This document shows positions 1 to 64,000 of a stretch of DNA of 64,000 nt, one piece after another. Within the stretch, counting starts at the first letter, position 1, and each line of letters begins with the position of its first letter. The notes beneath the pieces are model-generated. The model had not been told where the DNA came from. It made no database searches and saw only the letters and a list, made by a program, of their open reading frames with translations. The stretch lies in IMG/VR virus record IMGVR_UViG_3300025765_000001, one strand, 5' to 3'. Both the position numbers and the translations under genes were made by a program. The stretch is from a virus. Its lineage: Duplodnaviria > Heunggongvirae > Uroviricota > Caudoviricetes.

Positions 1-78
1 GGACTCGCCAAGCTATAGAGAGCATGGGGTTTGTAGTCATCAGGGCCAATTCCAATCGCCAGCGACTTGTGTTGGATT

Positions 79-321
79 TTACAAAACAGTGAAGCCCCTA
101 TTTTTCAAGTGGCAAATCGTAGTAGATGGTAAATAGGCCCCGGTAGAATCTGGATTCCAGGCTGTGATTTGCGAATTGGTGAATAGCATCCTCTCTTTTG
201 TTATTACACTATCCACATCGCAAAGGATATAGTCGATCTTCTCTTCTTCTTTGGGAAGTGGATTGCATCCACGATAGGTACTCTTCCTCTTCGCTTTGAT
301 TACACAACTCATGATGAGCAT
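79..321 (-). CDS. hypothetical protein
   Basis: 80-aa ORF overlapping the upstream gene; no recognisable motif. Confidence 0.4.
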   Translation of the reverse strand: MLIMSCVIKAKRKSTYRGCNPLPKEEEKIDYILCDVDSVITKERMLFTNSQITAWNPDSTGAYLPSTTICHLKNRGFTVL

Positions 322-695
322 GTCTCCTTAAATGCATCCTGGTCCTTAGCCAGCTTCTTTGGTTCCGGGTAGTGGTTCACTTCTATACTTGGCTTATCTA
401 GCCCAGATACCGCTGCCGGTGGTATGCTGAAAATTACCGGGTCGCTGGGGTTAGAATATACCCTCTGGCCGTTTGGCAGCACGGTAATGTTCTTGATCCA
501 TGTCTTAACCGTATCGCCGTGATCAGCCACAACGGGGTACGCTCTGGCTGATCCAGGGATATAAAAGCTCCTCGTAAACGAGGCATCACCTGGGCGGCTG
601 ATCTCCACGTAGACCAATCTCCGCATCACATCTTTTGAAGGCCGTATGTATATAGTCCTTTTGACCGACCTTGCTATAGGCATGGCTACTCCCAA
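309..695 (-). CDS. hypothetical protein
   Basis: 128-aa ORF, probable start at MPIARS (~683); beta-rich, no family recognised. Confidence 0.5.
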   Translation of the reverse strand: MGVAMPIARSVKRTIYIRPSKDVMRRLVYVEISRPGDASFTRSFYIPGSARAYPVVADHGDTVKTWIKNITVLPNGQRVYSNPSDPVIFSIPPAAVSGLDKPSIEVNHYPEPKKLAKDQDAFKETCSS

Positions 696-761
696 AATCG
701 TTGAAACTACAAGTATATATCCATGATGGACTCTATTGGACTACATTTTGGGGAGTGACTT

Positions 762-1032
762 ATGCTTAAGGAGAAGGTACGGATACCGCTCCCGAAAGTG
801 GAGCAGGTGTCGAACTACGCCTATAGCCCTGCTATATTGCGGGCCATTTGCCAATACTAGGGATTGCAGGACCAGCAAGAAAGATGGAACCGAATCTGAA
901 GACCTAATTAGAGTTGCGAAGAAGTACGTCCTCCGGGTCAAAGAGGTCCACGACATGAGTTTGGATCGTTTGGAAAAATTCCTAGACGAAGGCAAGCCTG
1001 TAACGGTGCTTCGCTGGCTTCTTCGAGAATAG
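762..1032 (+). pseudogene. C39-like cysteine peptidase remnant
   Basis: MLKEKVRIPLPKVEQVSNYAYSPAILRAICQY* (Q..Y.CG.A.L pattern with the Cys lost, TAG at 858), continuing in another frame as CRTSKKDGT...MSLDRLEKFLDEGKPV. Confidence 0.6.
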
Positions 1033-1719
1033 GGAAGGCGTCTATGTTTCCCTCTCAATCGACGGTACCTACAAATGGCGACACCATGTTGCCGGACACG
1101 ACTATCTCGTTCCTTTGGGACTCGTCAAGTTTGTCACCAACGAAACCGATATGGTCTACAAAGACGAGCGGGTGGATTTCAACGATGATTTCGTAATCGC
1201 CAACAACATCGAGCCAATGAGAGTAAAGGTGTTCTCATGAATGTGACACAAGTAACGGCTGCGAGCTACGCCGAGTGCGGTGGGAGTGGTTACGGCATCT
1301 ATGAGAAACCTGGTCCTAATCCATGTGCGAGATGTAACCCATGACAGAAAAGCCAGCAGGCAGGTAGAACGAGAGGATTTCTTCTCTACAATCCTTTCAC
1401 AGAACGTTACTTTTTCAGAATTTACGACCCTGAAGACAAGCGTAAGTTCAAAGACTACCGCATTGGTGCGGAGAACATCGAGGTAGAAATTCTGCTGATA
1501 TTTTACAACGAAAGCATGTTATCCGTCTCGACTGGTCTAGCCAAGTCCTCGGAAAGAAGAAATAAATGTTGCCAATCGAAAACCCGATGGTTGCCTGTCT
1601 TAGCAACCATCTAGCTATTTGGATGAACCGGGCAATGACTGCCGAGTGTGACTTGGACCGCTATAAGCAGCACCATCCATGCATCAACCCAGATTGCCCG
1701 ATGTGTAAAGGAAACCCAG

Positions 1720-2302
1720 ATGATACACATGACGGGGCCGAGAAACCCCTTTCCTCCTGAGTCGCCAATACACACTCGCATTAACACCACATCTCGGTCT
1801 CGTGATTAGTGTCAAGGACTCAGCCCATTCTTTCTGGGGCCAGTCGATCTCTATAGTTACTACACCGCTCAAAATGTAGAGAACGGATGGCAATACACCA
1901 AGGTCTACCCCGAATATGTTGATGAAAAAGGGGAACCGTCCGAAGACTACTTCACCTGGGCTATTCACGGCTGGAACCTGAAACGAGCCATGCGATACCC
2001 TATAGGAAAGGATAAAAAGCCTCCCTATTCCTGGTGGAACGGCCAAAAGCTCCCTTATGTCGAGCCAGAAAGAAGATATACGCCCCGCTCTATGCCAAGG
2101 CCGTAGAAGGAACAAAGGCGTACAAAAAACTGTTTATGAAAAGTGGGGCGAACTTTGGTTGTGGGATTTCGATTCCTACGACTACATCAAGCTAGGAATG
2201 ACCTTGCAAGATGTCATCAACTGTGAGACAAGGAAGTGCGGTCACGGCTTTATACTAGCCATGATGTTGCAAAATCAAAGGGTATGGGAATGCACGACCT
2301 AA
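1720..2302 (+). pseudogene. DUF6939-like protein, disrupted
   Basis: INTTSRSRD*CQGLSPFFLGPV..NVENGWQYTKVY..RYPIGK..KLPYVE/ARKKIYAPLYAKAV..DFD..GHGFILAMML; TAG at 1807 plus frameshifts. Confidence 0.7.
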
Positions 2303-2790
2303 TTCTAGAATTCGACGGAGGTTGCGAGCCTGTCAACCCTGGCGGTTTGGCTATAGGCTCCTTCTTACTCCGTTCTCCAGATGGCAAGATCATCGAAAGC
2401 GGAGCTACCTTAGCAGCCAGTTATTCTCCCCAGGCTACAAACAACACAGCCGAGTTCACCGGCCTGCTCCTTGGTCTGGAAACTGTGGTGGAGCGTAGTT
2501 GGCCTCAGCATCTAAAGATCACCGGAGACTCAGAAGTGGTCATTAGGTGGTTCCTCCAGAGACGGTGTGTAATCAAGCCTAATCCGAAAGCACCGCATCT
2601 TGAGCCAATCAAATTGAAAATCAGAGATATCCTGCTGGCTGATGACCGTCAGTGGACTGCCGAGCATGTGTTAAGAGAATACAACTCCGATGCCGATAGA
2701 ATCGGGCGTGAGTATATGGAAACATTAGAACCGTTCGATGCTGGCAAGCTGTGGCCCGATCACTGGTGGAACCATAGAGGTAAGAAATGA
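2290..2790 (+). CDS. rnhA: ribonuclease HI
   Basis: FDGGC..NPG, TNNTAEF.GL, GDSE, HVLREYNSDADR RNase H motifs. Confidence 0.85.
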   Translation: MHDLILEFDGGCEPVNPGGLAIGSFLLRSPDGKIIESGATLAASYSPQATNNTAEFTGLLLGLETVVERSWPQHLKITGDSEVVIRWFLQRRCVIKPNPKAPHLEPIKLKIRDILLADDRQWTAEHVLREYNSDADRIGREYMETLEPFDAGKLWPDHWWNHRGKK

Positions 2791-3083
2791 GAATTTGCTA
2801 CCACGGAACGAGCGAGGAAAACGCTCGAAGCATCCTCTGTCAAGGTTTTCGTGATGGCACTTGGTTTGCCGCCAATCTACAAGACGCAATCGGCTTTGGT
2901 GGACTTCACGTTTTTCAAGTCGTATTCGATTTCGATGAACCTCCAAATTGGCAATTCACATCACCGCCAGTAGCCCTTGACCGCATCGTTCGCTATACTA
3001 TCTACCAGCAAGAAGTCCTACTTGAAAACGAGGAACTGAGAAAGCGTATTTTTGAACATAACTTTAACCGAAACCAGCTATGA
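2787..3083 (+). CDS. small ADP-ribosyltransferase-fold-like protein
   Basis: YHGTS..NA.SI...GF..G.WFA.....A..FG pattern. Confidence 0.5.
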   Translation: MRICYHGTSEENARSILCQGFRDGTWFAANLQDAIGFGGLHVFQVVFDFDEPPNWQFTSPPVALDRIVRYTIYQQEVLLENEELRKRIFEHNFNRNQL

Positions 3084-3427
3084 CTCATACCAGCACTCGC
3101 CTGTTGTTAAACAACAACACCGCCAACCCGATCACCCTGCAAATCATGTGGGTCGCTGACGAGGATAGCCACGGTTGGAAGGGCCAGTGTACCGTTTGGA
3201 AGGATCGCAAGGACAAAATTGCAGAGGGGCACATAGTTTCACTTCGCCAGGGTCAACCTCTCGGCTCGATCAGCGTCAACCTAGACGAATGCAAGGGCGG
3301 GGCCTGGGTTTTCCACTCGTTTGAAGGCACTGGAATCACCGAGCGAGACCTGCAATGGGCAACCGCCTGGGCTGCCATCGCCATCCGAGACAAGCGGTTG
3401 CATATGCAGGAAGAGAAGCTGTATTGA
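3080..3427 (+). CDS. hypothetical protein
   Basis: 115-aa ORF with ATGA coupling to the upstream gene. Confidence 0.6.
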   Translation: MTHTSTRLLLNNNTANPITLQIMWVADEDSHGWKGQCTVWKDRKDKIAEGHIVSLRQGQPLGSISVNLDECKGGAWVFHSFEGTGITERDLQWATAWAAIAIRDKRLHMQEEKLY

Positions 3428-3546
3428 CACCCGACTTTTCTGGACTACAATGAGCGTGGTGTTGAAGGTCAAAATCAAACGGCACCGTCGCAGTGCCGGG
3501 CCAAAGATTGAAGAAAGCGAGTGCTTCGGCAAACCTTGCCTCAGAG

Positions 3547-3900
3547 ATGAGGGCAGCGGCACAAGCTCACATTTTTAGGCCGTCAGCAACGCTTCAGAAA
3601 TGCCATAAGGACTGCGAACGAGATGTGGAGATTGAGGGACGCCCTCTGCGTTTCATCTTCACATACAACGTCCTTACGCCTGAATCCCACGGCTTCACAG
3701 CCGAGTTCTGGCACCTTTCTGTCTCCGATCACCGCCGCATTCCCATTGAATGGAAACTCCTTAAGCGTATCCTAGCTGCGTTCTTCGACTCGGAAAGCCT
3801 GTGGAAAGGGGTTACGTTCCTGGTATCGCCCTGCATTTCTCACAGATCGTCAAGCTCACCAAGTGAGTTTTGTGCTTTACAGCAAGCACGAGGAGACTAG
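3547..3900 (+). CDS. hypothetical protein (WHLSVS motif)
   Basis: ORF carrying the phage-typical WHLSVS..R.P.W motif; start uncertain. Confidence 0.5.
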   Translation: MRAAAQAHIFRPSATLQKCHKDCERDVEIEGRPLRFIFTYNVLTPESHGFTAEFWHLSVSDHRRIPIEWKLLKRILAAFFDSESLWKGVTFLVSPCISHRSSSSPSEFCALQQARGD

Positions 3901-3943
3901 AATGATGGTGTGAACTCGACTCTTTTGAGAAAGAGGCACCGTC

Positions 3944-4258
3944 ATGATCTATTTTGTACACAGCGGGCGAGAATCGCTCTGTCGTGACGAGAATCTAGCC
4001 CTCTACTACTGGCTGCTCGCCCGCTGCCCTTCCACTGTTGCCACACTTCCGCAAAACGAATCCCCTGTCGAGGTCAAGAAGGCCCCCAAAGGGATGCCGC
4101 AACCTGGGCAGGTAGTCCCGCTGGCTCTCGCTGCGTGTGAGCGAGAATTCGGCAAGACCCCAACCTTTGACGCTACCAAGGATGTCAACGGCCAATGCCG
4201 GGACATCTTGGAGTGGTTAAAAACCCACGGAGACATTACGCAGTTGGAGGAGCGGTAA
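3944..4258 (+). CDS. hypothetical protein
   Basis: 104-aa ORF with GAGG RBS and TAATG coupling to the next gene. Confidence 0.6.
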   Translation: MIYFVHSGRESLCRDENLALYYWLLARCPSTVATLPQNESPVEVKKAPKGMPQPGQVVPLALAACEREFGKTPTFDATKDVNGQCRDILEWLKTHGDITQLEER

Positions 4259-4568
4259 TGGACGAGTTGCTGGCTGTGAATACCAGCCCGATGGACCAAA
4301 CCGTGTTAAAAGCCCTATCAACCGACTATAAAGGAACGCCGTTCGGCTCTCTGGTGCCTTACGCCGTTGACGCCGAAGAGCGGCCCTACATCTTCGTGAG
4401 CGACATCACAAACAAGGAACGGGAGGAACTGCATAAGCCAAGACCTTCAGCGATTTCGGCGACTTCCATTTCTTCAGACTAGAGATCGAGCGAATTCACT
4501 ATATCGGCGGGTTCGGAGAAATCCATTGGATAGATGTCAAAAACTACACCAAGGAATGGAAGCAGTAA
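4258..4568 (+). pseudogene. HugZ/pyridoxamine-oxidase-like remnant
   Basis: LST...G.PFGSLVPYA.D....P.IF.SD, then in another frame DF.FFRLEIERIHYIGGFGEIHWI; middle part missing. Confidence 0.7.
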
Positions 4569-4591
4569 ACTCAGCCCCGCCTCTGGCGGGG

Positions 4592-5383
4592 CTACATTTT
4601 TAGGCTACTTCGTTTGGGCAGTAGTTCGTCAATCGAATTGTATATGCTCGATCCATTCCATTCCAAAATGTTGCGATCTTCCCTATCTAGCCAAACCCGG
4701 CCTTCATCGTTGGTGTGAACTCTACAGATAAACTTGCCAAGCATCCTCATTGGGACCAAAAAGAAGTGGCGATATAACAATAGAGCCTCATCAGGCGTGT
4801 TTGTCCGTCTATTACACAGCCCACGTTTATACAAACCATTAGGCACATCGAAACTTCTACTAAACACACCGAACGTAGTCAAAAACGCTGTTGTCAAAAT
4901 TACTTCCGGCCAGGGCGTAAACGGCTTGTTGGTTTCCAAATGCTCCTTAGCCCACTCAAGAGCCTGGACCATCCGCCATTTAGCAGTTCCAAACAGATGA
5001 TCGCTCATGTGCAATGGGTATTCCTTGCGGAAATATACGTTGCCGCAACATACCTTATCTGGATGTTCTCTCATGGCGTCTATAAAACAACTGAGATCGC
5101 TATATGACTCGTCCGACCGAACCTTGATACACATCTCGCCAGTGCTGCACAGCAGGCCATTCAATGTAGAAATAGTTTGAAGATGTATGTTGGACCGGCT
5201 TATCATCGGTCGTCTTGGATATGGGCTGACCACCAATTTGATGTCGCCCGGCAATGAATTTAGTAGTTCTGGACTATCGTTTTCCCAGCACGAAACAATT
5301 ACCTCGCCGAACTTTTTGTAGAATGGAATTGTTCCTATGGTAAGCGGGTGTAGTGGCCCTTGTATGATAATAGATGTATCCAT
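4592..5383 (-). CDS. WavE-like lipopolysaccharide/glycan synthesis protein
   Basis: SIIIQGP, EVIVSCW, N..LQ..STLNGL, IKVRSD, HMSDHLFG. Confidence 0.7.
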   Translation of the reverse strand: MDTSIIIQGPLHPLTIGTIPFYKKFGEVIVSCWENDSPELLNSLPGDIKLVVSPYPRRPMISRSNIHLQTISTLNGLLCSTGEMCIKVRSDESYSDLSCFIDAMREHPDKVCCGNVYFRKEYPLHMSDHLFGTAKWRMVQALEWAKEHLETNKPFTPWPEVILTTAFLTTFGVFSRSFDVPNGLYKRGLCNRRTNTPDEALLLYRHFFLVPMRMLGKFICRVHTNDEGRVWLDREDRNILEWNGSSIYNSIDELLPKRSSLKM

Positions 5384-5392
5384 AGCTACGCA

Positions 5393-6088
5393 TCACAGAA
5401 CTACCAAGTCATCGTTGGTTATGTAAATCAGATTGCATCCTTTACCGGCTGGAACTACTAACTTGCATCTCCCCTTTCCCCGGTTATCTACCGTCGTCAT
5501 CACTTGATGTATGATCCTCATACTAAAGCTGTGAGCGTCGTGTATGAACAACGTAAATTTGCTATCTAGGTAAGGGAATGTTGCCTCGAAGTCCTCTACC
5601 AAACTCTTGTCATCATGCATGGCGTCTATAAACACCACATCTAGTTTGTCTGTTGAGAGGTCATACGTCCTGCCAAGACGATCACTGGTATGTTGTGGGC
5701 TACACCCTACCTCCGCTCGGACAACGCCGCTTAGCCTAAAACGCTTGATTAGCTTCAAAAATCGCTTGTAGCCGACGCTCTTGGGGAACGATTCAACCTC
5801 GTAGTATAGTTCGCCACTGTTCTCCTCCACATATGCGTCCATAGTCACAAGTCGCCCGCCGTTATCCTTGAGAGCCAGCCCCATAGCTAATGCTGATATT
5901 CCACAACCAGTAGCCAAGTCGTATCCAGCCTTGTAACCCATCTGTTTGATATGGCTAAAAACAAAGTTAAACTCGTCATTGGATATAGACCAAGGATATT
6001 TGTGGTCTGTGAATTTGAGGTTGTTAATTTCTGGATCAGCAACCTCATAGATACCGGATTTTACCAATTCCTTGTAAACTGGATTCAC
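5393..6088 (-). CDS. class I SAM-dependent methyltransferase (Methyltransf_24-like)
   Basis: DLATGCGISA, DVVFIDAMH, HD motifs; GTG start overlaps the upstream stop. Confidence 0.75.
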   Translation of the reverse strand: MNPVYKELVKSGIYEVADPEINNLKFTDHKYPWSISNDEFNFVFSHIKQMGYKAGYDLATGCGISALAMGLALKDNGGRLVTMDAYVEENSGELYYEVESFPKSVGYKRFLKLIKRFRLSGVVRAEVGCSPQHTSDRLGRTYDLSTDKLDVVFIDAMHDDKSLVEDFEATFPYLDSKFTLFIHDAHSFSMRIIHQVMTTVDNRGKGRCKLVVPAGKGCNLIYITNDDLVVL

Positions 6089-7452
6089 TTGTGGTTCCTC
6101 AAGTAGTGTTCTAGGTCTTCCGGGGTGCCCAGCCCCCACATCTCTCTGATTTGGTAGTGTCTAATTTTCTTGCCATCGGATATAGCCTCGTTGTACACCG
6201 GGGCGACGTAGAACTCGTTATTGGTCCTGACATCTTTTTCTATCATTTGTTCAGCGTACTTGACGTAATCAGAACCTTTGTTCCAATAGTATATTCCTAC
6301 ATTTGCTATGTTTGAGATAGGTATCTTCTCTGCTACCTGACACACAAATCCGTTGTCGTCTAGTTTTACATAGCTCCATTTGGGATGTGTGGCATTGAAA
6401 GTCAATATACCGCCGTCTATATCAGAGGCACACATGGAATACATGAATTCGCTGCTATCCCAATCGATAAATTGATCTGAATTAGCTATTAGCAGGTGGT
6501 GGTCGCTGTCTATCAAGTGCTTAGCTAGTAACGTCGTACAAGCCGCACCCTCTGTCAAACCCTGAGTGCAGACGACTTCGCAGCCTGGGCGAATCAGATT
6601 CAACATTTGTTTGAGGTTGTACTGATCGTAATGCTCCTGCTGCACGATGAAAATAAATTTGCCCTCCAGCCCCAGATTCTCAACCACCAGTTGAATCATC
6701 GGTTTGCCAAGCACGTCGATTAGAGGCTTGGGGAACGTATAACCAGCCGCTTGAAATCTCTTTCCGGCCCCGGCCATAGGAATTAGCACATTGAGCTTAT
6801 CGCTTCTCCACTTCTGTCTATTGGAATCTACGCTGATTATCTGTTGCATAATGTTCTCGTAAGTAACCTCATCCATCCGCTCTATGCCGAACAAGTGTGC
6901 CCCCGCCTCCAGTGCAGCCTTGCGGCCCTGGGAAGAGTCCTCTACCACGAGGCACTCTTTTGGGTTCACGCCAGCATGTACCATGCAACGAAGATAAATC
7001 TCAGAATGAGGTTTAGGGTGAACGACATCTTCGTTGGAGATGAAATAGTCTACGTACTCAATCAACCCGGTACGGATCAGCATCAGCTTCATCGTCTCTC
7101 TAATCGAATTGCTAGCTACGTAAATTCGGTACTTCTTCCTCAGAGCTTTCAATACATCGCAGAGGCGATGATCGATCTTCAGTGACGAGTTGATGACCTC
7201 GATGGTGTGGTCTTGCTTGTCATGCCAGATTTGGTCGTAAGTTTCGGCTGGAAGACCCTTATTACTCGTGAGGAGTTGCAGTTTCTTGCGTGTCGGGAGG
7301 CCGTCGTAGATGAAGAAATGCTCGTTACGCTGTATAACAAAGCGAGAACCATGTTTCTCTAACGCCTTGTTCAGAGCTTGGTAGTGTATCTCTTTGGCAT
7401 CGACCAGCACGCCGTCTAGATCAAAGATGATGAGCTTAATAGGCTTGTCCAT
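6085..7452 (-). CDS. HAD phosphatase fused to sugar-phosphate nucleotidyltransferase
   Basis: FDLDGVLVD, KP, VVEDS HAD motifs; C-terminal IPMAGAGKRF..PKPLI nucleotidyltransferase domain. Confidence 0.9.
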   Translation of the reverse strand: MDKPIKLIIFDLDGVLVDAKEIHYQALNKALEKHGSRFVIQRNEHFFIYDGLPTRKKLQLLTSNKGLPAETYDQIWHDKQDHTIEVINSSLKIDHRLCDVLKALRKKYRIYVASNSIRETMKLMLIRTGLIEYVDYFISNEDVVHPKPHSEIYLRCMVHAGVNPKECLVVEDSSQGRKAALEAGAHLFGIERMDEVTYENIMQQIISVDSNRQKWRSDKLNVLIPMAGAGKRFQAAGYTFPKPLIDVLGKPMIQLVVENLGLEGKFIFIVQQEHYDQYNLKQMLNLIRPGCEVVCTQGLTEGAACTTLLAKHLIDSDHHLLIANSDQFIDWDSSEFMYSMCASDIDGGILTFNATHPKWSYVKLDDNGFVCQVAEKIPISNIANVGIYYWNKGSDYVKYAEQMIEKDVRTNNEFYVAPVYNEAISDGKKIRHYQIREMWGLGTPEDLEHYLRNHK

Positions 7453-7469
7453 GCCATATGTATGGCTGG

Positions 7470-7506
7470 AAAAACAAAACGCCGGGCCTTTTCAGGCCCG
7501 GCGTTT
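7470..7506 (-). terminator. intrinsic terminator after the RNase P RNA
   Basis: AAACGCCGGGCC-TGAAAA-GGCCCGGCGTTT hairpin followed by a T-rich run on the minus strand. Confidence 0.8.
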
Positions 7507-7771
7507 GGTTCGAGTAAGCGGGATTCTGGTTTATGCCTACATTTATCTCACAGGCACTTGTCACCTGTGGGCAGTCTATTACGACACGCCTGCACCTACC
7601 AGACCTTCACAGCCCTGCTCACCGGCTCCAGTCTATTTGGCTTGCATCCTCCGTGGTGCAGACGACCCTCGCTGGCGTACCAGCTACTCGGTCTCCCACG
7701 TTAAGCAGTGATGTCCCGACTTTCCTCTACCACGGTTGGCGATCCCGCAGCAGCGTAGGCTCCGAACCAAA
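7504..7771 (-). ncRNA. rnpB: RNase P RNA (type A-like catalytic domain, reduced S-domain)
   Basis: Minus strand has GAGGAAAGTCGGGA ... CAGAATCCCGCTTA (P4 with bulged U), P1 TTTGGTTCGGAG/CTCGAACCAAA, P2 GCCTAC/GTAGGC, GCAAGCCAAATAG, L15 GGTA and AGATAAATG; own promoter and terminator. Confidence 0.9.
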
Positions 7772-7775
7772 GTCC

Positions 7776-7803
7776 ATTATAGAAGTCCGCATCATTTCGT
7801 CAA
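7776..7803 (-). promoter_or_regulatory. sigma70-type promoter for the RNase P RNA
   Basis: TTGACG-16 nt-TATAAT on the minus strand; the -35 box lies inside a 12-bp inverted repeat. Confidence 0.75.
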
Positions 7804-7827
7804 TGATGCGGACTAGGTGCGTACTTG

Positions 7828-8550
7828 TCAGTTTCTTTCTTCTGATTCCGGCTTCGGCTTCTTGATCTCTACCACGTCGGCGGCAACATTCCTGAACACA
7901 TGCTTCGACATCTGCTCGAAAAGATCGCCGAGCCAAGCGTAGATGCGGTTCCACAGATCGTAAAGTAGATCGCCGAGCAAATACCAGAACAGCGACCAGG
8001 GCCAGAACGCCATCCAGGTGATAATCTTGGTCTTGTTCTCCCATGCTCTGGGCCGCACGGTAAGAACCCTGTCATTGATGTCCTTGGAGAGTTTGGCATC
8101 CCACCTGTGAACCGGGACAAACGGCTTTTTTGGACGGGACCATTCATCGCTGTTGAGCAGGTAGAGTGTCCACTTCTTCTTCAATTCTTCGGGGATTTCC
8201 TTAGCATCTAGCAAGCCCTCCTCCCGAAGCCAAGCTAACTTGGCATCTTCGTACTTCCGACGCCGCTTGTGCAGGAAGACAAACCATTTGATAAAGCCCC
8301 ATGTGATGCCCAGGCCGATGAATCCACCTGCGTAGGGTACGATCATGTAGGGCCGCTCAATGAGCGTTTTGACGAGGCCAGTGTCACCAAGAAACACGCA
8401 GGCTGCCAGGAAAGCGAGGACCGAGAATCCGGCCCAATACCATCTGTTTTCTTCAATGGCCCAGATGATACAACTGCTCACCACTAGAAAGAGTAGCCAG
8501 AAGAGAGGACTGCCCAGGGTGAAGAGTACAATGAGAGGTTCGATGGTCAT
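7828..8550 (-). CDS. membrane protein
   Basis: Several hydrophobic segments; W..FWPWS motif. Confidence 0.75.
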   Translation of the reverse strand: MTIEPLIVLFTLGSPLFWLLFLVVSSCIIWAIEENRWYWAGFSVLAFLAACVFLGDTGLVKTLIERPYMIVPYAGGFIGLGITWGFIKWFVFLHKRRRKYEDAKLAWLREEGLLDAKEIPEELKKKWTLYLLNSDEWSRPKKPFVPVHRWDAKLSKDINDRVLTVRPRAWENKTKIITWMAFWPWSLFWYLLGDLLYDLWNRIYAWLGDLFEQMSKHVFRNVAADVVEIKKPKPESEERN

Positions 8551-8798
8551 GGTTCTAATTCTTCATTGAGCAGATAGTTGAGGATATCTTGTACGCTTAC
8601 AAAGCATTCCTCTTCCGCCTTAGTTATGTTGAGTTTCTTGACATGCTCGAATTTCCTTTCGAGCCGGAAAGACAGGTCGGTGAGATCGAGTGAGTCTGCC
8701 CCCAGGTCTTCCTTGAACCTATCCGTGTTCTTGATGTTCCTCCAATCAACTTGAAAGCATTCCCCAATGACTTCCTTAACTCGTTGTTCGAGAGCCAT
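8547..8798 (-). CDS. acpP: acyl carrier protein
   Basis: F.EDLGADSLD phosphopantetheine attachment motif, 83 aa, GGAGG RBS. Confidence 0.9.
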   Translation of the reverse strand: MALEQRVKEVIGECFQVDWRNIKNTDRFKEDLGADSLDLTDLSFRLERKFEHVKKLNITKAEEECFVSVQDILNYLLNEELEP

Positions 8799-8873
8799 CA
8801 GTTCGGTTCCTCCATAGAAAACTGAAGTTGCACAATGGTATCGAAATTTGAATTAAATGTAAAGAGCAACACC

Positions 8874-8909
8874 AAAAAGAAACCCACGGTAAAGATACCG
8901 TGGGTTTCT
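8874..8909 (-). terminator. intrinsic terminator after the tRNA
   Basis: AGAAACCCACGGTA/TACCGTGGGTTTCT hairpin plus a T-run on the minus strand. Confidence 0.75.
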
Positions 8910-8913
8910 AAAG

Positions 8914-8996
8914 TGCCCTTGGCAGGACTCGAACCTGCACGCCTTACGGTACATGGTCCTAAGCCATGCGTGTCTGCCTGATTCCACCACAAGGGC
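8914..8996 (-). tRNA. tRNA-Leu(UAG)
   Basis: GCCCTTG/CAAGGGC acceptor stem, CATGG-CTTAGGA-CCATG anticodon arm, long variable arm, GCAGGTTCGAGTCCTGC T-arm; CCA not encoded. Confidence 0.95.
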
Positions 8997-9153
8997 ATTA
9001 AGGCCAGTTTTCTTTAGCCCTTTTCGATCCGGAGATCGTTGCACCACCGCCTTAGCTCTCCTGGCCTTATCCCCGCATTGTGTTTATACAGCATTGGGGT
9101 TGTTCTACTGTGTTTAGTCGAGCATGTTGGTGATGTTGGACTGCTACTCCTAT

Positions 9154-9182
9154 ATAGTACGATGTCACGCAAAATTCGTCAA
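9154..9182 (-). promoter_or_regulatory. sigma70-type promoter for the tRNA transcript
   Basis: TTGACG-17 nt-TACTAT on the minus strand. Confidence 0.7.
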
Positions 9183-9217
9183 TAGCATTTACTTGGCTGC
9201 CCTGGTAAAATGCTAAC

Positions 9218-9947
9218 ATGATTTACTCTACCTGCCGACAAGTAGAAGTTGAGGATTCACGCTTCATAACCTGTGAGAGGTGCCGTGGAAAGCACGCCGA
9301 AAAAACAAGGAAGATCAGGAACAAGAAACCGGTTAATTGCACGGTATACGGGACGCCTCATTGTGATAGGAAGCCCAACGGCTATCCTTTTAAGCTCTGT
9401 GCTGTCTGCCGTGAGGCTGGCCTAACTAGAGTAACCCACTGCAAACAGCAACTTCTAGAGCGTTTGGCAACCGAACACAAATGTGTAAATTGCGGTTCTG
9501 TCTTTAATGTTTCTTCAGGGAACACCTTATGTGAAACGTGCCGAGAGAAAAATAAAACCAACCAGCAAGAGGCTAGAAAAAGGACGAATCGAAAATGGTC
9601 TTTGCCACATGTGCAGCGGCGAACGACAGGATAAAATCGGCAGATGCTATCGGTGCGTACTAAAGGCGATATCCTACGTTTGCTTGGAAACACGTTATCG
9701 GTGGAAAGAGATAGGTCTAATTCTGTTTGAAAAACAAAATCAGACCTGCGTGTATTCCGGTCAACCTATCAAGTTAGGTGTCGATACTTCCATAGATCAT
9801 AGAGTGCCACTTAGCAGAGGAGGTACACACGCCGCCGATAACCTGCAATGGGTTCGCATAGATATCAATACGGCGAAGAGCGGACTTCTTGAAGAAGAAT
9901 TCCTATCAATGATTTCCCAGATTCACTCTCACCGACTAGCATCCTGA
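9218..9947 (+). pseudogene. multi-Zn-ribbon HNH endonuclease, frameshifted
   Basis: Repeated CxxC pairs; frame change at an A-run near 9577; then CVYSG..SIDHRVPLSRGG..NLQWV..IN.AK HNH domain. Confidence 0.7.
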
Positions 9948-10531
9948 TCCTTCTTTTGCTTCGCCTTCTTGCGGGCCTCCTCGATCTCTTCGTCAAAGTT
10001 CGATTCCCGAATGACACGCCTTAGCCGCACTTCGACTTCCACGATGCCGCAGCTTTTGACGCATTTCTTGTTTTCTTCGAGGTCTTTGACAGATGGGAAA
10101 ATCCTGTTGCCGCCCTTGGCACCACCGAGTTCGTAATCGAAATCCACCTTATCCATGTAGCCGATTACGACACCTTGTTCGTCTCCCCAGATTGGTTCCG
10201 TGAACGTCTTCTTTTCATGGTCGATCATTTCTTTGGGTGCGGTGAGTAGTCCCACGTCCGCAACTTTGTTTGGTTGGTCGAGTAACTGTGATTTGTCAAC
10301 AGTCACCCGATTGCCTATCGTATTCACTTGGGCTGGCAGTGTCAAGGATACCTTGTCAGCAGACACCCCATGCGAAGTCACCCAGAGCCAGGGCGTTTCG
10401 CTCTCTCGATCAAGCAGGCGTGCTGGGACGGTGAATTGAAATACGGTGCCTTCAATTAAGCGACTTTCCAACACCACGTAATTGCCACGTTCCTCGACAA
10501 CCTTAACTTTAAGTTTTACTTGCTTGTCCAT
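9929..10531 (-). CDS. hypothetical protein
   Basis: 200-aa ORF with a phage-typical YMDKVDFDYELG..CGIVEVEV C-terminal domain. Confidence 0.7.
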   Translation of the reverse strand: MDKQVKLKVKVVEERGNYVVLESRLIEGTVFQFTVPARLLDRESETPWLWVTSHGVSADKVSLTLPAQVNTIGNRVTVDKSQLLDQPNKVADVGLLTAPKEMIDHEKKTFTEPIWGDEQGVVIGYMDKVDFDYELGGAKGGNRIFPSVKDLEENKKCVKSCGIVEVEVRLRRVIRESNFDEEIEEARKKAKQKKDQDASR

Positions 10532-10627
10532 GATCTATAGTAGTTACTAAATCCCAAATTTCAGCTTGTTCTCCAGCAGCTAATTATCTAGAATGAAAGC
10601 CGGTTGTTATTTTCAGGGGTGACTTCA

Positions 10628-11701
10628 ATGGCTACTAGGGAAGGCAAAACCGTATTCATGGCGAACTCTGAAGATGAAGCCGAAGAGTATTTCTGGAAAG
10701 AGATCAAATCCGCCTGGACCCAATTACGGGAACCGGTGGAGCTAAAGGAGGGCATCAAGCTAGGTGACGTGTACAATATGGTCCAGTCCCGGCCTGAGCT
10801 AAGGTTGCTGGCGAGCATGTGGTGGCCCAATTACCGCAATGTTACGCCCATCGAGGAACCGGACTCGGATCGTCTTATAGTCAGCAGGCAGGGGATCATC
10901 GATAGAAGCGATAGGCTTCTAGTGGTTAATGAACTGGAGACAGAACCAGCGTTGGCTCTGTCAGAAATGCCTTTAGAAGTCAACGACTCCTTCATCGTGA
11001 AGAAGAAAGTCGTACTCAAGAAGAAACCTGATATAACAACCAAACAGATTCTTGAAGGAAAATACCCGTTCAGTCTACTAGACCTTCTCTGCGGCCTTTT
11101 CCATAACTACGTTTTCTATGGGCCTGTGACTCTTACTAAGTCCGGCCTGTTGGACGAGGATGGAGAACCAGTCGATGATCCTCTGCCATATCTGCTGTCT
11201 GATTGCAAAATAAAAAAGCTAACCCTGGGAGACCTGTTCTCGTGGGTTGAGAATAACAAGGGATTGAAGGATTTCATCTCCATGTACTCATGGTGCAACG
11301 ATATAGACGAATTCCACGCTGCATCTAGAAATAAGCCAACAAAGACGGATTTGGATTACTTGGAATGCTACAAAGTAATCGGCAACTGGAGCAATCATGC
11401 TGAGCTTTGCACCGGATTCCACGGCGTTGGCCCGCCGATCACCGAGGGAATCAAGAACTCCTGCTATGGGGTTGAGTTTTGCGACATGTCAGAACTAGCA
11501 CAACTACCACTGAGAGTAGATGATTCGATCCAGATAGAAACGAAAGAAGGGGTGATAGAATGCCATCACCCCTTCACATTGATAGAAATCTTGGACTCGG
11601 TTTATTGGGAGATATCCTACTTCGGCACTGTCGAACAAATCAAAGCTCTTACCAAACATCGTACCGAGGTCATTCAGGATATTATGTCCCAGGAGCCTTA
11701 G
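10628..11701 (+). CDS. hypothetical protein with internally duplicated domain
   Basis: Two similar halves (LGD.....; L..LPL.V.DS; PF.L...L). Confidence 0.75.
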   Translation: MATREGKTVFMANSEDEAEEYFWKEIKSAWTQLREPVELKEGIKLGDVYNMVQSRPELRLLASMWWPNYRNVTPIEEPDSDRLIVSRQGIIDRSDRLLVVNELETEPALALSEMPLEVNDSFIVKKKVVLKKKPDITTKQILEGKYPFSLLDLLCGLFHNYVFYGPVTLTKSGLLDEDGEPVDDPLPYLLSDCKIKKLTLGDLFSWVENNKGLKDFISMYSWCNDIDEFHAASRNKPTKTDLDYLECYKVIGNWSNHAELCTGFHGVGPPITEGIKNSCYGVEFCDMSELAQLPLRVDDSIQIETKEGVIECHHPFTLIEILDSVYWEISYFGTVEQIKALTKHRTEVIQDIMSQEP

Positions 11702-12053
11702 CAGGCGGTGCCCCCGGAGTTGCTGGTGGGGTGCCTCCTGCGGCTGGCGGTGTTCCTGGTGCAGGAGCTTTGGCTGCCTGTGCTAGTTCTTGTTGCCACG
11801 CCGTCAGGTTTTTCGTCAAATCCTGTGCCATCTTTGCTAGATTGGGATCGGCTGGGTTTTTTTGCATTGCAGCCTGCATATCAGTCATGCCCTTTTGTAC
11901 TAGAGGCAGTGTCTTGCTTTGGGGTGGGGCAGCAGGCGGCGTTCCAGCAGGTGGAGTGCCAGCCGGTGGTGTCGCTGGGGCAGCCGGGCCAACTTCGTTC
12001 AACTTCTTGTAGTATGATTCCCGCTGATTGCAAAAGTATTTGAACGTCTTCAT
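11682..12053 (-). CDS. Pro/Ala/Thr-rich small protein with FK-type N-terminus
   Basis: MKTFKYFCNQRE start; TPPA/GTPP repeats. Confidence 0.75.
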   Translation of the reverse strand: MKTFKYFCNQRESYYKKLNEVGPAAPATPPAGTPPAGTPPAAPPQSKTLPLVQKGMTDMQAAMQKNPADPNLAKMAQDLTKNLTAWQQELAQAAKAPAPGTPPAAGGTPPATPGAPPAKAPGT

Positions 12054-12067
12054 AACCTATATATCTC

Positions 12068-12952
12068 CTAGCTCGTAAATGTATAGTAATCTTCGAGCGT
12101 GCAATTCTCGTTGAACTCATCGTCTTTAATGGTTCCTGGGGCTATCACAGACCCACTGGTGGATATGATGGCACCCTGAATACCTCCCTCTTCCGGGGGT
12201 TGTAGGAACCACTTCATAAGCTCTTCTTGCTCTACCTCCTTGATCTCTTCAAAGAGGTTGTTGATAACCTGTGCGAATTCAGAGTTGTCAGTGTCATCTA
12301 TCTTGTAGTTGAACTTGCAAACCCCGTTCTGGAATACATGAATCTTCTTGATGTTGACTACCGAGTTGGCTGCCTTTGGCTCAGCAACGACCACAAATCC
12401 CCACTCTAGAGGGTTGTCCAGGTCATACGGATTCTTGCCAGTGAAGTAGATTTCCTTGGCATCTGGAGAAATACAGCCAGATTCCTCGTACTCGTAGTCT
12501 ATAGCCATGAATCGGTCGCCGATCAACGAACTACGATCCCATTGGGTGACTATCTCGCCGGTCCTGTAGTTGATCTTGGCTGAAATAACTGGCGAATCAA
12601 TTTCCTCACTCATATCTGGCTTCATCAATTTCAATGTCCTGAAACCAGTTAGATCAGGCTCGTCTAGCTCTTCAACAAAAGCCTGCATATAGGTCTGACC
12701 GACTACAAAATAACCCTTGACACTACCCAAGGATATGGGTTGCTTTTTTGTCTTGTAGATAACACCGACGCCAGACCCGCTTCCCAGCGTAGTAGAGCCG
12801 GAAAGTACGGCGTATTCCTCGCCCTCATGTCTCTCGTCCTTGATCCTATAGTCTGGCAGACGGCAAATGAATTTCTGCCAAACTATCTCAGGACATGGCC
12901 GCACTGCGGAACGTCTAGCTAGTTCTTTCAGAATGTCGGTTTGATTTGCCAT
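12068..12952 (-). CDS. hypothetical protein
   Basis: 294-aa ORF with AGGAG RBS. Confidence 0.75.
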   Translation of the reverse strand: MANQTDILKELARRSAVRPCPEIVWQKFICRLPDYRIKDERHEGEEYAVLSGSTTLGSGSGVGVIYKTKKQPISLGSVKGYFVVGQTYMQAFVEELDEPDLTGFRTLKLMKPDMSEEIDSPVISAKINYRTGEIVTQWDRSSLIGDRFMAIDYEYEESGCISPDAKEIYFTGKNPYDLDNPLEWGFVVVAEPKAANSVVNIKKIHVFQNGVCKFNYKIDDTDNSEFAQVINNLFEEIKEVEQEELMKWFLQPPEEGGIQGAIISTSGSVIAPGTIKDDEFNENCTLEDYYTFTS

Positions 12953-13046
12953 CTCTACTCCTTTTAAGCCTTTCCGAAGGTATATATCACTGTAGTCTTT
13001 GGAAAACAGGGGTTACATTTTCAGGAAAGGGTGGTATAATCTTGGC

Positions 13047-14477
13047 ATGAGCAAGGCGGTTATTTCAGTACAGAACTGCTATTCTTGGCTAGAAACCAAC
13101 AGCGAAGAAATTAGATCGACACTATGGCGTGCCCTTCGCTTCAAAGAAAGAAACTACTTCCACAGCCGTCTATACAAACAAAAGAAGTGGGACGGCTATA
13201 CCGAATTCTTCAAGCCAGAGAGCGGCAGATTTTTGACTGGTCTGCTACCGGAGGTAGAGTATGCCTTGAATCATCTGAAGTGCGACTATCGCATTCTGGA
13301 TGAGCGAAGCCAGTACGATTTCCGCTACAACTCCATTACCGATAACTTCCTGCAACAATGGCAGAAGTCGGGCACCAAGCCAGTTACGCTATACGACTAC
13401 CAAGTTGACCTGTGCAACCAAATCCTAAAGCACAGAAGGGGTGTTATCCAAGCCCCTACCTCAGCAGGCAAAACAAACATTATGATATCGATATTGAAAT
13501 GCCTGCCGGTTAATTGCCCAACCGTCATTCTAGCTAACAAGAAAAGCTTAGTCTCTCAAAACTACGATGAGATGATAAAGTGGGGCTTCTCCAACGCAGG
13601 CAGACTATACGACAAATACGAAGAACCGAACATCATTACCTGTGCCACAGTCCAATCGCTTCACAAAATGGATAAGGTGCTGGGCAAGATTCGATGTCTG
13701 ATCGTAGATGAGATTCACGAGATGATGTCGAAAGAACCACGGAAGTTTTACAACAAGATGAAGGCAGCCTCCGTTCGGGTCGCTATCAGTGCCACACCAT
13801 TTAAGTTCGGCGGCAATGACAAAAGCCAGAAGTATGCCGTCAAGGGATTCTTCGGCCCGGTAATGCGTACTCATGTGGTCGAGGGCGGAGTCCTCACCAC
13901 TGATTTCCTACAAGAACGTGGCACCCTGTCTAAGTCTCGATGTGTTTTCTACCCGATCACCGAGCCGCAGATACCCTACGACATCTACATGGATGCCGTC
14001 ACCAACGGCATTGCTGAAAACTGGCAGTTCCACAACATTGTGAAGAGACTAGCCATTACGCTGAAGGGACGGACTCTAGTTCTGGTCGAGCGTATATCCC
14101 ACGGTGATACGCTCAATAAGCTAATCCCTGGGTCTCTTTGGGTGCAAGGTAAGGACGACGATGACACCAGAAAGCAGGTAATCAAGCAGCTACAACACAA
14201 CGAACAATGTATTGCCATAGCTACCCAGGGCATTTTCAATACTGGCATCAACGTATTTGTTCACAACCTCATTAACGCTGCTGGCGGACAGGCAGACCAC
14301 CAAATCGTCCAGAGAATGGGCCGTGGCCTCCGTACCGCTGAGGATAAGGAAATCCTCAACTACTATGACTTCGTGTTCAACATCAATAATTACCTACTAG
14401 ATCACTCCAAGAAGAGAATTAAGATTCTCTCCAAGGAAGGGCATGATTTGGAGGTCAAAAAGACCATAGACTTCTAG
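13047..14477 (+). CDS. uvsW: UvsW-like SF2 DNA helicase
   Basis: APTSAGKT, VDEIH, SATP, QRMGRGLR; TGGTATAAT extended -10 lies 6 nt before the ATG (probably leaderless). Confidence 0.9.
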   Translation: MSKAVISVQNCYSWLETNSEEIRSTLWRALRFKERNYFHSRLYKQKKWDGYTEFFKPESGRFLTGLLPEVEYALNHLKCDYRILDERSQYDFRYNSITDNFLQQWQKSGTKPVTLYDYQVDLCNQILKHRRGVIQAPTSAGKTNIMISILKCLPVNCPTVILANKKSLVSQNYDEMIKWGFSNAGRLYDKYEEPNIITCATVQSLHKMDKVLGKIRCLIVDEIHEMMSKEPRKFYNKMKAASVRVAISATPFKFGGNDKSQKYAVKGFFGPVMRTHVVEGGVLTTDFLQERGTLSKSRCVFYPITEPQIPYDIYMDAVTNGIAENWQFHNIVKRLAITLKGRTLVLVERISHGDTLNKLIPGSLWVQGKDDDDTRKQVIKQLQHNEQCIAIATQGIFNTGINVFVHNLINAAGGQADHQIVQRMGRGLRTAEDKEILNYYDFVFNINNYLLDHSKKRIKILSKEGHDLEVKKTIDF

Positions 14478-14499
14478 CCATACGCTACATAGATAACGT

Positions 14500-15855
14500 A
14501 TGGATTTCAAACTCTGGCTTGAGTACGAGGAATACGGAAACCTAGATTCCGAGGTTGAGTTCTTCCTAGATAGGGTCAAGAAATCAACCCTGTCCTCTAT
14601 GACAATGGAAGGCGGACATCTCACGTTCAGGTTTCCGAACTATTCCAAAATGTACTCTGTCCCAGCCACTAGTCCGTACCCACAGATCAATGTCAGGCCA
14701 CTAGCTTTAGCTGCCCACACTCAATATGATGGCCCTATTGTATCGGAAGGCATCAAGGAAAAAGAAGGCGGCAAAGGGAGGCTCACCTACGATGCCGGAG
14801 TAGAGGCGGGGTTCATCAAGCCGTTCCGAGCTAACAAAGATGTGACCAAATTCCAGAAAGCATTAGACAGCAAGATTCATCTAATATCGAAGGATATGGG
14901 CCTCCTCTTTGAGACCGAAGTATTCATAGCCCTTATTACGGGCAAAAAGCTGAAACCAGTAAACGGTCACGGCCTCCCAGAAGCCAAGGAGATTCGCAAT
15001 CACCATTTGGAAGCCATCAAAGCTCGCATAACCAACGGTGCTGTGTATAGAAGGATCGTCGTTCTGGTCCGTAGTCACGGCATCGATCTAGCCAACCAGA
15101 TATACTACCGAGCGATGCAGAATCAGACTCTTCAAAAAAAGTGCCAGGGTCAGATAACTCAGGTAGAGTTCTCTGGGGGTTCTTCTGGTTGGGGTGTGAC
15201 CGACATAGCCGACATCAAGATCGGGTGCGATTTAGACAAGATGGGATTTGCTACCAAGTTCACCAGTGAGGCAAAGGTAGCATACCGCAGCCTGTCTGCT
15301 CAGACAATGTACTCTATTCTTGGCGGAAGCGAACCATCTACATTCGAGGACGAACTGAAGAAGGCTATGGCTATCGACACCAGCGAAGCCAAACAGTTCA
15401 TGATCGACACCTACCACGGACTAGCCAAACAACTAATGGCTGGTAATCCAAACAAGTTCGTTGAATTCCTCAACTACGTCCTCACCGCTGGCAAAAACAC
15501 GTTCTCGGCAGCCAGGAATTATACCAGGAATATGGGTGGGGCGTTCTGGTCTGGAGCTATGCAAAGGGATTTCATTACCTCTGATACACCAGCCACGCCA
15601 CTCAGCCCGAAGGACGGGGCTGTGGTCACAGTGGGTGCTAACCAGACCTATGTAAAAATGTTATACAAGCTCCAAGGCGGGTCTAGAGATGGAACTTATG
15701 TGACTTTGGAACCTGATGTCAAAGTCGCCGATCTCTTTGGCGACGAAGACGACTTCACCCCATCGACTACCAATATAGCCAGAGTAGTCGTAAAGGTGAA
15801 CAACATCGCTACCGACAGGTTCAACAACAACAAACCCGGACGGTTCAACAAGTGA
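14500..15855 (+). CDS. hypothetical protein with FKxWL N-terminus; possible PD-(D/E)xK-like core
   Basis: MDFKLWLEYEE start; ADIKI...FATK weakly nuclease-like. Confidence 0.75.
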   Translation: MDFKLWLEYEEYGNLDSEVEFFLDRVKKSTLSSMTMEGGHLTFRFPNYSKMYSVPATSPYPQINVRPLALAAHTQYDGPIVSEGIKEKEGGKGRLTYDAGVEAGFIKPFRANKDVTKFQKALDSKIHLISKDMGLLFETEVFIALITGKKLKPVNGHGLPEAKEIRNHHLEAIKARITNGAVYRRIVVLVRSHGIDLANQIYYRAMQNQTLQKKCQGQITQVEFSGGSSGWGVTDIADIKIGCDLDKMGFATKFTSEAKVAYRSLSAQTMYSILGGSEPSTFEDELKKAMAIDTSEAKQFMIDTYHGLAKQLMAGNPNKFVEFLNYVLTAGKNTFSAARNYTRNMGGAFWSGAMQRDFITSDTPATPLSPKDGAVVTVGANQTYVKMLYKLQGGSRDGTYVTLEPDVKVADLFGDEDDFTPSTTNIARVVVKVNNIATDRFNNNKPGRFNK

Positions 15856-15856
15856 T

Positions 15857-17152
15857 CTACTTTTTCTTAGTCTTTGGCGGGTGCCCTAGCACCATTTCGA
15901 CGCTCACGACGAGTTGGTAATTATCAATCATCTTCCAATATATGTGTGTAGGGACATCGTGTTTGCCGTGTTCCTGCATCTCCTCAATGAATTTCTCAAG
16001 CTCCTTCTTTTTTGCCTTCTTGTCATTTAGACAGTGGGCATATTTCTTCCACCAAGGTGAGTTAGGCTCACGGATCATAACCACGTAGCCGTTGTCGTCG
16101 GCGTATTCTACATACGCCCTCATATCCATAACTTTGACGTTGGTGTTGTCTACAACAACTGGAGTGACGCCGTTATCGATGGCATATTTGAATAACCGAA
16201 GGTTCTCAGCGTGAGCCGCCATCAGCTTATCAGCATTCCAGTTCCTCTTGTACTCTTTGACCTCATCTTCTTCGGATACGGTCTCTCCACGCCGACGTTT
16301 TTCAAGCGTCTCAGGTATCCATTGGTTGTCCGTAGAGAAAATGTGGTCATTAGGGTCTCCACCACCGAACTCTTTCAGGAGTTCCTTGCCTCTAGTAGAT
16401 TTGCCAGAGCCGGGGAATCCACGCATTACGATACAATACCTATTGCTGGTATCGACCGGACCTCTATTCTTTACGTAATCCTTGAATGTCGGTAAATCTG
16501 CCATCGGAGCCATTCCTTCGCCATTCCTTCGCCATTCTACTTTGCCGTCTTTGATGTAGATAGCATCACAGTTTCTAATGGAATCTGGATGATGTTCTAG
16601 ACATTCCAGAGCATCCTCTTGCTCGTGGCACAGCCGTACACAGTCTTGGTAGCTCTTGCCTAGAGCAAATTCAGCCAGTACCCTACAAGGGGCACCGTGG
16701 CTGACCACGATGAATTTGTCTTGTTCACGACCTACTAGATCGTACCAAAACAGTTTGATACGATCAACGAACACTTCTGTAGATTCTCTTTGGAAGAATC
16801 TACCTTCTTTGTGCCATTGGTCTGGTGGGTATACTATGCCTGGAATATCCCTTTTCGGCACAAATACTCCACCATTGCTATCCAAGTCACGGTGACTATA
16901 GCTAGTGACATAATACTCCCTTGGGCCTGCGTGTACCACAAAGGGTAGCTTTGCCAAGGTAGCTAGTTTGCTAGCTGTTTGTACAGTTCGGAGATACGGC
17001 GAGCAAATGCCGAGGTAGCCATCAAACGAAGCTAGGAATGACGCTAAAGACTCGGCTTGTGAGTGACCTTTTTTAGTCAACTCAGAACCTAGCTCGTCGC
17101 TGAGGCGGGCATTATACTTACTCTGGCCGTGCCTAACGATGATGAGTTCCAT
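15857..17152 (-). CDS. histidine phosphatase fused to AAA_33/N4BP2-like P-loop kinase
   Basis: VRHGQS, SPYLRT.QTA, VSHG; then MRGFPGSGKST, FSTD, VVDNTN. Confidence 0.85.
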   Translation of the reverse strand: MELIIVRHGQSKYNARLSDELGSELTKKGHSQAESLASFLASFDGYLGICSPYLRTVQTASKLATLAKLPFVVHAGPREYYVTSYSHRDLDSNGGVFVPKRDIPGIVYPPDQWHKEGRFFQRESTEVFVDRIKLFWYDLVGREQDKFIVVSHGAPCRVLAEFALGKSYQDCVRLCHEQEDALECLEHHPDSIRNCDAIYIKDGKVEWRRNGEGMAPMADLPTFKDYVKNRGPVDTSNRYCIVMRGFPGSGKSTRGKELLKEFGGGDPNDHIFSTDNQWIPETLEKRRRGETVSEEDEVKEYKRNWNADKLMAAHAENLRLFKYAIDNGVTPVVVDNTNVKVMDMRAYVEYADDNGYVVMIREPNSPWWKKYAHCLNDKKAKKKELEKFIEEMQEHGKHDVPTHIYWKMIDNYQLVVSVEMVLGHPPKTKKK

Positions 17153-17217
17153 TTCTATATCCTCTTGGTAAAAGCCTACCAAGATTCAATAGAAATTAGA
17201 AGGTGATTATAGACGTG

Positions 17218-17556
17218 TCATTCTGGCCCCCCTGTCCCGCCAGATCGCATATTCATTTCTGCGGCTTTTACGATTTCATCAATAAACCTAGAAACCGGAA
17301 TCCCTGGACCATCTTTTGCAAGTTTGCGAATAGCAAATACTTGCTCAGGACGTAGGTACTGTTGGACCTCCCCACGTTCTAGAACGTCGTTGACCTTGGG
17401 GTAGATCATTTTCGTATTACGCATCATAAGCGTATCTTCATCGGTGTCCCTGGCTACGGGATCGTCTTCAGCCATGAAGTTGATAATGATCTGCCGGACG
17501 GTATCTTGAAGTTTTTTGACTTCCTCGTTCTCTAGCCATATCTTGAACGTCAACAT
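17218..17556 (-). CDS. small protein with FKxWL N-terminus
   Basis: MLTFKIWLENEE start; TAAATA 4 nt before the ATG. Confidence 0.75.
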   Translation of the reverse strand: MLTFKIWLENEEVKKLQDTVRQIIINFMAEDDPVARDTDEDTLMMRNTKMIYPKVNDVLERGEVQQYLRPEQVFAIRKLAKDGPGIPVSRFIDEIVKAAEMNMRSGGTGGPE

Positions 17557-17563
17557 ACCGTAT

Positions 17564-18430
17564 TTACGGACGCAGAATTATTTTCAGAAGTGCCATACGA
17601 AGATAGAGGCCATTTTTTACCTGCCTCCAGTAAGCGGCACGAGGGTCAGCATCGCACTCGATACTAAGTTCCCTGGTTCTGGGTAGGGGGTGCAACAGGA
17701 TTGATTTTTCCTTCATGTGCGGCAGCGGATTGAGGTTCCTGCATTCTTCGCCGCCGTCCGTTCCACATCTCTCGCTTTGGAGACGGGTCATATACACGAC
17801 ATCAGCCGCCCTTAGAAGGTTCGGCAACTTTTCCAAAGTCTCGGAAGGTCCGTTTCTTATGTCTATTTCATGAATCTGACAGTCCTCGAAGACCCGACGT
17901 ACCAGCAATGCTAGCGAATTGATGGTTCTGGCATATTGGATGTCGCCCAGGAATAGTAACCGCTCGAAGTTGGGAATTTCGTCAATAATCGTAAACAAAT
18001 CAATCAACGCCTGGGTAGGATGCTCACCGGCACCATCCCCGGCATTGATAACCGGAACGTCAGAGACCCTAGCCGCCGTCTGTGCCGCCCCTATATTCGG
18101 GTGCCGGATCACAATGACATCGGCATATTGCGAGATCGTCTTGATGGTGTCCTCGAATGACTCCCCCTTCCTCATGGATGAAGTCATGGTATCGACACTA
18201 AAAAACGAGCCGCCCAATCGCATGACGGCTGCTTCAAAAGAAGACTTGGTTCTGGTGCTAGGCTCATCGAAAACCGTGGCTATAGTACATCCCTTCAAGG
18301 CCGTGAAGTAATGGCATTCACGCATGAACCACGGTTCGTCCTTGGAAAAGTTAGACCTTATGCTTTTCGTGAGCTTGAAAAGCTGATCTAGAAAATGGAG
18401 ATTAAACTGAGAGGAAGACAATATATCCAC
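17564..18430 (-). CDS. pyrB: aspartate carbamoyltransferase catalytic subunit
   Basis: EPSTRT, INAGDG.GEHPTQAL.D, TRLQ.ER, LHPLPR; GTG start with GGAGG RBS. Confidence 0.95.
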   Translation of the reverse strand: MDILSSSQFNLHFLDQLFKLTKSIRSNFSKDEPWFMRECHYFTALKGCTIATVFDEPSTRTKSSFEAAVMRLGGSFFSVDTMTSSMRKGESFEDTIKTISQYADVIVIRHPNIGAAQTAARVSDVPVINAGDGAGEHPTQALIDLFTIIDEIPNFERLLFLGDIQYARTINSLALLVRRVFEDCQIHEIDIRNGPSETLEKLPNLLRAADVVYMTRLQSERCGTDGGEECRNLNPLPHMKEKSILLHPLPRTRELSIECDADPRAAYWRQVKNGLYLRMALLKIILRP

Positions 18431-18497
18431 GGCCCGGCCTCCTAAAGTGTAAATTAGGTCTATTTTAAGTATGGCGTAACTAAATATCAACAGCAAT

Positions 18498-19313
18498 ATG
18501 TACAAGAACTTTCAACAATGGATAAAGCGGCGTGACCATCCGTGTGTAAAGGAGTGGGCGGACTTCGGCTTCAGCAAGCAAAAGGACGATTGCAAAAAAT
18601 ACACCGATGACGATCAAACTCCCCTTAATCCTTTCGATGTCCAAGAGATGTTTGATGAAATGCTTCGGATGCCGTCTATCAACTCTCACAAAGCCAAAAA
18701 GAGATGGGCCGACACACTAGAGTGGGGGCAGGACATAGGTGCCCTCTTATTAGACATATCTCCGCTGGGATCGTTCAAAATAACGATACGCAGGAAGATT
18801 ACGGACCTACAGGGTGAAATGCGTTGGATTTGCAAAAAAATCATTTCGCTGAATGAGAGAAACTACAACACAGATGAGGGGCCTAGAGCAGTGGAAGTAT
18901 ACGAGGCTGTCAAGGACATAGGAAAGCAAATGATTGATTCGCCTAAATCAGATTACGAAGACTTTCATACCCTGGTGCGGCACCTATTCTCTCAATCTCG
19001 ACTACACTTTCCGTCTTACTGCATGTTTTCACCGAAAATCAAACAGATCAATGAGAACTACTACAAAATATACTTCGACATGAAAGGTCATGGAGTGGAA
19101 TCCCCTAGTGCTACCAGGGTGGAGCAATTCAACATAGACATACTCATGGACAAAGAAAAGGGCTTAATTAGGTGTTGGGGTTATGATGTCAAATCGCCCA
19201 CCAAGGGCCACAAATGGGAGATCGTTCCGTCTGAGTGGGATGAATGGTACGCACCATCGCAGCCCATAGAGGAAATAGTAGATATCGTCATAAATACTCT
19301 GTTGTTCTATTAG
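18498..19313 (+). CDS. hypothetical protein (NFQQWI N-terminus)
   Basis: 271-aa ORF with TAAATA upstream. Confidence 0.75.
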   Translation: MYKNFQQWIKRRDHPCVKEWADFGFSKQKDDCKKYTDDDQTPLNPFDVQEMFDEMLRMPSINSHKAKKRWADTLEWGQDIGALLLDISPLGSFKITIRRKITDLQGEMRWICKKIISLNERNYNTDEGPRAVEVYEAVKDIGKQMIDSPKSDYEDFHTLVRHLFSQSRLHFPSYCMFSPKIKQINENYYKIYFDMKGHGVESPSATRVEQFNIDILMDKEKGLIRCWGYDVKSPTKGHKWEIVPSEWDEWYAPSQPIEEIVDIVINTLLFY

Positions 19314-19316
19314 GAG

Positions 19317-19592
19317 ATGTATATGAATTTCAAAGAATGGCTCAAGCTAAAAGAAGGAAGAGGCCAGCCTGGAATTCAAGTCACACCAAATGTGAAAAAG
19401 GCTGCCAGTATCGCTATGCAAAAGGCAAAGATAGCTGTTCCTCCTGGTACGACGGCTGGAGATTACTTCAAGCAGAATCCGGCAGCTTTGAAGGGATTCC
19501 AACAACAAATGGTTGCCGCCAAAGTTCCCGGTATCGATCCGAACACGCCTATTTCACTTGATGATATAGCCGCTATTCTAGGAGTGAATTGA
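19317..19592 (+). CDS. small protein with FKEWL N-terminus
   Basis: MNFKEWLKLKE; AGGAG RBS. Confidence 0.75.
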   Translation: MYMNFKEWLKLKEGRGQPGIQVTPNVKKAASIAMQKAKIAVPPGTTAGDYFKQNPAALKGFQQQMVAAKVPGIDPNTPISLDDIAAILGVN

Positions 19593-19813
19593 TGAGTAAT
19601 GCCAGGGACGTAGCACTTGATATAGCCAAATATCTACAAGGCACCTTCAAGCGAACCACTAGGAACGCCCGCAAGGTCGCATGGCGTACTCTGTCCAGCG
19701 GCAAAGGAAAAGAAGAGATTGACAGGCTCTTAGACAACCCTGATCGGAGCCTCAACACTATAGCCAACCTTAGTTTCAAGGAGTGGCTATCTCGTTCGGA
19801 AACAAATCCTTAA
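19592..19813 (+). CDS. small protein with C-terminal FKEWL motif
   Basis: TGATG coupling; ends NLSFKEWLSRSETNP. Confidence 0.6.
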   Translation: MSNARDVALDIAKYLQGTFKRTTRNARKVAWRTLSSGKGKEEIDRLLDNPDRSLNTIANLSFKEWLSRSETNP

Positions 19814-20477
19814 ACACAGACTCTACCTCGTTCGAGGACTGTTCTCTGTACACATTCAGGTCCATAGAGAAATCTTCTATCTTTAACACGTCTCTCAGGA
19901 AGGGAGACAGCACTAGATAGTATGGACTCACCTTTCCCAAAGTCGTCCAGCCGATTAGCGTGCGATCTTGAAGCAGGATGATGATATCTTGCTTGTTGTA
20001 ATTCTCGCCGAGTTTGGACACGAGAAATTTTCTAGTGTCTTGCAAGTCGAACTTCACCAAGATAACATTGGCCTTATTCGCACCTTTCTCTTCGGAGGTA
20101 GCTGGCCTCTCCATAGCTCGGTCATATTGCTTCTTCCAAAGACGCCATCGCTTCCAAGCTTTCTCGCCGTGTAGAATGCCTGGGTCGATCATAGCGTGAA
20201 TTGTCCCATCTGTGATATGCTTCATGATCTGAAGCTGAGCCGTGATGTAAAGTTGGTAGTCTGAGTCCTCGATCAGGCCTAGTGTCTCACGAGCCAGCTT
20301 GTAGCAATGCTTGAACAGAAGTGACTTCCGTGGATCGCCCGTCTTGCGTAATTTGGCGTGCTGATAGTTGGGGAACAGTTTTCTTGACAAATCTATCCAC
20401 ATGAGCGAAATCTTGTAAGCCTTGGCTTCAAGATCGTTCATTTTGTATTGCAGTACGACTTCGAGGGGGTCTACCAC
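19776..20477 (-). CDS. hypothetical protein
   Basis: 233-aa ORF with GGAG RBS; GDPRKSLLFK motif. Confidence 0.75.
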   Translation of the reverse strand: MVDPLEVVLQYKMNDLEAKAYKISLMWIDLSRKLFPNYQHAKLRKTGDPRKSLLFKHCYKLARETLGLIEDSDYQLYITAQLQIMKHITDGTIHAMIDPGILHGEKAWKRWRLWKKQYDRAMERPATSEEKGANKANVILVKFDLQDTRKFLVSKLGENYNKQDIIILLQDRTLIGWTTLGKVSPYYLVLSPFLRDVLKIEDFSMDLNVYREQSSNEVESVFKDLFPNEIATP

Positions 20478-20479
20478 AT

Positions 20480-20833
20480 TTAGTCTCCCAGAAAATCGTG
20501 GACTATTTTCATGACCTTAACCATGTTCTTCAAACCTTTTACTGGTTTGTTGCCAGGGAGTTTGGCTTCGAGGCGAAGCTGTATCCAGGTATCCTGATAT
20601 GCCTTTTTATTGATTTTGCTGGCCTCTGCCTTAGCCGCCTTGTAGCCATCAAGATTATCAATGTAGTCGTTATCGTTCACCCGGATGTCGTCTCCGAACC
20701 ACATTCTCTTCAGGGTAGGTATACGGTCATCGTCGGCAGACCTACGTTCGGGTCAAAATCCGTAATGATCTCCTTACCGAACAACTTACTGAGTTCGTCT
20801 CGGTATGCCGCCTTTAATGGCGTCCTGGGACAT
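20480..20833 (-). pseudogene. frameshifted hypothetical gene
   Basis: Coding-like segments in three frames (MSQDAIK / AAYRDELSKLFG / DDDRIPTLKRMWFGDD...). Confidence 0.4.
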
Positions 20834-20851
20834 AAGTATAGTTGTAGATTG

Positions 20852-21252
20852 ATGTTCCCAGAATTCAGATGGCGGACTGCAATCGTTAGTCGAGCTAATG
20901 TTATTCGGTTTTCAAAAACATTGCAAGAGCAATTTTAAGGAGCTAGCCGTGGAGAAAAACGAACTAGTACAAGCCGGTTTCATTATCAGAAACCTAGTCA
21001 ACTTCTGTCGTTGGGGTGGGGAGAGTCTCAAAGAAGCTCCTTCTATACTGAAGAAAGTTGTCGAAAAAAAGCTGTACCTGGAGTTTTACATGTACGGCGA
21101 AGGTAATCCGAAAAGAGAAAACAATCAATGCGGCCTGTATTGATGCAGGACTAGCGGTGCCTAAGATTCAAGTCAACAAAAACGATCCTAAACAGGTTAC
21201 AAGAATACTATACAAGCACTACGGCAAGATTGGTATAAGAGTTGATAGATGA
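20852..21252 (+). pseudogene. frameshifted hypothetical gene
   Basis: Consecutive coding-like fragments in different frames. Confidence 0.35.
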
Positions 21253-21282
21253 GTTGCGTCGTTCACTAGACGAGAAATGATC

Positions 21283-21310
21283 TTGACTTCCTGTACCACT
21301 TTGCTATGAT
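21283..21310 (+). promoter_or_regulatory. sigma70-type promoter
   Basis: TTGACT-16 nt-TATGAT with extended -10 TG. Confidence 0.65.
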
Positions 21311-21316
21311 AAGGGG

Positions 21317-21683
21317 TGTAGATAACTGGGGCCAATAGCGGTGATAGCCGACTAGGGTGGTGATTCTACGACTCCACAAGAGCTTGAACTGTCCAAGTGA
21401 ATGTTGAGTTAAAAACCTGCAAGGCGGTGCCAGAGACCCTGGCGAGTAACGGCCTGCAAATAACTCGTGTAATCTGACGAGTCGATGATCGCATAGTTCC
21501 AAGGTAAGCCTACTAACGTCAAGGCCGTGCGGTGTGCTTCGGCACCCAAACAAGGTCGGTAGGTTAGGCGGAACTCCCGCAAGCGGGACTTAGCTTGCAC
21601 TGACAGAACTAACTCCGATGCCAAGTCGGTTCTTTGATGGCATAACGGAGAAGGTGTACTTGTGTCAATGATTTTGACACCCC
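21317..21683 (+). ncRNA. large structured ncRNA, unassigned
   Basis: Many nested stems (GCCAG/CTGGC, GTGC-TTCG-GCAC, TCCCG/CGGGA, GAGTTA/TAACTC, CTGTC/GACAG, GTTCC..GCCTA/TAGGC.GGAAC, CTCCG.ATGCCA/TGGCAT.CGGAG); promoter upstream; no credible ORF. Confidence 0.65.
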
Positions 21684-21802
21684 ATATATCTTCTCTTAAA
21701 TGCAACACAACACTAAGAACCGCTTTAGGCCCAGATTATGTACTCATTTCTGCTTTTCACTTCAGACTAGATTCATCTCGTTGGTTTTGGTATACTTCCG
21801 CC

Positions 21803-21976
21803 ATGACAACTTTGAGACATTTGAAGGTTGGAGACCGAGGCCAGTTCAAGACAAGTTGTGGCACCGAAATTACCGGCGTGGTTGTCGAAGCACGTCCAGA
21901 TGGCTACACTGTTCGTAGCGACTCAATCCAGAGCAATCGACATGAGAACGGATATTTCAGATTCACACTTTCCTGA
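21803..21976 (+). CDS. small SH3-like hypothetical protein
   Basis: MTTLRHLKVGDRG..G.VVE; TATACT 6 nt upstream. Confidence 0.5.
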   Translation: MTTLRHLKVGDRGQFKTSCGTEITGVVVEARPDGYTVRSDSIQSNRHENGYFRFTLS

Positions 21977-22012
21977 CTGGTTGATGGCTCGGTCTGATCG
22001 AGGAGAGTGGAG

Positions 22013-22316
22013 ATGTGGACACAACTATTCACCGGGAAGATTAGCCCGGCTCTGTTGCATAAGTGTAAGGACCACGCCTGGAAGGTTTATCTGGCGAGGG
22101 CAGATCAAGACAAGGCTAATGATGATGAAGGCGAACACAGGTACATGCGAAAGCTGATCGGGAAGATAGGCGAGGTTGGAGCAGGGGAAGCCGGGTACGA
22201 AGGCGAGATTGATTGGAAGATATGGGAACGTCCAGCTTCGCTTCCTGACTTGGGCGACAACATTTGAGTCAAGACTTGTTCCGCATTTGAGATGCGGAGT
22301 TTTGGGTTGTCTTGGC
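22013..22316 (+). pseudogene. PD-(D/E)xK-like gene remnant truncated by the TnpB element
   Basis: GKIGE...PDLGDNI*VKTC...FGLSW, then joins TnpB sequence. Confidence 0.5.
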
Positions 22317-23175
22317 ACATGGCTCTCGGCACGGTTTAGGAAGGTTGCTGCCAGAGAAGCCATAGACATGATTCTGAGCGTGAAGAACAAGGAGAACGAG
22401 AAGGCATGCCAGTTCAAACCACGTCACTATGGACGCTCCATGAGTGTGTCCAGTACGATTGCGAGCCTCTAGACCACCAAGAACGCTAGTGAATACGACT
22501 GCTGGTTGCATATCGCCAGCGTTGGTGACGGCATCATCTTGGATTTGCCGGTGAAGTTGCACAAGCATTTCCACTGGCTCAAAGGGCGTGGTAAGGGGCT
22601 AGAGTCATACATCATCAAGAAGGACTGCGTTCAATTCTCGTTTGAGATAGAGACAGGTGCGAAGAAGGACGATGGCGTGGTGATCGGCGTGGTGATCGAC
22701 GTGGATACCGGCATCAACGCACTGGCGTCTCTGGACGATGGGCGTCAGTATGGCCGGGACGTGAAGGGACTGATTGAGAAGATCAAGAGGAAGCAGCACG
22801 GCAGTAAGAGGCAGCAACGAGTACGCCGTGCTTTGAGACAGCGAGTAGATGAAGTCGTCAAAGAGGTAGTCGGCGGTGACGTGAAACTGGTCGTGGTGGA
22901 AGATTTGAAGAAAATGAACCACCGGACCAAACTCAAACGACGCTTGAGTAAAAATATGTGTCGTTCTCTCGGTGCGTGGATATATCGTTACTGGTTGAAC
23001 CGGCTGAACTAGACCTGCGAAGACAACCGTGTTGCCTATCGTCGAGAATGCCGATGTAGTCGGCGGCAAGAACATCAAGTTCTGGTTTCTCTGCGGACCT
23101 TACGGTGCTGCATACAAACTAAGAAACATGGATTTTTTGTCTAAGGTAAGATTTTCCAAGTTTTGAGGAACGGTA
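22317..23175 (+). mobile_element. tnpB: degenerate IS200/IS605-family TnpB (RuvC) element
   Basis: TWLSAR.RKVAAREA, RuvC-I IDVDTGINAL, RuvC-II VVVEDL, RuvC-III NADVVGGKNI; TAG stops at 22470 and 23010; 5' end and Zn finger missing. Confidence 0.8.
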
Positions 23176-23254
23176 TCAAAGACTTGGTACAGTCGTGCCC
23201 CATTTACGCCAAGCGTATCTAGAAAATCTGCCCGCAATGTGATATGGTGAGGAG

Positions 23255-24562
23255 ATGCTCAATCCTGCTCTGGCGGATGCCATTCAAAAACTGGAGGGGA
23301 AAGACCTTTTTCTCTATCCCGAACCGGAGGTTCTCGACCACACGAACCCAGCACGTCCGGCGAAGCTAGTTTTATTAGCTCAGGGCATCAGGGTCGAGGT
23401 TCCATTTCCAGCAGAGCAGAAGAAGCTGAATGAGTTTCTGGGTCTTTTGCTGGAAGCCTTCTCCCTGCCAACACGTCTAGTGATCGGTTGGGAAATCAAG
23501 AACTTCCTCAGCTACGTATTTTGCCGAACAGGTAAGAAGTTTGCTCTTGAAGGCACTCTTCTTGATCTGAAGGTGTTAGAGAGCTTCATGGGCATCTCCA
23601 ATGAATGCCCGAAGACTTTCCACGACGCCAAGACCAGATTGGCGTTCGTGGCGACTCAACCGACCTGGAAAGAACTGAAAGAAATCTACAAGAAGGTGTA
23701 CTTGCCACTGATTGTCGAAGTCGTCCCTGCGATGGAAGCCAGATACATGACCCATCAGCGGGACCGAATACTAATCTCCTCGTACTACGAAGTAGTTGGT
23801 CAGATCAACGGTAGGATGAAATGCCACAAGGCTCTGGCTCACTGCTTTAACCCACATTCTATAACTGAGGACGACAAAAACAATTTGGTCTCGACTAGAT
23901 ACGACAACAGGTTCCTATACCTGGATTTTAAGCACATGGAAGCCAGTGTGCTACATTGGCTTACCAACGATCCGGTCCTTGGAGGAATTCTTGCTTCCGG
24001 CAAAGACCTATACGCATCAATTTGGAAGAAGATCACAACGCTAGACGCTGACGCAGCCCAGAGACAGAAATGCAAAGATGTGTTTCTGCCTGTAGTTTTC
24101 GGGCTGGGCGTGTCTTCGTTGGCCGAGAAACTCAAGGTATCCGAGGCTACGGCGAGTAAGTTGGTAGATCGCACCTACCAAATTTTCTCCGTTGCAATGG
24201 ACTGGATCAAGAGACGTCAGAATTCGTTAGATGAGAACAACTACTCCTACGACTACTTCGGGAAACGGCGTAGGTTTGAAGATCAACTGTACCGGATTCG
24301 GAACTTCCAGGTGCAGTCTCCCGCAGCCCTTATCTGCCTGCACAAGTTGGTGCGACTCCACGAGGCGTTAGCCAGGGATGAGGGCAAATTGGCCTATCAC
24401 GTTCACGACGGCTACATGTTGTTCACTGACAAGTCTAGTTGGATGAAAACCGCTGAGTTAGCGAAGCAAGTGTTGGAATCCGAAGAAGACCTGTACCCAG
24501 GTCTGAGACTCAAGGTAGCCTGTAGTACAGGAGACAGGATGGGCAGTATGAAATCCATTTGA
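23255..24562 (+). CDS. compact family-A DNA polymerase-like protein
   Basis: Motif A LDFKHME, motif B R...K.VF..V.FG, RNF.VQS.AA, motif C VHDG. Confidence 0.85.
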   Translation: MLNPALADAIQKLEGKDLFLYPEPEVLDHTNPARPAKLVLLAQGIRVEVPFPAEQKKLNEFLGLLLEAFSLPTRLVIGWEIKNFLSYVFCRTGKKFALEGTLLDLKVLESFMGISNECPKTFHDAKTRLAFVATQPTWKELKEIYKKVYLPLIVEVVPAMEARYMTHQRDRILISSYYEVVGQINGRMKCHKALAHCFNPHSITEDDKNNLVSTRYDNRFLYLDFKHMEASVLHWLTNDPVLGGILASGKDLYASIWKKITTLDADAAQRQKCKDVFLPVVFGLGVSSLAEKLKVSEATASKLVDRTYQIFSVAMDWIKRRQNSLDENNYSYDYFGKRRRFEDQLYRIRNFQVQSPAALICLHKLVRLHEALARDEGKLAYHVHDGYMLFTDKSSWMKTAELAKQVLESEEDLYPGLRLKVACSTGDRMGSMKSI

Positions 24563-24576
24563 ATGAAAGAGAATGT

Positions 24577-25134
24577 ATGGATAGTATCGTTAAGTCTTTT
24601 CCTATCACCCAAGAGGAGTATGCTGATCTAGATAAGGCTTTTGGTGATCTATGTGAGTACGCTGCATGGCAGCTAATTAAGAAGAACTCCTGCAACAATC
24701 ACACCGATGACCAGAGCGACATAGCTCAAGAGCTACGTTTCTCTCTAATCCACGCCGGGTCGTATTTCAAAAGACAAGTCTACATCGAGAAGTGTCTAAA
24801 TCTGTGTTTCAAGTACGCTGAAGACCACTTCTTGAAGAGCATCGTTGATGAACTATTGTTTCTTTGGAACAACAAAACTAGACACGGTGCCAACCGGCAG
24901 AAGTTCGGGCCGCATCAAGAGCGACTGCTAGAAAAGCTCACCAAGGTGCTAGTTCCAAAAGAGGAGCGGCCCTCAAAACGAGAACCTCTTTCTATCAGTC
25001 CCGAATTCAAGACCTATTGTAAAGCGATCACCTGGAACCGCCAAAAGAGTATAGGTAAGAAGTATACGAGAGAAAAGTGTATACGAACTGGCATGGTTTC
25101 TCTCTCGGAATATGACCACCTAGTGACTTGCTAG
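24577..25134 (+). CDS. sigma70 region-2-like protein (putative phage sigma factor)
   Basis: D..DIAQELR..L..A..F and F.TY...I.WN patterns. Confidence 0.5.
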   Translation: MDSIVKSFPITQEEYADLDKAFGDLCEYAAWQLIKKNSCNNHTDDQSDIAQELRFSLIHAGSYFKRQVYIEKCLNLCFKYAEDHFLKSIVDELLFLWNNKTRHGANRQKFGPHQERLLEKLTKVLVPKEERPSKREPLSISPEFKTYCKAITWNRQKSIGKKYTREKCIRTGMVSLSEYDHLVTC

Positions 25135-25193
25135 GCTTGCAAGAATCTTGGGAATCGGGTAGACTCCAGCGACTAATTAAGTGGGTCTCTCCG

Positions 25194-25664
25194 ATGACTG
25201 AGTACGTTGTAGTTTTCGCAAGATATAGGCCAGAATTCGTTCTACTAGTCCACAAGGACCGTCCAGCTTGGCAGGCCGGTCGCTACAATCTACCCGGTGG
25301 GAAGGTACAACCTGGCGAATCGCCAGAATATGCCGCTAGGAGAGAACTGTTGGAAGAAACAGGTCTCCATAGCGACAATGTTATTTTGAGAGGCAAGATT
25401 GTAGGAAGCTGGGGTATTGTCTACTGTTTTGACGCAGAAGTTGACTTCGACCAGCCTAAGCCGAGAGAAGGCGAGACCGAAGAGGTACATTGGCATCGCT
25501 GGGGCGATGTTCGCAGCAGTTCTTTCCTTCTTCCCAACCTGAAGGTAATCATACCGTTGTTCATCGCCGCCGTTGATAATTGGGTTGTCAACGATGAGGG
25601 GCCTAGCTATGTGAATGGGATTTGCCCCAGCCACACCTTTGCAGTCACAATTTACATGGAGTGA
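25194..25664 (+). CDS. Nudix hydrolase
   Basis: GGKVQPGESPEYAARRELLEETGL Nudix box. Confidence 0.9.
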   Translation: MTEYVVVFARYRPEFVLLVHKDRPAWQAGRYNLPGGKVQPGESPEYAARRELLEETGLHSDNVILRGKIVGSWGIVYCFDAEVDFDQPKPREGETEEVHWHRWGDVRSSSFLLPNLKVIIPLFIAAVDNWVVNDEGPSYVNGICPSHTFAVTIYME

Positions 25665-25666
25665 TA

Positions 25667-27220
25667 ATGCCCTTAACGCCAGAAGAAGAAACCCTGTTGC
25701 AATCCTTCACCGATCCTGATGCGGCTGAGAAGGACTCGTATCATTGGGACGAGGAATTTCAACGGCAGATATTAGGCATGTTACTCTGTGATCGCTACTT
25801 CTTGGTTCAAAGCCAAGGATTGATTCAGGCTACATACTTCAGCGATGAAGTTCACAAGTTGATCTGCACGATCCTACATCGGCACTTCAAGCAGTACAAG
25901 AACCCACCGACCAAGATTCACCTTCGGCAAGAGGTACTAGACCAAATCGGTGACAAGAAGAAGGAGGTCCAGCTTCACTATTTGAGCGAACTCAATACGG
26001 TCTACGAATACTACGTTCCTGGTACCGACTCACGAGACTATCTGCGAGATAAGATCACCAAGTTTGCCAAAATTCGGGCAATCAAGAACGCTTTTAACGC
26101 CAGTATCGACGTGTTGAAGAAGGCACCGGAATCTGACGAAAGCTGGGTTAAGGTCAGCAATCTAGTTCGTAAAGCCCTAACCATCGACCGCAACTTCGAG
26201 ATCGGTTGTGAGTATTTCCAGACATTCGAGGAGCGGTATGCCAAGATGATGGAGGCAGCCGCCACGAAGGATGTGTTTACCTTGGGGTTCGAGTCCATCG
26301 ACAAAAACCTGTTGGGCGGTGGTTTGGGCCGGGGCGAGATCGGCTCGTTCATGGGCCTGTCCGGTACAGGTAAGTCGCTCATTCTTGTTGGGGCTGCCAT
26401 CGCTAATCTGAATCAAGGGAAGAAGGTTCTATACATTTCGACTGAGATGAACGAAACGAAGGTCGCCGAGCGGTTCGACGCTCAGCTTGCCGACCCGAAG
26501 GGCATTCACGGCATCCGCATCGACAACCTGCTCGACAAACAGACGTTCGTGTTTGAGGCCCTCAGAGATTACACGAAGGAGTGCCTCGACCCACGCCTGC
26601 TGGTCATCAAGCAATTTGCCGCTGGTACGATGGACGTGCCGACCTTCCGAGCCTACTACTCACAGTTGCTACAGTACGGCTTCCGCCCCGATCTAGTCAT
26701 CGTTGACTACATCGGCGAGATGAAGGATTATCCAGGGATGAAAACCTATGAGTCACGGTACATGATTGTTCGTGATCTGAGAGGTTTTGCCGTTGAGGAG
26801 AATGTCTGTGTCTTGACGGCCATGCAACCTGATAGGCGTTCGAGGGAGCAAATCAAGCTGGGCGGCGTGATTGACGACGAGAACTTGGCCGACTCCTATG
26901 GTCAGGTTCGCCCACTGGATGCTCTGTGGTCCATTAACCAAACCAAGGACGAGAAAGATTGTGAACTAGCGAAAATCTTCGCTATCAAGCACCGCCACGG
27001 CAAGAGTCGGTTCACGTTCTATGTTGAATACAACAAAAACACCCTAAAGATTTCCGAGCTATCTAGCGAAAGCTATCATAGTCGTCTGCACAGCTACCAA
27101 CAAACCAAGAAGGTCCACAAGACCGATGAGGTAGAGGACAACATTAAGTTCAGCAAGAAGATGAAATCGGTGGGCGAGGAACTAGCTAGAGAGGTCGAAG
27201 ACGAGAAGCCAATAACGTAG
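25667..27220 (+). CDS. replicative helicase (T4 gp41/DnaB-like)
   Basis: GLSGTGKS, YISTEM, IVDY, TAMQ, K.R.G. Confidence 0.92.
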   Translation: MPLTPEEETLLQSFTDPDAAEKDSYHWDEEFQRQILGMLLCDRYFLVQSQGLIQATYFSDEVHKLICTILHRHFKQYKNPPTKIHLRQEVLDQIGDKKKEVQLHYLSELNTVYEYYVPGTDSRDYLRDKITKFAKIRAIKNAFNASIDVLKKAPESDESWVKVSNLVRKALTIDRNFEIGCEYFQTFEERYAKMMEAAATKDVFTLGFESIDKNLLGGGLGRGEIGSFMGLSGTGKSLILVGAAIANLNQGKKVLYISTEMNETKVAERFDAQLADPKGIHGIRIDNLLDKQTFVFEALRDYTKECLDPRLLVIKQFAAGTMDVPTFRAYYSQLLQYGFRPDLVIVDYIGEMKDYPGMKTYESRYMIVRDLRGFAVEENVCVLTAMQPDRRSREQIKLGGVIDDENLADSYGQVRPLDALWSINQTKDEKDCELAKIFAIKHRHGKSRFTFYVEYNKNTLKISELSSESYHSRLHSYQQTKKVHKTDEVEDNIKFSKKMKSVGEELAREVEDEKPIT

Positions 27221-27228
27221 GAGATACA

Positions 27229-27735
27229 ATGTCACAGATGCAAGAAACACTCTCGATGCTAGAACTTCTGAAGAAGAAGGTCTTGGTCGAGATAGATGCC
27301 GAACACAAATTTGAAATCGACAACGCTGCGTTGGATTTCAACGACCAAACCCTCACCGAGTATATGCGTAGAGAGGGAATGGCCTATAGCCACTATAGCA
27401 GCCTCCAAGCTACGCTAGAGCGTGCCCTTGAGATGGCAGAGATCGATCATGAGGTTCGCTACTCTGAAAAGTTCAAGCACTACAAGAGCGAAGGGTCTAG
27501 CGATAAGCTAGCAGAGGCTTGTGCAAAGTGCGATCCGGAAGTAGAGGAACTACAAAGAAGGGTTGCAAGAATCAAATACGGCGTTAGTATGGTGAAGTAT
27601 CACCTGAAGGCGTGGGATAAGAACCACGACAACGCCCAGAGTACAGGACACATGATCCGCAAGGAGATGGACCTGGGTGCCCGCAAATTCAAGGAGGATG
27701 TACTGCTGAACCTGACTGATATGGAATCGAGGTAA
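27229..27735 (+). CDS. uvsY: UvsY-like recombination mediator
   Basis: Helical coiled-coil with D.E pattern; positioned after the helicase. Confidence 0.55.
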   Translation: MSQMQETLSMLELLKKKVLVEIDAEHKFEIDNAALDFNDQTLTEYMRREGMAYSHYSSLQATLERALEMAEIDHEVRYSEKFKHYKSEGSSDKLAEACAKCDPEVEELQRRVARIKYGVSMVKYHLKAWDKNHDNAQSTGHMIRKEMDLGARKFKEDVLLNLTDMESR

Positions 27736-28331
27736 TGGTTGATCCGACTAATATCACCCGGTATTACCAGACCCACGATGAACTAGAAGAGACAATTTTA
27801 TTTTGGGTCTGTGCCGCAGGCAAGAACGGCGTTACTGCTGCTAGGTGCCTGGAGAACCTGCTGTGTTATGCTGAAAAGCAGACTGGTAGGAACAAGAAGT
27901 ACCGCAAGCCTTTTGCGACCCTATCTACTTTGAGCGGGCAAGAGAACTTGGCTGAGGCTATGAAGAATCACGGCATTGGTTGTTACAACAACAAGGCCAA
28001 GACATTTATAGAGTTAATCAGGCGTGATATGAACCTGAAATCCTGTACCCGCAACGATCTTGCTGGGATATGGGGTATAGGTATGAAAACCGCATCGTGC
28101 TTCATCATGCACAGTAGACCGGATGCCAATTGTGCTGGGTTAGATACACATGTGTTGAAATATTTACGTGACCAGGGCATCGAGACCCCAAGCTCCACAC
28201 CTACCAGCAGGAAGAAATACCTGGAGTTGGAGCAAAAATTCCTCAATCTAGTGTCCTCTAACAAAACTCCAGCCGAGTTTGATTTAGATATCTGGCTGAA
28301 GTATTCGGGGCATAAGTGGAGCGACCAATGA
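27735..28331 (+). CDS. HhH-GPD DNA glycosylase (8-oxoG lyase-like)
   Basis: L..I.GIG.KTA HhH, LDTHVL, Y.ELE..F, .DL.IW. Confidence 0.8.
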   Translation: MVDPTNITRYYQTHDELEETILFWVCAAGKNGVTAARCLENLLCYAEKQTGRNKKYRKPFATLSTLSGQENLAEAMKNHGIGCYNNKAKTFIELIRRDMNLKSCTRNDLAGIWGIGMKTASCFIMHSRPDANCAGLDTHVLKYLRDQGIETPSSTPTSRKKYLELEQKFLNLVSSNKTPAEFDLDIWLKYSGHKWSDQ

Positions 28332-28837
28332 TCGAAGTGTGTCATCCATATTATGACGCCGCCTACTACCTCTATCTGGCTTATAGGAAAGCCAAAGAAA
28401 GCGTTGATCTTTCTACACAAAACGGGGCTGTCTTGGTTCCTGCGACAAGAGAAGGCCAGATCATTACTGCCTGTAACACGCTGCCAACAAACATCAAGAA
28501 CACGCCAGAACGGTTGGAGAGGCCGTTGAAGTACAACTTCGTGGAACACGCCGAGCGTGGTGTCATTTTTGCAGCAGCCAGAGAGGGCGTCTGCACCAAG
28601 GATAGTACCATGTACGTGCCTTGGTTTGCCTGCTCTGACTGTGCCAGGGCAATTATTCTAGCTGGCGTCAAGAGGGTGGTTGGACACAAGGCGATGATGG
28701 ACAAGACACCCGAACGCTGGAAGGAATCTATCGAACACGCTTTTGTAATGTTGAAAGAGGCTGGCATCGACACCCACTTGTACGAGGGAGAAGTTCTTCC
28801 TCCCGTCAAGTTCAATGGAGAATTCTGGAGGCCATGA
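28328..28837 (+). CDS. dCMP deaminase
   Basis: HAE and C..CA..I..AG Zn-deaminase motifs. Confidence 0.9.
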   Translation: MIEVCHPYYDAAYYLYLAYRKAKESVDLSTQNGAVLVPATREGQIITACNTLPTNIKNTPERLERPLKYNFVEHAERGVIFAAAREGVCTKDSTMYVPWFACSDCARAIILAGVKRVVGHKAMMDKTPERWKESIEHAFVMLKEAGIDTHLYEGEVLPPVKFNGEFWRP

Positions 28838-29124
28838 GAAAAGTATTATCCTTATTGTTCCTCGCCCTAGTTGTAGCTTTCTCTTGTGCAGCATCAGGCT
28901 GCAAGCAGGAGAGAAAATCTCCTGTGGTCAAGGTGGAACGAGTAGAGCGGTCAGGGACCGCCTCGCTGAAGATCACTTATGAGAACCATTCGAGCAACAA
29001 TGGTACTCCATATGTTGATCTACATGGCCCGGAGGAAGTGCGAGCCTATAAACAACAGCTTCAATTCCTGCTCTCCCAGATTGAGGAGGCAGAAAAACGG
29101 ATGGACCAGAACGAGCAGAAGTGA
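28834..29124 (+). CDS. putative lipoprotein
   Basis: Signal peptide with a lipobox-like Cys. Confidence 0.7.
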   Translation: MRKVLSLLFLALVVAFSCAASGCKQERKSPVVKVERVERSGTASLKITYENHSSNNGTPYVDLHGPEEVRAYKQQLQFLLSQIEEAEKRMDQNEQK

Positions 29125-29191
29125 TGGTGGTACTCCTCGACAGGTGGTATTCAGTAAATTACTCGGTTGTGTGATATATACTATGTTCTGT

Positions 29192-29344
29192 CCTGACAGG
29201 TTCCGATCTTCCTTGTTGTAGGGTCCAAACTTGTTGCAAATAGTTCACGCAGACGTTGCATCAAGTCCTACCAAGCAAACTGTCGGCGTGAAGAGTGGAT
29301 AATACCTAGTGTTACACTCTAGGCAGTAACTCATGTATGTCAGG
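29192..29344 (+). ncRNA. structured small RNA, rod-like
   Basis: CCTGACA/TGTCAGG terminal stem; internal TCTTC/GAAGA, GTAGG/CCTAC, TGCAA/TTGCA, CCTAG/CTAGG; TATACT upstream and terminator downstream. Confidence 0.5.
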
Positions 29345-29346
29345 CG

Positions 29347-29383
29347 AGGGATGCTACAAGCGTATTGTAAGCATCCCTTTTTT
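29347..29383 (+). terminator. intrinsic terminator
   Basis: AGGGATGCT..AGCATCCCT hairpin plus T-run. Confidence 0.8.
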
Positions 29384-29445
29384 ATTGGCCTTTGGAAAAA
29401 TTTACTAACCTTTGATATATACCCCTAGTAATTAGAGAAGGTCCG

Positions 29446-30066
29446 ATGGAAGTTCAAGAACTTAGAAAGGTTTTAGAGACATCACTTAACAAACAACTAG
29501 TCGGCTCGAATATTATGAGCCACTTTTGTTTCATTACTGAGGACTCCAAGAAGACAAGTGCTTTTGGAGACCCCAGGTACGTCCCTTTCTATTACTATCT
29601 TGGCAAACATATAGCTCCAAGGAATCTTCTAGAGATAGGTTTCCGGCTTGGATTGCTCAGCGGGGCCTTTCTGGAGAGTTGTCGATCCGTAGAGTATTTT
29701 CTGGCTTATCAGGAATCTACTGGTGATTTTTACTCTCCTAGAATGGCATCTAAGAACGTTAAGCGAAACCACAAGAAGAAGCCTCTGGAGTTTTATTTTG
29801 GACAGATAGAAGATGAAACTTTTCTAGAGAAACTGTCTGCACGGAAGTGGGACTTGGTGATCGTGAATGAAGAAAAGGATTACGACCGCCACATGTTTTA
29901 CCTAGACCTAGTTTGGGAACACATGAATCTTGGCGGACATATAGTAATGGATTACGTGAAAAGCCACGACCTCGCAGCCAGAGCCTTCCAGAGTTTCTGC
30001 AAGACCAAGAACAGAGAGCCGATTATCTTTTCGACAAGATACGGCACTGGTTTGGTAGTCAGATAA
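29446..30066 (+). CDS. methyltransferase-like protein
   Basis: LLEIG...G and .GG.IV.D class I MTase-like motifs. Confidence 0.65.
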   Translation: MEVQELRKVLETSLNKQLVGSNIMSHFCFITEDSKKTSAFGDPRYVPFYYYLGKHIAPRNLLEIGFRLGLLSGAFLESCRSVEYFLAYQESTGDFYSPRMASKNVKRNHKKKPLEFYFGQIEDETFLEKLSARKWDLVIVNEEKDYDRHMFYLDLVWEHMNLGGHIVMDYVKSHDLAARAFQSFCKTKNREPIIFSTRYGTGLVVR

Positions 30067-30080
30067 GGAAAAGGTCAGTT

Positions 30081-31190
30081 ATGCTAGATTTCGACAAGCA
30101 AAAGAAGCCGAAGCTAGAGGCTTATAAGAAGTGGGATCAGATTGGTTTGCTCAAGGGTATTAAGGATGACTTTCACCGTGCTGTCATCGCCATGATCCTA
30201 GAGAACCAGCGGCTCTATAATGAGAAGTTTCCTCTAGCCGAGGCCGACGAATCCGACAAGGCGTTCAACAACCTGTTCAGACGCCTAAGTATCCCGTTGG
30301 CTAGGAGGGTATTTTCACCTAACCAGTTCATAGCTTACAAGATTGCTTCAGTTCAAACGCTTGTCAGTCCGACCGATGAGTTTTATCACCCGAATAAATA
30401 CGGTCTCATAGTACCACATCCAATCCAGGCCAGGACTAGATTGCTGGCTACTGGTTTTCCTCTGGTGGAAGTAGACAATATCGAAGAATCCGAAACCGGG
30501 CTGCGTCAGTGGTTCGGCAAGTTTTACTACAACGAGGATGCCAGTAAATATGCTCTTAGTGCAAATGGCATTGATAACGAAGCCGAGATGACCGGTAGGA
30601 TGGCTACAGACATTATTCGAGAGTTAAACAAGGAAGTCATTTCTGATATATCCAGCACAGCTACATTCCAAGCCGAACACAGTTGGTTAAACGCAGCCAA
30701 GCTCGCCGACGCTGTTTTAGCGGTTAGCAATGCTATTGGCAGCCGTATAACCACATCTGCTAATTGGATCGTGACCTCTGAAGGGCTGGCGACACATCTG
30801 GCCCGCCATTTTGACCTCAAGGATTTTGCTGGCGTCACCTTCGCCGAGAACAGGTTGGGGTACGTTGGGCACCTTGCCAACAAGTGGCATCTCTATGCTA
30901 TCTCCGAGGACTATTTCCCCGAAACTCAGTTGGTGATGGGGTTCAATAGGCCAACTATGGAGAGCGGGTACTATTACTGCCCGTATGTTGCTTTTGCTCC
31001 AACAGCTAAACCAAGGACTTCGATTCTTTCCAGATACGGGAAGCATCTACTATCCGGGGATTACTATGGAGTAATACAAGTAGAGAATTCGTTTACAAAG
31101 GATATAGAACATGAGCCAGAACGAACCTACCCCGATTCAACACAACAACTACTGGTTGGAGAGGGCGAAGCAGATACAGCAGGAGAATAA
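30081..31190 (+). CDS. T4 gp23 major-capsid-like paralog
   Basis: KW...GLL.G...A.ILENQ, IPL.RRVF, SVQ, ANWIVTS, G.L, GYYYCPYV, SRYGK. Confidence 0.8.
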   Translation: MLDFDKQKKPKLEAYKKWDQIGLLKGIKDDFHRAVIAMILENQRLYNEKFPLAEADESDKAFNNLFRRLSIPLARRVFSPNQFIAYKIASVQTLVSPTDEFYHPNKYGLIVPHPIQARTRLLATGFPLVEVDNIEESETGLRQWFGKFYYNEDASKYALSANGIDNEAEMTGRMATDIIRELNKEVISDISSTATFQAEHSWLNAAKLADAVLAVSNAIGSRITTSANWIVTSEGLATHLARHFDLKDFAGVTFAENRLGYVGHLANKWHLYAISEDYFPETQLVMGFNRPTMESGYYYCPYVAFAPTAKPRTSILSRYGKHLLSGDYYGVIQVENSFTKDIEHEPERTYPDSTQQLLVGEGEADTAGE

Positions 31191-31449
31191 AGAAGACCTG
31201 TTGAAGACTTGGAAGAAATTATCTTTCTACTGTATTGATCCGCCACTTCCAGAGATTGAGACTAGACTAGATACTGAAAGCTATGCCCAAGCCCTTTTGT
31301 TCAAGAGTGCTAACAACATTAGCAGGAACGGCATGTTGGTAAAGCCGGGCGGTCTCAAAGTGTGTGTTGGGTTTCATGAAGGCAAATCAACCTACGTGAC
31401 TCTTTCTGGCGGCTCCGTGGTTACACGTCATCGGAGCAAGGAGGAGTAA
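31111..31449 (+). CDS. hypothetical protein
   Basis: 112-aa ORF in the operon. Confidence 0.55.
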   Translation: MSQNEPTPIQHNNYWLERAKQIQQENKEDLLKTWKKLSFYCIDPPLPEIETRLDTESYAQALLFKSANNISRNGMLVKPGGLKVCVGFHEGKSTYVTLSGGSVVTRHRSKEE

Positions 31450-31775
31450 TGGATCGTAAAGTATACGATGAATGGGTGAACTCCGTCGAAGGTACAGCCG
31501 AGTATTGTGCTGAACTCACTAAGAGGAACAAGAACTCTTCCGATCCTCTAGTTTGGTTGTTCTTCGGCCCACAGAGTTTGTCCGCCTTTCCAGACAGTGA
31601 TAAACGGCCAGCGTTCATCGATGTTCCGTCACCGCTGGATACTATGACCGAGGTAGAGATCATGGTTGAGTATCTCGGTATGACCGAGGAGGAAGCGGTC
31701 CAGACCTTGCAGTTTAGAGACGTGCAGGAGAACTTGAGGAAATACGAGAACTTGAGGAGGGATTTGCTTCAATGA
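31449..31775 (+). CDS. hypothetical protein
   Basis: TAATG coupling, GGAGG RBS. Confidence 0.7.
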   Translation: MDRKVYDEWVNSVEGTAEYCAELTKRNKNSSDPLVWLFFGPQSLSAFPDSDKRPAFIDVPSPLDTMTEVEIMVEYLGMTEEEAVQTLQFRDVQENLRKYENLRRDLLQ

Positions 31776-32602
31776 GATACGAAATCACATATCACTACAA
31801 AGAACAAGAGGATGGTATTTTCGGCGAAGACGTGAAGACTAAGACGATTAAGATCGGCACTCCCGACGACGATATCACTCTAGATGTTTGTGCTGGCAAA
31901 ATTATAGGCCAGTTGGCTAGGAGAAATATAGAGATAGTAGATGTAGAAATCATCGAACACTCTAAGAAGAATCTCACGTTCAAGCAAACTGACGACGGCA
32001 TAATGATCGGTAAGCGTAAGTTTTCTTACGAAGACGGTCCTCGTCTTGGTAACAGCGTGTGTGAGATGGAAAGTGGTACTAGTCAACCGGCCCCCGTTCA
32101 GCCAGTTCAAGCGGGTGGGCCGGTTGAACAACTGCTGGCTTTGCTTCTCAATAACCCTGGTATTCTCGGTCAAATACAAGGCACTGGTATCCAACCGCAT
32201 CAGGCTCCGATTTCTGGCGGCACCGGTTCGGTTGTTCAATTCAAACCGACGCCGGTTGGTAAGCCTCTGCGTTTCGAGATATTCAACCCTGTTATCCCAG
32301 GATTGGCACAAGAGGCCAAGCGACGTGGGTATGCTTTCACGTTGGGTAAAAAGTACCCAATCTATTCTGAATCTGCGGCATCTACTGAAAACGTCCACGC
32401 TGGTATGAACTACGTCACCGTAGATGATACCGGGCAAAGAAGAGTCATGAATGACAAACACTTTACCCCCGACGTGGCTAAGTTGGAGCGAGGGTTCGAG
32501 GGAGACTCCTTCAAGCCAGCTAGCACTCCGGGGTCGGGCGATGCCCGTCTTGATTGGGGGTCGGGCGTGGTTGATGGGGCGATGCCGGATATCAGACGAT
32601 AA
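31772..32602 (+). CDS. hypothetical protein
   Basis: 276-aa ORF with ATGA coupling. Confidence 0.75.
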   Translation: MRYEITYHYKEQEDGIFGEDVKTKTIKIGTPDDDITLDVCAGKIIGQLARRNIEIVDVEIIEHSKKNLTFKQTDDGIMIGKRKFSYEDGPRLGNSVCEMESGTSQPAPVQPVQAGGPVEQLLALLLNNPGILGQIQGTGIQPHQAPISGGTGSVVQFKPTPVGKPLRFEIFNPVIPGLAQEAKRRGYAFTLGKKYPIYSESAASTENVHAGMNYVTVDDTGQRRVMNDKHFTPDVAKLERGFEGDSFKPASTPGSGDARLDWGSGVVDGAMPDIRR

Positions 32603-32610
32603 GGAGAACT

Positions 32611-33381
32611 ATGAATCAAAGTTATGATGAACTAGACCTGGATCAGGAAGTAGACAGGGCTGTAGCAAAGTCTAGAGCAACTGGCGTAGATCAGCAACAA
32701 AAAGAGTTACTGAAAGAACTGATCCTCAAGGCCGAGAAAGCCAATGAGCAGGAATTTCCGCATTCGGAAGCTGCCCGTAAAGCCAAAGAAATGATAGACG
32801 AAGCCTATGATATCGATATAGAAGCCCCGCCAATATTTGGCAGGGAATTGAAATTGTACCATAAGATTGACGATGATCTAGATCAGTGGTCGCCTAAACA
32901 GGTACAATCTGCACTAGAGAAAGCTGTCAAGGAACTACGCACCGACGACTTTGCAGCTTTCGATCTAGCTATGACTTTGACAGGTCGCCAGTTTGTGGGC
33001 GGCGGACACATGGATGAGGAAATGGCTAGCTGGATCGAGAACATGGAACGTGTCGATGAGGTATTTAACCATAGGGAACCCTCTACGGATAGGACTGACG
33101 GCCTAAAAGGAATCGTTGTTTTCTATATTGATGTTGGGCAACTACCGCCTCAAAAGGCCGAGGCTTTCATAGAGCGTATTAAGGAAGACAACAAGGCCCT
33201 GTTGGACAAACTGCCCAGCAATGTGGGCACCGTGTTTATGCCGCATCGAGCTAGGCCAAGCAAGATAGAATACGTGTCTTTCGATAGCTTCGATAAGAAA
33301 CTCAAGGAGTTAGTATGTCGAACCAAAAAAAGAAAGAGAAGAAGAAAAAAGAAAGAGAACGAGTCGCCAAAGCCAGAGTAA
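32611..33381 (+). CDS. protein containing a T4 gp20 portal-like motif
   Basis: VFYIDVGQLPPQKAEAFI. Confidence 0.7.
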   Translation: MNQSYDELDLDQEVDRAVAKSRATGVDQQQKELLKELILKAEKANEQEFPHSEAARKAKEMIDEAYDIDIEAPPIFGRELKLYHKIDDDLDQWSPKQVQSALEKAVKELRTDDFAAFDLAMTLTGRQFVGGGHMDEEMASWIENMERVDEVFNHREPSTDRTDGLKGIVVFYIDVGQLPPQKAEAFIERIKEDNKALLDKLPSNVGTVFMPHRARPSKIEYVSFDSFDKKLKELVCRTKKRKRRRKKKENESPKPE

Positions 33382-33872
33382 TGCGGCGGCGAGTCGCTAT
33401 ACGTGCTGCGGCCAAAGAGGAAAGCGACCGGTACAAGAAGGCCAAGGAACTCAAAAAGATGGTCGCTAAGGATGTCCGAGAACGCCAGAAGTTCGAGTCT
33501 ATGTCGGAGGTTGAGAAGCTAGAACACATCCAAAATAGACTCGAATACAATCTAGAGGTTCTCAAGGCCCTTGAGGAAGAGTTCACCAAGGAAGCTATGG
33601 CCCGTAATGAATTGGTCAAGCAGCTAGAAGATGAAGGTCATCTAACCCTGTCGCAGAAGATAGACGCCCTCAAGAAGAAGTTTGCCGAGACATCTGGTGT
33701 GGATATTGCCGATATGCAGACCAACATTGAGGAATATGTAAAATCTCAAGAAGAGGTACTTGTCAACAAAGATAGAAATGATATAGTTGAGCCTGTTCTG
33801 GACGAAGAACCTGCTAGTGTTGAAAACAACGATACTAGCGAGGAAGTAGATGAGGCCAGTAAGAGCGGCTAA
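33315..33872 (+). CDS. coiled-coil hypothetical protein
   Basis: Basic N-terminus, acidic C-terminus, AAGGAG RBS. Confidence 0.7.
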   Translation: MSNQKKKEKKKKERERVAKARVMRRRVAIRAAAKEESDRYKKAKELKKMVAKDVRERQKFESMSEVEKLEHIQNRLEYNLEVLKALEEEFTKEAMARNELVKQLEDEGHLTLSQKIDALKKKFAETSGVDIADMQTNIEEYVKSQEEVLVNKDRNDIVEPVLDEEPASVENNDTSEEVDEASKSG

Positions 33873-33878
33873 AGTCTA

Positions 33879-33907
33879 TTGACACGTTCTTCGATATTCA
33901 GTACAAT
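33879..33907 (+). promoter_or_regulatory. sigma70-type promoter for SSB
   Basis: TTGACA-17 nt-TACAAT. Confidence 0.8.
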
Positions 33908-33973
33908 TAGCCAAGCTACTTGAGTGAGTAGCTGGCAAGAAACTACAATAACTTCTAAAACAGGAGAACTATC

Positions 33974-34981
33974 ATGTCACTCGACTTTCAAGAACTAGCA
34001 TTAGAGAACGAGCGTTTATCGACGCAGGCCGGGGCTGGCTGGATGAAGAACTTCGTCAAGCTACCCGAAGGCAACGGTCATATCGTTGTCCGTTTCCTTT
34101 CCACTCCTGACGGGGCGTTCAATCGGGCCAAGAACCCCTTCTATCAATACACCCGAATCCATCGGGTGAACGACAAGAGCCTACACTGTCCACGAAACTT
34201 GGTCAACAACAAGTTCGTTGGCGAGTGCTGCATCTGTGACTACTACAACTGGCTCTGGAGAGAGTCGGAGAAAAAGGGTTCAGAGGAAGCAGCCAGGATG
34301 CAGGCGAAGGCTCGTGCTATCAAACCCATCGAACGCTACTACCTCAACTGCATCGTTCGCTCAATGGTGAATGAAGAGACGCAGCAAATCGAGAAGAACG
34401 TCGGCCCACTCATCCTGAGTGTGGGCAAGACGCTTATCCAGATGGTCATTCGTGCCATCGTCGGCAACGAAAAGCTCGATGAGAAGGGCCTGGGTGACGT
34501 AACTCATCCGCTCAAGGGTCGTGACTTCAAGCTCATTAAGACGATGCGGCACAGTGGCAAGGAGGCATACCCGAACTACAGTGAGTCCAAGTTCCTCGAT
34601 CCGTCGCCACTAGGCACGCCAGAGGAAGTCGAGAAGTGGTTGGCAGGTTGCCACGATCTGGTAGCTCTTCGTGTTCTTCCGACTGCCGACGACCTGAAGT
34701 ACAACCTCAAGGTCCACCTGAATCTGATCCGTGACACCAAGAGCGGCTTCGATCCTCGTGAATGGCAGACATTGGAAGCAGCAGAAGATTCCGGCGTTAC
34801 CGTCACCGAAGACGAGATCGCCGAGGGTGCTGAGAGAGCGGCTTTCGAGGCCAATAAGAAGTCAACCCCTTCAGCCCAGCCTCCGAAGACCGATGCCCAG
34901 GTTGCAGCCGAGAAGGAAACTCCAGGTAAGGACGAGACCTTGGTGGAGTCGGACTTCCTGGCCGAACTTCGGGGCATGTAA
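33974..34981 (+). CDS. T4 gp32-like single-stranded DNA-binding protein
   Basis: VRFL, H...C...C.IC Zn site, G.DFKL.K, PNY..S.F, acidic tail. Confidence 0.85.
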   Translation: MSLDFQELALENERLSTQAGAGWMKNFVKLPEGNGHIVVRFLSTPDGAFNRAKNPFYQYTRIHRVNDKSLHCPRNLVNNKFVGECCICDYYNWLWRESEKKGSEEAARMQAKARAIKPIERYYLNCIVRSMVNEETQQIEKNVGPLILSVGKTLIQMVIRAIVGNEKLDEKGLGDVTHPLKGRDFKLIKTMRHSGKEAYPNYSESKFLDPSPLGTPEEVEKWLAGCHDLVALRVLPTADDLKYNLKVHLNLIRDTKSGFDPREWQTLEAAEDSGVTVTEDEIAEGAERAAFEANKKSTPSAQPPKTDAQVAAEKETPGKDETLVESDFLAELRGM

Positions 34982-34986
34982 CGAAC

Positions 34987-35117
34987 AAGGTGTCACCTAG
35001 AGGTTGGTTTGACTAGCATGTTGCTGGTCGAAGTCTGCGAACGTTAGCTAGTACCAGATGAGGTTTACAGACGTTTACGGCAACCGCTGCAACCTATGAT
35101 GAGTCAAACGACACCTT
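34987..35117 (+). ncRNA. structured intergenic RNA element
   Basis: AAGGTGTC/GACACCTT closing stem; AGGTTG/CAACCT; GACTAGCA/TGCTGGTC hairpin; alternative GTTTGAC/GTCAAAC pairing. Confidence 0.4.
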
Positions 35118-35120
35118 TGC

Positions 35121-35168
35121 AAAAGGGTGTGACCATATACCTTGTCGGTCGTTGGTCACACCCTTTTT
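35121..35168 (+). terminator. intrinsic terminator
   Basis: AAAAGGGTGTGACCA..TGGTCACACCCTTTTT. Confidence 0.8.
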
Positions 35169-35265
35169 TCATACATGGTGATTGCCATGAGGAGCCGGTT
35201 ATGTACCACAAACGCTTCAAACTCACCAGAAAGAAACTACCAAAACTGAAACTCAGGAGATACCA

Positions 35266-36498
35266 ATGGCGAAAAGAAAAACAACCGACGACGCAACTCC
35301 CGTCAAGGGAGTCACAATCGACACAAGCCTGCTCGCAGGCATCCTCAATGAAACTGGAGGACAGACTTTCGAGTTGGCTGGACGAGCTAGCTATTTTGTA
35401 GACACAGGCTCGCTCAGCCTGAATTACATCTGTAGCGGCAGGTTCATTACTGGCGGCTTGCCGGGCGGTAAGATTATTGAGGTCTACGGCCCACCGGCTA
35501 CATCCAAGTCCTTGCTGGGGTATTGTGCCTTGGCTGGGGTACAGCGAATGGGCGGTATCGGGGCCTATCTCGACTGCGAGCGTGCGGGCAACGCCGAGTT
35601 CGCTCAACGAGCCGGACATGTCGATACAAGTACCCTGCTGCTCTACGAACCCATTTCCATCGAGCAGGTGGAAGCCAAAATCATCAACGTCACCAGAGCC
35701 ATTCGCAAGAAGTATGGCCCGGATGTTCCTATCTTTTGGGTATGGGATTCCATTGGCGTTACTCCTTGCCAGCGTGAATGGGAAGAAGTTGGGCTGCCTG
35801 AGAATCCTACCAAGGAGCAACTCAAGGCGGTTGGTGTTGAGCGTCCTGGTGAGCGGGCACGAGCCTGTGGTGATGCACTACGGAAACTCAATCCGTTCAT
35901 CTCAGAACAGAACGCTACGCTCTACATCATCAACCAAACTCGTCAGGCTATCGGTGCTTTCTGGGAAGAAGTGACTGCTGGCGGCGGTAAGGCCCTGCCT
36001 TTCTATACCTCATGCCGACTACGCACGTCCGCTCAGAAGGAGATCAAGGATGCGAAGAGGGACATTCCTCTTGGCGTCAACTTGACCTTCCGCAACAAGA
36101 AAAATCGTAGCTTTACGCCCGGCTTGTATACAAAAGGCGTGCAGTTATACTTCGCCAACGGTATAAATCCAGTGGGCGGGCTACTGTCTTGCCTCATTGC
36201 CGCTGGTCGAGTTGACCCGACTGGCAAGGCTGGGTACTACACGGTTCTTGATCCGTGGGCCGGGGGCAAAGAGATCAAATTCCGAGCCTCAAAGGAACGC
36301 AATGATGTTCCGATTGATGTTCTACTCGATTGCCCATCAGTGATTGATGCCGACTCCAAAGAGCAAGTAGAAAGCTACTTCAAAATCTTCGGAGACGCCA
36401 TCAAGTTGACGGACGACGAGAATGTGAAAGAAATCGACAAGGCAGACGGCGAGGTTGACGATGGCCGTAACCTTGTTGGTGACGAGAATAGCTACTAG
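35266..36498 (+). CDS. uvsX: RecA/UvsX recombinase
   Basis: DTGS..LN, GLP.GKIIEVYGPPATSKS, WDS, INQ.R, GG.AL.FY. Confidence 0.92.
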   Translation: MAKRKTTDDATPVKGVTIDTSLLAGILNETGGQTFELAGRASYFVDTGSLSLNYICSGRFITGGLPGGKIIEVYGPPATSKSLLGYCALAGVQRMGGIGAYLDCERAGNAEFAQRAGHVDTSTLLLYEPISIEQVEAKIINVTRAIRKKYGPDVPIFWVWDSIGVTPCQREWEEVGLPENPTKEQLKAVGVERPGERARACGDALRKLNPFISEQNATLYIINQTRQAIGAFWEEVTAGGGKALPFYTSCRLRTSAQKEIKDAKRDIPLGVNLTFRNKKNRSFTPGLYTKGVQLYFANGINPVGGLLSCLIAAGRVDPTGKAGYYTVLDPWAGGKEIKFRASKERNDVPIDVLLDCPSVIDADSKEQVESYFKIFGDAIKLTDDENVKEIDKADGEVDDGRNLVGDENSY

Positions 36499-36509
36499 GC
36501 AGTGAGAGG

Positions 36510-36545
36510 AACGCCCAGCCCCGAAGGGGCTGGGCGTTTTTGTTT
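36510..36545 (+). terminator. intrinsic terminator
   Basis: AACGCCCAGCCCC-GAA-GGGGCTGGGCGTTTTT. Confidence 0.85.
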
Positions 36546-36803
36546 ATGTTGTTAGTTGATGCTCAAATATGATTCAGTCGGATTTACGGCTTTGGTCTTC
36601 ATGCCAAGCAAGATGGCACCTTCATCCTTTGTGGTGATGATGCTCGTTTCATGAACCATAGTCATAAACCGAATTTAGTGTGCTATACCAACGACTGCTA
36701 CGCCATACGTGACATACGTGTGGGCGAGGAGATCACATGCGATTACGCTGAATTCGATTACAAAGACCACTCCTTCGTGTGTAAATCGAACTACCAAATC
36801 TGA
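36546..36803 (+). pseudogene. SET-domain methyltransferase remnant
   Basis: MLLVDAQI*FSRIYGFGL..DARFMNHS.KPN..AIRDIRVGEEITCDY; TGA at 36570; central part deleted. Confidence 0.8.
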
Positions 36804-36848
36804 AGCGGTGATTCTAATATAATTGGAGGTCACAAGAGAGGTAATACA

Positions 36849-37718
36849 ATGAAGTTTCTAGTCACAGGAGGAGCCGGATTCATAGGTAGTAACTTGGTGG
36901 ACTTGCTTGTGGAAGAAGGTCATGAAGTCCATGTCTGGGATAGTTTCACTACTGGCGTGCCTGATAAGCTATCCAAAAAGGCCACTTGGTCTGTGGTAGA
37001 TGTCGGGGCGTTCAACCCCAGGGATCATGCATCACAGTGTAGCAACTATGAAGTCATTTTTCATTTAGCAGCCGAAGCTAGGATTCAGCCGAGTTTCCAG
37101 TTCCCTCACAAGTCTCACAATTCCAATACCAATGGGACAGCTAACGTATTAGAGTTTGCCAGAATCACTGGTAGTAAGGTGGTTTATGCTGGGTCGAGTT
37201 CTTTCTACGGCGGCGTATACAAGAACCCGTACACCTTCACGAAATGGCTGGGCGAAGAGTATTGCAAGATGTATCACAATGTCTTCAATGTTCAGACGGC
37301 GATAGCCCGTTTCTTCAACGTCTATGGGCCTCGCCATGTCAGTGATGGACCGTATGCGACGGTGCTTGCCATATTTGAGAGGCAGAAAAAGGAAGGTCTG
37401 CCGTTGACTGTGACCGGCGATGGCGAGCAACGGCGTGATTTTACCCACGTCAATGACATAGTTATTGGATTACGGGCGATCTCCGCTTTTCATTCGTTGG
37501 AGGCCCAGGTGTTTAATTTTGGGTCTGGCCGAAACCACTCCATCAATGAAGTGGCAAAATTATTTCAGCCGTCCTCAATCGAATACCTCCCGGCTCGCCC
37601 AGGCGAGGCTAGAGACACGCTGGCGGATATCGAAGCTACCTGCAACTTGTTAGGATGGACCCCGCAGCAGCGGTTGGAAGACTACATCGCCGAGTATGTC
37701 TCTGGTTTGAATAGCTGA
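36849..37718 (+). CDS. NAD-dependent nucleotide-sugar epimerase/dehydratase
   Basis: VTGGAGFIGS, Y...K, RFFNVYGP, GDGEQRRDF. Confidence 0.92.
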   Translation: MKFLVTGGAGFIGSNLVDLLVEEGHEVHVWDSFTTGVPDKLSKKATWSVVDVGAFNPRDHASQCSNYEVIFHLAAEARIQPSFQFPHKSHNSNTNGTANVLEFARITGSKVVYAGSSSFYGGVYKNPYTFTKWLGEEYCKMYHNVFNVQTAIARFFNVYGPRHVSDGPYATVLAIFERQKKEGLPLTVTGDGEQRRDFTHVNDIVIGLRAISAFHSLEAQVFNFGSGRNHSINEVAKLFQPSSIEYLPARPGEARDTLADIEATCNLLGWTPQQRLEDYIAEYVSGLNS

Positions 37719-38182
37719 TACTTGCCCCCACCGATTTTGTGGATGATGTGTCCAGATGTCTCTAGTTCACGTCTGCTTTCGGACAAGTGGTTGCAGAAAC
37801 AGGCTAGGGTTAGGTTTTCCTTATCAAACTTTCTTCGGACTTGTTTTAGTGAGACCGTGTTTCCTTTGAGGAACTCGCTTGTGATGTAGCGTCTGATTCG
37901 GCTTGCATTCCTGAGAATGTCTTTGCGTTTGTGGGTTGGCGACTCTATTTTCTTTTCTACGAGTTCAAAGGACGATTTGGCTTTGTACTCTTTGTTGCAG
38001 ATAGCTGGAACCAAGTCCACTAGATCGAGAACCTCTCCTTCTTTTATTTTGACTATAGAAATCTCGGCACCGAAAGTCTTGGAGAACTCGATCAGTTGTT
38101 GTAGATTCTTTTCGTGGGTAAAGAACTTTCGGCTGTCTCTAGTTTGAATCATCAGGCACTTACGATTCTTTTTCTGCGACAT
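37682..38182 (-). CDS. hypothetical protein (C-terminal wHTH-like)
   Basis: 166-aa basic ORF with GAGG RBS. Confidence 0.65.
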   Translation of the reverse strand: MSQKKNRKCLMIQTRDSRKFFTHEKNLQQLIEFSKTFGAEISIVKIKEGEVLDLVDLVPAICNKEYKAKSSFELVEKKIESPTHKRKDILRNASRIRRYITSEFLKGNTVSLKQVRRKFDKENLTLACFCNHLSESRRELETSGHIIHKIGGGKYQLFKPETYSAM

Positions 38183-38250
38183 ATTAGCCCTCTTGATGTA
38201 AATACTATTCTAGTATATGATTGCAGGGATATGCGGTGCAAGGGGTAAAC

Positions 38251-39294
38251 ATGGAATCTGAGAAAATTGTCCGACTTTCTACTAGTCGGAGGTTCGGTGT
38301 AGAAATTGAGGTCAACTCGTTTGACAGCCGCAATTTCAAGTTATTTCCTTTGGACAAGATCAACAAAGAATTACCCAAAGGCATTGATGAGGTAGCCGAA
38401 CTAGTAGCTCGCTCAGCGAATGAGCCAGTATCCATTAAGACATGGCATTCTACACACAACAACACAGGATGGATCGTTAAGCCAGATTCAAGTTGCGGTA
38501 TGGAAATATGTTCCCCGCCCAAGAGGGGTTGGATTGGGATACGCTCAATCTGTCAGGTAATCGACGCTGTAGCTCGTGATCGACGCATCCCGGTAGACGA
38601 GACTTGTTCCCTACACCTTCACATTGATATGGCCGACTGCGATTTCGAGCAGATAGCGGCTGCCATCGTTTGGTGGATCAAATGTGAGCGGGTATTCCTT
38701 TCGGCTGTTCCATTCCAGAGGAAGAGGAATAAGTATTGCCAATTCATTGGGCTGTGCGATCTTTTCTCACACGATTCTACCCTGGACCCTGAGATCATAA
38801 TCAAACGCATAGGTGCATCAAAGTATTATACGATCAACACATTCCATTTAATCCGGGGCGATAGAAAAACTCTGGAGTTTCGCATCATTGGCAGGGACGG
38901 GTGCCTCAATCCGTTCTTGACCAAAAACTGGATCAAACTAGTTCTGCATTTTATAGATTGCAGTCTACAACGTGGTATGCCTATTAACTGTCAACGTGGC
39001 AATAAATGGTCATCGTTCCTGTGGTTGGAGCCGGAAGATGTCTTCAACTTTCTACATTTTGATGGTACTCTTTCTAATGGTATGCGACAAACCAGGGATT
39101 GGTTTTTAGCCTCGATCATACATAATTCCAGAGAGGGCGAGCTTCCTGGTATATGGAGTTCGCCGATAACGAGTTACTCCAAGGAACAGGCCGAGCGATT
39201 GGGACGCAAGTATGGTTTAGATACAATGAATCTACTTCAGTATCTACTGCCGGGGTCGCCTGAGCTTGTTTATTCTGGAGATTATAAAGACTGA
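38251..39294 (+). CDS. putative amidoligase (COOH-NH2 ligase) family enzyme
   Basis: FGVEIE, W.VK.DSS, E..SP, C.LH.H, Y..IN, T.EFR. Confidence 0.8.
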   Translation: MESEKIVRLSTSRRFGVEIEVNSFDSRNFKLFPLDKINKELPKGIDEVAELVARSANEPVSIKTWHSTHNNTGWIVKPDSSCGMEICSPPKRGWIGIRSICQVIDAVARDRRIPVDETCSLHLHIDMADCDFEQIAAAIVWWIKCERVFLSAVPFQRKRNKYCQFIGLCDLFSHDSTLDPEIIIKRIGASKYYTINTFHLIRGDRKTLEFRIIGRDGCLNPFLTKNWIKLVLHFIDCSLQRGMPINCQRGNKWSSFLWLEPEDVFNFLHFDGTLSNGMRQTRDWFLASIIHNSREGELPGIWSSPITSYSKEQAERLGRKYGLDTMNLLQYLLPGSPELVYSGDYKD

Positions 39295-39318
39295 CTCGTA
39301 TATATTGAGGAGAAAGGC

Positions 39319-39777
39319 ATGTACGGCAGGAAACTTGACGAACAGATTGAAAAGATTAAGGAGATGGGCGATAGCCTCATCCCTTACAACTTCCCTCTAG
39401 GAAACGTAAAGAACGAGGACGAATTGCTTCCATTGAAAACCAGCGAATTGTTAGTTGATGGCTACAATGTCATCGTACATTTCAGCAAAGCTGACTATGA
39501 GAAGCACTATCTCATCACGGTGCAGATACATGGCAAGTACGAACCCTTCTTGCCATTCAATCTAGTGACGAAACTCGCCAAACGCTTCTTGGGAGAGGAG
39601 AATCTGTACTTGGTCGAACTATTGAAGGACAACAGGAAAATCTACTGTTGGACACTAACAACGACCAAGGATGGAGAAGCTGTGCCTAATTCGTTACAAG
39701 AGCCGGTAGCCGAGCCACTAGAATATGAGGGTCTCAGGTATGGATACCTTCTGCCGCAGGACGTTAATTTCTTCTAG
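39319..39777 (+). CDS. hypothetical protein
   Basis: 152-aa ORF with GAGGAG RBS. Confidence 0.75.
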   Translation: MYGRKLDEQIEKIKEMGDSLIPYNFPLGNVKNEDELLPLKTSELLVDGYNVIVHFSKADYEKHYLITVQIHGKYEPFLPFNLVTKLAKRFLGEENLYLVELLKDNRKIYCWTLTTTKDGEAVPNSLQEPVAEPLEYEGLRYGYLLPQDVNFF

Positions 39778-40230
39778 TCTGGTCCTGTTGATATTCGTGA
39801 TCGGCGGCTGCTGTCTTCGATCACCGACTCCAATTCGCATTATGCTGCCGGAAGAGCAGCGTATCGTAGACGCTACTAATGCCGCTAGAGCTAAACATGG
39901 CCTCCCGCCGCTGGAAGTAGACATCAAGCTATGTACAGCCGCAGGTGAACATGCCAGGAATATGGCTAGCCGCAAGCGTCTGTCTCACGAGTTACCCATC
40001 CCAGGTGCCCGCACCATGATAGAGCGTGTCGGGGCCGTTCAATACCAATGGTCTGCTTTGGGTGAAAACATAGCGTGGAACTACCCATTCGAGGAGGTAG
40101 TTTCAAGTTGGATGTCCTCGCCCGGTTATAGAGAAACATCTTGGGAAAGTATACTCAAATTGGAGTGGCGTTCGCCGTGGCTGATGACGGAATCTACTAC
40201 TATTGTCAGGTTTTCGCCACGCCTAGATGA
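39740..40230 (+). pseudogene. CAP/SCP-domain lipoprotein, frameshifted
   Basis: N..R..HGL..L, H...MA....SH, GENIA, WMSSPGYRE; C-terminal NILGKYTQIGVA..YYCQVF is in another frame after ~40135. Confidence 0.75.
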
Positions 40231-40340
40231 GTTATTATTTTCTCATCTGGATGATTCCTTCTTTAATACAGGTATATAGTTCGTCTCGTTTTTGACGAGC
40301 TATTCAATACCGATAAGCCTATGAATGGAGAGGTATACCA

Positions 40341-40643
40341 ATGACCAAAACAGACAAAATTCAGTCCATGCTTATTACCACTCTGCTTGAAGAGGGTCAG
40401 GTTCAATTGATTCTGCCGAGCGGCATGGTACTAGAAATTGGTATCACGCAGGAAGATAAAAATGGACAACTAGTAAAGACCGAAGACTATTGTTGGGTTA
40501 TCGCCTCTCAATCCGGTAGGGACGTATCCATCGATTCCTATAATCTGGGCTTGAGATTTTGTGACGACGGTAGTAAAATCTTGTTCGAGGATTGTGTAGT
40601 AAACAAGGAGGGCAGACCGACCCGTTCGGTCGCAGTTGCTTAA
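40341..40643 (+). CDS. hypothetical protein
   Basis: 100-aa ORF with GAGG RBS. Confidence 0.7.
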   Translation: MTKTDKIQSMLITTLLEEGQVQLILPSGMVLEIGITQEDKNGQLVKTEDYCWVIASQSGRDVSIDSYNLGLRFCDDGSKILFEDCVVNKEGRPTRSVAVA

Positions 40644-40927
40644 ACGATCTCTAGCGGTTGGAATTGCCCATGCCAATTTATCAGGGCTTCTATAGTTCCT
40701 GTGGTGTGGGCAACTCCGTGCATAACCTCGAACTCTATCCAAACGAGAAAACCCTTCTCGACAAGCTTGAATCTACTAAAACTGATCTTGCGGGCTTGAC
40801 AAGTAGGCTCTATCTGTAGATACTGTATCGAGCAATCACGGACAAAGGACATCAACGCACGACGGTCGATGAACTTGGTCCAGTTCGCAACGAGGAGTTT
40901 TTCAAGGTCCGCACAGTTTAGTTCCAT
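40640..40927 (-). CDS. hypothetical protein
   Basis: Convergent ORF; start uncertain. Confidence 0.55.
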   Translation of the reverse strand: MELNCADLEKLLVANWTKFIDRRALMSFVRDCSIQYLQIEPTCQARKISFSRFKLVEKGFLVWIEFEVMHGVAHTTGTIEALINWHGQFQPLEIV

Positions 40928-40975
40928 GTAATTTGTGCTGTCTGGCAGCACTGTCTCTAGAGGTAAGGGTGTCCA

Positions 40976-41350
40976 ATGAAAAAGACAGACGCCGTACTAA
41001 AAGAGTATGTCAGAGGTCTTTCTGATGAAGACCTTCGCTTCTTGAATAGCCGGTTCCAGCAGTTGCTCTGCGGAGATCGTGCTGAGATCGCTGACATACT
41101 TTTCAAGGACAAGGATGTAGATCGTTGGCTGGCTTCTGCTACCTCAGCAGAGGATTGGTTTGATATGCTCGATGTTGTTGGGCAGAACGTCGTCCGTGAG
41201 GCCAAACGGCGACATGCTATCCTGAAGGAACAGAGGGAACAGAGGGAACAGAGGGAACAGAGGGAACAGAACCAGGGAAAACGGGACAAGCCTTTCCAAA
41301 GGAAGGAGCGGCTCCCGCAGCCCGCACCCGCAAATGTGGAGGCTTCTTAA
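40976..41350 (+). CDS. hypothetical protein with EQR repeat
   Basis: 124-aa ORF followed by a terminator. Confidence 0.75.
   Translation: MKKTDAVLKEYVRGLSDEDLRFLNSRFQQLLCGDRAEIADILFKDKDVDRWLASATSAEDWFDMLDVVGQNVVREAKRRHAILKEQREQREQREQREQNQGKRDKPFQRKERLPQPAPANVEAS
41227..41270 (+). repeat. 9-bp tandem repeat (GGAACAGAG) x ~5
   Basis: Read directly; encodes EQR units. Confidence 0.9.
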
Positions 41351-41356
41351 CTACAC

Positions 41357-41386
41357 AAAAGCAGGCGGCGAGAGCCGCCTGCTTTT
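41357..41386. terminator. intrinsic terminator (bidirectional-looking)
   Basis: AAAAGCAGGCGGC-GAGA-GCCGCCTGCTTTT. Confidence 0.85.
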
Positions 41387-41897
41387 GTGTTTAAGGAGCT
41401 ATATGCCCATAGAGAAACCACTAATGACGTTCGACCAACTCAGGGAGGAGAACGAGCATCATTGGCAAATACAAGTGGCAAATACAAGTATCGCTGGATG
41501 TATAAGGTAAGTATCCATGAGTCTGCCGCCTTCGTGATAGGTCGCAGAGGACTTGGACTTAATGAGAAGTTGTCGTTCTATAAACTGGACACAAAGCGAG
41601 TGAAGGAAGCGGTTTTGGGAACTCTTGCAGAAAAGTACCGAAATAAGCGGGTTCACTCATGGGTTTTGTGGAAGGCTCTGAACGACAATGTAGAAGCCAT
41701 CCTCACAGGATTACGGGTTAGACTGGCAGACCTCAAAGAGTTTGCTGGCACTATTCGATACAAGAGTGAAAATCTCTTGGGCGAAATCTTCCTACAAGAA
41801 CTGCTCGTAGGGAGTGAAGTTTAGTTACTTTTTGATGGTTGAAAGACCATCTATTTAGGCTCGCCGATTTTGGTGGGTTTAAGAAAGCAGGATGTAG

Positions 41898-43961
41898 ATG
41901 TCACCTGTTCAACGTTTGACCGATCAACCGATCTTGGTAGCTACGAACACTTTCCCTTCGTATGCCAAGTTTCCATTTGATTTCTTCAATCAGGTCCAAA
42001 GCCGTGTTGTTGACATTTACGACAAGGACTGTAGTGCTTTGATCGCCACAAAGACCGGCTCAGGCAAGACAGTCTGTGCCGAGATGTTCATGGCCCACGA
42101 GATCAACGTCCGTGGCGGCAAGGCAATGTATCTTGCGCCACTCAGGGCTTTAGCTAAAGAAAAGCTGGACGATTGGACTGACCTTGCTCACTCATTCGAT
42201 GGCAATGGCATCTCTATCTGCACAGGGGATTACCGTCTCACCCCAGCCCGAAAGAAAGAACTGGAGAACTCGAAAATCATTGTGATGACATCAGAGATGC
42301 TCAATTCACGGTGTAGAAACTATAAATCAGAGAATAACGAGTGGCTCCAGGACATTGGGACTATTGTTGTTGATGAATCACATCTACTTACCGTGCCCGG
42401 TCGAGGCGATCACTTAGAAGTCGGCCTGATGAAATTAGCCCAGATAGCTACGAACTTGCGAATCGTGTTTCTGTCGGCGACGATGCCTAATGTCGCCGAG
42501 ATTGCTGATTGGATTGCCTACCAGTTGACCAAGAAGCAGACTTTTTTGCTGGAGTCGGATTATCGTCCTTGTCCTCTGGGCATTCACTATCAGAAGTATT
42601 GGGACGGCAACAAGCTCTACGAACAAAACGAGGAAGAGAAGGTCAATGCCGCCCTCAATATCGTCCATGACTACTCGGACGACAAGTTTCTTGTTTTTGT
42701 TCACACCAAACGAACCGGCGAGATGATGTTGCGGGCACTTAAAGGCAGTGGTATTGAGGCTGAGTTCCACAATGCCGACTTAGAGAAGGCCAAGCGGCAT
42801 AGTGTCGAGAAGTCCTTTCGCTCTGGGTCATTACACGCAATTGTAGCCACGTCTACACTTGCCTGGGGCTTAAATCTGCCCGCTCGTCGGGTAATCATCG
42901 TTGGGGTGCATCGTGGTCTGAACGAAGTTGATACTTACGACATCTGGCAGATGGCGGGCCGTGCAGGAAGGCCGGGGTACGATCCTCGTGGCGATGTTTA
43001 TATTCTGGTGCCGGACTCGAAAGCTGACTACCATATTGAGCGACTCTCGAAGCATCAGCGTATCGAGTCTAGGTTGTTGGATTACGTTGGCGGTGGGCAG
43101 GATGAAGACGGCAAGGAAAAGGCCCCTCACTACAAGACTCTGGCCTTTCATTTGGTCAGCGAGATTCACCACGGCGGCATTAAGAATCGTGACGACGTGT
43201 ACAAGTGGTATGAAAACACGCTGGCTAACTTCCAGTCCAAGTCGTTTGACGATGATATTGTGGATGCCACGTTGAATCTCTTGGTCAAGTACAAGGCGAT
43301 TCGCCAAGAACAAGACGGCAGCATAGAAGTCACTGGCATCGGCAAGGTAGCCAGCATGTTTTACTACTCGCCTTTCGATGTTGCCGATCTCAAGCGGAAT
43401 TTCGATGTGGTATTCAAGCATGGGCTGCATAATAACGATTTGATCCTCTCGTATGCCCTGGGGAACGTGGATACGATTCGCATGGGCATTTGTAACAAAA
43501 AGGAACGAGAGGAGATGTCGAATTACGCAGCCAAACTGAGGATGATGCTAGGCGATAATCTTCCAGAGACCGCCGTTAAGGGCGGGTACGTTCACTGGTG
43601 CTTACTCACCGGCAGCGAAACTGGCAGCTTTGCGGCTATGGCTAGGAATGTCCAGATGGACTTTCCTCGCACGAGGACGGTGTTGGAAGCTCTGGATTCC
43701 ATGAGTGCGAAGTGGGAACGAGCCGATTTCTTTGACGAACTAGAATCTAGGGTATCCTACGGTGTCGAGCCACATTTGATACCTCTGGTCAAGATTCCGG
43801 GGATCGGGGCCGTTCGTGCTACCAAACTCTACAATGCTGGCATCAAGAGCATCCGTGATTTTGTGGACCGGGCTACCGATCTCCCGAAAATTCTGAACAT
43901 GAAGGCTGATCGGATCAAGGACTTTGTGGCGGACGCCGAGAAGGTGATGCTGTTGCCTTAG
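41898..43961 (+). CDS. Ski2/Hel308-like SF2 helicase with C-terminal HhH
   Basis: TGSGKT, PLRALA.EK, DESH, LSAT, TSTLAWG.NLPA, QMAGRAGRPG.D, IPGIG..RA.KL. Confidence 0.92.
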   Translation: MSPVQRLTDQPILVATNTFPSYAKFPFDFFNQVQSRVVDIYDKDCSALIATKTGSGKTVCAEMFMAHEINVRGGKAMYLAPLRALAKEKLDDWTDLAHSFDGNGISICTGDYRLTPARKKELENSKIIVMTSEMLNSRCRNYKSENNEWLQDIGTIVVDESHLLTVPGRGDHLEVGLMKLAQIATNLRIVFLSATMPNVAEIADWIAYQLTKKQTFLLESDYRPCPLGIHYQKYWDGNKLYEQNEEEKVNAALNIVHDYSDDKFLVFVHTKRTGEMMLRALKGSGIEAEFHNADLEKAKRHSVEKSFRSGSLHAIVATSTLAWGLNLPARRVIIVGVHRGLNEVDTYDIWQMAGRAGRPGYDPRGDVYILVPDSKADYHIERLSKHQRIESRLLDYVGGGQDEDGKEKAPHYKTLAFHLVSEIHHGGIKNRDDVYKWYENTLANFQSKSFDDDIVDATLNLLVKYKAIRQEQDGSIEVTGIGKVASMFYYSPFDVADLKRNFDVVFKHGLHNNDLILSYALGNVDTIRMGICNKKEREEMSNYAAKLRMMLGDNLPETAVKGGYVHWCLLTGSETGSFAAMARNVQMDFPRTRTVLEALDSMSAKWERADFFDELESRVSYGVEPHLIPLVKIPGIGAVRATKLYNAGIKSIRDFVDRATDLPKILNMKADRIKDFVADAEKVMLLP

Positions 43962-46066
43962 TATATCTTCTTCCCGCCTCCTCTTCCTTGCCTGACAACT
44001 TGAATTCTGCTGAGTATCTTGTTTCTCATGGCGGCACGAAACGAGGTTAACTTCATCAATCTATCTGTCATAAGTCTTCTTGCCATGAATTCTTGGCCTG
44101 TCTCACAGATGGGGCCTTCTGACCCAAGCAGTTCGCACTGAGGCGACGGCACGATGGATACGCTGATTGTGTCGCCGTCGTTGACGCAAACTGGCGGCGG
44201 CGAACCATTGATTCTCACATCGTCTGTGCCATTTGGCATACAATCACAGGTGTTGTCGCTTATACTCGCACTTAGACATTGATCTCCAATTGAGTAGGCA
44301 ACGCCGCCCGTTACTTCTATGCTGCATTCGGGCACAAGATAAACAGAGAACAAACACTCACTACAAGCCAGGGCTTGGGCTGTTACCATATCCTGTTCCC
44401 GCATCCATCGGGTGGGTCTGGATGCAGGATCAAAGAATTTTAATACCTTTGATAGAGATGCAGAACCGTTTGAGGCATCACCTGCACTTGAAGAAATTCT
44501 GCTGGACGAACTCGTGGACGAACTCGTGGATGAACTCCTACTACTTGAACTACTTGCACTGCTATTGCTCGAAGATGTACTGCTCGAAGGACTGCTCGAA
44601 GAGCTTCGGCTGGACAAGGAGCTTGATGAGCTTCGGCTGGACAAGGAGCTTGATGAGCTTCGGCTGGACAAGGAGCTTGATGAGCTTCGGCTGCTAAAAG
44701 AAGAGAACGACGATCTGGAACTACTGCTACTCGAACTACTCCTGCTTGAATAGGAGCTTGAAGAACTCCTACTTGAAGAGTTACTGCTACTTGAAGACCG
44801 ACTGCTCGAAGATGAGAACGACGACCTAGAGCTACTGCTACTCAATGAACTCTTACTAGACGAGCTACTCAATGAACTCTTACTAGACGAGCTACTCAAT
44901 GAACTCTTACTAGACGAGCTACTCAATGAACTCTTACTAGACGAGCTACTTGATGAACTATGGCTGCTGGAGTTACTTGAGGAGCTTAGGCTTGAGGAAC
45001 TGCTAAAGCTACTCCTGCTACTTGAGGAACTTCGGCTAGACGACGAGCTTGACGAACTTTGGCTGCTCCTGCTGCTGGAAGAACTAGAGATACTCCTGCT
45101 GCTGGAAGAACTCCTTGAACTGCTTTTACTCGATGAGGAGCTAGAGGAACTATGACTGCTAGAACTACTCAATGAAGATTGAGAACTACTACTTGAGCTA
45201 CTTCTGCTGGAAGAGCTACTTGAAGAGCTTCGAGAGCTACTGCTGCTTGATGACGACCGAGAGCTTGAGGACGATGAGGACGATCTGGAACTACTGCTTG
45301 AACTACTCTTGCTAGACGAACTGCTCGATGATGACCGAGAGCTTGAAGATGAAGACGAACTCCGACTACTACTGCTCGAAGAACTACTTACACTTGAAGA
45401 ACTGCTTGAAGAACTGCTTGAAGAACTTCGACTGCTCGAAGACGAGGAAGACGATCTAGAGCTACTGCTAGAACTACTCTTGCTAGACGAAGAACTTGAT
45501 GAACTGCGGCTAGATGAGGAGCTTTTGCTGGACGAGCTACTAGAACTGCTACGGCTGCTACTGCTCGAAGAACTTCGGCTGCTTGACGACGAAGAAGATG
45601 ACTTGGAGCTACTACTAGACGAACTACTCCTGCTGGAAGAACTGCTCGAACTGCTTACGCTAGAACTGCTGCTCGAAGATCGACTGCTAGAGCTACTTGA
45701 AGAACTTCTGCTTGATGAAGAACTTGAGGAACTGCGGCTGGACGAACTACTCGAACTGCTGCGGCTGCTACTACTGGACGAACTGCTTCTGCTAGAAGAA
45801 CTGCTAGAAGAACTGCTAGAAGAACTGCTAGAAGAACTCTGGGAGCTACTACTGCTGCTGCTCGAAGATCGACTGCTGGAGGATTTTGACGAAGATTTGG
45901 ACGACGAGATAGATGATGAAGATCGTGATGACAAAGACCTACCTGACGAGGACGCAACACAGAAGTCCCAACGTACTGATGGGCATTCCGGGGGCGGGCA
46001 GCAACCACAGTTGCATCCACACCATCCGCCACTACCTCTAGCATAAGGAGGCCCGCAGTCTGCCAT
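43958..46066 (-). CDS. poly-serine (mucin-like) protein with Cys-rich termini
   Basis: Continuous 702-aa frame; ~490-aa Ser tract with periodic R/K; mixed AGY and TCN codons; Cys-rich N- and C-terminal domains. Confidence 0.85.
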   Translation of the reverse strand: MADCGPPYARGSGGWCGCNCGCCPPPECPSVRWDFCVASSSGRSLSSRSSSSISSSKSSSKSSSSRSSSSSSSSSQSSSSSSSSSSSSSSSSRSSSSSSSSRSSSSSSSSRSSSSSSSSRSSSSSSSSRSSSSSSSVSSSSSSSSRSSSSSSSSKSSSSSSSSRSSSSSSSRSSSSSSSSKSSSSSRSSSSSSSSKSSSSSSSRSSSSSSSSRSSSSSSSSSSSSVSSSSSSSSRSSSSSSSSRSSSSSSSSKSSSSSSSRSSSSSSSSRSSSSSSSSRSSSSSSSSRSSSSSSSQSSLSSSSSHSSSSSSSSKSSSRSSSSSRSISSSSSSRSSQSSSSSSSSRSSSSSRSSFSSSSSLSSSSNSSSHSSSSSSSSKSSLSSSSSKSSLSSSSSKSSLSSSSSKSSLSSSSSRSSFSSSSSRSSSSSNSSSRSSSSSYSSRSSSSSSSSRSSFSSFSSRSSSSSLSSRSSSSSLSSRSSSSSLSSRSSSSSPSSSTSSSNSSASSSSSRSSSTSSSTSSSSRISSSAGDASNGSASLSKVLKFFDPASRPTRWMREQDMVTAQALACSECLFSVYLVPECSIEVTGGVAYSIGDQCLSASISDNTCDCMPNGTDDVRINGSPPPVCVNDGDTISVSIVPSPQCELLGSEGPICETGQEFMARRLMTDRLMKLTSFRAAMRNKILSRIQVVRQGRGGGKKIY
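44601..44693. repeat. 27-bp tandem repeat x ~3.4
   Basis: GAGCTTCGGCTGGACAAGGAGCTTGAT units. Confidence 0.85.
44837..44949. repeat. 27-bp tandem repeat x ~4
   Basis: CTCAATGAACTCTTACTAGACGAGCTA units (SSSSKSSLS on the minus strand). Confidence 0.85.
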
Positions 46067-46123
46067 TTATCTCTTTCTCTGACTATACTAAACAGGTACA
46101 ATTGGCTCTAAAGCGAGGAACCC

Positions 46124-47200
46124 ATGCCAGCCAAGAGAAGAAAGCAGTACGACCGCTCTGACGGACCTAGAAAGCCAATGAAGATCATTCTCAAGAACCA
46201 CCAGTCTCCAGGCGACATCGTAATGATGGCTTACGCATTAAAGGCTTTGCACGAGCAATATCCAAACCGGTACGTTACGGGTGTAGATACGTTTTTCAAC
46301 GAGGTTTTCGAGGGCAACCCCTACGTCACCAAATTAAACCCGAAGGACCGGGACGTATATGTAATAGAGCTAGATTATCCCACCATTCACGAAAGTAATC
46401 AGAAAGCGTACCATTTTGTGAACGCCTTTGGGTCAGACTTGGCTAGAAAACTCAATATCAAACTAGAGCCTACCGATTTTCAGAGTGCGGTCTGGATTCG
46501 AGAGGAAGAACAAAGCTGGTTCTCGCAGATACATGAAATCCTGGGATATGATCCGCCTTTTTGGGTGGTCAATGCCGGGCATAAGTGGGACTATACTGCT
46601 AAAGCGTGGGATTTTGAGAGATATCAGGCTTTGGTAGACCGGTTTATCGATCTTGTATTTGTCCAGATTGGCAATCCAGACCACAACCATCCAAAATTGA
46701 CCGGCAAAAATCTCGTCAATCTAGTGGGCAAGACCGATGGACGGCAGCTAATCAGGTTGATTTGGCACAGTTTCGGTGTTATTACACCCATTAGTTTGCC
46801 GATGCACCTTGCATATGCGGTGCCGCCACATCCTCGCTACAATAGGAAAAGTCGTGCCTGTATCGTCATTTCAGGCGGTCGAGAGCCTAACCACTGGCAG
46901 GCGGCGGCGAACCAGCAGTTCGTTCACACATGCGGAATGCTCGATTGTTGTGATTTAGGGGGGTGCTGGAAATCTAGAGTGGTTCCAATAGGTGATGGTG
47001 ATTCCAAAGATCGTGACCTATGCATTTACCCTGTTAAGCTAGCCTCTGGTCAGTACATCGCCAAATGTATGGATATGATTACGGTAGACGAGATCGCAGG
47101 ATTGATCTCTCGATATATGAACAACCTGGATTACAAGGCCAAGCCGCCGATCCCTTTTAGCTCTTCACATATGAGGGGTGATGATGTTCCGACTGAGTAA
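46124..47200 (+). CDS. GT9-like (heptosyltransferase-type) glycosyltransferase with Cys finger
   Basis: SPGDIVM, K.W, FVQIG, NLVGKT..RQL, MHLA, CC..GGCW...C...CM..IT. Confidence 0.8.
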   Translation: MPAKRRKQYDRSDGPRKPMKIILKNHQSPGDIVMMAYALKALHEQYPNRYVTGVDTFFNEVFEGNPYVTKLNPKDRDVYVIELDYPTIHESNQKAYHFVNAFGSDLARKLNIKLEPTDFQSAVWIREEEQSWFSQIHEILGYDPPFWVVNAGHKWDYTAKAWDFERYQALVDRFIDLVFVQIGNPDHNHPKLTGKNLVNLVGKTDGRQLIRLIWHSFGVITPISLPMHLAYAVPPHPRYNRKSRACIVISGGREPNHWQAAANQQFVHTCGMLDCCDLGGCWKSRVVPIGDGDSKDRDLCIYPVKLASGQYIAKCMDMITVDEIAGLISRYMNNLDYKAKPPIPFSSSHMRGDDVPTE

Positions 47201-48278
47201 GAGTAAAAACATAGGGGTGTTTTCTAAGTTCGACCTCAGTGGTGGATCGGAGATGAGATGCATCGAGTTAGCCAACGCCATTTCAAGATATACTAACCAC
47301 AAGTCTTATTTGTTATGCGAGGCTGGCATCACAGATAAACTCCGTAGTCGTGTTTCCGACACTGTAGAAATCTACACTAACGTATTTATTCTAGAACCAG
47401 AAAAGGTAGATAAACTCTATGAATTAGATCACTTGATAGTCGTCAACACGGATTCTAGATTGTTTTCCTCTCTGGATTACTGGCTAGGCAAGAGTGAAAA
47501 GCACTCCAAGCCAGTCGATCTATCGAAAATAAAACAGATAACCTTCCTCTACAACTATATTGTTTCACCGTGTAAGGGGTTGGCACGAATACAAGAATAC
47601 TGCCCCGATTTGAGGATTATCACAACGAACCGGAAGTTCTTCGAGGAAATTGGTCGTAAGTACGAAGAAGTGATCCATATACCCAGGATGATACTAGAGT
47701 CGCCCATTGACCCAATGAGTGTGGAGCAAGGGAAGTCAGTTTCTCCCAAATTGCGACTAGGTATGCATTCAAAGCCTGTGGGTGACAAATGGAACAAGGA
47801 CTGGCCTTTGTTAGTTGAAGCGGTTCATGAAGACCTCGATATAGCGGATGTTGGGTGGAGGTTTATGGGTTGCCCCTCCAACGTGCAGGGTAGTTTGAAG
47901 AAGTTCCGCAACATAGAGTTCCACAAGGAATTCTCCCTTGATGTAAAAGACTTCTTGTTTGATGTAGATGTATTTGTGTTCTTTCCCTCTTACAAAAGAG
48001 AAGAACCTTGGTCTAGATCAATAGCAGAAGGCATCATGAGTGGTTGTCCTGTGTTGGCGACTCCCAAGGGAGGCAATGTAGATCAGATAGTACATGGTAA
48101 CAATGGCTTTTTGTGCAAGGACATAGCAGAATATAAAAAAGCTATAGTGAAGTTAGCCAAGGATAGGAATCTCCTAGAACTAATGCGAAGTGAGTGCATC
48201 AGGAGATCAAAGGAGTTCTCGTCTAAGAGGGTCATCGAAAAATTGCTTGGTTTTATCGGAGTTTCATATGGGTCATAG
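47184..48278 (+). CDS. GT4-like (GT-B) glycosyltransferase
   Basis: GGSE, D.FVF.....EPW...AEG..SGCPV, HG.NGFL. Confidence 0.85.
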   Translation: MFRLSKSKNIGVFSKFDLSGGSEMRCIELANAISRYTNHKSYLLCEAGITDKLRSRVSDTVEIYTNVFILEPEKVDKLYELDHLIVVNTDSRLFSSLDYWLGKSEKHSKPVDLSKIKQITFLYNYIVSPCKGLARIQEYCPDLRIITTNRKFFEEIGRKYEEVIHIPRMILESPIDPMSVEQGKSVSPKLRLGMHSKPVGDKWNKDWPLLVEAVHEDLDIADVGWRFMGCPSNVQGSLKKFRNIEFHKEFSLDVKDFLFDVDVFVFFPSYKREEPWSRSIAEGIMSGCPVLATPKGGNVDQIVHGNNGFLCKDIAEYKKAIVKLAKDRNLLELMRSECIRRSKEFSSKRVIEKLLGFIGVSYGS

Positions 48279-49098
48279 ACAATACTGGCTTGGTCAGAAA
48301 ATTTGGGACGGCAATATAATACGTCCTATAACCAAGAACTACAAGATTTCACTCTGCACTACCTGTATGGATAGATTGGCAGACCTCTCTCAGACTCTTC
48401 CTTTCAACCTGGGCTACGAAAGATATCCAGACGTAGAGTTCGTTTTGCTGGACTACGGTAGCAAGAAGGACGATGTGGCTGCGTGGGTAAAGGCCAATCT
48501 ATCCGACTACATTAGTAATGGTAAACTGAACTTTTACCGCACTGATGAGCCACAGCACTATAGCATGGGCATATCACGCAACATAGCTTTTAAGGCTGCT
48601 ACCGGCGACGTGGTTGTTAATGTAGATGCCGATAATTACATAGTGTGGAGAACCGCTCCCCAGGCACCAGACCGCACATTCTGCGAGTACCTCAACATAT
48701 TGGCAAACCAGTGCGAGGGGCGGCGGGGGATGTTTGCCAAGGGCAAGAGGTTGTTGCGTGGGCGACTTGGCTTCTTCAAGAAGGAATTCATGGATGAGTT
48801 GGGTGGTTACGACGAGGAGATGGTTGGTTACGGGTACGACGATATAGACCTCTTGCGGCGGGGTTGGGCGTCCGGTTACGAATTGTATTGGTTTGGTGGA
48901 ATTTATCTGGAGAGGATCAAGACTTCTAGCAAGCAGAAGGGCGAAAACATGCCGATCAAGAACTGGAAGGAAAGCGAGAAGTTGAACCAACAGTTAGGGT
49001 ACAAGAAAATAGAACAAGGCATTTTGAAGGCCAACGAAGGTAAGCCCTGGGGCAAAGCCAGACTCATCAAGAACTTCTCCGAGGAAGTTATTCTTTAG
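48268..49098 (+). CDS. GT2/GT7-like (GT-A) glycosyltransferase
   Basis: ISLCTTCM.R, LDY.S, RN.A, NVDAD, GGYDE...YG.DD. Confidence 0.85.
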   Translation: MGHRQYWLGQKIWDGNIIRPITKNYKISLCTTCMDRLADLSQTLPFNLGYERYPDVEFVLLDYGSKKDDVAAWVKANLSDYISNGKLNFYRTDEPQHYSMGISRNIAFKAATGDVVVNVDADNYIVWRTAPQAPDRTFCEYLNILANQCEGRRGMFAKGKRLLRGRLGFFKKEFMDELGGYDEEMVGYGYDDIDLLRRGWASGYELYWFGGIYLERIKTSSKQKGENMPIKNWKESEKLNQQLGYKKIEQGILKANEGKPWGKARLIKNFSEEVIL

Positions 49099-49862
49099 AG
49101 GATCATGGATCGACGCCGTTCGCTGCGTAGTTTGTTCTTGAGGTCTTTTGGGTGGAGATTGTACGCTAATTCAGGCCAGAACCGACGCAGCAGTGCTTCC
49201 AACCGAGGGGAGACTGATCTATATCCGAGGCCGCTTCTGTTCAACGCATGACTCTCCCAGGCAATGCGATTAGTGGGGTGGAAGTGTGATGCGTGGATCG
49301 GCTTGATTGCTCGCTCGTAACGCTTTACGAAACCAGAGCAACCCAGGTTGAACGTCGTATTAAGCACGGTTACTCTGTCTCGATACTCTTTACTCTTCAG
49401 GACTTTGTTTAGAGTTGGTTCTTCTCTAGTAGCATTGGTCTCCTCCAAAGTTCGAGTTACGTGTTCAATGATGTCCTTAGATGTGTCTCTCCAAAATACG
49501 CTTCCGCCGTTGTATTTTGGAAGGCTGTATTCACAGATGCCCACGTCTTTGAACTTTGGAGGTTCAAAAGCGACATCCTGCCAACAGTCCAAGTCGTGTG
49601 CCCAATACACATTGTCTAGATTTTGAGCTACCAGCCAACGTATGCCGAACATCTTACTGCCAGTGGAGCAGTGTTCGTTGAGGTTGGTTTTGATCGCTGT
49701 TACACCTGCATGTTCAAAGTCGAAATTGGTTATCAGGCATATATCTTCAGGCTTCCATCCGAGGTCCAGGCTATTCTCGATTTGAGCCTGGGCCATAGCT
49801 ACTAGTTCTTCCTTGTTTGTTCTCGACTTTGGCAACAGGTTTGCTACCATCACGTTTTTCAT
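49095..49862 (-). CDS. putative GT-A fold glycosyltransferase
   Basis: HDLD DxD motif, NGG..F, E..LN, LN..FN, late H. Confidence 0.6.
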   Translation of the reverse strand: MKNVMVANLLPKSRTNKEELVAMAQAQIENSLDLGWKPEDICLITNFDFEHAGVTAIKTNLNEHCSTGSKMFGIRWLVAQNLDNVYWAHDLDCWQDVAFEPPKFKDVGICEYSLPKYNGGSVFWRDTSKDIIEHVTRTLEETNATREEPTLNKVLKSKEYRDRVTVLNTTFNLGCSGFVKRYERAIKPIHASHFHPTNRIAWESHALNRSGLGYRSVSPRLEALLRRFWPELAYNLHPKDLKNKLRSERRRSMIL

Positions 49863-50236
49863 TCTTGCTTCCCAAAGAAGTCCTTATCGTATTCTATCTT
49901 GACGACCCCTTCTTCGGCGGGTTTGCCTGTAACGGGGTCTTCTACCCAGAATCTAGCACTCTTGATCTCGTTAGCAGGCACAAAAGTCTCTTTCTTTTGT
50001 ACCACTTGATCGTTTACCAACTCTTCCTTGATAGCAACGAACTCGTTCTCGAAGAAGCACCTATCGCCTGGGCTAACCGGTAGATTGTACCTACATCCCT
50101 GATAGAGAACGACGACTCTGCATTCTCCTGCCTTTCGGTTGTACAGTCGGCAGTTGTTGCATATTTTCTCTACTCCGTTGCCGACTACAGACAAGGCTTT
50201 TCTTACATTTCGCCTTGATAGCTTTCGTTTTTTCAT
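49859..50236 (-). CDS. hypothetical protein with Cys motif
   Basis: CNNC..Y...C...C. Confidence 0.7.
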   Translation of the reverse strand: MKKRKLSRRNVRKALSVVGNGVEKICNNCRLYNRKAGECRVVVLYQGCRYNLPVSPGDRCFFENEFVAIKEELVNDQVVQKKETFVPANEIKSARFWVEDPVTGKPAEEGVVKIEYDKDFFGKQE

Positions 50237-50299
50237 CTTTTGATCCCTTGTGTTTTCGCTACTAATGTAGTAATATCTAGCCTTCTAGGAGGTAAAGAC

Positions 50300-51013
50300 A
50301 TGAAAGTAATTGGTCTAGCTGCTCAAATGCAAAACGGCAAAGATATCGCTGCCGACTATTTGAAGAAGAAACTGCCTTCTGTCTTCGGAGAAGATTATAC
50401 CAGAACCGCCTTTGCCGCTAGTGTCAAAAGAGTATACTCCGAGACCTTTGATGTGCCTCTGTCGTTTATAGAGGAGTGGAAGGTGAAATCGGAGTGTCCT
50501 CCTGGGTTCGATATGAATGTCCGCCAGGGGTTACAGTTCATTGGCGATGGGTTCCGCAAGATTCAAGCAAATATCTGGATTGAATTAGTCTTCCGCAATC
50601 GCACCGACAATCTCATTCTTTCTGATGCCCGCTACATCAACGAACTCAAGAAGATCAAAAGTCTCGGCGGCATTACTATTCTAGTTTGGCGACCGGGATT
50701 TGAGAACGACGACCCCAACGGGTCCGAGGCTCAGATCAAGCCTGTTGTCGATTGGTTCAAAGACCGCTACAAGACTACAGGTGCCGAGGGTGCAGTGAAC
50801 AAACCCGCCGACGAATTAACAGGTGATTGGAGTTCTGGTCCTCCAGGTCGTGTTCGATACTGGAATAGAACTACCGATCCAAGAGCTACACCCCCAGAGG
50901 GGTGCGAGCAAGTTGATCTCTTCCTGGTCAACAATGGAACCAAGGAAGACCTCTACCAAAAGATAGACACACTGGTGGTCCCTTATGTCAGAAGAAAATG
51001 GTATCTCGTTTAG
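50300..51013 (+). CDS. deoxynucleoside monophosphate kinase (T4 gp1-like)
   Basis: IGL.....GKD..A, AFA..K, R..LQ..G, SD.R..NE. Confidence 0.85.
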   Translation: MKVIGLAAQMQNGKDIAADYLKKKLPSVFGEDYTRTAFAASVKRVYSETFDVPLSFIEEWKVKSECPPGFDMNVRQGLQFIGDGFRKIQANIWIELVFRNRTDNLILSDARYINELKKIKSLGGITILVWRPGFENDDPNGSEAQIKPVVDWFKDRYKTTGAEGAVNKPADELTGDWSSGPPGRVRYWNRTTDPRATPPEGCEQVDLFLVNNGTKEDLYQKIDTLVVPYVRRKWYLV

Positions 51014-51173
51014 AGGATGGGAGTATGCCGTATAAAACTAGAGAGCAACAGCGTGATGTCGAACGCCGCTACGAACGATCCAAAAGAGGCAAATCAGGCA
51101 GGATGCGGTATAAAAAGTCGGTCAGCGGTGAAACAGTTAGGAAGAAAGTCTATAAAAAAGGGTGGAGTGGTAG

Positions 51174-51896
51174 TTAGTCTTCTGGGGGCTGTTCAGGATC
51201 AAATGCGTTCTCGGTCAAAGGTATCTGGAATTGCACCTTCTTCTTGAGCTTATCCATGCCAGTCTCGGTAATGACGTTCAAAGACCACCCTCTAGCTTGA
51301 CACTCCAGGCCGCAGGCCCGCCATTTGGCTTGGTTCTTCTGCATGGCCGTCTGGTTGGAAGGTTTGATCTCCCATACTTCTTTTCTTCCGTCCATGAATT
51401 GTACAAACAGGTCGGGAATGTAGGTGTGATTCTCGCCCTCGAAGAAATAGTTGAACTTCATGATCTCTACGTCGTAGCTAAGCACGGCATTCCATTCATC
51501 CAGTAATTCGTACACCTGCCTCTCCCAGCCGCTTCGGTAGTGCATCTTCTTCTTCATTTTGTGCGACTCATACCAGCCATCTAGGAACTTGGGCTTTCGA
51601 GTCCTCATTTTGCCTTTGCCCTTCGGGTTAATGTCTTTCCAGATGAGTGCCCTGGTTGGGCCTTTTACCGGTGGGAGTTTGGCGTGAGAGTGCTTCACCT
51701 TGTAATGGAGCTTTAGGTCACGTACCGGAGCCTTGCAGTGGTCGAGCGGACAGATAACGTATTCTCTGCCCTCTTCATGATTTTCTACTATATGCTTCTT
51801 GTATTCCTCGAACTCGGTGTGTTGGATGCCACATACGAAGCATTGGTACTTGCGTTTGCCTTTTTGATCTTCGTCTTCAAACTCCATCTTCGTCAT
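51174..51896 (-). CDS. C2H2 Zn-finger plus TnsA/gp4-like PD-(D/E)xK nuclease
   Basis: C..C..H...H twice; YRSGWE, Y.PD, EIKP, K...., ITE. Confidence 0.8.
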   Translation of the reverse strand: MTKMEFEDEDQKGKRKYQCFVCGIQHTEFEEYKKHIVENHEEGREYVICPLDHCKAPVRDLKLHYKVKHSHAKLPPVKGPTRALIWKDINPKGKGKMRTRKPKFLDGWYESHKMKKKMHYRSGWERQVYELLDEWNAVLSYDVEIMKFNYFFEGENHTYIPDLFVQFMDGRKEVWEIKPSNQTAMQKNQAKWRACGLECQARGWSLNVITETGMDKLKKKVQFQIPLTENAFDPEQPPED

Positions 51897-52360
51897 ACGT
51901 CGTCTCCTAGTTGTCGTTGGTTGGCCGGTACTTCGATATCGTATTCGTCATCGTCGGTAGTCAGGACTGTTTTAAGCCTCTTACCTTGTCCTTTTTGTTG
52001 AGCTAATTTGGTTAGTTCTTTGTAAGCATCTTCCTTGTCTAGAACCTTAATGCTCTTCAAGTCTTTTAGATAGAACATGCTCTCTTTCTTTTCGCCTTGG
52101 AGGGCACTGGTGAGGCTGATGCCTTTGAAAGCGGCGTCTTTACCCCAATCCTTGTCGGTGTCCTCGTCTGGGTTCTTCATCCTAGCGAACGTCAACCTAC
52201 TATCCTCAGAGGCGGCGAACAGTTCGTTGTCCTTCTTGAAGAAGAACACGAACCCGTTGACTTCCAGCATGGAACGTATCTTGTCTTGGGCTTGTTTTTC
52301 TAGTTGTTCATCCCACAGGTCCATTAGCGATCTAAAGTCTGAGAATCCAGGCGATTGCAT
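51893..52360 (-). CDS. hypothetical protein
   Basis: GGAG RBS; TATATA upstream. Confidence 0.7.
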   Translation of the reverse strand: MQSPGFSDFRSLMDLWDEQLEKQAQDKIRSMLEVNGFVFFFKKDNELFAASEDSRLTFARMKNPDEDTDKDWGKDAAFKGISLTSALQGEKKESMFYLKDLKSIKVLDKEDAYKELTKLAQQKGQGKRLKTVLTTDDDEYDIEVPANQRQLGDDV

Positions 52361-52400
52361 TGTTGTCTCCAAAGTATATACCAGCCCCCTATATAAAAGC

Positions 52401-52862
52401 ATGAAGTCCTTCTCGTTCAAAGAGTATCTAGACGAGGCTGAAAAATTCGCAGCCGGTTACAGTGTCGCCGGTCCAGAGGAATTGCACATTCCAAAGGACA
52501 AGTGGGACGCTGCGAAGAAGGCCGTTCCAGATATTGGACTGAACACAGATATGGGTGGTTTTGCTACCGACTTTGCCCCATATCGTATCCTCAGCTTGGA
52601 ACGTGATCCTGCTCGTGGCAATAACGTCATAGCAGCTAAGATCAAACCCATGAAGATTATGGGGTTCGACGGGCAGAAGGTACACAAGAAGACTGACAAG
52701 GGCTACATGACAATGCCACAAGGAACCGACATAGATACCTCTGTTTTCGTCATTAAGGTAGACCCAGAGAAAGTCAAAGCAGCGGGAGGAAACCCAGCTA
52801 ATCCATCAGTAGACGATCTCATGTCTGCTGGGTTTTTAGCACCAGGGGCACCACCAGCATGA
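52401..52862 (+). CDS. protein with FKEYL N-terminus
   Basis: MKSFSFKEYLDEAE; TATATA 5 nt before the ATG. Confidence 0.75.
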   Translation: MKSFSFKEYLDEAEKFAAGYSVAGPEELHIPKDKWDAAKKAVPDIGLNTDMGGFATDFAPYRILSLERDPARGNNVIAAKIKPMKIMGFDGQKVHKKTDKGYMTMPQGTDIDTSVFVIKVDPEKVKAAGGNPANPSVDDLMSAGFLAPGAPPA

Positions 52863-53041
52863 TAAAGTTAGACTTCAAAGACTGGCTCTCTCAAAGAGAG
52901 AAGAACGAAAATGCCACGAGTACAGCGTGTATTGCTGGTTTTGCACGTCCGGTGATACCGGGACTAGTTCGCAGGATGCGACTGCCGTTCTGGGGCGAGG
53001 AAGACCCGTTCTTCAAGAAGAAACGCAATGGAAATTCGTGA
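52859..53041 (+). CDS. small protein with FKDWL N-terminus
   Basis: MIKLDFKDWLSQRE; ATGA coupling. Confidence 0.7.
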   Translation: MIKLDFKDWLSQREKNENATSTACIAGFARPVIPGLVRRMRLPFWGEEDPFFKKKRNGNS

Positions 53042-53444
53042 AGCGATTATCTCAGATTTGAACAATGGTTTACTAGATAGCCTGAAATCCCTTTCCGATC
53101 CACAACTCTCGTTTGACGAAGCACTAGACATCTACTTGCAAGTGGCGGCAAAGACACAAATCTACGTTGCCGTCGTTGATGGCAAAGTTGTCGGCACAGC
53201 TAGCCTGTTGGTCGAAACCAAGTTCATACACGCAGGTGGCAAAGTAGGCCACATCGAAGATGTGGCCGTTCAGAAAGAGTATCAAGGCCGTGGAATAGGC
53301 AAGGCTCTTGTAGAATATCTTATCATGGTAGGCATGTCTTTGGGTTGCTACAAGTTGATTCTAGACTGCAACCTTGACCTTGTTCCCTTCTACGAACAAT
53401 TTGGATTCCGCAATTGGTGCAACGCCATGCGGCTCGATCTATAA
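53028..53444 (+). CDS. GNA1-like glucosamine-6-phosphate N-acetyltransferase (GNAT)
   Basis: E.KFIH..G..GHIEDVAV...QG.G.GK, GCYK.ILDC, FY..GF. Confidence 0.85.
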   Translation: MEIREAIISDLNNGLLDSLKSLSDPQLSFDEALDIYLQVAAKTQIYVAVVDGKVVGTASLLVETKFIHAGGKVGHIEDVAVQKEYQGRGIGKALVEYLIMVGMSLGCYKLILDCNLDLVPFYEQFGFRNWCNAMRLDL

Positions 53445-53671
53445 CACTTCTCCATTCACACATCTAATTTCATTTAATGAAGATTCTATGTCTAGAAAGT
53501 TTCGCTGGACGTGTGAAGCTGACTTTCCGTGCGGAAAAACTCAGCCGATCTACGCCAAGGTAAATGCACGTTCGCTGATGAACATCGAGGAGACCGAAAA
53601 GAACTTCCTAGACGCCAAAGCCTGGATTCCAGGTAAGTCGGATTGGGAATAGATTACAGTAACCTACTTCG

Positions 53672-53857
53672 ATGTCACAGACGAAGAGATCAAAGACCTT
53701 TTTTTCTATTATTGCGAGTCTATACGAATTAACTGATCCAAACAAGAAACCTGAAGAACAGTACGACCTAGCCAAAGTCGGAACGATCAAGCTGTGTTTC
53801 CTAGTTCCTGACTATACCTGCCCTAAGTGCGGGAATAGCACCTGGGGATGGGCCTGA
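53672..53857 (+). CDS. small Zn-ribbon protein
   Basis: CPKCG near the C-terminus. Confidence 0.4.
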   Translation: MSQTKRSKTFFSIIASLYELTDPNKKPEEQYDLAKVGTIKLCFLVPDYTCPKCGNSTWGWA

Positions 53858-54196
53858 TGTGCTGTGTCATGAAACCATTGGAAGAATGGACCTTTGAAGA
53901 AGCGTGGCCGATATCAATTTACTTTGGTGAGCTAGATTACTCTTCCAGTGAGTTGTGTACAATTGAAGTCACATGAAGGTACAAGAGGGCTGTCTACAAA
54001 AACGTGTGGGTTGAGCCTTCCAGGGAAATTCCTAAAGCCGATGTGCCGGTTCAGTCGATGGGGATTAGCCAAAAATGTACCTACCAAAAAAATTCCGGCA
54101 AAAGTGTTGACCAGCCTACTACTATATGGTAACTTGGATTGTGTAGAAAAGTGAGTGACTGCGGCAGACTAGAGAACTAGATGATTGAAAGTATGT

Positions 54197-54225
54197 TTGA
54201 CACTTGCTTTGATACGTGCTAGATT
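54197..54225 (+). promoter_or_regulatory. sigma70-type promoter
   Basis: TTGACA-17 nt-TAGATT with extended TG. Confidence 0.6.
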
Positions 54226-54249
54226 TATATTACTAAATTATGTTCACTT

Positions 54250-54395
54250 GGCACACCAATGCCAGCGGTTTTGAGAAGCCGACCGTGATCTGAAGACTAC
54301 ACGCCCGAAAGGGTACAATTTGCGGAATGAGGGTCACAATGAATTCTCACACCACCCAAAAAGGCATAGGTGGGTTCGATTCCCACATGGGTGTC
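54250..54395 (+). ncRNA. tRNA-mimic small RNA with canonical T-arm
   Basis: GTGGG-TTCGATT-CCCAC T-arm; GGCAC(A)CCA/TGGGTGTC end stem; ATGCC/GGCAT closing a multi-hairpin domain; flanked by promoter and terminator. Confidence 0.65.
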
Positions 54396-54397
54396 TC

Positions 54398-54423
54398 GGC
54401 CAGCAGAAATGCTGGCCTTTTTT
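54398..54423 (+). terminator. intrinsic terminator
   Basis: GGCCAGCA-GAAA-TGCTGGCC-TTTTTT. Confidence 0.9.
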
Positions 54424-54432
54424 ATTGGTACG

Positions 54433-55004
54433 ATGATGAAAGTAGAACTGAATTGCAAACATTGTGGCACTCCTTTTTATACCTACGAGTTTTTGCTGGC
54501 TAAAGGAAAAGGCAAGTTCTGCTCTAGAAAATGCTACGAGCTAGGCAAGAGAAAGCAAGGTGCAGATTCTAAGGTCTGTGGCAAGTATGGCGACCAGAAA
54601 GCATTAGACGAGTTCACCGTTAGAAAGCGAAACGGAACCGGTTTGTGTGATGCCTATTGTAAATCATGTCGTTCTATAATTACCTGCGAACTTATGAGAA
54701 TCCCTCACACACGTTTTGCAAATGCTCGATGCAGAACCACCAAGAAGCGAGGGAGGCTTGGTGGACTATTTCAGAGGCAGAGTACACCGAACTGATTTCT
54801 GGGCATTGCCATTATTGCAAAGGCGTGTTAAACTCCACCGGCATTGGATTGGACCGCAAAGATAACTTTATCGGGTATACATCCGATAATGTAGTCCCTT
54901 ATTGCCGTCAGTGTAACATGGTGAAGAATGATTTCTTTACCTACGACGAAATGATGCTTCTAGCTCCAGTGCTAGAAGAAATCCGCAAAGCTAGGAGTTT
55001 ATAA
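54433..55004 (+). pseudogene. Zn-ribbon His-Me (HNH-like) endonuclease, frameshifted
   Basis: C..CG..FCS..C; frame change near 54752; CHYC..GLDR.DN..GY..DNVVP(Y)C..CN..K. Confidence 0.7.
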
Positions 55005-55005
55005 A

Positions 55006-56964
55006 ATGTACTTGCTTCGACCCTATGACGACGCCCTGCACCAGATCATTAGCACCGGCGTCAAGAAGACCAATCGAACCGGCGTCGGGACTATAGCCGT
55101 TTTCGGTATTCTATCCCGCTACAACATCTCCGAGGGCTTCCCTCTACTCACCGGACGTGAGATTCCGCACAAGGCCGTTTTCGCTGAACTACTTTGGTTT
55201 CTAAGTGGCAGTACCAACAACAAGGATTTGCAAAAATTGGGAGTCAATATCTGGACGCCCTGGGTAGATGAGGCTTTCGAGAAGAAACATGGCTACGCTC
55301 CTGGTTCTTTCGGTCCTGTCTATGGTTTCCAACTTCGACATTTCAATGGCTTCTATGGCAACGGCATCGGCGGCAGGGAGTTTACCCAAGACACCGAGGT
55401 AGACCCATGTACTGATTTTGGCGATTTACCTTATAGTATGTATGGCTTTGGAGGGTTCGACCAACTCGCCTGGATGGTCAACCGCATCAAGACGCAGCCG
55501 GATTGTCGCCGCATCCTTTTTTCTCTGTGGAATCCGAGGGATACCGATAAAATGCGTCTCCCGCCGTGTTTTGTGAAGGGCACTTTTGTGCAAACCGATA
55601 AAGGATATCGAGTTATTGAAGATGTGAAGGCGGGTGATCTAGTTTGGTCATCTGGTGGCTGGCAGTCAGTGACCGAGAATTTTATTACGCCCTATTCAGG
55701 CAAGGGGATTTTGTTGACTATGGCTTATAGTCGTGGTCTTCCAGTGAGATGTACTCCAAATCATCCTTTCTTAGTTCGTGGGCGAGGGTATGTTCCGGCC
55801 AGCACAGTGCAGAAGGGTGATTATGTGGCTATGCGGTTAAACACCGAGAGCAAGCTGCCGGTATTCAAAGAACACATCTACGTCAATCAGTATGCCAAAA
55901 AGACCGATTTTGAGATTTCGTCGCCGGATGATTGGTACATGATGGGTTATTTCTTGGGCGATGGATGGGCCTCTAAAAATAGCTCTCGTATATCTTTTGC
56001 TATAGCGGCAGAAGACGAAGAATATATTTTGCCGATGATCCGAAAGTCCATAAAAATCTCTCGCAAGAAAGGTGAAGGGGAGTCCTGTTCGACTTTTGAG
56101 ACTCGCAGTGAAAAATGGGCACCCATACTCAGAACTCTAGGACATCGGGCACACAACAAAGACATTCCTAGATGGATACTGGATGCCCCGATTGAGTGTC
56201 TGGAGAAGCTGGTGGAAGGATACTACGACAGTGATGGTTGTTCTAATGGAAGGTATTGGCATTTTACCACTACCTCGCCCAAATTGGCCCTTGGGATGCA
56301 GTCCATATTCTGGAAGTTGGGAGAAAGAGCGGCGATCTACCACTTCAAGCGGAAAAAGAAGAAAATCATCCAAGGAAGGCTTGTCAATCAGTGTGATCTT
56401 TATACGCTGATCGTTAAAAAGAGCGAGTCACGAAGGCAATTTCATACAGGCATTCCATATATCAAGGAAGGAGATTTGCTTTGGATTAGAGTGGAGGACG
56501 TGACGGAGGGTTTCATCGGTGAGGTCTCCGAGCCAGAGGTACACAATTTGTCGGTAGAAGGTTCGCATACTTATACCGCCAATAACTTTCTAAATCACAA
56601 TTGTCATTACACGTATCAGGTATTTGTGGACCCGGATAAAGGCAGGCTCAGCGGGATGCTCACCCAGCGGTCGTGTGACTTCCCGATTGGGGTGCCTTTC
56701 AACATCGCTTTTTACTCGGCCTTGACGATGATGCTGGCTCAACAAACCGGCTACACGCCGCATGAGTTTGTTCACTCCACGGTGGATAGCCACATCTATC
56801 TGAACCAGATGGAAGCGGTGGAGGAATACCTGCGAAGGCCGAAACCAGATTCTCCAAAACTCGTCATCAAGGCCGCTCTTGATATTTTCTCCTACACTAT
56901 GGACAGTTTTGAGGTAGTCGGGTATAAGCCCCAGCCGAAGATCAAAATCCCCGTAGCCGTTTGA
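55006..56964 (+). CDS. thyA: thymidylate synthase with intein
   Basis: RTG.GT, FPLLT, ELLWFL.G, GPVYG.Q.R, RR....WNP, LPP|CH, QRSCD...GVPFN, H.Y.N. Confidence 0.95.
   Translation: MYLLRPYDDALHQIISTGVKKTNRTGVGTIAVFGILSRYNISEGFPLLTGREIPHKAVFAELLWFLSGSTNNKDLQKLGVNIWTPWVDEAFEKKHGYAPGSFGPVYGFQLRHFNGFYGNGIGGREFTQDTEVDPCTDFGDLPYSMYGFGGFDQLAWMVNRIKTQPDCRRILFSLWNPRDTDKMRLPPCFVKGTFVQTDKGYRVIEDVKAGDLVWSSGGWQSVTENFITPYSGKGILLTMAYSRGLPVRCTPNHPFLVRGRGYVPASTVQKGDYVAMRLNTESKLPVFKEHIYVNQYAKKTDFEISSPDDWYMMGYFLGDGWASKNSSRISFAIAAEDEEYILPMIRKSIKISRKKGEGESCSTFETRSEKWAPILRTLGHRAHNKDIPRWILDAPIECLEKLVEGYYDSDGCSNGRYWHFTTTSPKLALGMQSIFWKLGERAAIYHFKRKKKKIIQGRLVNQCDLYTLIVKKSESRRQFHTGIPYIKEGDLLWIRVEDVTEGFIGEVSEPEVHNLSVEGSHTYTANNFLNHNCHYTYQVFVDPDKGRLSGMLTQRSCDFPIGVPFNIAFYSALTMMLAQQTGYTPHEFVHSTVDSHIYLNQMEAVEEYLRRPKPDSPKLVIKAALDIFSYTMDSFEVVGYKPQPKIKIPVAV
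55567..56601 (+). mobile_element. intein with LAGLIDADG homing endonuclease (345 aa)
   Basis: Starts CFVKGT, block B TPNHPF, GYFLGDG and GYYDSDG, ends HN before the catalytic Cys. Confidence 0.92.
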
Positions 56965-57228
56965 TGTTGGCAGGTTCGGGCAAAAAGGTAGACTCGTGGA
57001 CGATATCTGGGAAGAACTTCAGAGTCGGACAAAGAACAGGCCCAAAAACTTCGTGACTATACGCAGAGCCGGAAATGGAACAAGGAATTGGGCAAGATGC
57101 TCAATCAATTGTTTGCCATCCAGCAAGGCAAGGAACCGCCGCCCGAAGAAGAGGATGAGGAAGGTGAGAAGAAGAAAGACGAGTGCGAAGGTGGCACCTG
57201 TCCGATTTGATTCGGGCCGCTAGACTAC

Positions 57229-57266
57229 AAACACCGCCCTGGCTCTTGCCAGGGCGGTGTTTTTTT
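57229..57266 (+). terminator. intrinsic terminator
   Basis: AAACACCGCCCTGGC..GCCAGGGCGGTGTTTTTTT. Confidence 0.85.
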
Positions 57267-57304
57267 GTTAGCTTCTTTCTACATTTCCCGTCTGGAGAGA
57301 AGCT

Positions 57305-57865
57305 ATGAAGTATGCGTCTATCGACATCGAAACAACCGGTCTAAATGATAAGTATTGTCAAGTCATCGAATTCGGAGCGGTACTAGATGATCTGAATGAC
57401 CTCAGACCGCTAGATTTGCTCCCCAGGTTCCACGCCTATGTTCTCCACAACATCTATGTCGGCGAGCCATACGCCTTAGCGATGCACGCAGAGATATTCC
57501 GGCGTATAGCCAAACTAGAACCGCCATTCAAGTACGTTCATGAAACCGCCCTGGGCGAAGAATTCGCCAAGTGGTTAGTATGTCAGGGGCATGATCCTGA
57601 CGCCAAATTGAACGTGGCAGGTAATAACTTTGGCGGCTTCGATAACAAGTTTCTTGCCAAGCTGCCTAGTTTTTACAGCCGTGTCAAACTACATCATCGT
57701 TTCATCGACCCGGCCATCTTGTTCTTGGACCCCAGTAAAGACAAGGCAATGCCTGGGCTAGAGGAATGTTTGAAGAGAGCCAATAAGGATTCAGAAGTCA
57801 CCCACACGGCGGTTGAGGACGCCCTACAGGTCATCAAATTGGTCAGGACGACCGTAGTAAATTGA
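57305..57865 (+). CDS. DEDDh 3'-5' exonuclease
   Basis: SIDIETTGL, FD, HTAVEDA. Confidence 0.9.
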   Translation: MKYASIDIETTGLNDKYCQVIEFGAVLDDLNDLRPLDLLPRFHAYVLHNIYVGEPYALAMHAEIFRRIAKLEPPFKYVHETALGEEFAKWLVCQGHDPDAKLNVAGNNFGGFDNKFLAKLPSFYSRVKLHHRFIDPAILFLDPSKDKAMPGLEECLKRANKDSEVTHTAVEDALQVIKLVRTTVVN

Positions 57866-57887
57866 CCTCTACCAACTCTAATAGGGC

Positions 57888-59300
57888 ATGATGAGCCATG
57901 CATTACGTTTTCTGGCAGAAGACCAGAAGGAAGGGCCGATAGAAGTCACCGTCGTTGGCGACGTGATGGTAGATGAATACTTTACTGTAGACGCCAACCG
58001 GGTCAGCCCAGAATTCCCCATCCCGGTCCTCCGATCATTGGATCACAGCCCCACCGCTTCTTTGCCCGGTGGGGCCGGTAATGTTTGTGCCCAATTCAAA
58101 TACTTCAACACCAAGGTCAAATTGTTTGGCTTCTTGGACCATCGCAGCCACGATGTCCTAGAAGCCAATGGCATCGACACATCTAATTGCGTACTATTGC
58201 CTCCACGCTGTCTAGTTCCTGTGAAAAGGCGGTTCTATCAGGGACAATTCCCGCTGTGTCGCTGGGATGTAGAAAAGGATAATTATGGGTTGGATGTAGA
58301 TCAACTACACCGACTCCAGCAGGAGTTGTTCGACAGATATTGTGCTACATCGCATGAAGTCATTATATTCTCTGATTACAACAAGGGATTGTTCTGTAAT
58401 AGTTTTCCTTGGGCTGCCAAGCAATTTCCGAACGTGCCAATCAAGTTGGTGGACCCCAAGAAGGGGCCGTTGAATCGGTGGTATGGTTGCACGTTGTTGA
58501 AACCTAATTACAAGGAGGCCAAGGAACTAACTGGTGAAAGCGATTGGCTCAAGCAAGCCGACAAAATCATGGAAACGACCCATTGTATGGCTGCGGTTAT
58601 CACGATGGGCGGTGACGGACTAGTAGGCAAGGTAGCTGACAGGGAATTTGAGTACATTCCTCACACCAAGGTATCAGCCGAGAGTGTGATAGGTGCGGGT
58701 GATTGCTTTATGGCTTTCTTGGCGATGGGCCTTGGCCGGATGATGGATGTGGTAGATGCCGTTGAGTTGGCATATGAGGCCGGGGCGGTATATGTTCAGA
58801 AGCACTATAACAAACCGATCACGCCTCATGAGTTGAAGAGACATATAGACCCTCACGCTGCCAAATTGGTTTCCAAGGAGTTCTTGAGCGAGTATCCAGG
58901 CAAGGTGGTGTTTACGAATGGTTGTTTTGATATACTACATCGTGGGCACCTAGAAATGTTGAAGTTCGCAAAGTGCCAAGGGGACGCTCTGGTGGTTGCG
59001 GTTAACAGTGACGAAAGTGTTTCTAGGCTCAAGGGCGAAGGCCGACCAATCAACAACTTGTGTGATCGTATGTCGATGTTGGCTGGATTGGACTGTGTTG
59101 ATTTCGTAATCTCTTTCGAGGAGGAGACGCCCTACGAGACGATCAAACAGATTCAGCCAGATGTACTTGTGAAAGGCTCTGATTGGAAAGGGGCGGTGGT
59201 CGGCTCGGACTTGGTAGAGGATGTCAGGATATTTGATTTGGTAGAGGGACTCTCTACGACGAAGACCCTCCAGAAGCTAGGAGTCGAGAAAGAAGATTGA
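57888..59300 (+). CDS. hldE: bifunctional ADP-heptose synthase (kinase + adenylyltransferase)
   Basis: VVGDVM.D.Y, R.SPE.P.PV, GGAGNV, SDY.KG, VDPK, GAGD; FTNGCFDILH.GH, NSD.SV.RLKG..RP, KG.D, G.STT. Confidence 0.95.
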   Translation: MMSHALRFLAEDQKEGPIEVTVVGDVMVDEYFTVDANRVSPEFPIPVLRSLDHSPTASLPGGAGNVCAQFKYFNTKVKLFGFLDHRSHDVLEANGIDTSNCVLLPPRCLVPVKRRFYQGQFPLCRWDVEKDNYGLDVDQLHRLQQELFDRYCATSHEVIIFSDYNKGLFCNSFPWAAKQFPNVPIKLVDPKKGPLNRWYGCTLLKPNYKEAKELTGESDWLKQADKIMETTHCMAAVITMGGDGLVGKVADREFEYIPHTKVSAESVIGAGDCFMAFLAMGLGRMMDVVDAVELAYEAGAVYVQKHYNKPITPHELKRHIDPHAAKLVSKEFLSEYPGKVVFTNGCFDILHRGHLEMLKFAKCQGDALVVAVNSDESVSRLKGEGRPINNLCDRMSMLAGLDCVDFVISFEEETPYETIKQIQPDVLVKGSDWKGAVVGSDLVEDVRIFDLVEGLSTTKTLQKLGVEKED

Positions 59301-59688
59301 TCCAGTTTTCGTACACCCTGATCCAAGTTTGGTGCCAAGCCTTGGACCCGTACTCCTCAGAAGGCATCCCCAGATTATCTAAGTGAGATCGGATGTCTCG
59401 TTTCAGTAGGCGAATCACATCTTTTACTTCTTGGGGGTCGGCGTTTTGATCTTTCAGGAGGTTGATGAATCTCAGTTTGGTTCTGGATATGTCGTCGGCC
59501 AGGAGCCGCTGGTCATTAGAGTCGAAGCGGTCCTCGCCGGGTTGCAGGGCTGCCATGTGTAGCCTAATATCTAGTCTAGCCTGTTCTTCTGGCGACATCT
59601 CATCTAGACCAGCAAGATCGTGTCTTTCTTTCTCGTTTAATCCAGGGACTAGAAGGGATTCCAGTTTCAACCAGAGGTCGTAGTACAT
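59254..59688 (-). CDS. hypothetical protein (YDLWL N-terminus)
   Basis: MYYDLWLKLES; TAAATA 5 nt before the ATG. Confidence 0.7.
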   Translation of the reverse strand: MYYDLWLKLESLLVPGLNEKERHDLAGLDEMSPEEQARLDIRLHMAALQPGEDRFDSNDQRLLADDISRTKLRFINLLKDQNADPQEVKDVIRLLKRDIRSHLDNLGMPSEEYGSKAWHQTWIRVYENWINLLSRLLASGGSSS

Positions 59689-59717
59689 GAAGGTATTTAG
59701 AGAATGAAGGGAGTTTT

Positions 59718-60722
59718 ATGGGAGGTATAGTAATACCGGTTCCTTTATATGCATTAGTCATAGAGGAAGAGAAAAGAGTAGCCAAAAACGGCAAGGTGTT
59801 CTGGCAAGTCCTGTTGAAGACCAAGGTTGGCAACATCAAGGCTTTCATGTGGAATGCCCCAGATGACGTAGCGGCTAATCCGAAATTTCCCCATATCGGC
59901 GATGTGATATTGGTGTCTTCTTTTCAAGACAATATGGCTGAGCGTGGCAACATCGTCATTGAGGGGTTTGGTAGGACTACTCGTGAGGAATTGTTTAATC
60001 TAGTTCCCCAGGATGCCGTTGCCATTTGTGAGGTTGAAAAGGCCAGCGACGAGGCTATCGGAGCGGCACTGGATTTGATAGCTGATAGTTCTTTCTGGGA
60101 CGAAAGGGTTCACCACAATTTTGCCATAGGGTGCCTGGGACGTTTGGATAAAGAGAAGTTTAGGGCTTGCCCGGCAGCCACGAAGGTCCATCACAGTTAT
60201 CAGGGCGGGTTGATTGTACATACCGCCGAGGTTCTGGCTCTGGTGAGGGCGGTTGTTGAAATCAGTTTGCCCAAGTATAGCTTCATCAACAAAGACGTGC
60301 TTTACGCCAGTGCCATTTTACACGACATCGGCAAGGTAGAAACTTACTATATCAACAAAGTGGGTATATCCCAACAGCTAAGCACCGAGAAATCTATCGG
60401 GCACATCTACTATGGCATGAGCTTGGTCGATCAGCATTTCAGGTCACTAAAGTCTGGGTCCGTCAAAAAGGAGTTCGTTGACGAGGTACTCCACTGTATC
60501 GCCAGCCATCATGGTTTACCTGAATGGGGATCATTCAAGCCGGTTCAGTCGGTTGAAGCTGGTATTCTAAGTAGGGTGGATTACATTTCGGCTCGTAATG
60601 GCATGGTTGAAATCATGTTGAAGGAATCGGTTAAGACCGGCGTTCCTCTACAGGACGAGTTCAGAATATACGGTGACCCCTATTTCGCTTCAATTGGTAT
60701 GAAAAACTATGTGAGAGGATGA
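59718..60722 (+). CDS. YhaM-like OB-fold plus HD-domain nuclease
   Basis: PAA..HH...GGL..HT, LHDIGK, GH, I.SHHG..EWGS. Confidence 0.9.
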   Translation: MGGIVIPVPLYALVIEEEKRVAKNGKVFWQVLLKTKVGNIKAFMWNAPDDVAANPKFPHIGDVILVSSFQDNMAERGNIVIEGFGRTTREELFNLVPQDAVAICEVEKASDEAIGAALDLIADSSFWDERVHHNFAIGCLGRLDKEKFRACPAATKVHHSYQGGLIVHTAEVLALVRAVVEISLPKYSFINKDVLYASAILHDIGKVETYYINKVGISQQLSTEKSIGHIYYGMSLVDQHFRSLKSGSVKKEFVDEVLHCIASHHGLPEWGSFKPVQSVEAGILSRVDYISARNGMVEIMLKESVKTGVPLQDEFRIYGDPYFASIGMKNYVRG

Positions 60723-60982
60723 TATGGATCGCAGGAAGGTAGTTTAATACATGATTTGGGGTCTGTGCCTCGTCATGGGTCTGTGCTTCTTGATGGAAAT
60801 CATGTTGAAGGAATCGGTTAAGACCGGCGTTCCTCTACAGGACGAGTTCAGAATATACGGTGACCCCTATTTCGCTTCAATTGGTATGAAAAACTATGTG
60901 AGAGGATGATATGGATCGCAGGAAGGTAGTTTAATACATGATTTGGGGTCTGTGCCTCGTCATGGGTCTGTGCTTCTTGATG
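60609..60982 (+). repeat. exact 187-bp tandem duplication
   Basis: 60609-60795 is repeated at 60796-60982. Confidence 0.92.
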
Positions 60983-61135
60983 AGCATCAAGGCGATGTTT
61001 CTCAAGTGGGACCATTCGACTGTTGAGGGGTGGACCAATTCTATTGAACGTACAGCCAGGGCCATAGAGATCAACACATACTTCATTCTAGTTCTTTTGC
61101 AGGCACTCCTTCTCCGCACCATTTGTAAAAAGTAG
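60938..61135 (+). CDS. small membrane protein
   Basis: Two hydrophobic stretches. Confidence 0.6.
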   Translation: MIWGLCLVMGLCFLMSIKAMFLKWDHSTVEGWTNSIERTARAIEINTYFILVLLQALLLRTICKK

Positions 61136-61170
61136 TTTTTTCTGGGTCATGTAGTTGGTACTATATTTAC

Positions 61171-61449
61171 ATGCCTAGAAAACGAATACTGATAAACAAG
61201 AAGGTCAAGAAACTATATGAGAAGCAGTGTTACATCTGCGGCGAGGATGATTACGATCTTCTAGATGTTCATAGGATCATTCTCGGCGAGGAGGGCGGCA
61301 AGTACACAGAACACAATAGCGTAGTGGTCTGTGCGACCTGTCATCGTAAATGTCATTCTGGGCGGATTAAGATGGACAGAAAGTATCCATCTACTTCAGG
61401 GAGATTAGTGCTTCATTATTGGGAGGACGGAGAAGAGAAGTGGAAGTGA
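61171..61449 (+). CDS. small HNH endonuclease
   Basis: C..CG....L..H....GG.Y...N....C..CH...H. Confidence 0.8.
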   Translation: MPRKRILINKKVKKLYEKQCYICGEDDYDLLDVHRIILGEEGGKYTEHNSVVVCATCHRKCHSGRIKMDRKYPSTSGRLVLHYWEDGEEKWK

Positions 61450-61461
61450 ATAGATACTCTG

Positions 61462-61779
61462 ATGATAAAGTTGGACTTCAAAGAGTATCTGGACCTGATT
61501 GAGCAGGGCAACTCAACGAAGTCTGTCTACGGACAGGCTGGGCGGCACCCGTACCGTCCAGCTAAACCAGCCAAGTCTTTCCCGGCACCGAAGAACCCTT
61601 TCCCGAAGTTAGTAGCTACTGCCAAAGTAGATCGCCCGGCAGCATTTCTACACCCGGATGATTTCAGACTCGATATGGACAACAAGGATTTGCAGTTTGA
61701 GCCTATGAGGTTCGAGTTGTCATCTTTGAAGCCGCCATCCTCGCTACTGGTCAAAAGATCAAAGAAGATACCAAAATGA
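61462..61779 (+). CDS. small protein with FKEYL N-terminus
   Basis: MIKLDFKEYLDLIE; TAGATA 5 nt before the ATG. Confidence 0.7.
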   Translation: MIKLDFKEYLDLIEQGNSTKSVYGQAGRHPYRPAKPAKSFPAPKNPFPKLVATAKVDRPAAFLHPDDFRLDMDNKDLQFEPMRFELSSLKPPSSLLVKRSKKIPK

Positions 61780-61985
61780 GTTACACACTCTACAACAAAG
61801 AAACCGGCAGGACTCTAGATTTCAGGGATCAGACCTGGACTTGCGAGACGCTAGAGGAGGCCAGAGAGATGCTTGAAGTCTGCTTGGAATGTGTCGATAC
61901 CTTCCCTGGGTGCAACCGAAATAATTTTGTCATCGTAGATGCAGATACCGGAGAACAAGTGCATCCGCTGTCTGATTTTGAGTGA
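61776..61985 (+). CDS. hypothetical protein
   Basis: ATGA coupling. Confidence 0.6.
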   Translation: MSYTLYNKETGRTLDFRDQTWTCETLEEAREMLEVCLECVDTFPGCNRNNFVIVDADTGEQVHPLSDFE

Positions 61986-62002
61986 TCCTTCTCTTATAGG
62001 GC

Positions 62003-62545
62003 ATGAAAGATATAAGTCTCACCGGCAAAGGACTGACTGTAGTTGTTAAGTCAAAGTATTCTCCGATCCATAATTGGATGACTTTCTCGGCGTGGTATTC
62101 CATGTGGAAGAACCTTCCTGATGCCGAGGTCATCATCATGTGCGAACGGGGAATCTACTCCAAGCAGTTGATGAGTTGGGCACAGAGAATATCTGTTAAG
62201 TTTTTCTCTTACTGTAAGGATAAAGACCCGGTACAGGTAGCCACGATCAATGAGCTAATTACGTCCGGCAATAAGGTGATGTTATTTGAGGAACCGTGTG
62301 TTGTAGCCGCCGACGTGTTTCGAGATGGCAAGGTAGTAGATTCAAAGTCGAGTGAGACCGGCACGTTCGTATCATACAGGGAGGGTTGTGGCAAGTTTGT
62401 GGTGTCCCGCTGGATAGATAAGCTGGAGACTCCTTTTGCCGGTGCTTCTACTAGACTCATGACGCCCAGCGTCACGGTCAACGAGATGAGGGTTTTGAAG
62501 TTGTGGGACAAAATGAGCCTCGTGTTTGATAATGTCTGTGTTTAG
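62003..62545 (+). CDS. hypothetical protein
   Basis: 180-aa ORF. Confidence 0.65.
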   Translation: MKDISLTGKGLTVVVKSKYSPIHNWMTFSAWYSMWKNLPDAEVIIMCERGIYSKQLMSWAQRISVKFFSYCKDKDPVQVATINELITSGNKVMLFEEPCVVAADVFRDGKVVDSKSSETGTFVSYREGCGKFVVSRWIDKLETPFAGASTRLMTPSVTVNEMRVLKLWDKMSLVFDNVCV

Positions 62546-62553
62546 GAGGACAC

Positions 62554-62814
62554 ATGAGGCACTATGATTACGACGAAGACGAGGAGAACGAGGACGTAGA
62601 CAAATTTTTTGAAGAAAACAGAAACGACGATGAAGAACCTGAACCGGTATATGCAGACATATTTGGTGAAGAAGGGTTTGTAGATACCGATATTGAAATG
62701 CTCCACATTGCTCTTCGGATGTGCGAGCGAAGCTGGTTCTGGAGGTTCAGGAGTTTCAAAACCAAGCTAACACTGGTAGCCACTACATACGCTACCCTGA
62801 AGAGAATTTTGTGA
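62554..62814 (+). CDS. acidic hypothetical protein
   Basis: AGGAGG RBS. Confidence 0.65.
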   Translation: MRHYDYDEDEENEDVDKFFEENRNDDEEPEPVYADIFGEEGFVDTDIEMLHIALRMCERSWFWRFRSFKTKLTLVATTYATLKRIL

Positions 62815-62823
62815 GGAAAGAAT

Positions 62824-63162
62824 ATGCCACTGTATAGTTTCAAGTGCAAGAAATGTGACCACGAATGGGATGAAGTGACCTCTTACGATGAGATGGGCAA
62901 ATACTCAGATATCCGCTGTCCAGAATGCAAATCTAAGTCCAAGGACAAGCTGATTAGCATGGCTAACTTCAAGTTCTCTCAACCTGTCGGCACTGATAGA
63001 TTCAACAACAGTCATGATTACAGGCACAACTGGAACATGGACCGGCAGGGTGGTACCCGTGACCAGAGGAAAGAAGCCCAGGAGAAGTCCCACATGGGAG
63101 CGGAACCGTATAATTCGATAGATGACATATCTAGCGGGGAGCATTTCGGCGAGGTTAAGTGA
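62824..63162 (+). CDS. FmdB-family Zn-ribbon protein
   Basis: MPLY.F.C..C....CP.C.S. Confidence 0.85.
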   Translation: MPLYSFKCKKCDHEWDEVTSYDEMGKYSDIRCPECKSKSKDKLISMANFKFSQPVGTDRFNNSHDYRHNWNMDRQGGTRDQRKEAQEKSHMGAEPYNSIDDISSGEHFGEVK

Positions 63163-63256
63163 TTAGAAGGTTTTCTAGAATTACCTCTTGCATTGGCTTT
63201 CTTGACCGGCATATACTTACAGAAACAACTTGGACTCTATTCAAGGGGATATCATT

Positions 63257-64000
63257 ATGGAACAAGTTCAGAAGCTCAAGGCTCTAGCAGCCAAGTTCGA
63301 CAGGAAAGAGTTCACTACTCTACACGAGGAATTGCCCTTTTCTGAGTATCTAGAAAGGGTATATGCCAACCCAAGAATTATTAGGACGGCGTACCAGCGA
63401 TTGTATGACACCATTGTGTCAAAGGGGTCCAAGGAGTTCAAACGCTATCGCAAGACCCTGACCCACTACCACTTTTTCGATGACAAAGAAATACCTATCT
63501 TTGGATTAGAGGAGACGTTGGAGGAACTAGTCAAGTTCATCCGGGGTGCTGCTGGTGGGTACGGAACAGAGAAGCGTGTCCTACTGCTCCACGGCCCGGT
63601 AGGTAGCTCGAAGTCAACCATTTGCCGCTTGCTCAAGAGAGGACTAGAGCGTTATTCTAGGAGCGATGACGGTGCTTGGTATAGCTACAAATGGGTCAAG
63701 TTGCCAGTTGGTGGTGACGGTATCTACACACACGATACCGACGAGTGCCCGATGCACGAAGAACCGCTTAAGTTGATCCCATCCAATTTCCGAGGCGATG
63801 TCATCAAGGATTTGAATGAGATCATCAACGAGCAGACTCCAGAACAGGAAAGGGTCAATCTCTACACCCTCCGCTGCGAAGGCGAGTTGAATCCACGCTG
63901 CCGTTACTTCATGAACGCCTTGCTGAAGAAGTACGACGGTGATTGGCAAAAGGTCGTGGATGAACATATCGTTGTCGTTCGCAAGACCCACTCCGAGGCC
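63257..64000 (+). CDS. prkA: PrkA/YeaG serine protein kinase (3'-partial; absent from the ORF track)
   Basis: MEQVQKLK.. FSEYL, TAYQRLYD, FG.E, GTEKRVLLLHGPVGSSKSTI, CPMHEEPL; runs off the window end. Confidence 0.9.
   Translation, partial: MEQVQKLKALAAKFDRKEFTTLHEELPFSEYLERVYANPRIIRTAYQRLYDTIVSKGSKEFKRYRKTLTHYHFFDDKEIPIFGLEETLEELVKFIRGAAGGYGTEKRVLLLHGPVGSSKSTICRLLKRGLERYSRSDDGAWYSYKWVKLPVGGDGIYTHDTDECPMHEEPLKLIPSNFRGDVIKDLNEIINEQTPEQERVNLYTLRCEGELNPRCRYFMNALLKKYDGDWQKVVDEHIVVVRKTHSEA

Follow-up and report, generated by a model that had tools for sequence, protein, structure and literature searches.

RNase P RNA is, to our knowledge, a universal cellular ribozyme. Natural reduction of its size in small genomes is exemplified by the Rpm1 RNA of yeast mitochondria and by the 276-nt RNA of Mycoplasma fermentans. 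Mitochondrial RNase P RNAs also lose much of the catalytic domain (C-domain); the Mycoplasma RNA is of type B and keeps its specificity domain (S-domain). The archaeal type T RNAs, found in Pyrobaculum and other Thermoproteaceae, retain hardly any of the S-domain (Lai et al. 2010; Chan et al. 2012, PMC3579882). At about 200 nt, these are natural RNAs that function despite the loss (PMC3579882). The engineered C-domain RNAs, such as the E. coli ‘CP RPR’, are laboratory deletions: the E. coli C-domain alone cleaves substrates, at reduced efficiency; it needs a P6-like pairing and, with the S-domain removed, can do without P18 (Mao et al. 2018, PMC5839562). A full-text search of the literature, including a 2024 review of RNase P, found neither a virus-encoded RNase P RNA nor a description of the RNA family set out below.

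The window analysed here is a 64-kb stretch (G000:C1:22608-86607) of a 435,946-bp IMG/VR virus record, that of a T4-like phage with a Gp23-type major capsid gene and a CheckV completeness of 85%. A sequence-only reading of the window had proposed a minus-strand RNase P RNA of ~265 nt with the hallmarks of the catalytic domain, and every motif it listed is found in its place. The RNA gene, of 266 nt, occupies the gap between a membrane-like 240-aa ORF (which ends at 7828) and a gene for a HAD-nucleotidyltransferase fusion (which starts at 7452); a methyltransferase gene and a carrier-protein-like ORF are also among its neighbours. The promoter and terminator that had been claimed for it are both there (Table 1), and transcription is predicted to start ~6 nt downstream of the TATAAT, at the first base of P1. 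In the closest relative, L029, the TATAAT is kept at the same distance from the RNA; a terminator hairpin with its U-run is kept at the same place, in a partly different sequence. These signals establish the miniature RNase P RNA as a predicted separate short transcript, with a promoter and a terminator of its own.

With default settings, Rfam finds a tRNA-Leu in the window and no RNase P RNA or anything else. A comparison with Rfam covariance models had been suggested as a check on the proposal, and permissive cmscan does match the bacterial type A model: RF00010 is aligned over 7501-7770, model positions 1-367, with 51.2 bits and an E-value of 1.1e-14. RF00010 is the best RNase P clan member for the region (of each clan, cmscan retains one member per region, the best); neither the type T model RF02357 nor the archaeal model is the best clan match in that scan. 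The gathering score of RF00010 is 100 bits, and all members of the family fall below it, the relatives at 55-85 bits; being under this cut-off, the window RNA is missed by routine annotation. BLASTN against the GenBank phage collection gave no match to the RNA or to the first 20 kb of the window, and single-sequence minimum-free-energy folding of the RNA gave an uninformative z-score of -1.05. The end-to-end Rfam alignment, the covariation in 25 relatives and the Gp23-type capsid gene of the virus record together establish, as judged from sequence, that the phage encodes at 7505-7770 on the minus strand a homologue of the type A RNase P RNA of bacteria, in which the catalytic domain is complete and the S-domain has collapsed.

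The likeness to type A RNA (E. coli M1, encoded by rnpB; RF00010) takes in P1-P5 with the bulged U of P4, P6 formed with the P17 loop, P15-P16-P17 with the GGU of L15, P18, and the conserved regions CR-I, CR-IV and CR-V; the J5/15 adenosines are present as well. The differences are those of size (266 nt, against ~350-400 nt), of the S-domain (one hairpin with its own joining strands in place of P8, P9, P10-P14 and CR-II/CR-III), of an extra hairpin before P18, of score (51 bits against a cut-off of 100) and of being encoded by a virus. With the engineered C-domain RNAs it shares a catalytic domain free of the S-domain, and their need of a P6-type pairing and dispensable P18 are matched by a family that always keeps P6 and mostly lacks P18; those are laboratory deletions of reduced activity, whereas the phage RNA is a natural, conserved gene with a P7-like stem and a structured stub. 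Type T RNAs resemble it in the near-total loss of the S-domain, but have an archaeal-type core, archaeal proteins and a cellular gene; the phage RNA clearly descends from bacterial type A, and its loss of the S-domain is therefore convergent with theirs. It shares natural size reduction with the small organellar and Mollicutes RNAs, but its catalytic domain is complete, its type is A and its S-domain is the part that has collapsed.

Table 1. Features of the miniature RNase P RNA gene and its surroundings, in the order of transcription (window positions; R1 is the family covariance model described in the text)
Feature	Position	Strand	Details
tRNA-Leu(UAG) gene	8913..8996	-	Same strand as the RNA gene, 1.1 kb upstream; Rfam scan
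Sigma-70-type promoter	7776..7803	-	TTGACG 7798-7803, 16-nt spacer, TATAAT 7776-7781; 11/12 consensus matches
Whole miniature RNase P RNA	7505..7770	-	266 nt, from P1 5' strand to P1 3' strand; RF00010 51.2 bits, model R1 259.5 bits, covariation
P1 5' strand, UUGGUUCG	7763..7770	-	Pairs with 7505-7512; all 7 P1 pairs compensatory in the family
P2 5' strand, GCCUACG	7754..7760	-	Pairs with UGUAGGC 7535-7541; 5/7 pairs changed on both sides
P3 hairpin	7727..7753	-	9 bp, 9-nt loop
CR-I: J3/4 and P4 5' strand AGGAAAGUCGGG, with bulged U (stretch GAGGAAAGUC)	7715..7726	-	Invariant in at least 24/25 members
P5 5' strand, CAUC	7710..7713	-	Pairs with GAUG 7645-7648; columns 76/201 C-G in 21, U-A in 4
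P6 5' strand, CUGCU	7704..7708	-	Pseudoknot with AGCAG in the P17 loop, 7615-7619; 100% of cells paired
S-domain stub	7652..7700	-	P7-like stem CGUGG/CCACG, GA, helix GACC/GGUC, internal loop, hairpin GCUGG-UACG-CCAGC, 7-nt strand GUCUGCA
J5/15 (CAA), P15 5' strand (GCC), J15/16 (AAAUAG)	7633..7644	-	All 3 P15 pairs covary
P16 (AGACU/GGUCU) and P17 (GCC/GGC), loop GGUGAGCAG	7601..7634	-	Compensatory: P16 4/5 pairs, P17 2/3 pairs
L15 GGUA (7597-7600) and P15 3' strand GGU	7594..7600	-	GGU conserved in the family
Extra hairpin between P15 and P18	7570..7593	-	Identical in L029
P18, CACAGG/CCUGUG	7549..7569	-	9-nt loop; L029 has CAGGGG/CCCCUG, two compensatory changes
CR-IV / J18/2, AGAUAAAUG	7540..7548	-	Conserved in the family
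J2/4 and P4 3' strand (CR-V), ending in CCAGAAUCCCGCUU	7516..7534	-	Conservation and pair counts
Intrinsic terminator	7470..7506	-	13-bp GC-rich stem, 4-nt loop, U-run (stem and U-run 7506-7477); abuts P1 directly

Within the catalytic domain, the CR-I strand forms P4 with CCCGCUU at 7516-7522, in seven pairs of which 100% of cells are paired in the 25 sequences; one of these pairs (columns 70/332) is A-U in 17 members, G-C in 7 and C-G in 1. GCAAGCCAAAUAG lies at 7633-7645 on the minus strand. The GGU of L15 we take to be the tRNA 3'-end binding site of bacterial RNase P, at E. coli G292/G293. A hairpin of other sequence is found at the P15-P18 position in the alignment of L009, L013, L024 and L022 as well. 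Two other pairings were considered. P6 drawn as CUGC with a GCAG just 3' of P15 was rejected: the AGCAG of the P17 loop gives five pairs, and covaries in L004, where the compensated form is CUGUU with AACAG. A UGC/GCA extension of P15, proposed by RNAalifold, is invariant and hence untestable by covariation, and was for that reason left out of the structure. A single base of J2/4 sets the window RNA apart: position 7529, presumably the counterpart of E. coli A347, is C (CCAGAA), against A in 24 of the 25 relatives, L029 included, and in the Rfam consensus (ACAGAA).

The structure was tested by pair counts, made on an alignment of 25 sequences over the nested helices together with the P4 and P6 pseudoknots. 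The two pseudoknots were absent from the model with which the alignment was made and were written in by hand, because RNAalifold cannot draw pseudoknots and had put a spurious local hairpin over a P4 strand. Standard pairs make up 97.3% of the pair cells in the 25 sequences; the mean of 500 shuffles is 81.3%, and slid partners give 33-43%. Compensatory changes, on both sides of the pair, occur at 33 of the 53 pairs, and none of the 500 shuffles reached any of the observed measures. Every helix has several compensatory pairs except the almost invariant P4 and P6, which have one each. Collecting homologues for covariation was a further check that the sequence-only reading had proposed; with 25 relatives in hand, every helix counted is supported by covariation. 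L029 is 84% identical to the window RNA: the differences in P16, P17 and P18 are compensated, and the rest cluster in the apical hairpin of the stub.

Conservation of single positions is of a piece with this. At 82 of 268 positions the base is invariant in at least 24 of the 25 sequences, and the strands so conserved are those known to function in the catalytic domain: GAGGAAAGUC, ACUGCUUAA, GCAA, AAAUAG, the P17 loop, GGUA, AGAUAAAUG and CAGAAUCCNGCUUA. P6 is present in all members, and P18 is missing from 18 of the 25; in always keeping the one and so often losing the other, the natural family mirrors the biochemistry of the isolated C-domain.

The S-domain had been described beforehand as a segment of about 50-60 nt with no obvious CR-II or CR-III, and whether a normal-sized domain would emerge on proper alignment had been put as a check. 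None does: the specificity domain, ~140 positions of the RF00010 model, is matched by 57 nt of the window RNA. Between the two strands of P5 lie 61 nt, and 49 nt run from the 5' to the 3' strand of the P7-like stem. P8-P14, with the T-loop module of CR-II/CR-III, are not found in the window RNA; the P7-like stem and one irregular hairpin, 49 nt in all, stand there instead (Table 1). Three of the five pairs of the P7-like stem covary in the 25-sequence alignment. The design of the stub also recurs across the family: P7, GA, a helix, a hairpin, a 7-nt strand of the form G-Y-Y-N-N-N-A, and P7'.

The relatives come from several searches. A spacing-restricted pattern picked out reduced RNase P-like RNAs, of several classes, on 13 viral contigs; three of these RNAs (L004, L009 and L013, on contigs of 56-343 kb) are clearly of the same type as the window RNA. 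A family-specific pattern gave 23 metagenome loci; in 185,579 species-representative genomes the same pattern gave only five loci, all in metagenome-assembled genomes (MAGs). A covariance model, R1, was then built from four sequences, the window RNA included, and defines the phage miniature RNase P RNA family, the ‘ACUGCUUAA’ type. R1 collects 25 distinct members, complete or almost so, on viral and metagenome contigs, at 104-269 bits and with RNAs of 198-268 nt; the other reduced RNase P-like classes are matched more weakly, at 29-82 bits. In the 64-kb window it has exactly one match, a full-length one of 259.5 bits over model positions 1-255, a score that follows by construction from the presence of the window RNA among the seed sequences. 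The window RNA combines this full-length match with the family's order of P7-like stem, GA, helix, hairpin and G-Y-Y-N-N-N-A strand, in a virus record with Gp23. The 21 relatives that were not in the seed are independent evidence, at the level of predicted RNAs, for a family of miniature RNase P RNAs; the window RNA is one of a sizeable putative family, not an isolated case.

Two of the five MAGs have a full-size type A RNA on another contig (179 and 226 bits), so the miniature is not the sole RNase P RNA there. In the remaining three only the miniature was detected, a state that fits incomplete bins; one of these is labelled Alcaligenaceae, a family with ordinary rnpB. A search for Gp23 in the five MAGs gave no match, an uninformative result.

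The phage is rich in tRNA genes. The record holds 62-63 of them, many only 1-7 nt apart (for example at G000:C1:12152-18069 and 165134-192503, outside the window), together with a tmRNA gene (genome 100789-101150, tag GETPAYRMAA) and two PolyA_pol/CCA-adding-like genes (genome 323566-323937 and 397051-397533). In most loci of the family the RNA lies directly upstream of, or inside, a tRNA array on the same strand, with gaps of ~10-190 nt and arrays of up to 16 tRNAs. The P18-bearing subgroup to which the window RNA belongs (with L029, L009 and L024) is arranged otherwise: the RNA stands alone, outside a tRNA array, and a same-strand tRNA-Leu(UAG) lies 1.1-2.6 kb upstream of it. In the window, this tRNA-Leu is the nearest candidate substrate. 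Just past it is a 146-aa ORF (9507-9947, plus strand) with a weak match to HNH endonucleases (E ~1e-3, below the Pfam cut-off).

The flanks of the tRNAs have a pattern of their own. The discriminator is followed immediately by C-U in 51 of 62 phage tRNA genes, and CCA is encoded in only one; upstream, 43 of 63 genes have U at N-1 and 36 of 63 have A at N-2, where the genome as a whole has ~25% of each base. Of 96 tRNAs in arrays beside other members of the family, 70 have C-U after the discriminator; in arrays beside the other reduced RNase P classes, CCA is encoded in 100 of 183. U at N-1 is preferred by bacterial RNase P RNA. C74-U75 could pair with the two Gs of L15, in one Watson-Crick and one wobble pair; it could equally reflect processing of the 3' end.

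The reading preferred here, to which we assign a probability of about 0.7, is that the window RNA is an active ribozyme that matures the pre-tRNAs of the phage, probably with the RnpA of the host. It would form the catalytic subunit of RNase P in the infected cell, and the predicted enzyme would remove the 5' leaders from the phage's 62 pre-tRNAs and from the tmRNA precursor. The conserved single strands would bind the catalytic metals, N-1 and the 3' end of the tRNA. Without an S-domain, the substrate would be positioned by contacts near the cleavage site: those with the acceptor stem, of L15 with the 3' end, of J5/15 with N-1 and of RnpA with the leader. We infer an altered recognition of substrates, since the module that binds the tRNA elbow is missing and the role of the S-domain in that recognition is established.

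The protein partner is a question on which the phage genomes have something to say. The sequence-only reading had seen no rnpA in the window, and this now extends further: a search in six frames (PF00825, E up to 1) found none in the whole 436-kb record, the 85% completeness of which leaves a missing part that could hold one. Nor was rnpA found in another five large phage records with RNAs of this kind, of which two have a completeness of 96% or more. Each of the six records has exactly one sub-threshold RNase P RNA. In bacterial holoenzymes RnpA binds CR-IV, CR-V and the surroundings of P2-P4, and the RnpA-contacting motifs are retained in the window RNA. As no examined phage record encodes RnpA, the host's protein is probably borrowed. 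The same absence would also suit an active ribozyme that works with an unrecognised phage protein, or with no protein at all; archaeal and organellar RNase P RNAs, after all, use proteins unrelated to RnpA. This is unlikely, however, given the retained RnpA contacts and a neighbourhood in which no protein gene is common to the family: the 240-aa ORF is present only in the window and L029, and the remaining neighbours are genes for sugar and methyl transfer.

A different use of the same contacts can be imagined. The RNA might be a decoy or competitor, catalytically dead or weak, that soaks up host RnpA or competes for pre-tRNA, so that host tRNA maturation is shut down or re-routed. The preservation of CR-IV, CR-V and the P2-P4 surroundings in a phage record that lacks rnpA is compatible with this, and RNAs consisting of the C-domain only are weak catalysts (PMC5839562). 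Yet a decoy has no need of the L15 GGU, J15/16, the J5/15 adenosines, the bulged U of P4 or P6, all of which are conserved, with covariation; the invariance of the catalytic-domain strands argues for selection on catalysis and substrate binding, beyond protein binding; and a place at the head of phage tRNA arrays argues for making tRNA, not blocking it. A decoy accordingly strikes us as quite improbable.

It is also conceivable that the ribozyme, having no domain to measure the elbow, is active with tRNA maturation as a sideline, its main substrates being hairpin- or tRNA-like sites in other phage or host RNAs (operon mRNAs, tmRNA, regulatory RNAs). C-domain constructs do cleave simple hairpin model substrates (PMC5839562), and the window copy does lie outside an array, 1.1 kb from the nearest tRNA gene. 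Most of its relatives, however, directly adjoin tRNA genes, and permissive Rfam scans of the candidate structured-RNA regions 21000-21900 (21283-21683) and 53900-54700 (near 54250) gave no match at E up to 0.1, and thus no candidate substrate other than tRNA; there is only a slim chance that such sites are its chief targets. That the RNA is a functionless, decaying relic of a captured host rnpB is highly improbable: the sub-threshold Rfam score, the large deletions and the one substitution at an otherwise invariant position point that way, but 25 diverged relatives preserve the fold by compensatory changes, the promoter and terminator are intact and conserved, and the differences from L029 are compensated in the helices and otherwise clustered in the variable hairpin of the S-stub.

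If the members of the family are indeed RNase P RNAs of viruses, large phages would possess a catalyst of tRNA 5' processing beside their tRNAs, tmRNA and CCA-adding enzymes. It would supply natural minimal bacterial RNase P RNAs, of 198-268 nt, with which to ask how far the S-domain is needed in vivo; it would expose a blind spot of annotation, with every member under the Rfam threshold; and it would make compact ribozymes available to structural biology and to guide-sequence applications. An extension of the preferred reading, which we offer tentatively and think somewhat doubtful, is that the S-domain-less ribozyme, tRNA flanks tuned to it (U at -1, C-U after the discriminator) and the phage's own CCA-adding enzymes form a self-contained kit for tRNA maturation. 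Were this so, the 62 tRNAs would be matured independently of the host RNase P RNA, or in preference to it, and the phage would be the first natural case to prove that RNase P of bacterial type can work in vivo without a specificity domain.

The other reduced classes found among the viral contigs have different remnants of the S-domain (L002, L003, L005, L006, L007, L008, L010, L011, L012 and L014, on contigs of 10-389 kb). All but L012 lie within loci of 11-28 tRNA genes; aragorn found no tRNA genes in the 7.2-kb L012 locus. Some loci of the family are themselves irregular. A 1.5-kb metagenome contig (L030:1-418, minus strand) carries two miniature copies in tandem, 63 nt apart, the second cut by the contig end. 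At L021:168-356 the consensus is kept as far as AACAG in J2/4 and is followed by unrelated sequence, with the 3' strands of P4 and P1 missing; either the copy is disrupted or the contig was joined here in assembly. In a Gemmataceae MAG (G001:C117:60008-61042; L048 and L051), two sub-threshold RNase P-like RNAs are adjacent on one strand, 247 nt apart, one of 364 nt scoring 90 bits and one of 424 nt scoring 66 bits; the canonical RNase P RNA of this MAG and a miniature lie on further contigs.

What the first reader, a model, noticed from the sequence alone, without database searches (positions are those of the whole stretch)
21283..21683. Unassigned ~350-nt highly structured RNA behind a strong promoter
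Seen: a non-coding-looking stretch with at least eight nested helices, a cUUCGg tetraloop, long-range closures (CTGTC/GACAG, GAGTTA/TAACTC) and a 5' three-way junction whose ends (GGGGCC...GACTCCACAA) loosely resemble an Ala acceptor stem. I could not match it to tmRNA, RNase P, SRP or group I/II intron signatures. Inference: possibly a new large phage ncRNA class.
Basis: partly seen in the sequence, partly recalled or inferred. Interest (0 to 1): 0.75.

Follow-up and report, generated by a model that had tools for sequence, protein, structure and literature searches.

The report
New structured RNA in giant phage
A 436-kb phage carries, behind a strong host-type promoter at the head of its DNA-replication genes, a roughly 380-base intricately folded RNA that matches no known RNA family; its folding is kept by paired mutations in the one related phage I could find, so it is real but its job is still unknown.

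Summary
Window 21318-21697 (+) is ORF-free and sits 7 nt after a TG-extended sigma-70 promoter (21283-21310). It matches no Rfam 15 family, even at E<=10.

I found one distinct homolog, in a phage whose neighbouring genes are about 80% identical (L136/L141). It keeps the promoter hexamers and spacing, although the flanks are only 52-53% identical. On a refined structure of 100 pairs, 99% of cells pair, with 15 double compensatory changes and none in slid controls. Conserved G-U pairs point to the + strand. The antisense ORFs are not conserved.

The simple MFE fold was partly wrong. The "Ala acceptor" end is not conserved and probably lies outside the transcript. The fold is about eight hairpin domains plus a loop-to-3' pseudoknot (CUGUC/GACAG), ending in a long 3' stem that has a conserved competing hairpin.

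It is not the tmRNA or RNase P RNA, which the genome encodes elsewhere, and not a guide RNA of the decayed TnpB element downstream. More distant kin have long non-coding gaps at the same place but no detectable copy.

Function is unassigned. I favour a regulatory leader of the replication operon. A released stable RNA and an origin primer RNA remain open. Transcription is untested and only two sequences exist.

The parts
21283..21310 (+). Sigma-70-type promoter: -35 TTGACT, 16-nt spacer, TG-extended -10 TATGAT
   Evidence: Scan gives 10 of 12 matches plus TG. It is the only exact TTGACT-N16-TATGAT in the 436-kb genome. The hexamers, spacing and TG are identical in the homolog, while the surrounding 60 nt are 53% identical.
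21318..21369 (+). Domain 1: long irregular hairpin (H1-H5) capped by a GAUA loop. The probable RNA 5' end is at 21317/21318
   Evidence: Four pairs changed on both sides and one mismatch in the homolog (helices 1-3). The 5' end is inferred from the conserved 7-nt distance to the -10 box.
21370..21410 (+). Domain 2: stem H6/H7 with apical hairpin H8. Its loop (21389-93) forms the 5' strand of the pseudoknot
   Evidence: H6 GACUC/GAGUU becomes GGCCU/GGGCU in the homolog, two double changes. This replaces the MFE pairing of 21403-09 with 21588-94, which has 3 mismatches in the homolog.
21418..21458 (+). Domain 3: hairpin H9 with a conserved asymmetric internal loop
   Evidence: Five pairs changed on both sides (helices 7-8).
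21463..21482 (+). Domain 4: 6-bp hairpin H10 with a variable 8-nt loop
   Evidence: One double and one single compensatory change; the loop sequence is not conserved.
21483..21575 (+). Conserved junction plus Domain 5: long hairpin H11 with internal loops and the UUCG cap (21538-41). This is the most conserved part
   Evidence: Identical runs of 23, 18, 12 and 10 nt between the two phages. The pairs never vary except two G-C to G-U changes (helices 10-13).
21579..21598 (+). Domain 6: hairpin H12 (6 bp)
   Evidence: One pair changed on both sides. The MFE alternative CCCG/CGGG is broken in the homolog.
21602..21606 (+). 3' strand of the pseudoknot, pairing with 21389-93
   Evidence: G-C becomes A-U in the homolog, and the pairing crosses H6/H7 (helix 6).
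21613..21650 (+). Domain 7: hairpin H13. It competes with an extended form of the 3' stem
   Evidence: It is kept in the homolog, with one double change in the structure-fitted alignment (helix 15). It is the MFE form in the homolog but not in the window.
21640..21703 (+). Long 3' stem: hairpin 21662-68/21674-80 (H15), lower helix from 21651-58/21685-92 (H14), extendable to 21640-43/21700-03. Possible processing site or switch platform
   Evidence: z = -4.5 and -4.6 in the two phages. Double changes occur in H15 and in the outermost GCAU/AUGC helix, which is GCAA/UUGC in the homolog. No U-tract follows it.
21698..21802 (+). Conserved spacer between the RNA and the next ORF
   Evidence: 72% identity between the two phages, against 52-53% upstream of the promoter.
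21803..21976 (+). Conserved 57-aa ORF, the first gene after the RNA, predicted as a small SH3/Tudor-like beta-barrel
   Evidence: Homologs of 50% and 62% identity. AlphaFold pLDDT is 77 and the fold matches are generic small barrels with E >= 0.19. A third homolog (L139/L140) has no such RNA upstream.

Best explanation
The stretch is a genuine new structured RNA of about 380 nt. It is read from the + strand by the host sigma-70 RNA polymerase, from a conserved extended -10 promoter at the start of the phage's long rightward gene block. The first genes of that block are a small beta-barrel protein, a 171-aa protein (truncated here), a family-A DNA polymerase and a DnaB-type helicase.

The RNA folds into about eight hairpin domains. 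The loop of domain 2 pairs with a segment some 210 nt downstream (a pseudoknot), which closes domains 3-6 into one compact body. The RNA ends in a long irregular stem.

My preferred mechanism, which is inferred and not shown, is a cis-acting leader of the early replication operon. The 5' 300 nt would bind an unknown ligand, more likely a protein or RNA than a metabolite. That binding would decide between two conserved, mutually exclusive 3' folds: hairpin H13, or the extended 3' stem. The choice would set read-through, processing or stability of the downstream message.

Shown: the promoter, its conservation, the covarying structure, the strand, and the absence of coding or known-family signal. 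Inferred: transcription, the RNA ends, action in cis, and the switch.
For: - Promoter: found by scan and conserved in hexamers, spacing and TG, although the flanks are 52-53% identical.
- Structure: 100 pairs, 99% paired, 15 double changes against a shuffle mean of 7.5 (0 of 500 shuffles as high) and 0 in all six slid controls.
- Strand: conserved G-U pairs fit only the + strand.
- Continuity with the operon: no U-tract terminator between the RNA and the ORF. Conservation continues through the spacer (72%) to the ORF. The gene order RNA, small ORF, 171-aa gene, polA is the same in the homolog.
- Two competing 3' folds: each carries a double change. H13 is scored in the structure-fitted alignment and the GCAU/AUGC helix with the extended stem in the MAFFT alignment. 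Each is the MFE form in one of the two phages.
- Wider pattern: distant kin also have 350-660-nt non-coding gaps at this position. In L128 I read a sigma-70-like promoter in the gap by eye; no scan was run there.
Against: - No expression data could be obtained.
- There are only two distinct sequences, so several helices are undecided and the 'switch' could be coincidental alternative pairing.
- The structural complexity (eight domains plus a pseudoknot) is higher than in most cis leaders and is more typical of trans-acting RNAs or ribozymes. This rests on my general knowledge.
- A TATACT box 6 nt before the small ORF's ATG is conserved. It could be a separate promoter, which would uncouple the ORF from the RNA.
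- The small ORF exists elsewhere without this RNA.
- No ligand is known.
Confidence: 0.4

Rival explanations
1. It is a free-standing, trans-acting stable RNA, such as an RNP scaffold, a decoy or a new ribozyme. It would be made early and in quantity by the host polymerase, then released from the operon transcript by cleavage in the long 3' stem, as RNase III does at T7 early-mRNA hairpins. Its targets would be host or phage factors rather than its own operon.
For: - Size and complexity: about eight domains, a pseudoknot and a nearly invariant 85-nt domain 5, which looks like a binding surface.
- The 3' stem has roughly 20 or more base pairs with internal loops, z about -4.5, and is conserved with compensatory changes.
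- A possible separate promoter lies in front of the small ORF.
- The genome is rich in other unusual stable RNAs: its own tmRNA, a miniature RNase P RNA and 62 tRNAs.
Against: - There is no terminator and no evidence of processing.
- It always lies in the same orientation directly before the same operon.
- No partner protein is identified. The neighbouring beta-barrel protein also occurs without the RNA.
Confidence: 0.33
2. It is an origin-associated primer or R-loop RNA. In this reading a promoter-driven structured transcript, analogous to ColE1 RNA II or the T4 origin transcripts, would prime leading-strand synthesis by the family-A polymerase encoded just downstream.
For: - The genome's cumulative GC skew is flat until about genome position 43.5 kb (window about 20.9 kb), then rises for about 250 kb. 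The turning point therefore lies at this promoter.
- The element sits in a divergent intergenic region next to the polA, helicase and (in kin) RNase H, gp32 and RecA-like genes.
- Kin keep a long non-coding gap at the same place.
Against: - The skew turn coincides with the switch in gene orientation, so transcription bias alone could explain it.
- I saw no iterons, AT-rich unwinding element or antisense regulator.
- The kin gaps share no sequence with this RNA.
Confidence: 0.12
3. It is a highly diverged member of a known RNA family (tmRNA, RNase P RNA, SRP RNA, a group I or II intron, GOLLD/ROOL or HEARO-type RNAs) that covariance models fail to recognise.
For: - The phage's true RNase P RNA scores only 51 bits, below Rfam's gathering score of 100, so diverged phage RNAs can be missed at default thresholds.
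- By eye there are short resemblances to RNase P segments, such as ACAGAAC after a long-range helix and an AAGGUA internal loop. This comparison rests on my memory of the E. coli sequence.
Against: - No Rfam family reaches E<=10 on the 401-nt stretch with permissive filters. The diverged RNase P copy gives E = 6e-15 in the same kind of search.
- The genome already has a tmRNA and an RNase P RNA.
- No CR-I/P4 motif, T-arm or CCA end is present.
Confidence: 0.05
4. It is the guide (omega-type) RNA of the TnpB-like nuclease gene that lies downstream at about 22265-23190.
For: A TnpB-family remnant lies 0.6 kb downstream on the same strand. IscB-type nucleases do have large structured RNAs upstream; this rests on my general knowledge.
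Against: - The intact relative of this TnpB (L135:2490-3572, 73% identity) and a second relative (L125) have no such RNA and no upstream gap.
- The RNA's homolog in L136/L141 has no TnpB at all. Its 171-aa gene is intact where the window's copy is truncated by the insertion.
- The window's copy is decayed: two in-frame TAG codons, frame changes and a deletion of about 100 nt that removes the zinc-finger region.
Confidence: 0.02
5. It is not a functional RNA. It would be a chance-foldable spacer, a decayed gene or a purely DNA-level element.
For: The whole-interval folding z-score is only -1.95. Only two sequences are available, and related sequences can inflate covariation statistics.
Against: - 15 double compensatory changes against 2 unpaired cells, and none in slid controls.
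- Indels of 1 and 2 nt rule out a conserved reading frame.
- The antisense ORFs are not conserved.
- The conserved G-U pairs are strand-specific.
- The element is 77% identical, as conserved as the neighbouring coding genes (76%), while DNA upstream of the promoter is 52% identical.
Confidence: 0.05

Closest known systems
GOLLD and ROOL RNAs (large ornate phage/prophage ncRNAs; Rfam RF01998, RF03087)
   Same: They are large, multi-domain, pseudoknotted non-coding RNAs carried by phages. Their biochemical function is unassigned, and they were recognised by conservation of structure rather than sequence.
   Different: There is no sequence or structure match. This RNA is smaller (about 380 nt, against about 580-800 nt from my memory). 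It sits at the head of the replication operon rather than beside tRNA genes, and is known from only two phages.
Riboswitch and protein-binding leader RNAs with alternative 3' platforms (for example T-box or ribosomal-protein leaders)
   Same: It is promoter-proximal and in the same orientation as the downstream operon, with no terminator before the first ORF. It has two conserved, mutually exclusive 3' folds.
   Different: It matches no known aptamer. There is no U-tract terminator and no clear sequestration of the start site. It is much larger and more branched than typical leaders, and no ligand is known.
RNase III-processed early transcripts of phage T7 (R0.3-R1.3 sites)
   Same: It would be an early transcript made by the host polymerase from a strong sigma-70 promoter, carrying a long irregular stem with internal loops.
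   Different: Cleavage is purely inferred. The T7 sites separate mRNAs and do not release a 380-nt folded RNA. This comparison rests on my general knowledge.
ColE1 RNA II and T4 origin transcripts (primer / R-loop RNAs)
   Same: It is a structured, promoter-driven RNA next to a Pol I-type polymerase gene, at a GC-skew turning point.
   Different: No R-loop-forming G/C tracts, antisense RNA I equivalent or unwinding element was identified. There is no sequence similarity and the origin is unmapped.
TnpB/IscB omega RNAs (HEARO, RF02033)
   Same: It is a structured RNA of a few hundred nt on the same strand as, and close to, a TnpB-family gene.
   Different: The RNA and the nuclease gene occur independently of each other, and there is no HEARO hit.

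Membership tests
tmRNA | tRNA-Ala-like domain (acceptor stem with G3-U70, T-arm, 3' CCA) plus a tag reading frame; detectable by ARAGORN or Rfam | tested here: not met
   ARAGORN and Rfam find nothing here. The genome's tmRNA lies elsewhere, at genome 100789-101150. The acceptor-like stem, its G-U and the ACAA tail are not conserved in the homolog.
Bacterial RNase P RNA | P4 helix built from the CR-I (GAGGAAAGUCC-type) and CR-V (ACAGAA..GGCUUA-type) regions; match to RF00010/RF00011 | tested here: not met
   No hit at E<=10. The phage's real, miniature copy at 7501-7770 (-) gives 51 bits, E = 6e-15, in the same kind of search.
Any other curated RNA family (SRP, 6S, group I/II introns, GOLLD, ROOL, HEARO, OLE, raiA, riboswitches, self-cleaving ribozymes) | Score against the family covariance model | tested here: not met
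   cmscan of all 4227 Rfam 15 models found nothing at gathering scores. At E<=10 the only match was a 13.7-bit chance hit on the opposite strand.
TnpB/IscB guide (omega) RNA | The RNA is physically part of the nuclease element and co-occurs with the nuclease gene in related loci | tested here: not met
   TnpB relatives L135 and L125 lack the RNA. The RNA's homolog lacks TnpB.
Cis-regulatory leader / riboswitch-like element | Conserved sensor domain followed by mutually exclusive folds that control the downstream gene; constant position before the regulated genes | tested here: inconclusive
   The position and orientation are constant in both phages. Two competing 3' folds each have a double change. 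There is no terminator U-tract and no ligand, and only two sequences are available.
Terminator-bounded small-RNA gene | Own promoter and own intrinsic terminator (GC-rich stem plus U-tract) | tested here: not met
   The promoter is present. The only + strand terminator-like site (21615-29) lies inside hairpin H13, and the 3' stem is followed by UUAAAU, not a U-run.
Origin primer RNA (ColE1 RNA II type) | Transcript that forms a persistent hybrid at a mapped origin and is extended by a Pol I-type polymerase | not testable with these tools
   Only circumstantial evidence: the GC-skew turning point at the promoter and the polA gene downstream.
Protein-coding gene on either strand | Reading frame conserved between homologs; protein homologs in databases | tested here: not met
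   There is no + strand ORF of 30 aa or more. The antisense 99-aa ORF has no homolog among 5.8 billion proteins. The antisense ORFs of the two phages do not align. Indels of 1 and 2 nt occur.

The most novel reading that the evidence does not exclude
This is the founding member of a new class of large, pseudoknotted phage RNAs that act in trans. It could be a ribozyme, or the RNA core of an RNP, made at the onset of infection. Alternatively it could be an origin RNA that couples early transcription to the start of DNA replication in giant phages. On either reading, the sequence-unrelated 350-660-nt non-coding gaps at the same position in distant kin would be fast-evolving functional counterparts.
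Probability: 0.3. Interest if true: 0.8.

Novelty: new variant of a known kind. Interest (0 to 1): 0.6.

Why it matters
Complex folded RNAs longer than 300 nt are rare in bacteria and phages. Most of the known ones turned out to be ribozymes or RNP cores, which makes each new one a candidate for new biochemistry.

This one sits at a strategic place: the first thing the host polymerase would transcribe at the head of the replication module of a roughly 0.5-Mb phage. That phage also carries its own tmRNA, a miniature RNase P RNA and 62 tRNAs.

If it regulates or primes replication, it would give a handle on how giant phages start their replication programme. If it acts in trans, it would add to the growing list of phage RNAs that manipulate the host.

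It is also a caution about method. The single-sequence MFE fold looked convincing, yet one homolog showed it to be wrong in at least four helices.

Tried and rejected
MAFFT gave no convincing alignment. Neither model found RNA-A: R1 over the whole genome and over L002, and R2 over L002. The four shared 7-8-mers fit my estimate of the chance expectation for two 400-nt sequences.
- **TnpB guide RNA.** Rejected; see the rivals.
- **tRNA-Ala-like acceptor.** Rejected.
- **Homolog searches that found nothing:**
  - blastn against 50,697 phage records.
  - Four exact or gapped motif scans of IMG/VR. One 14-mer gave only chance hits; two structured patterns gave none.
  - One GTDB genome scan, whose single hit lies in coding sequence and has no CM match.
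  - The antisense-ORF protein trick.
  - Look-ups of earlier scan notes by sequence and by relatives.
- **Distant kin** (polA or 233-aa protein at 51% identity or less). These have non-coding gaps at the same position, but no match by CM R1 or R2, with filters on or off, or by shared k-mers.
- **Small ORF fold.** It is a generic SH3/Tudor-like barrel with no significant PDB match, E >= 0.19. This neither supports nor excludes RNA binding.
- **Literature.** A catalogue of 10,006 viral candidate RNAs covers only motifs of 30-151 nt (PMC10690425). I found no description of this element.

Full report
**Setting**

The window is positions 22608-86607 of a 435,946-bp IMG/VR virus record, about 85% complete. 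ARAGORN finds 64 genes in the genome, including a tmRNA at genome 100789-101150 and suppressor-type tRNAs with CUA and UCA anticodons. A miniature RNase P RNA lies at window 7501-7770 on the minus strand (51 bits to RF00010, E = 6e-15). The finding therefore cannot be this genome's tmRNA or RNase P RNA.

**The observation**

- The promoter scan reports TTGACT (21283), a 16-nt spacer and TATGAT ending at 21310, with a TG motif in front: 10 of 12 matches. This exact arrangement occurs once in the genome.
- There is no + strand ORF of 30 aa or more between 21253 and 21661.
The reverse strand is worse, z = -1.14.
- Rfam 15 gives nothing at gathering scores over the whole window except one tRNA. 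At E<=10 on the element itself it gives only a 13.7-bit chance hit on the opposite strand.

**Finding a relative**

DNA searches found nothing: blastn against phage records, motif scans of IMG/VR and earlier-notes look-ups.

Relatives of the downstream family-A polymerase are scarce. Beyond self, the protein search gave one 80%-identical fragment on a 960-bp contig and then 47% identity or less. The IMG/VR scan gave four loci at about 38%.

A metagenome scan with the upstream 233-aa protein (19776-20477, minus strand) gave a contig with 81% protein identity (L136). A single-sequence covariance model of the element scores 210.9 bits there, E about 1e-64. The same RNA sequence is on an 11-kb ENA contig, L141.

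That contig shows the native gene order: the 233-aa gene (minus strand), then promoter, RNA, a 54-aa ORF, a 171-aa ORF and polA.

**What the relative shows**

1. *Promoter.* The promoter hexamers, the 16-nt spacer, the TG and the 7-nt distance to the conserved GUAGAUAAC are all kept. The surrounding 60 nt are 53% identical and the 100 nt further upstream 52%. This argues for selection on the promoter and puts the 5' end at about 21317/21318.
2. *Conservation level.* The element is 77% identical, like the flanking coding genes (76%). The spacer to the next ORF is 72% identical.
3. *The MFE fold was partly wrong.*
   - Its outer stem GGGGU/ACUCC is deleted in the relative.
   - The helices 21403-09/21588-94 and CCCG/CGGG are broken.
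   - Alternatives are supported instead: GACUC/GAGUU becomes GGCCU/GGGCU, and hairpin 21579-84/21593-98 changes C-G to U-A.
4. *Covariation.* On the refined structure (13 nested helix groups plus the pseudoknot 21389-93 with 21602-06), 100 pairs are 99% paired.
   - 15 pairs changed on both sides, against a shuffle mean of 7.5 (0 of 500 shuffles as high) and 0 in all six slid controls.
   - Only two cells are unpaired.
   - The alignment used was fitted to a structure, which favours pairing. However, most of the double changes are also seen in the plain MAFFT alignment.
5. *Strand.* Conserved G-U pairs fit the + strand only.
6. *Not coding.* Indels of 1 and 2 nt occur. The antisense ORFs of the two phages do not align. 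The window's antisense 99-aa ORF has no protein homolog.

**Architecture**

| Part | Coordinates | Description |
|---|---|---|
| Domain 1 | 21318-69 | Irregular hairpin with a GAUA loop |
| Domain 2 | 21370-410 | Stem whose apical loop makes the pseudoknot |
| Domain 3 | 21418-58 | Hairpin with a conserved asymmetric loop |
| Domain 4 | 21463-82 | Hairpin with a variable loop |
| Junction | 21483-94 | Conserved junction |
| Domain 5 | 21495-575 | 81-nt hairpin capped by UUCG; almost invariant, with identical runs of 23 and 18 nt |
| Domain 6 | 21579-98 | Short hairpin |
| Pseudoknot 3' strand | 21602-06 | Pairs with the domain 2 loop |
| Domain 7 | 21613-50 | Hairpin H13 |
| 3' stem | 21651-92 | Encloses hairpin 21662-80 |

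The 3' 106 nt fold far better than shuffles in both phages, z = -4.5 and -4.6.

Two mutually exclusive forms are conserved at the 3' end. One is H13. The other is an extended 3' stem that uses 21640-43 with 21700-03 (GCAU/AUGC, which becomes GCAA/UUGC in the relative) together with GGAGAAG/CUUCUCU. Each form is the MFE structure in one of the two phages. No U-tract follows.

**Context**

- *Small ORF.* The 57-aa ORF after the RNA is a real gene, with homologs at 50% and 62% identity. It is predicted as a small beta-barrel with only generic fold matches. Its third homolog has no such RNA upstream.
- *TnpB remnant.* The stretch 22007-23190 looked like a TnpB-type nuclease in pieces. Full-length relatives are 360-385 aa and carry the Cas12f1-like TNB domain. 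The window's copy has two in-frame TAG codons, frame changes and a deletion of about 100 nt. It appears to have truncated the 171-aa gene that is intact in the relative, a reading made by eye from the translations. The RNA and TnpB occur independently, so the RNA is not its guide.
- *GC skew.* The genome's cumulative GC skew is flat up to about 43.5 kb, which is the position of the promoter, and then climbs for about 250 kb.
- *Distant kin.* Kin keep a 350-660-nt non-coding gap between the 233-aa gene (or its neighbours) and polA. They have no detectable copy of this RNA.

**Interpretation**

That this is a genuine, selected, + strand structured RNA element I hold at about 0.9. What it does is inferred.

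- I favour a cis-acting leader of the early replication operon with a bistable 3' platform (0.4).
- Next comes a released trans-acting stable RNA, possibly cut out at the long 3' stem (0.33).
- An origin primer or R-loop RNA is third (0.12).
- A diverged known family, a TnpB guide and a non-functional spacer are each unlikely.

The tRNA-Ala reading is rejected.

**Limits**

- Only two distinct sequences exist.
- There are no expression data.
- Several helices (domain 5 internals, H13 against the extended stem, GAGUUA/UAACUC against H6 and H10) cannot be decided.
- The metagenome, genome and protein-search quotas were exhausted.
- The scan had flagged this same stretch before in another reading (e1-5595164) but not on other DNA.

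Noticed in passing
window 22007-23190 (+): A decayed TnpB-family (Cas12f1-like TNB) element. It has RuvC-like motifs in three frames, two in-frame TAG codons (22470, 23010) and a deletion of about 100 nt that removes the zinc-finger region. An intact 360-aa relative lies at L135:2490-3572 (73% identity over the 168-aa piece). By eye, the insertion appears to have truncated a 171-aa gene that is intact in L141:6206-6721. A Logan contig of the same phage breaks at window 23137.
   Followed up: yes
window 7501-7770 (-): A miniature RNase P RNA: 51 bits to RF00010 (gathering score 100), E = 6e-15. The P4 regions are kept and most of the specificity domain is missing. It is not reported at Rfam's default threshold.
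   Followed up: partly
genome 191389-191459 and 219242-219319 (outside the window): ARAGORN calls tRNAs with UCA and CUA anticodons (suppressor-type). Both in-frame stops in the TnpB remnant are TAG. I did not test whether TAG is read through anywhere in this phage.
   Followed up: no
L003:5545-5700, with L004, L005 and L006 (upstream of polA in distant kin): These four IMG/VR phages share their own block of about 110 nt of conserved non-coding sequence, with nested inverted repeats and a T-run. It lies in the gap upstream of polA and is unrelated in sequence to the window's RNA. It may be a different small RNA at the equivalent position.
   Followed up: partly
window 21317-21326; genome 35361, 191274, 384542: The 10-mer TGTAGATAAC occurs four times on the + strand of the genome, more often than I would expect by chance. 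It forms the 5' end of the RNA. The 9-mer TGTAGATAA also lies about 20 nt before polA in the distant kin L134. It is 8 of 9 identical to the reverse complement of a DnaA box (consensus from memory) and overlaps the TAnATA motif noted by another reader.
   Followed up: partly
window 21717-21732 (-): A terminator-like hairpin that pairs well only on the minus strand (G-U pairs) and is followed by a U-rich run. It is conserved in the related phage, yet no minus-strand gene lies to its right. It may mark the end of an antisense transcript.
   Followed up: no
L139:6001-6168 and L140:1240-1407: A third homolog of the 57-aa beta-barrel protein lies in another contig, next to a methionine-aminopeptidase-like gene and without the RNA.
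   Followed up: partly
L125:2217-5452: In a JGI contig, a TnpB relative plus an IS1595-type DDE transposase sit between the N- and C-terminal halves of a nicotinate phosphoribosyltransferase gene. This suggests insertion into that gene.
   Followed up: no
genome about 43.5 kb (window about 20.9 kb): The cumulative GC skew of the whole record turns from flat to steadily rising exactly at the divergent region that holds the RNA's promoter.
   Followed up: partly
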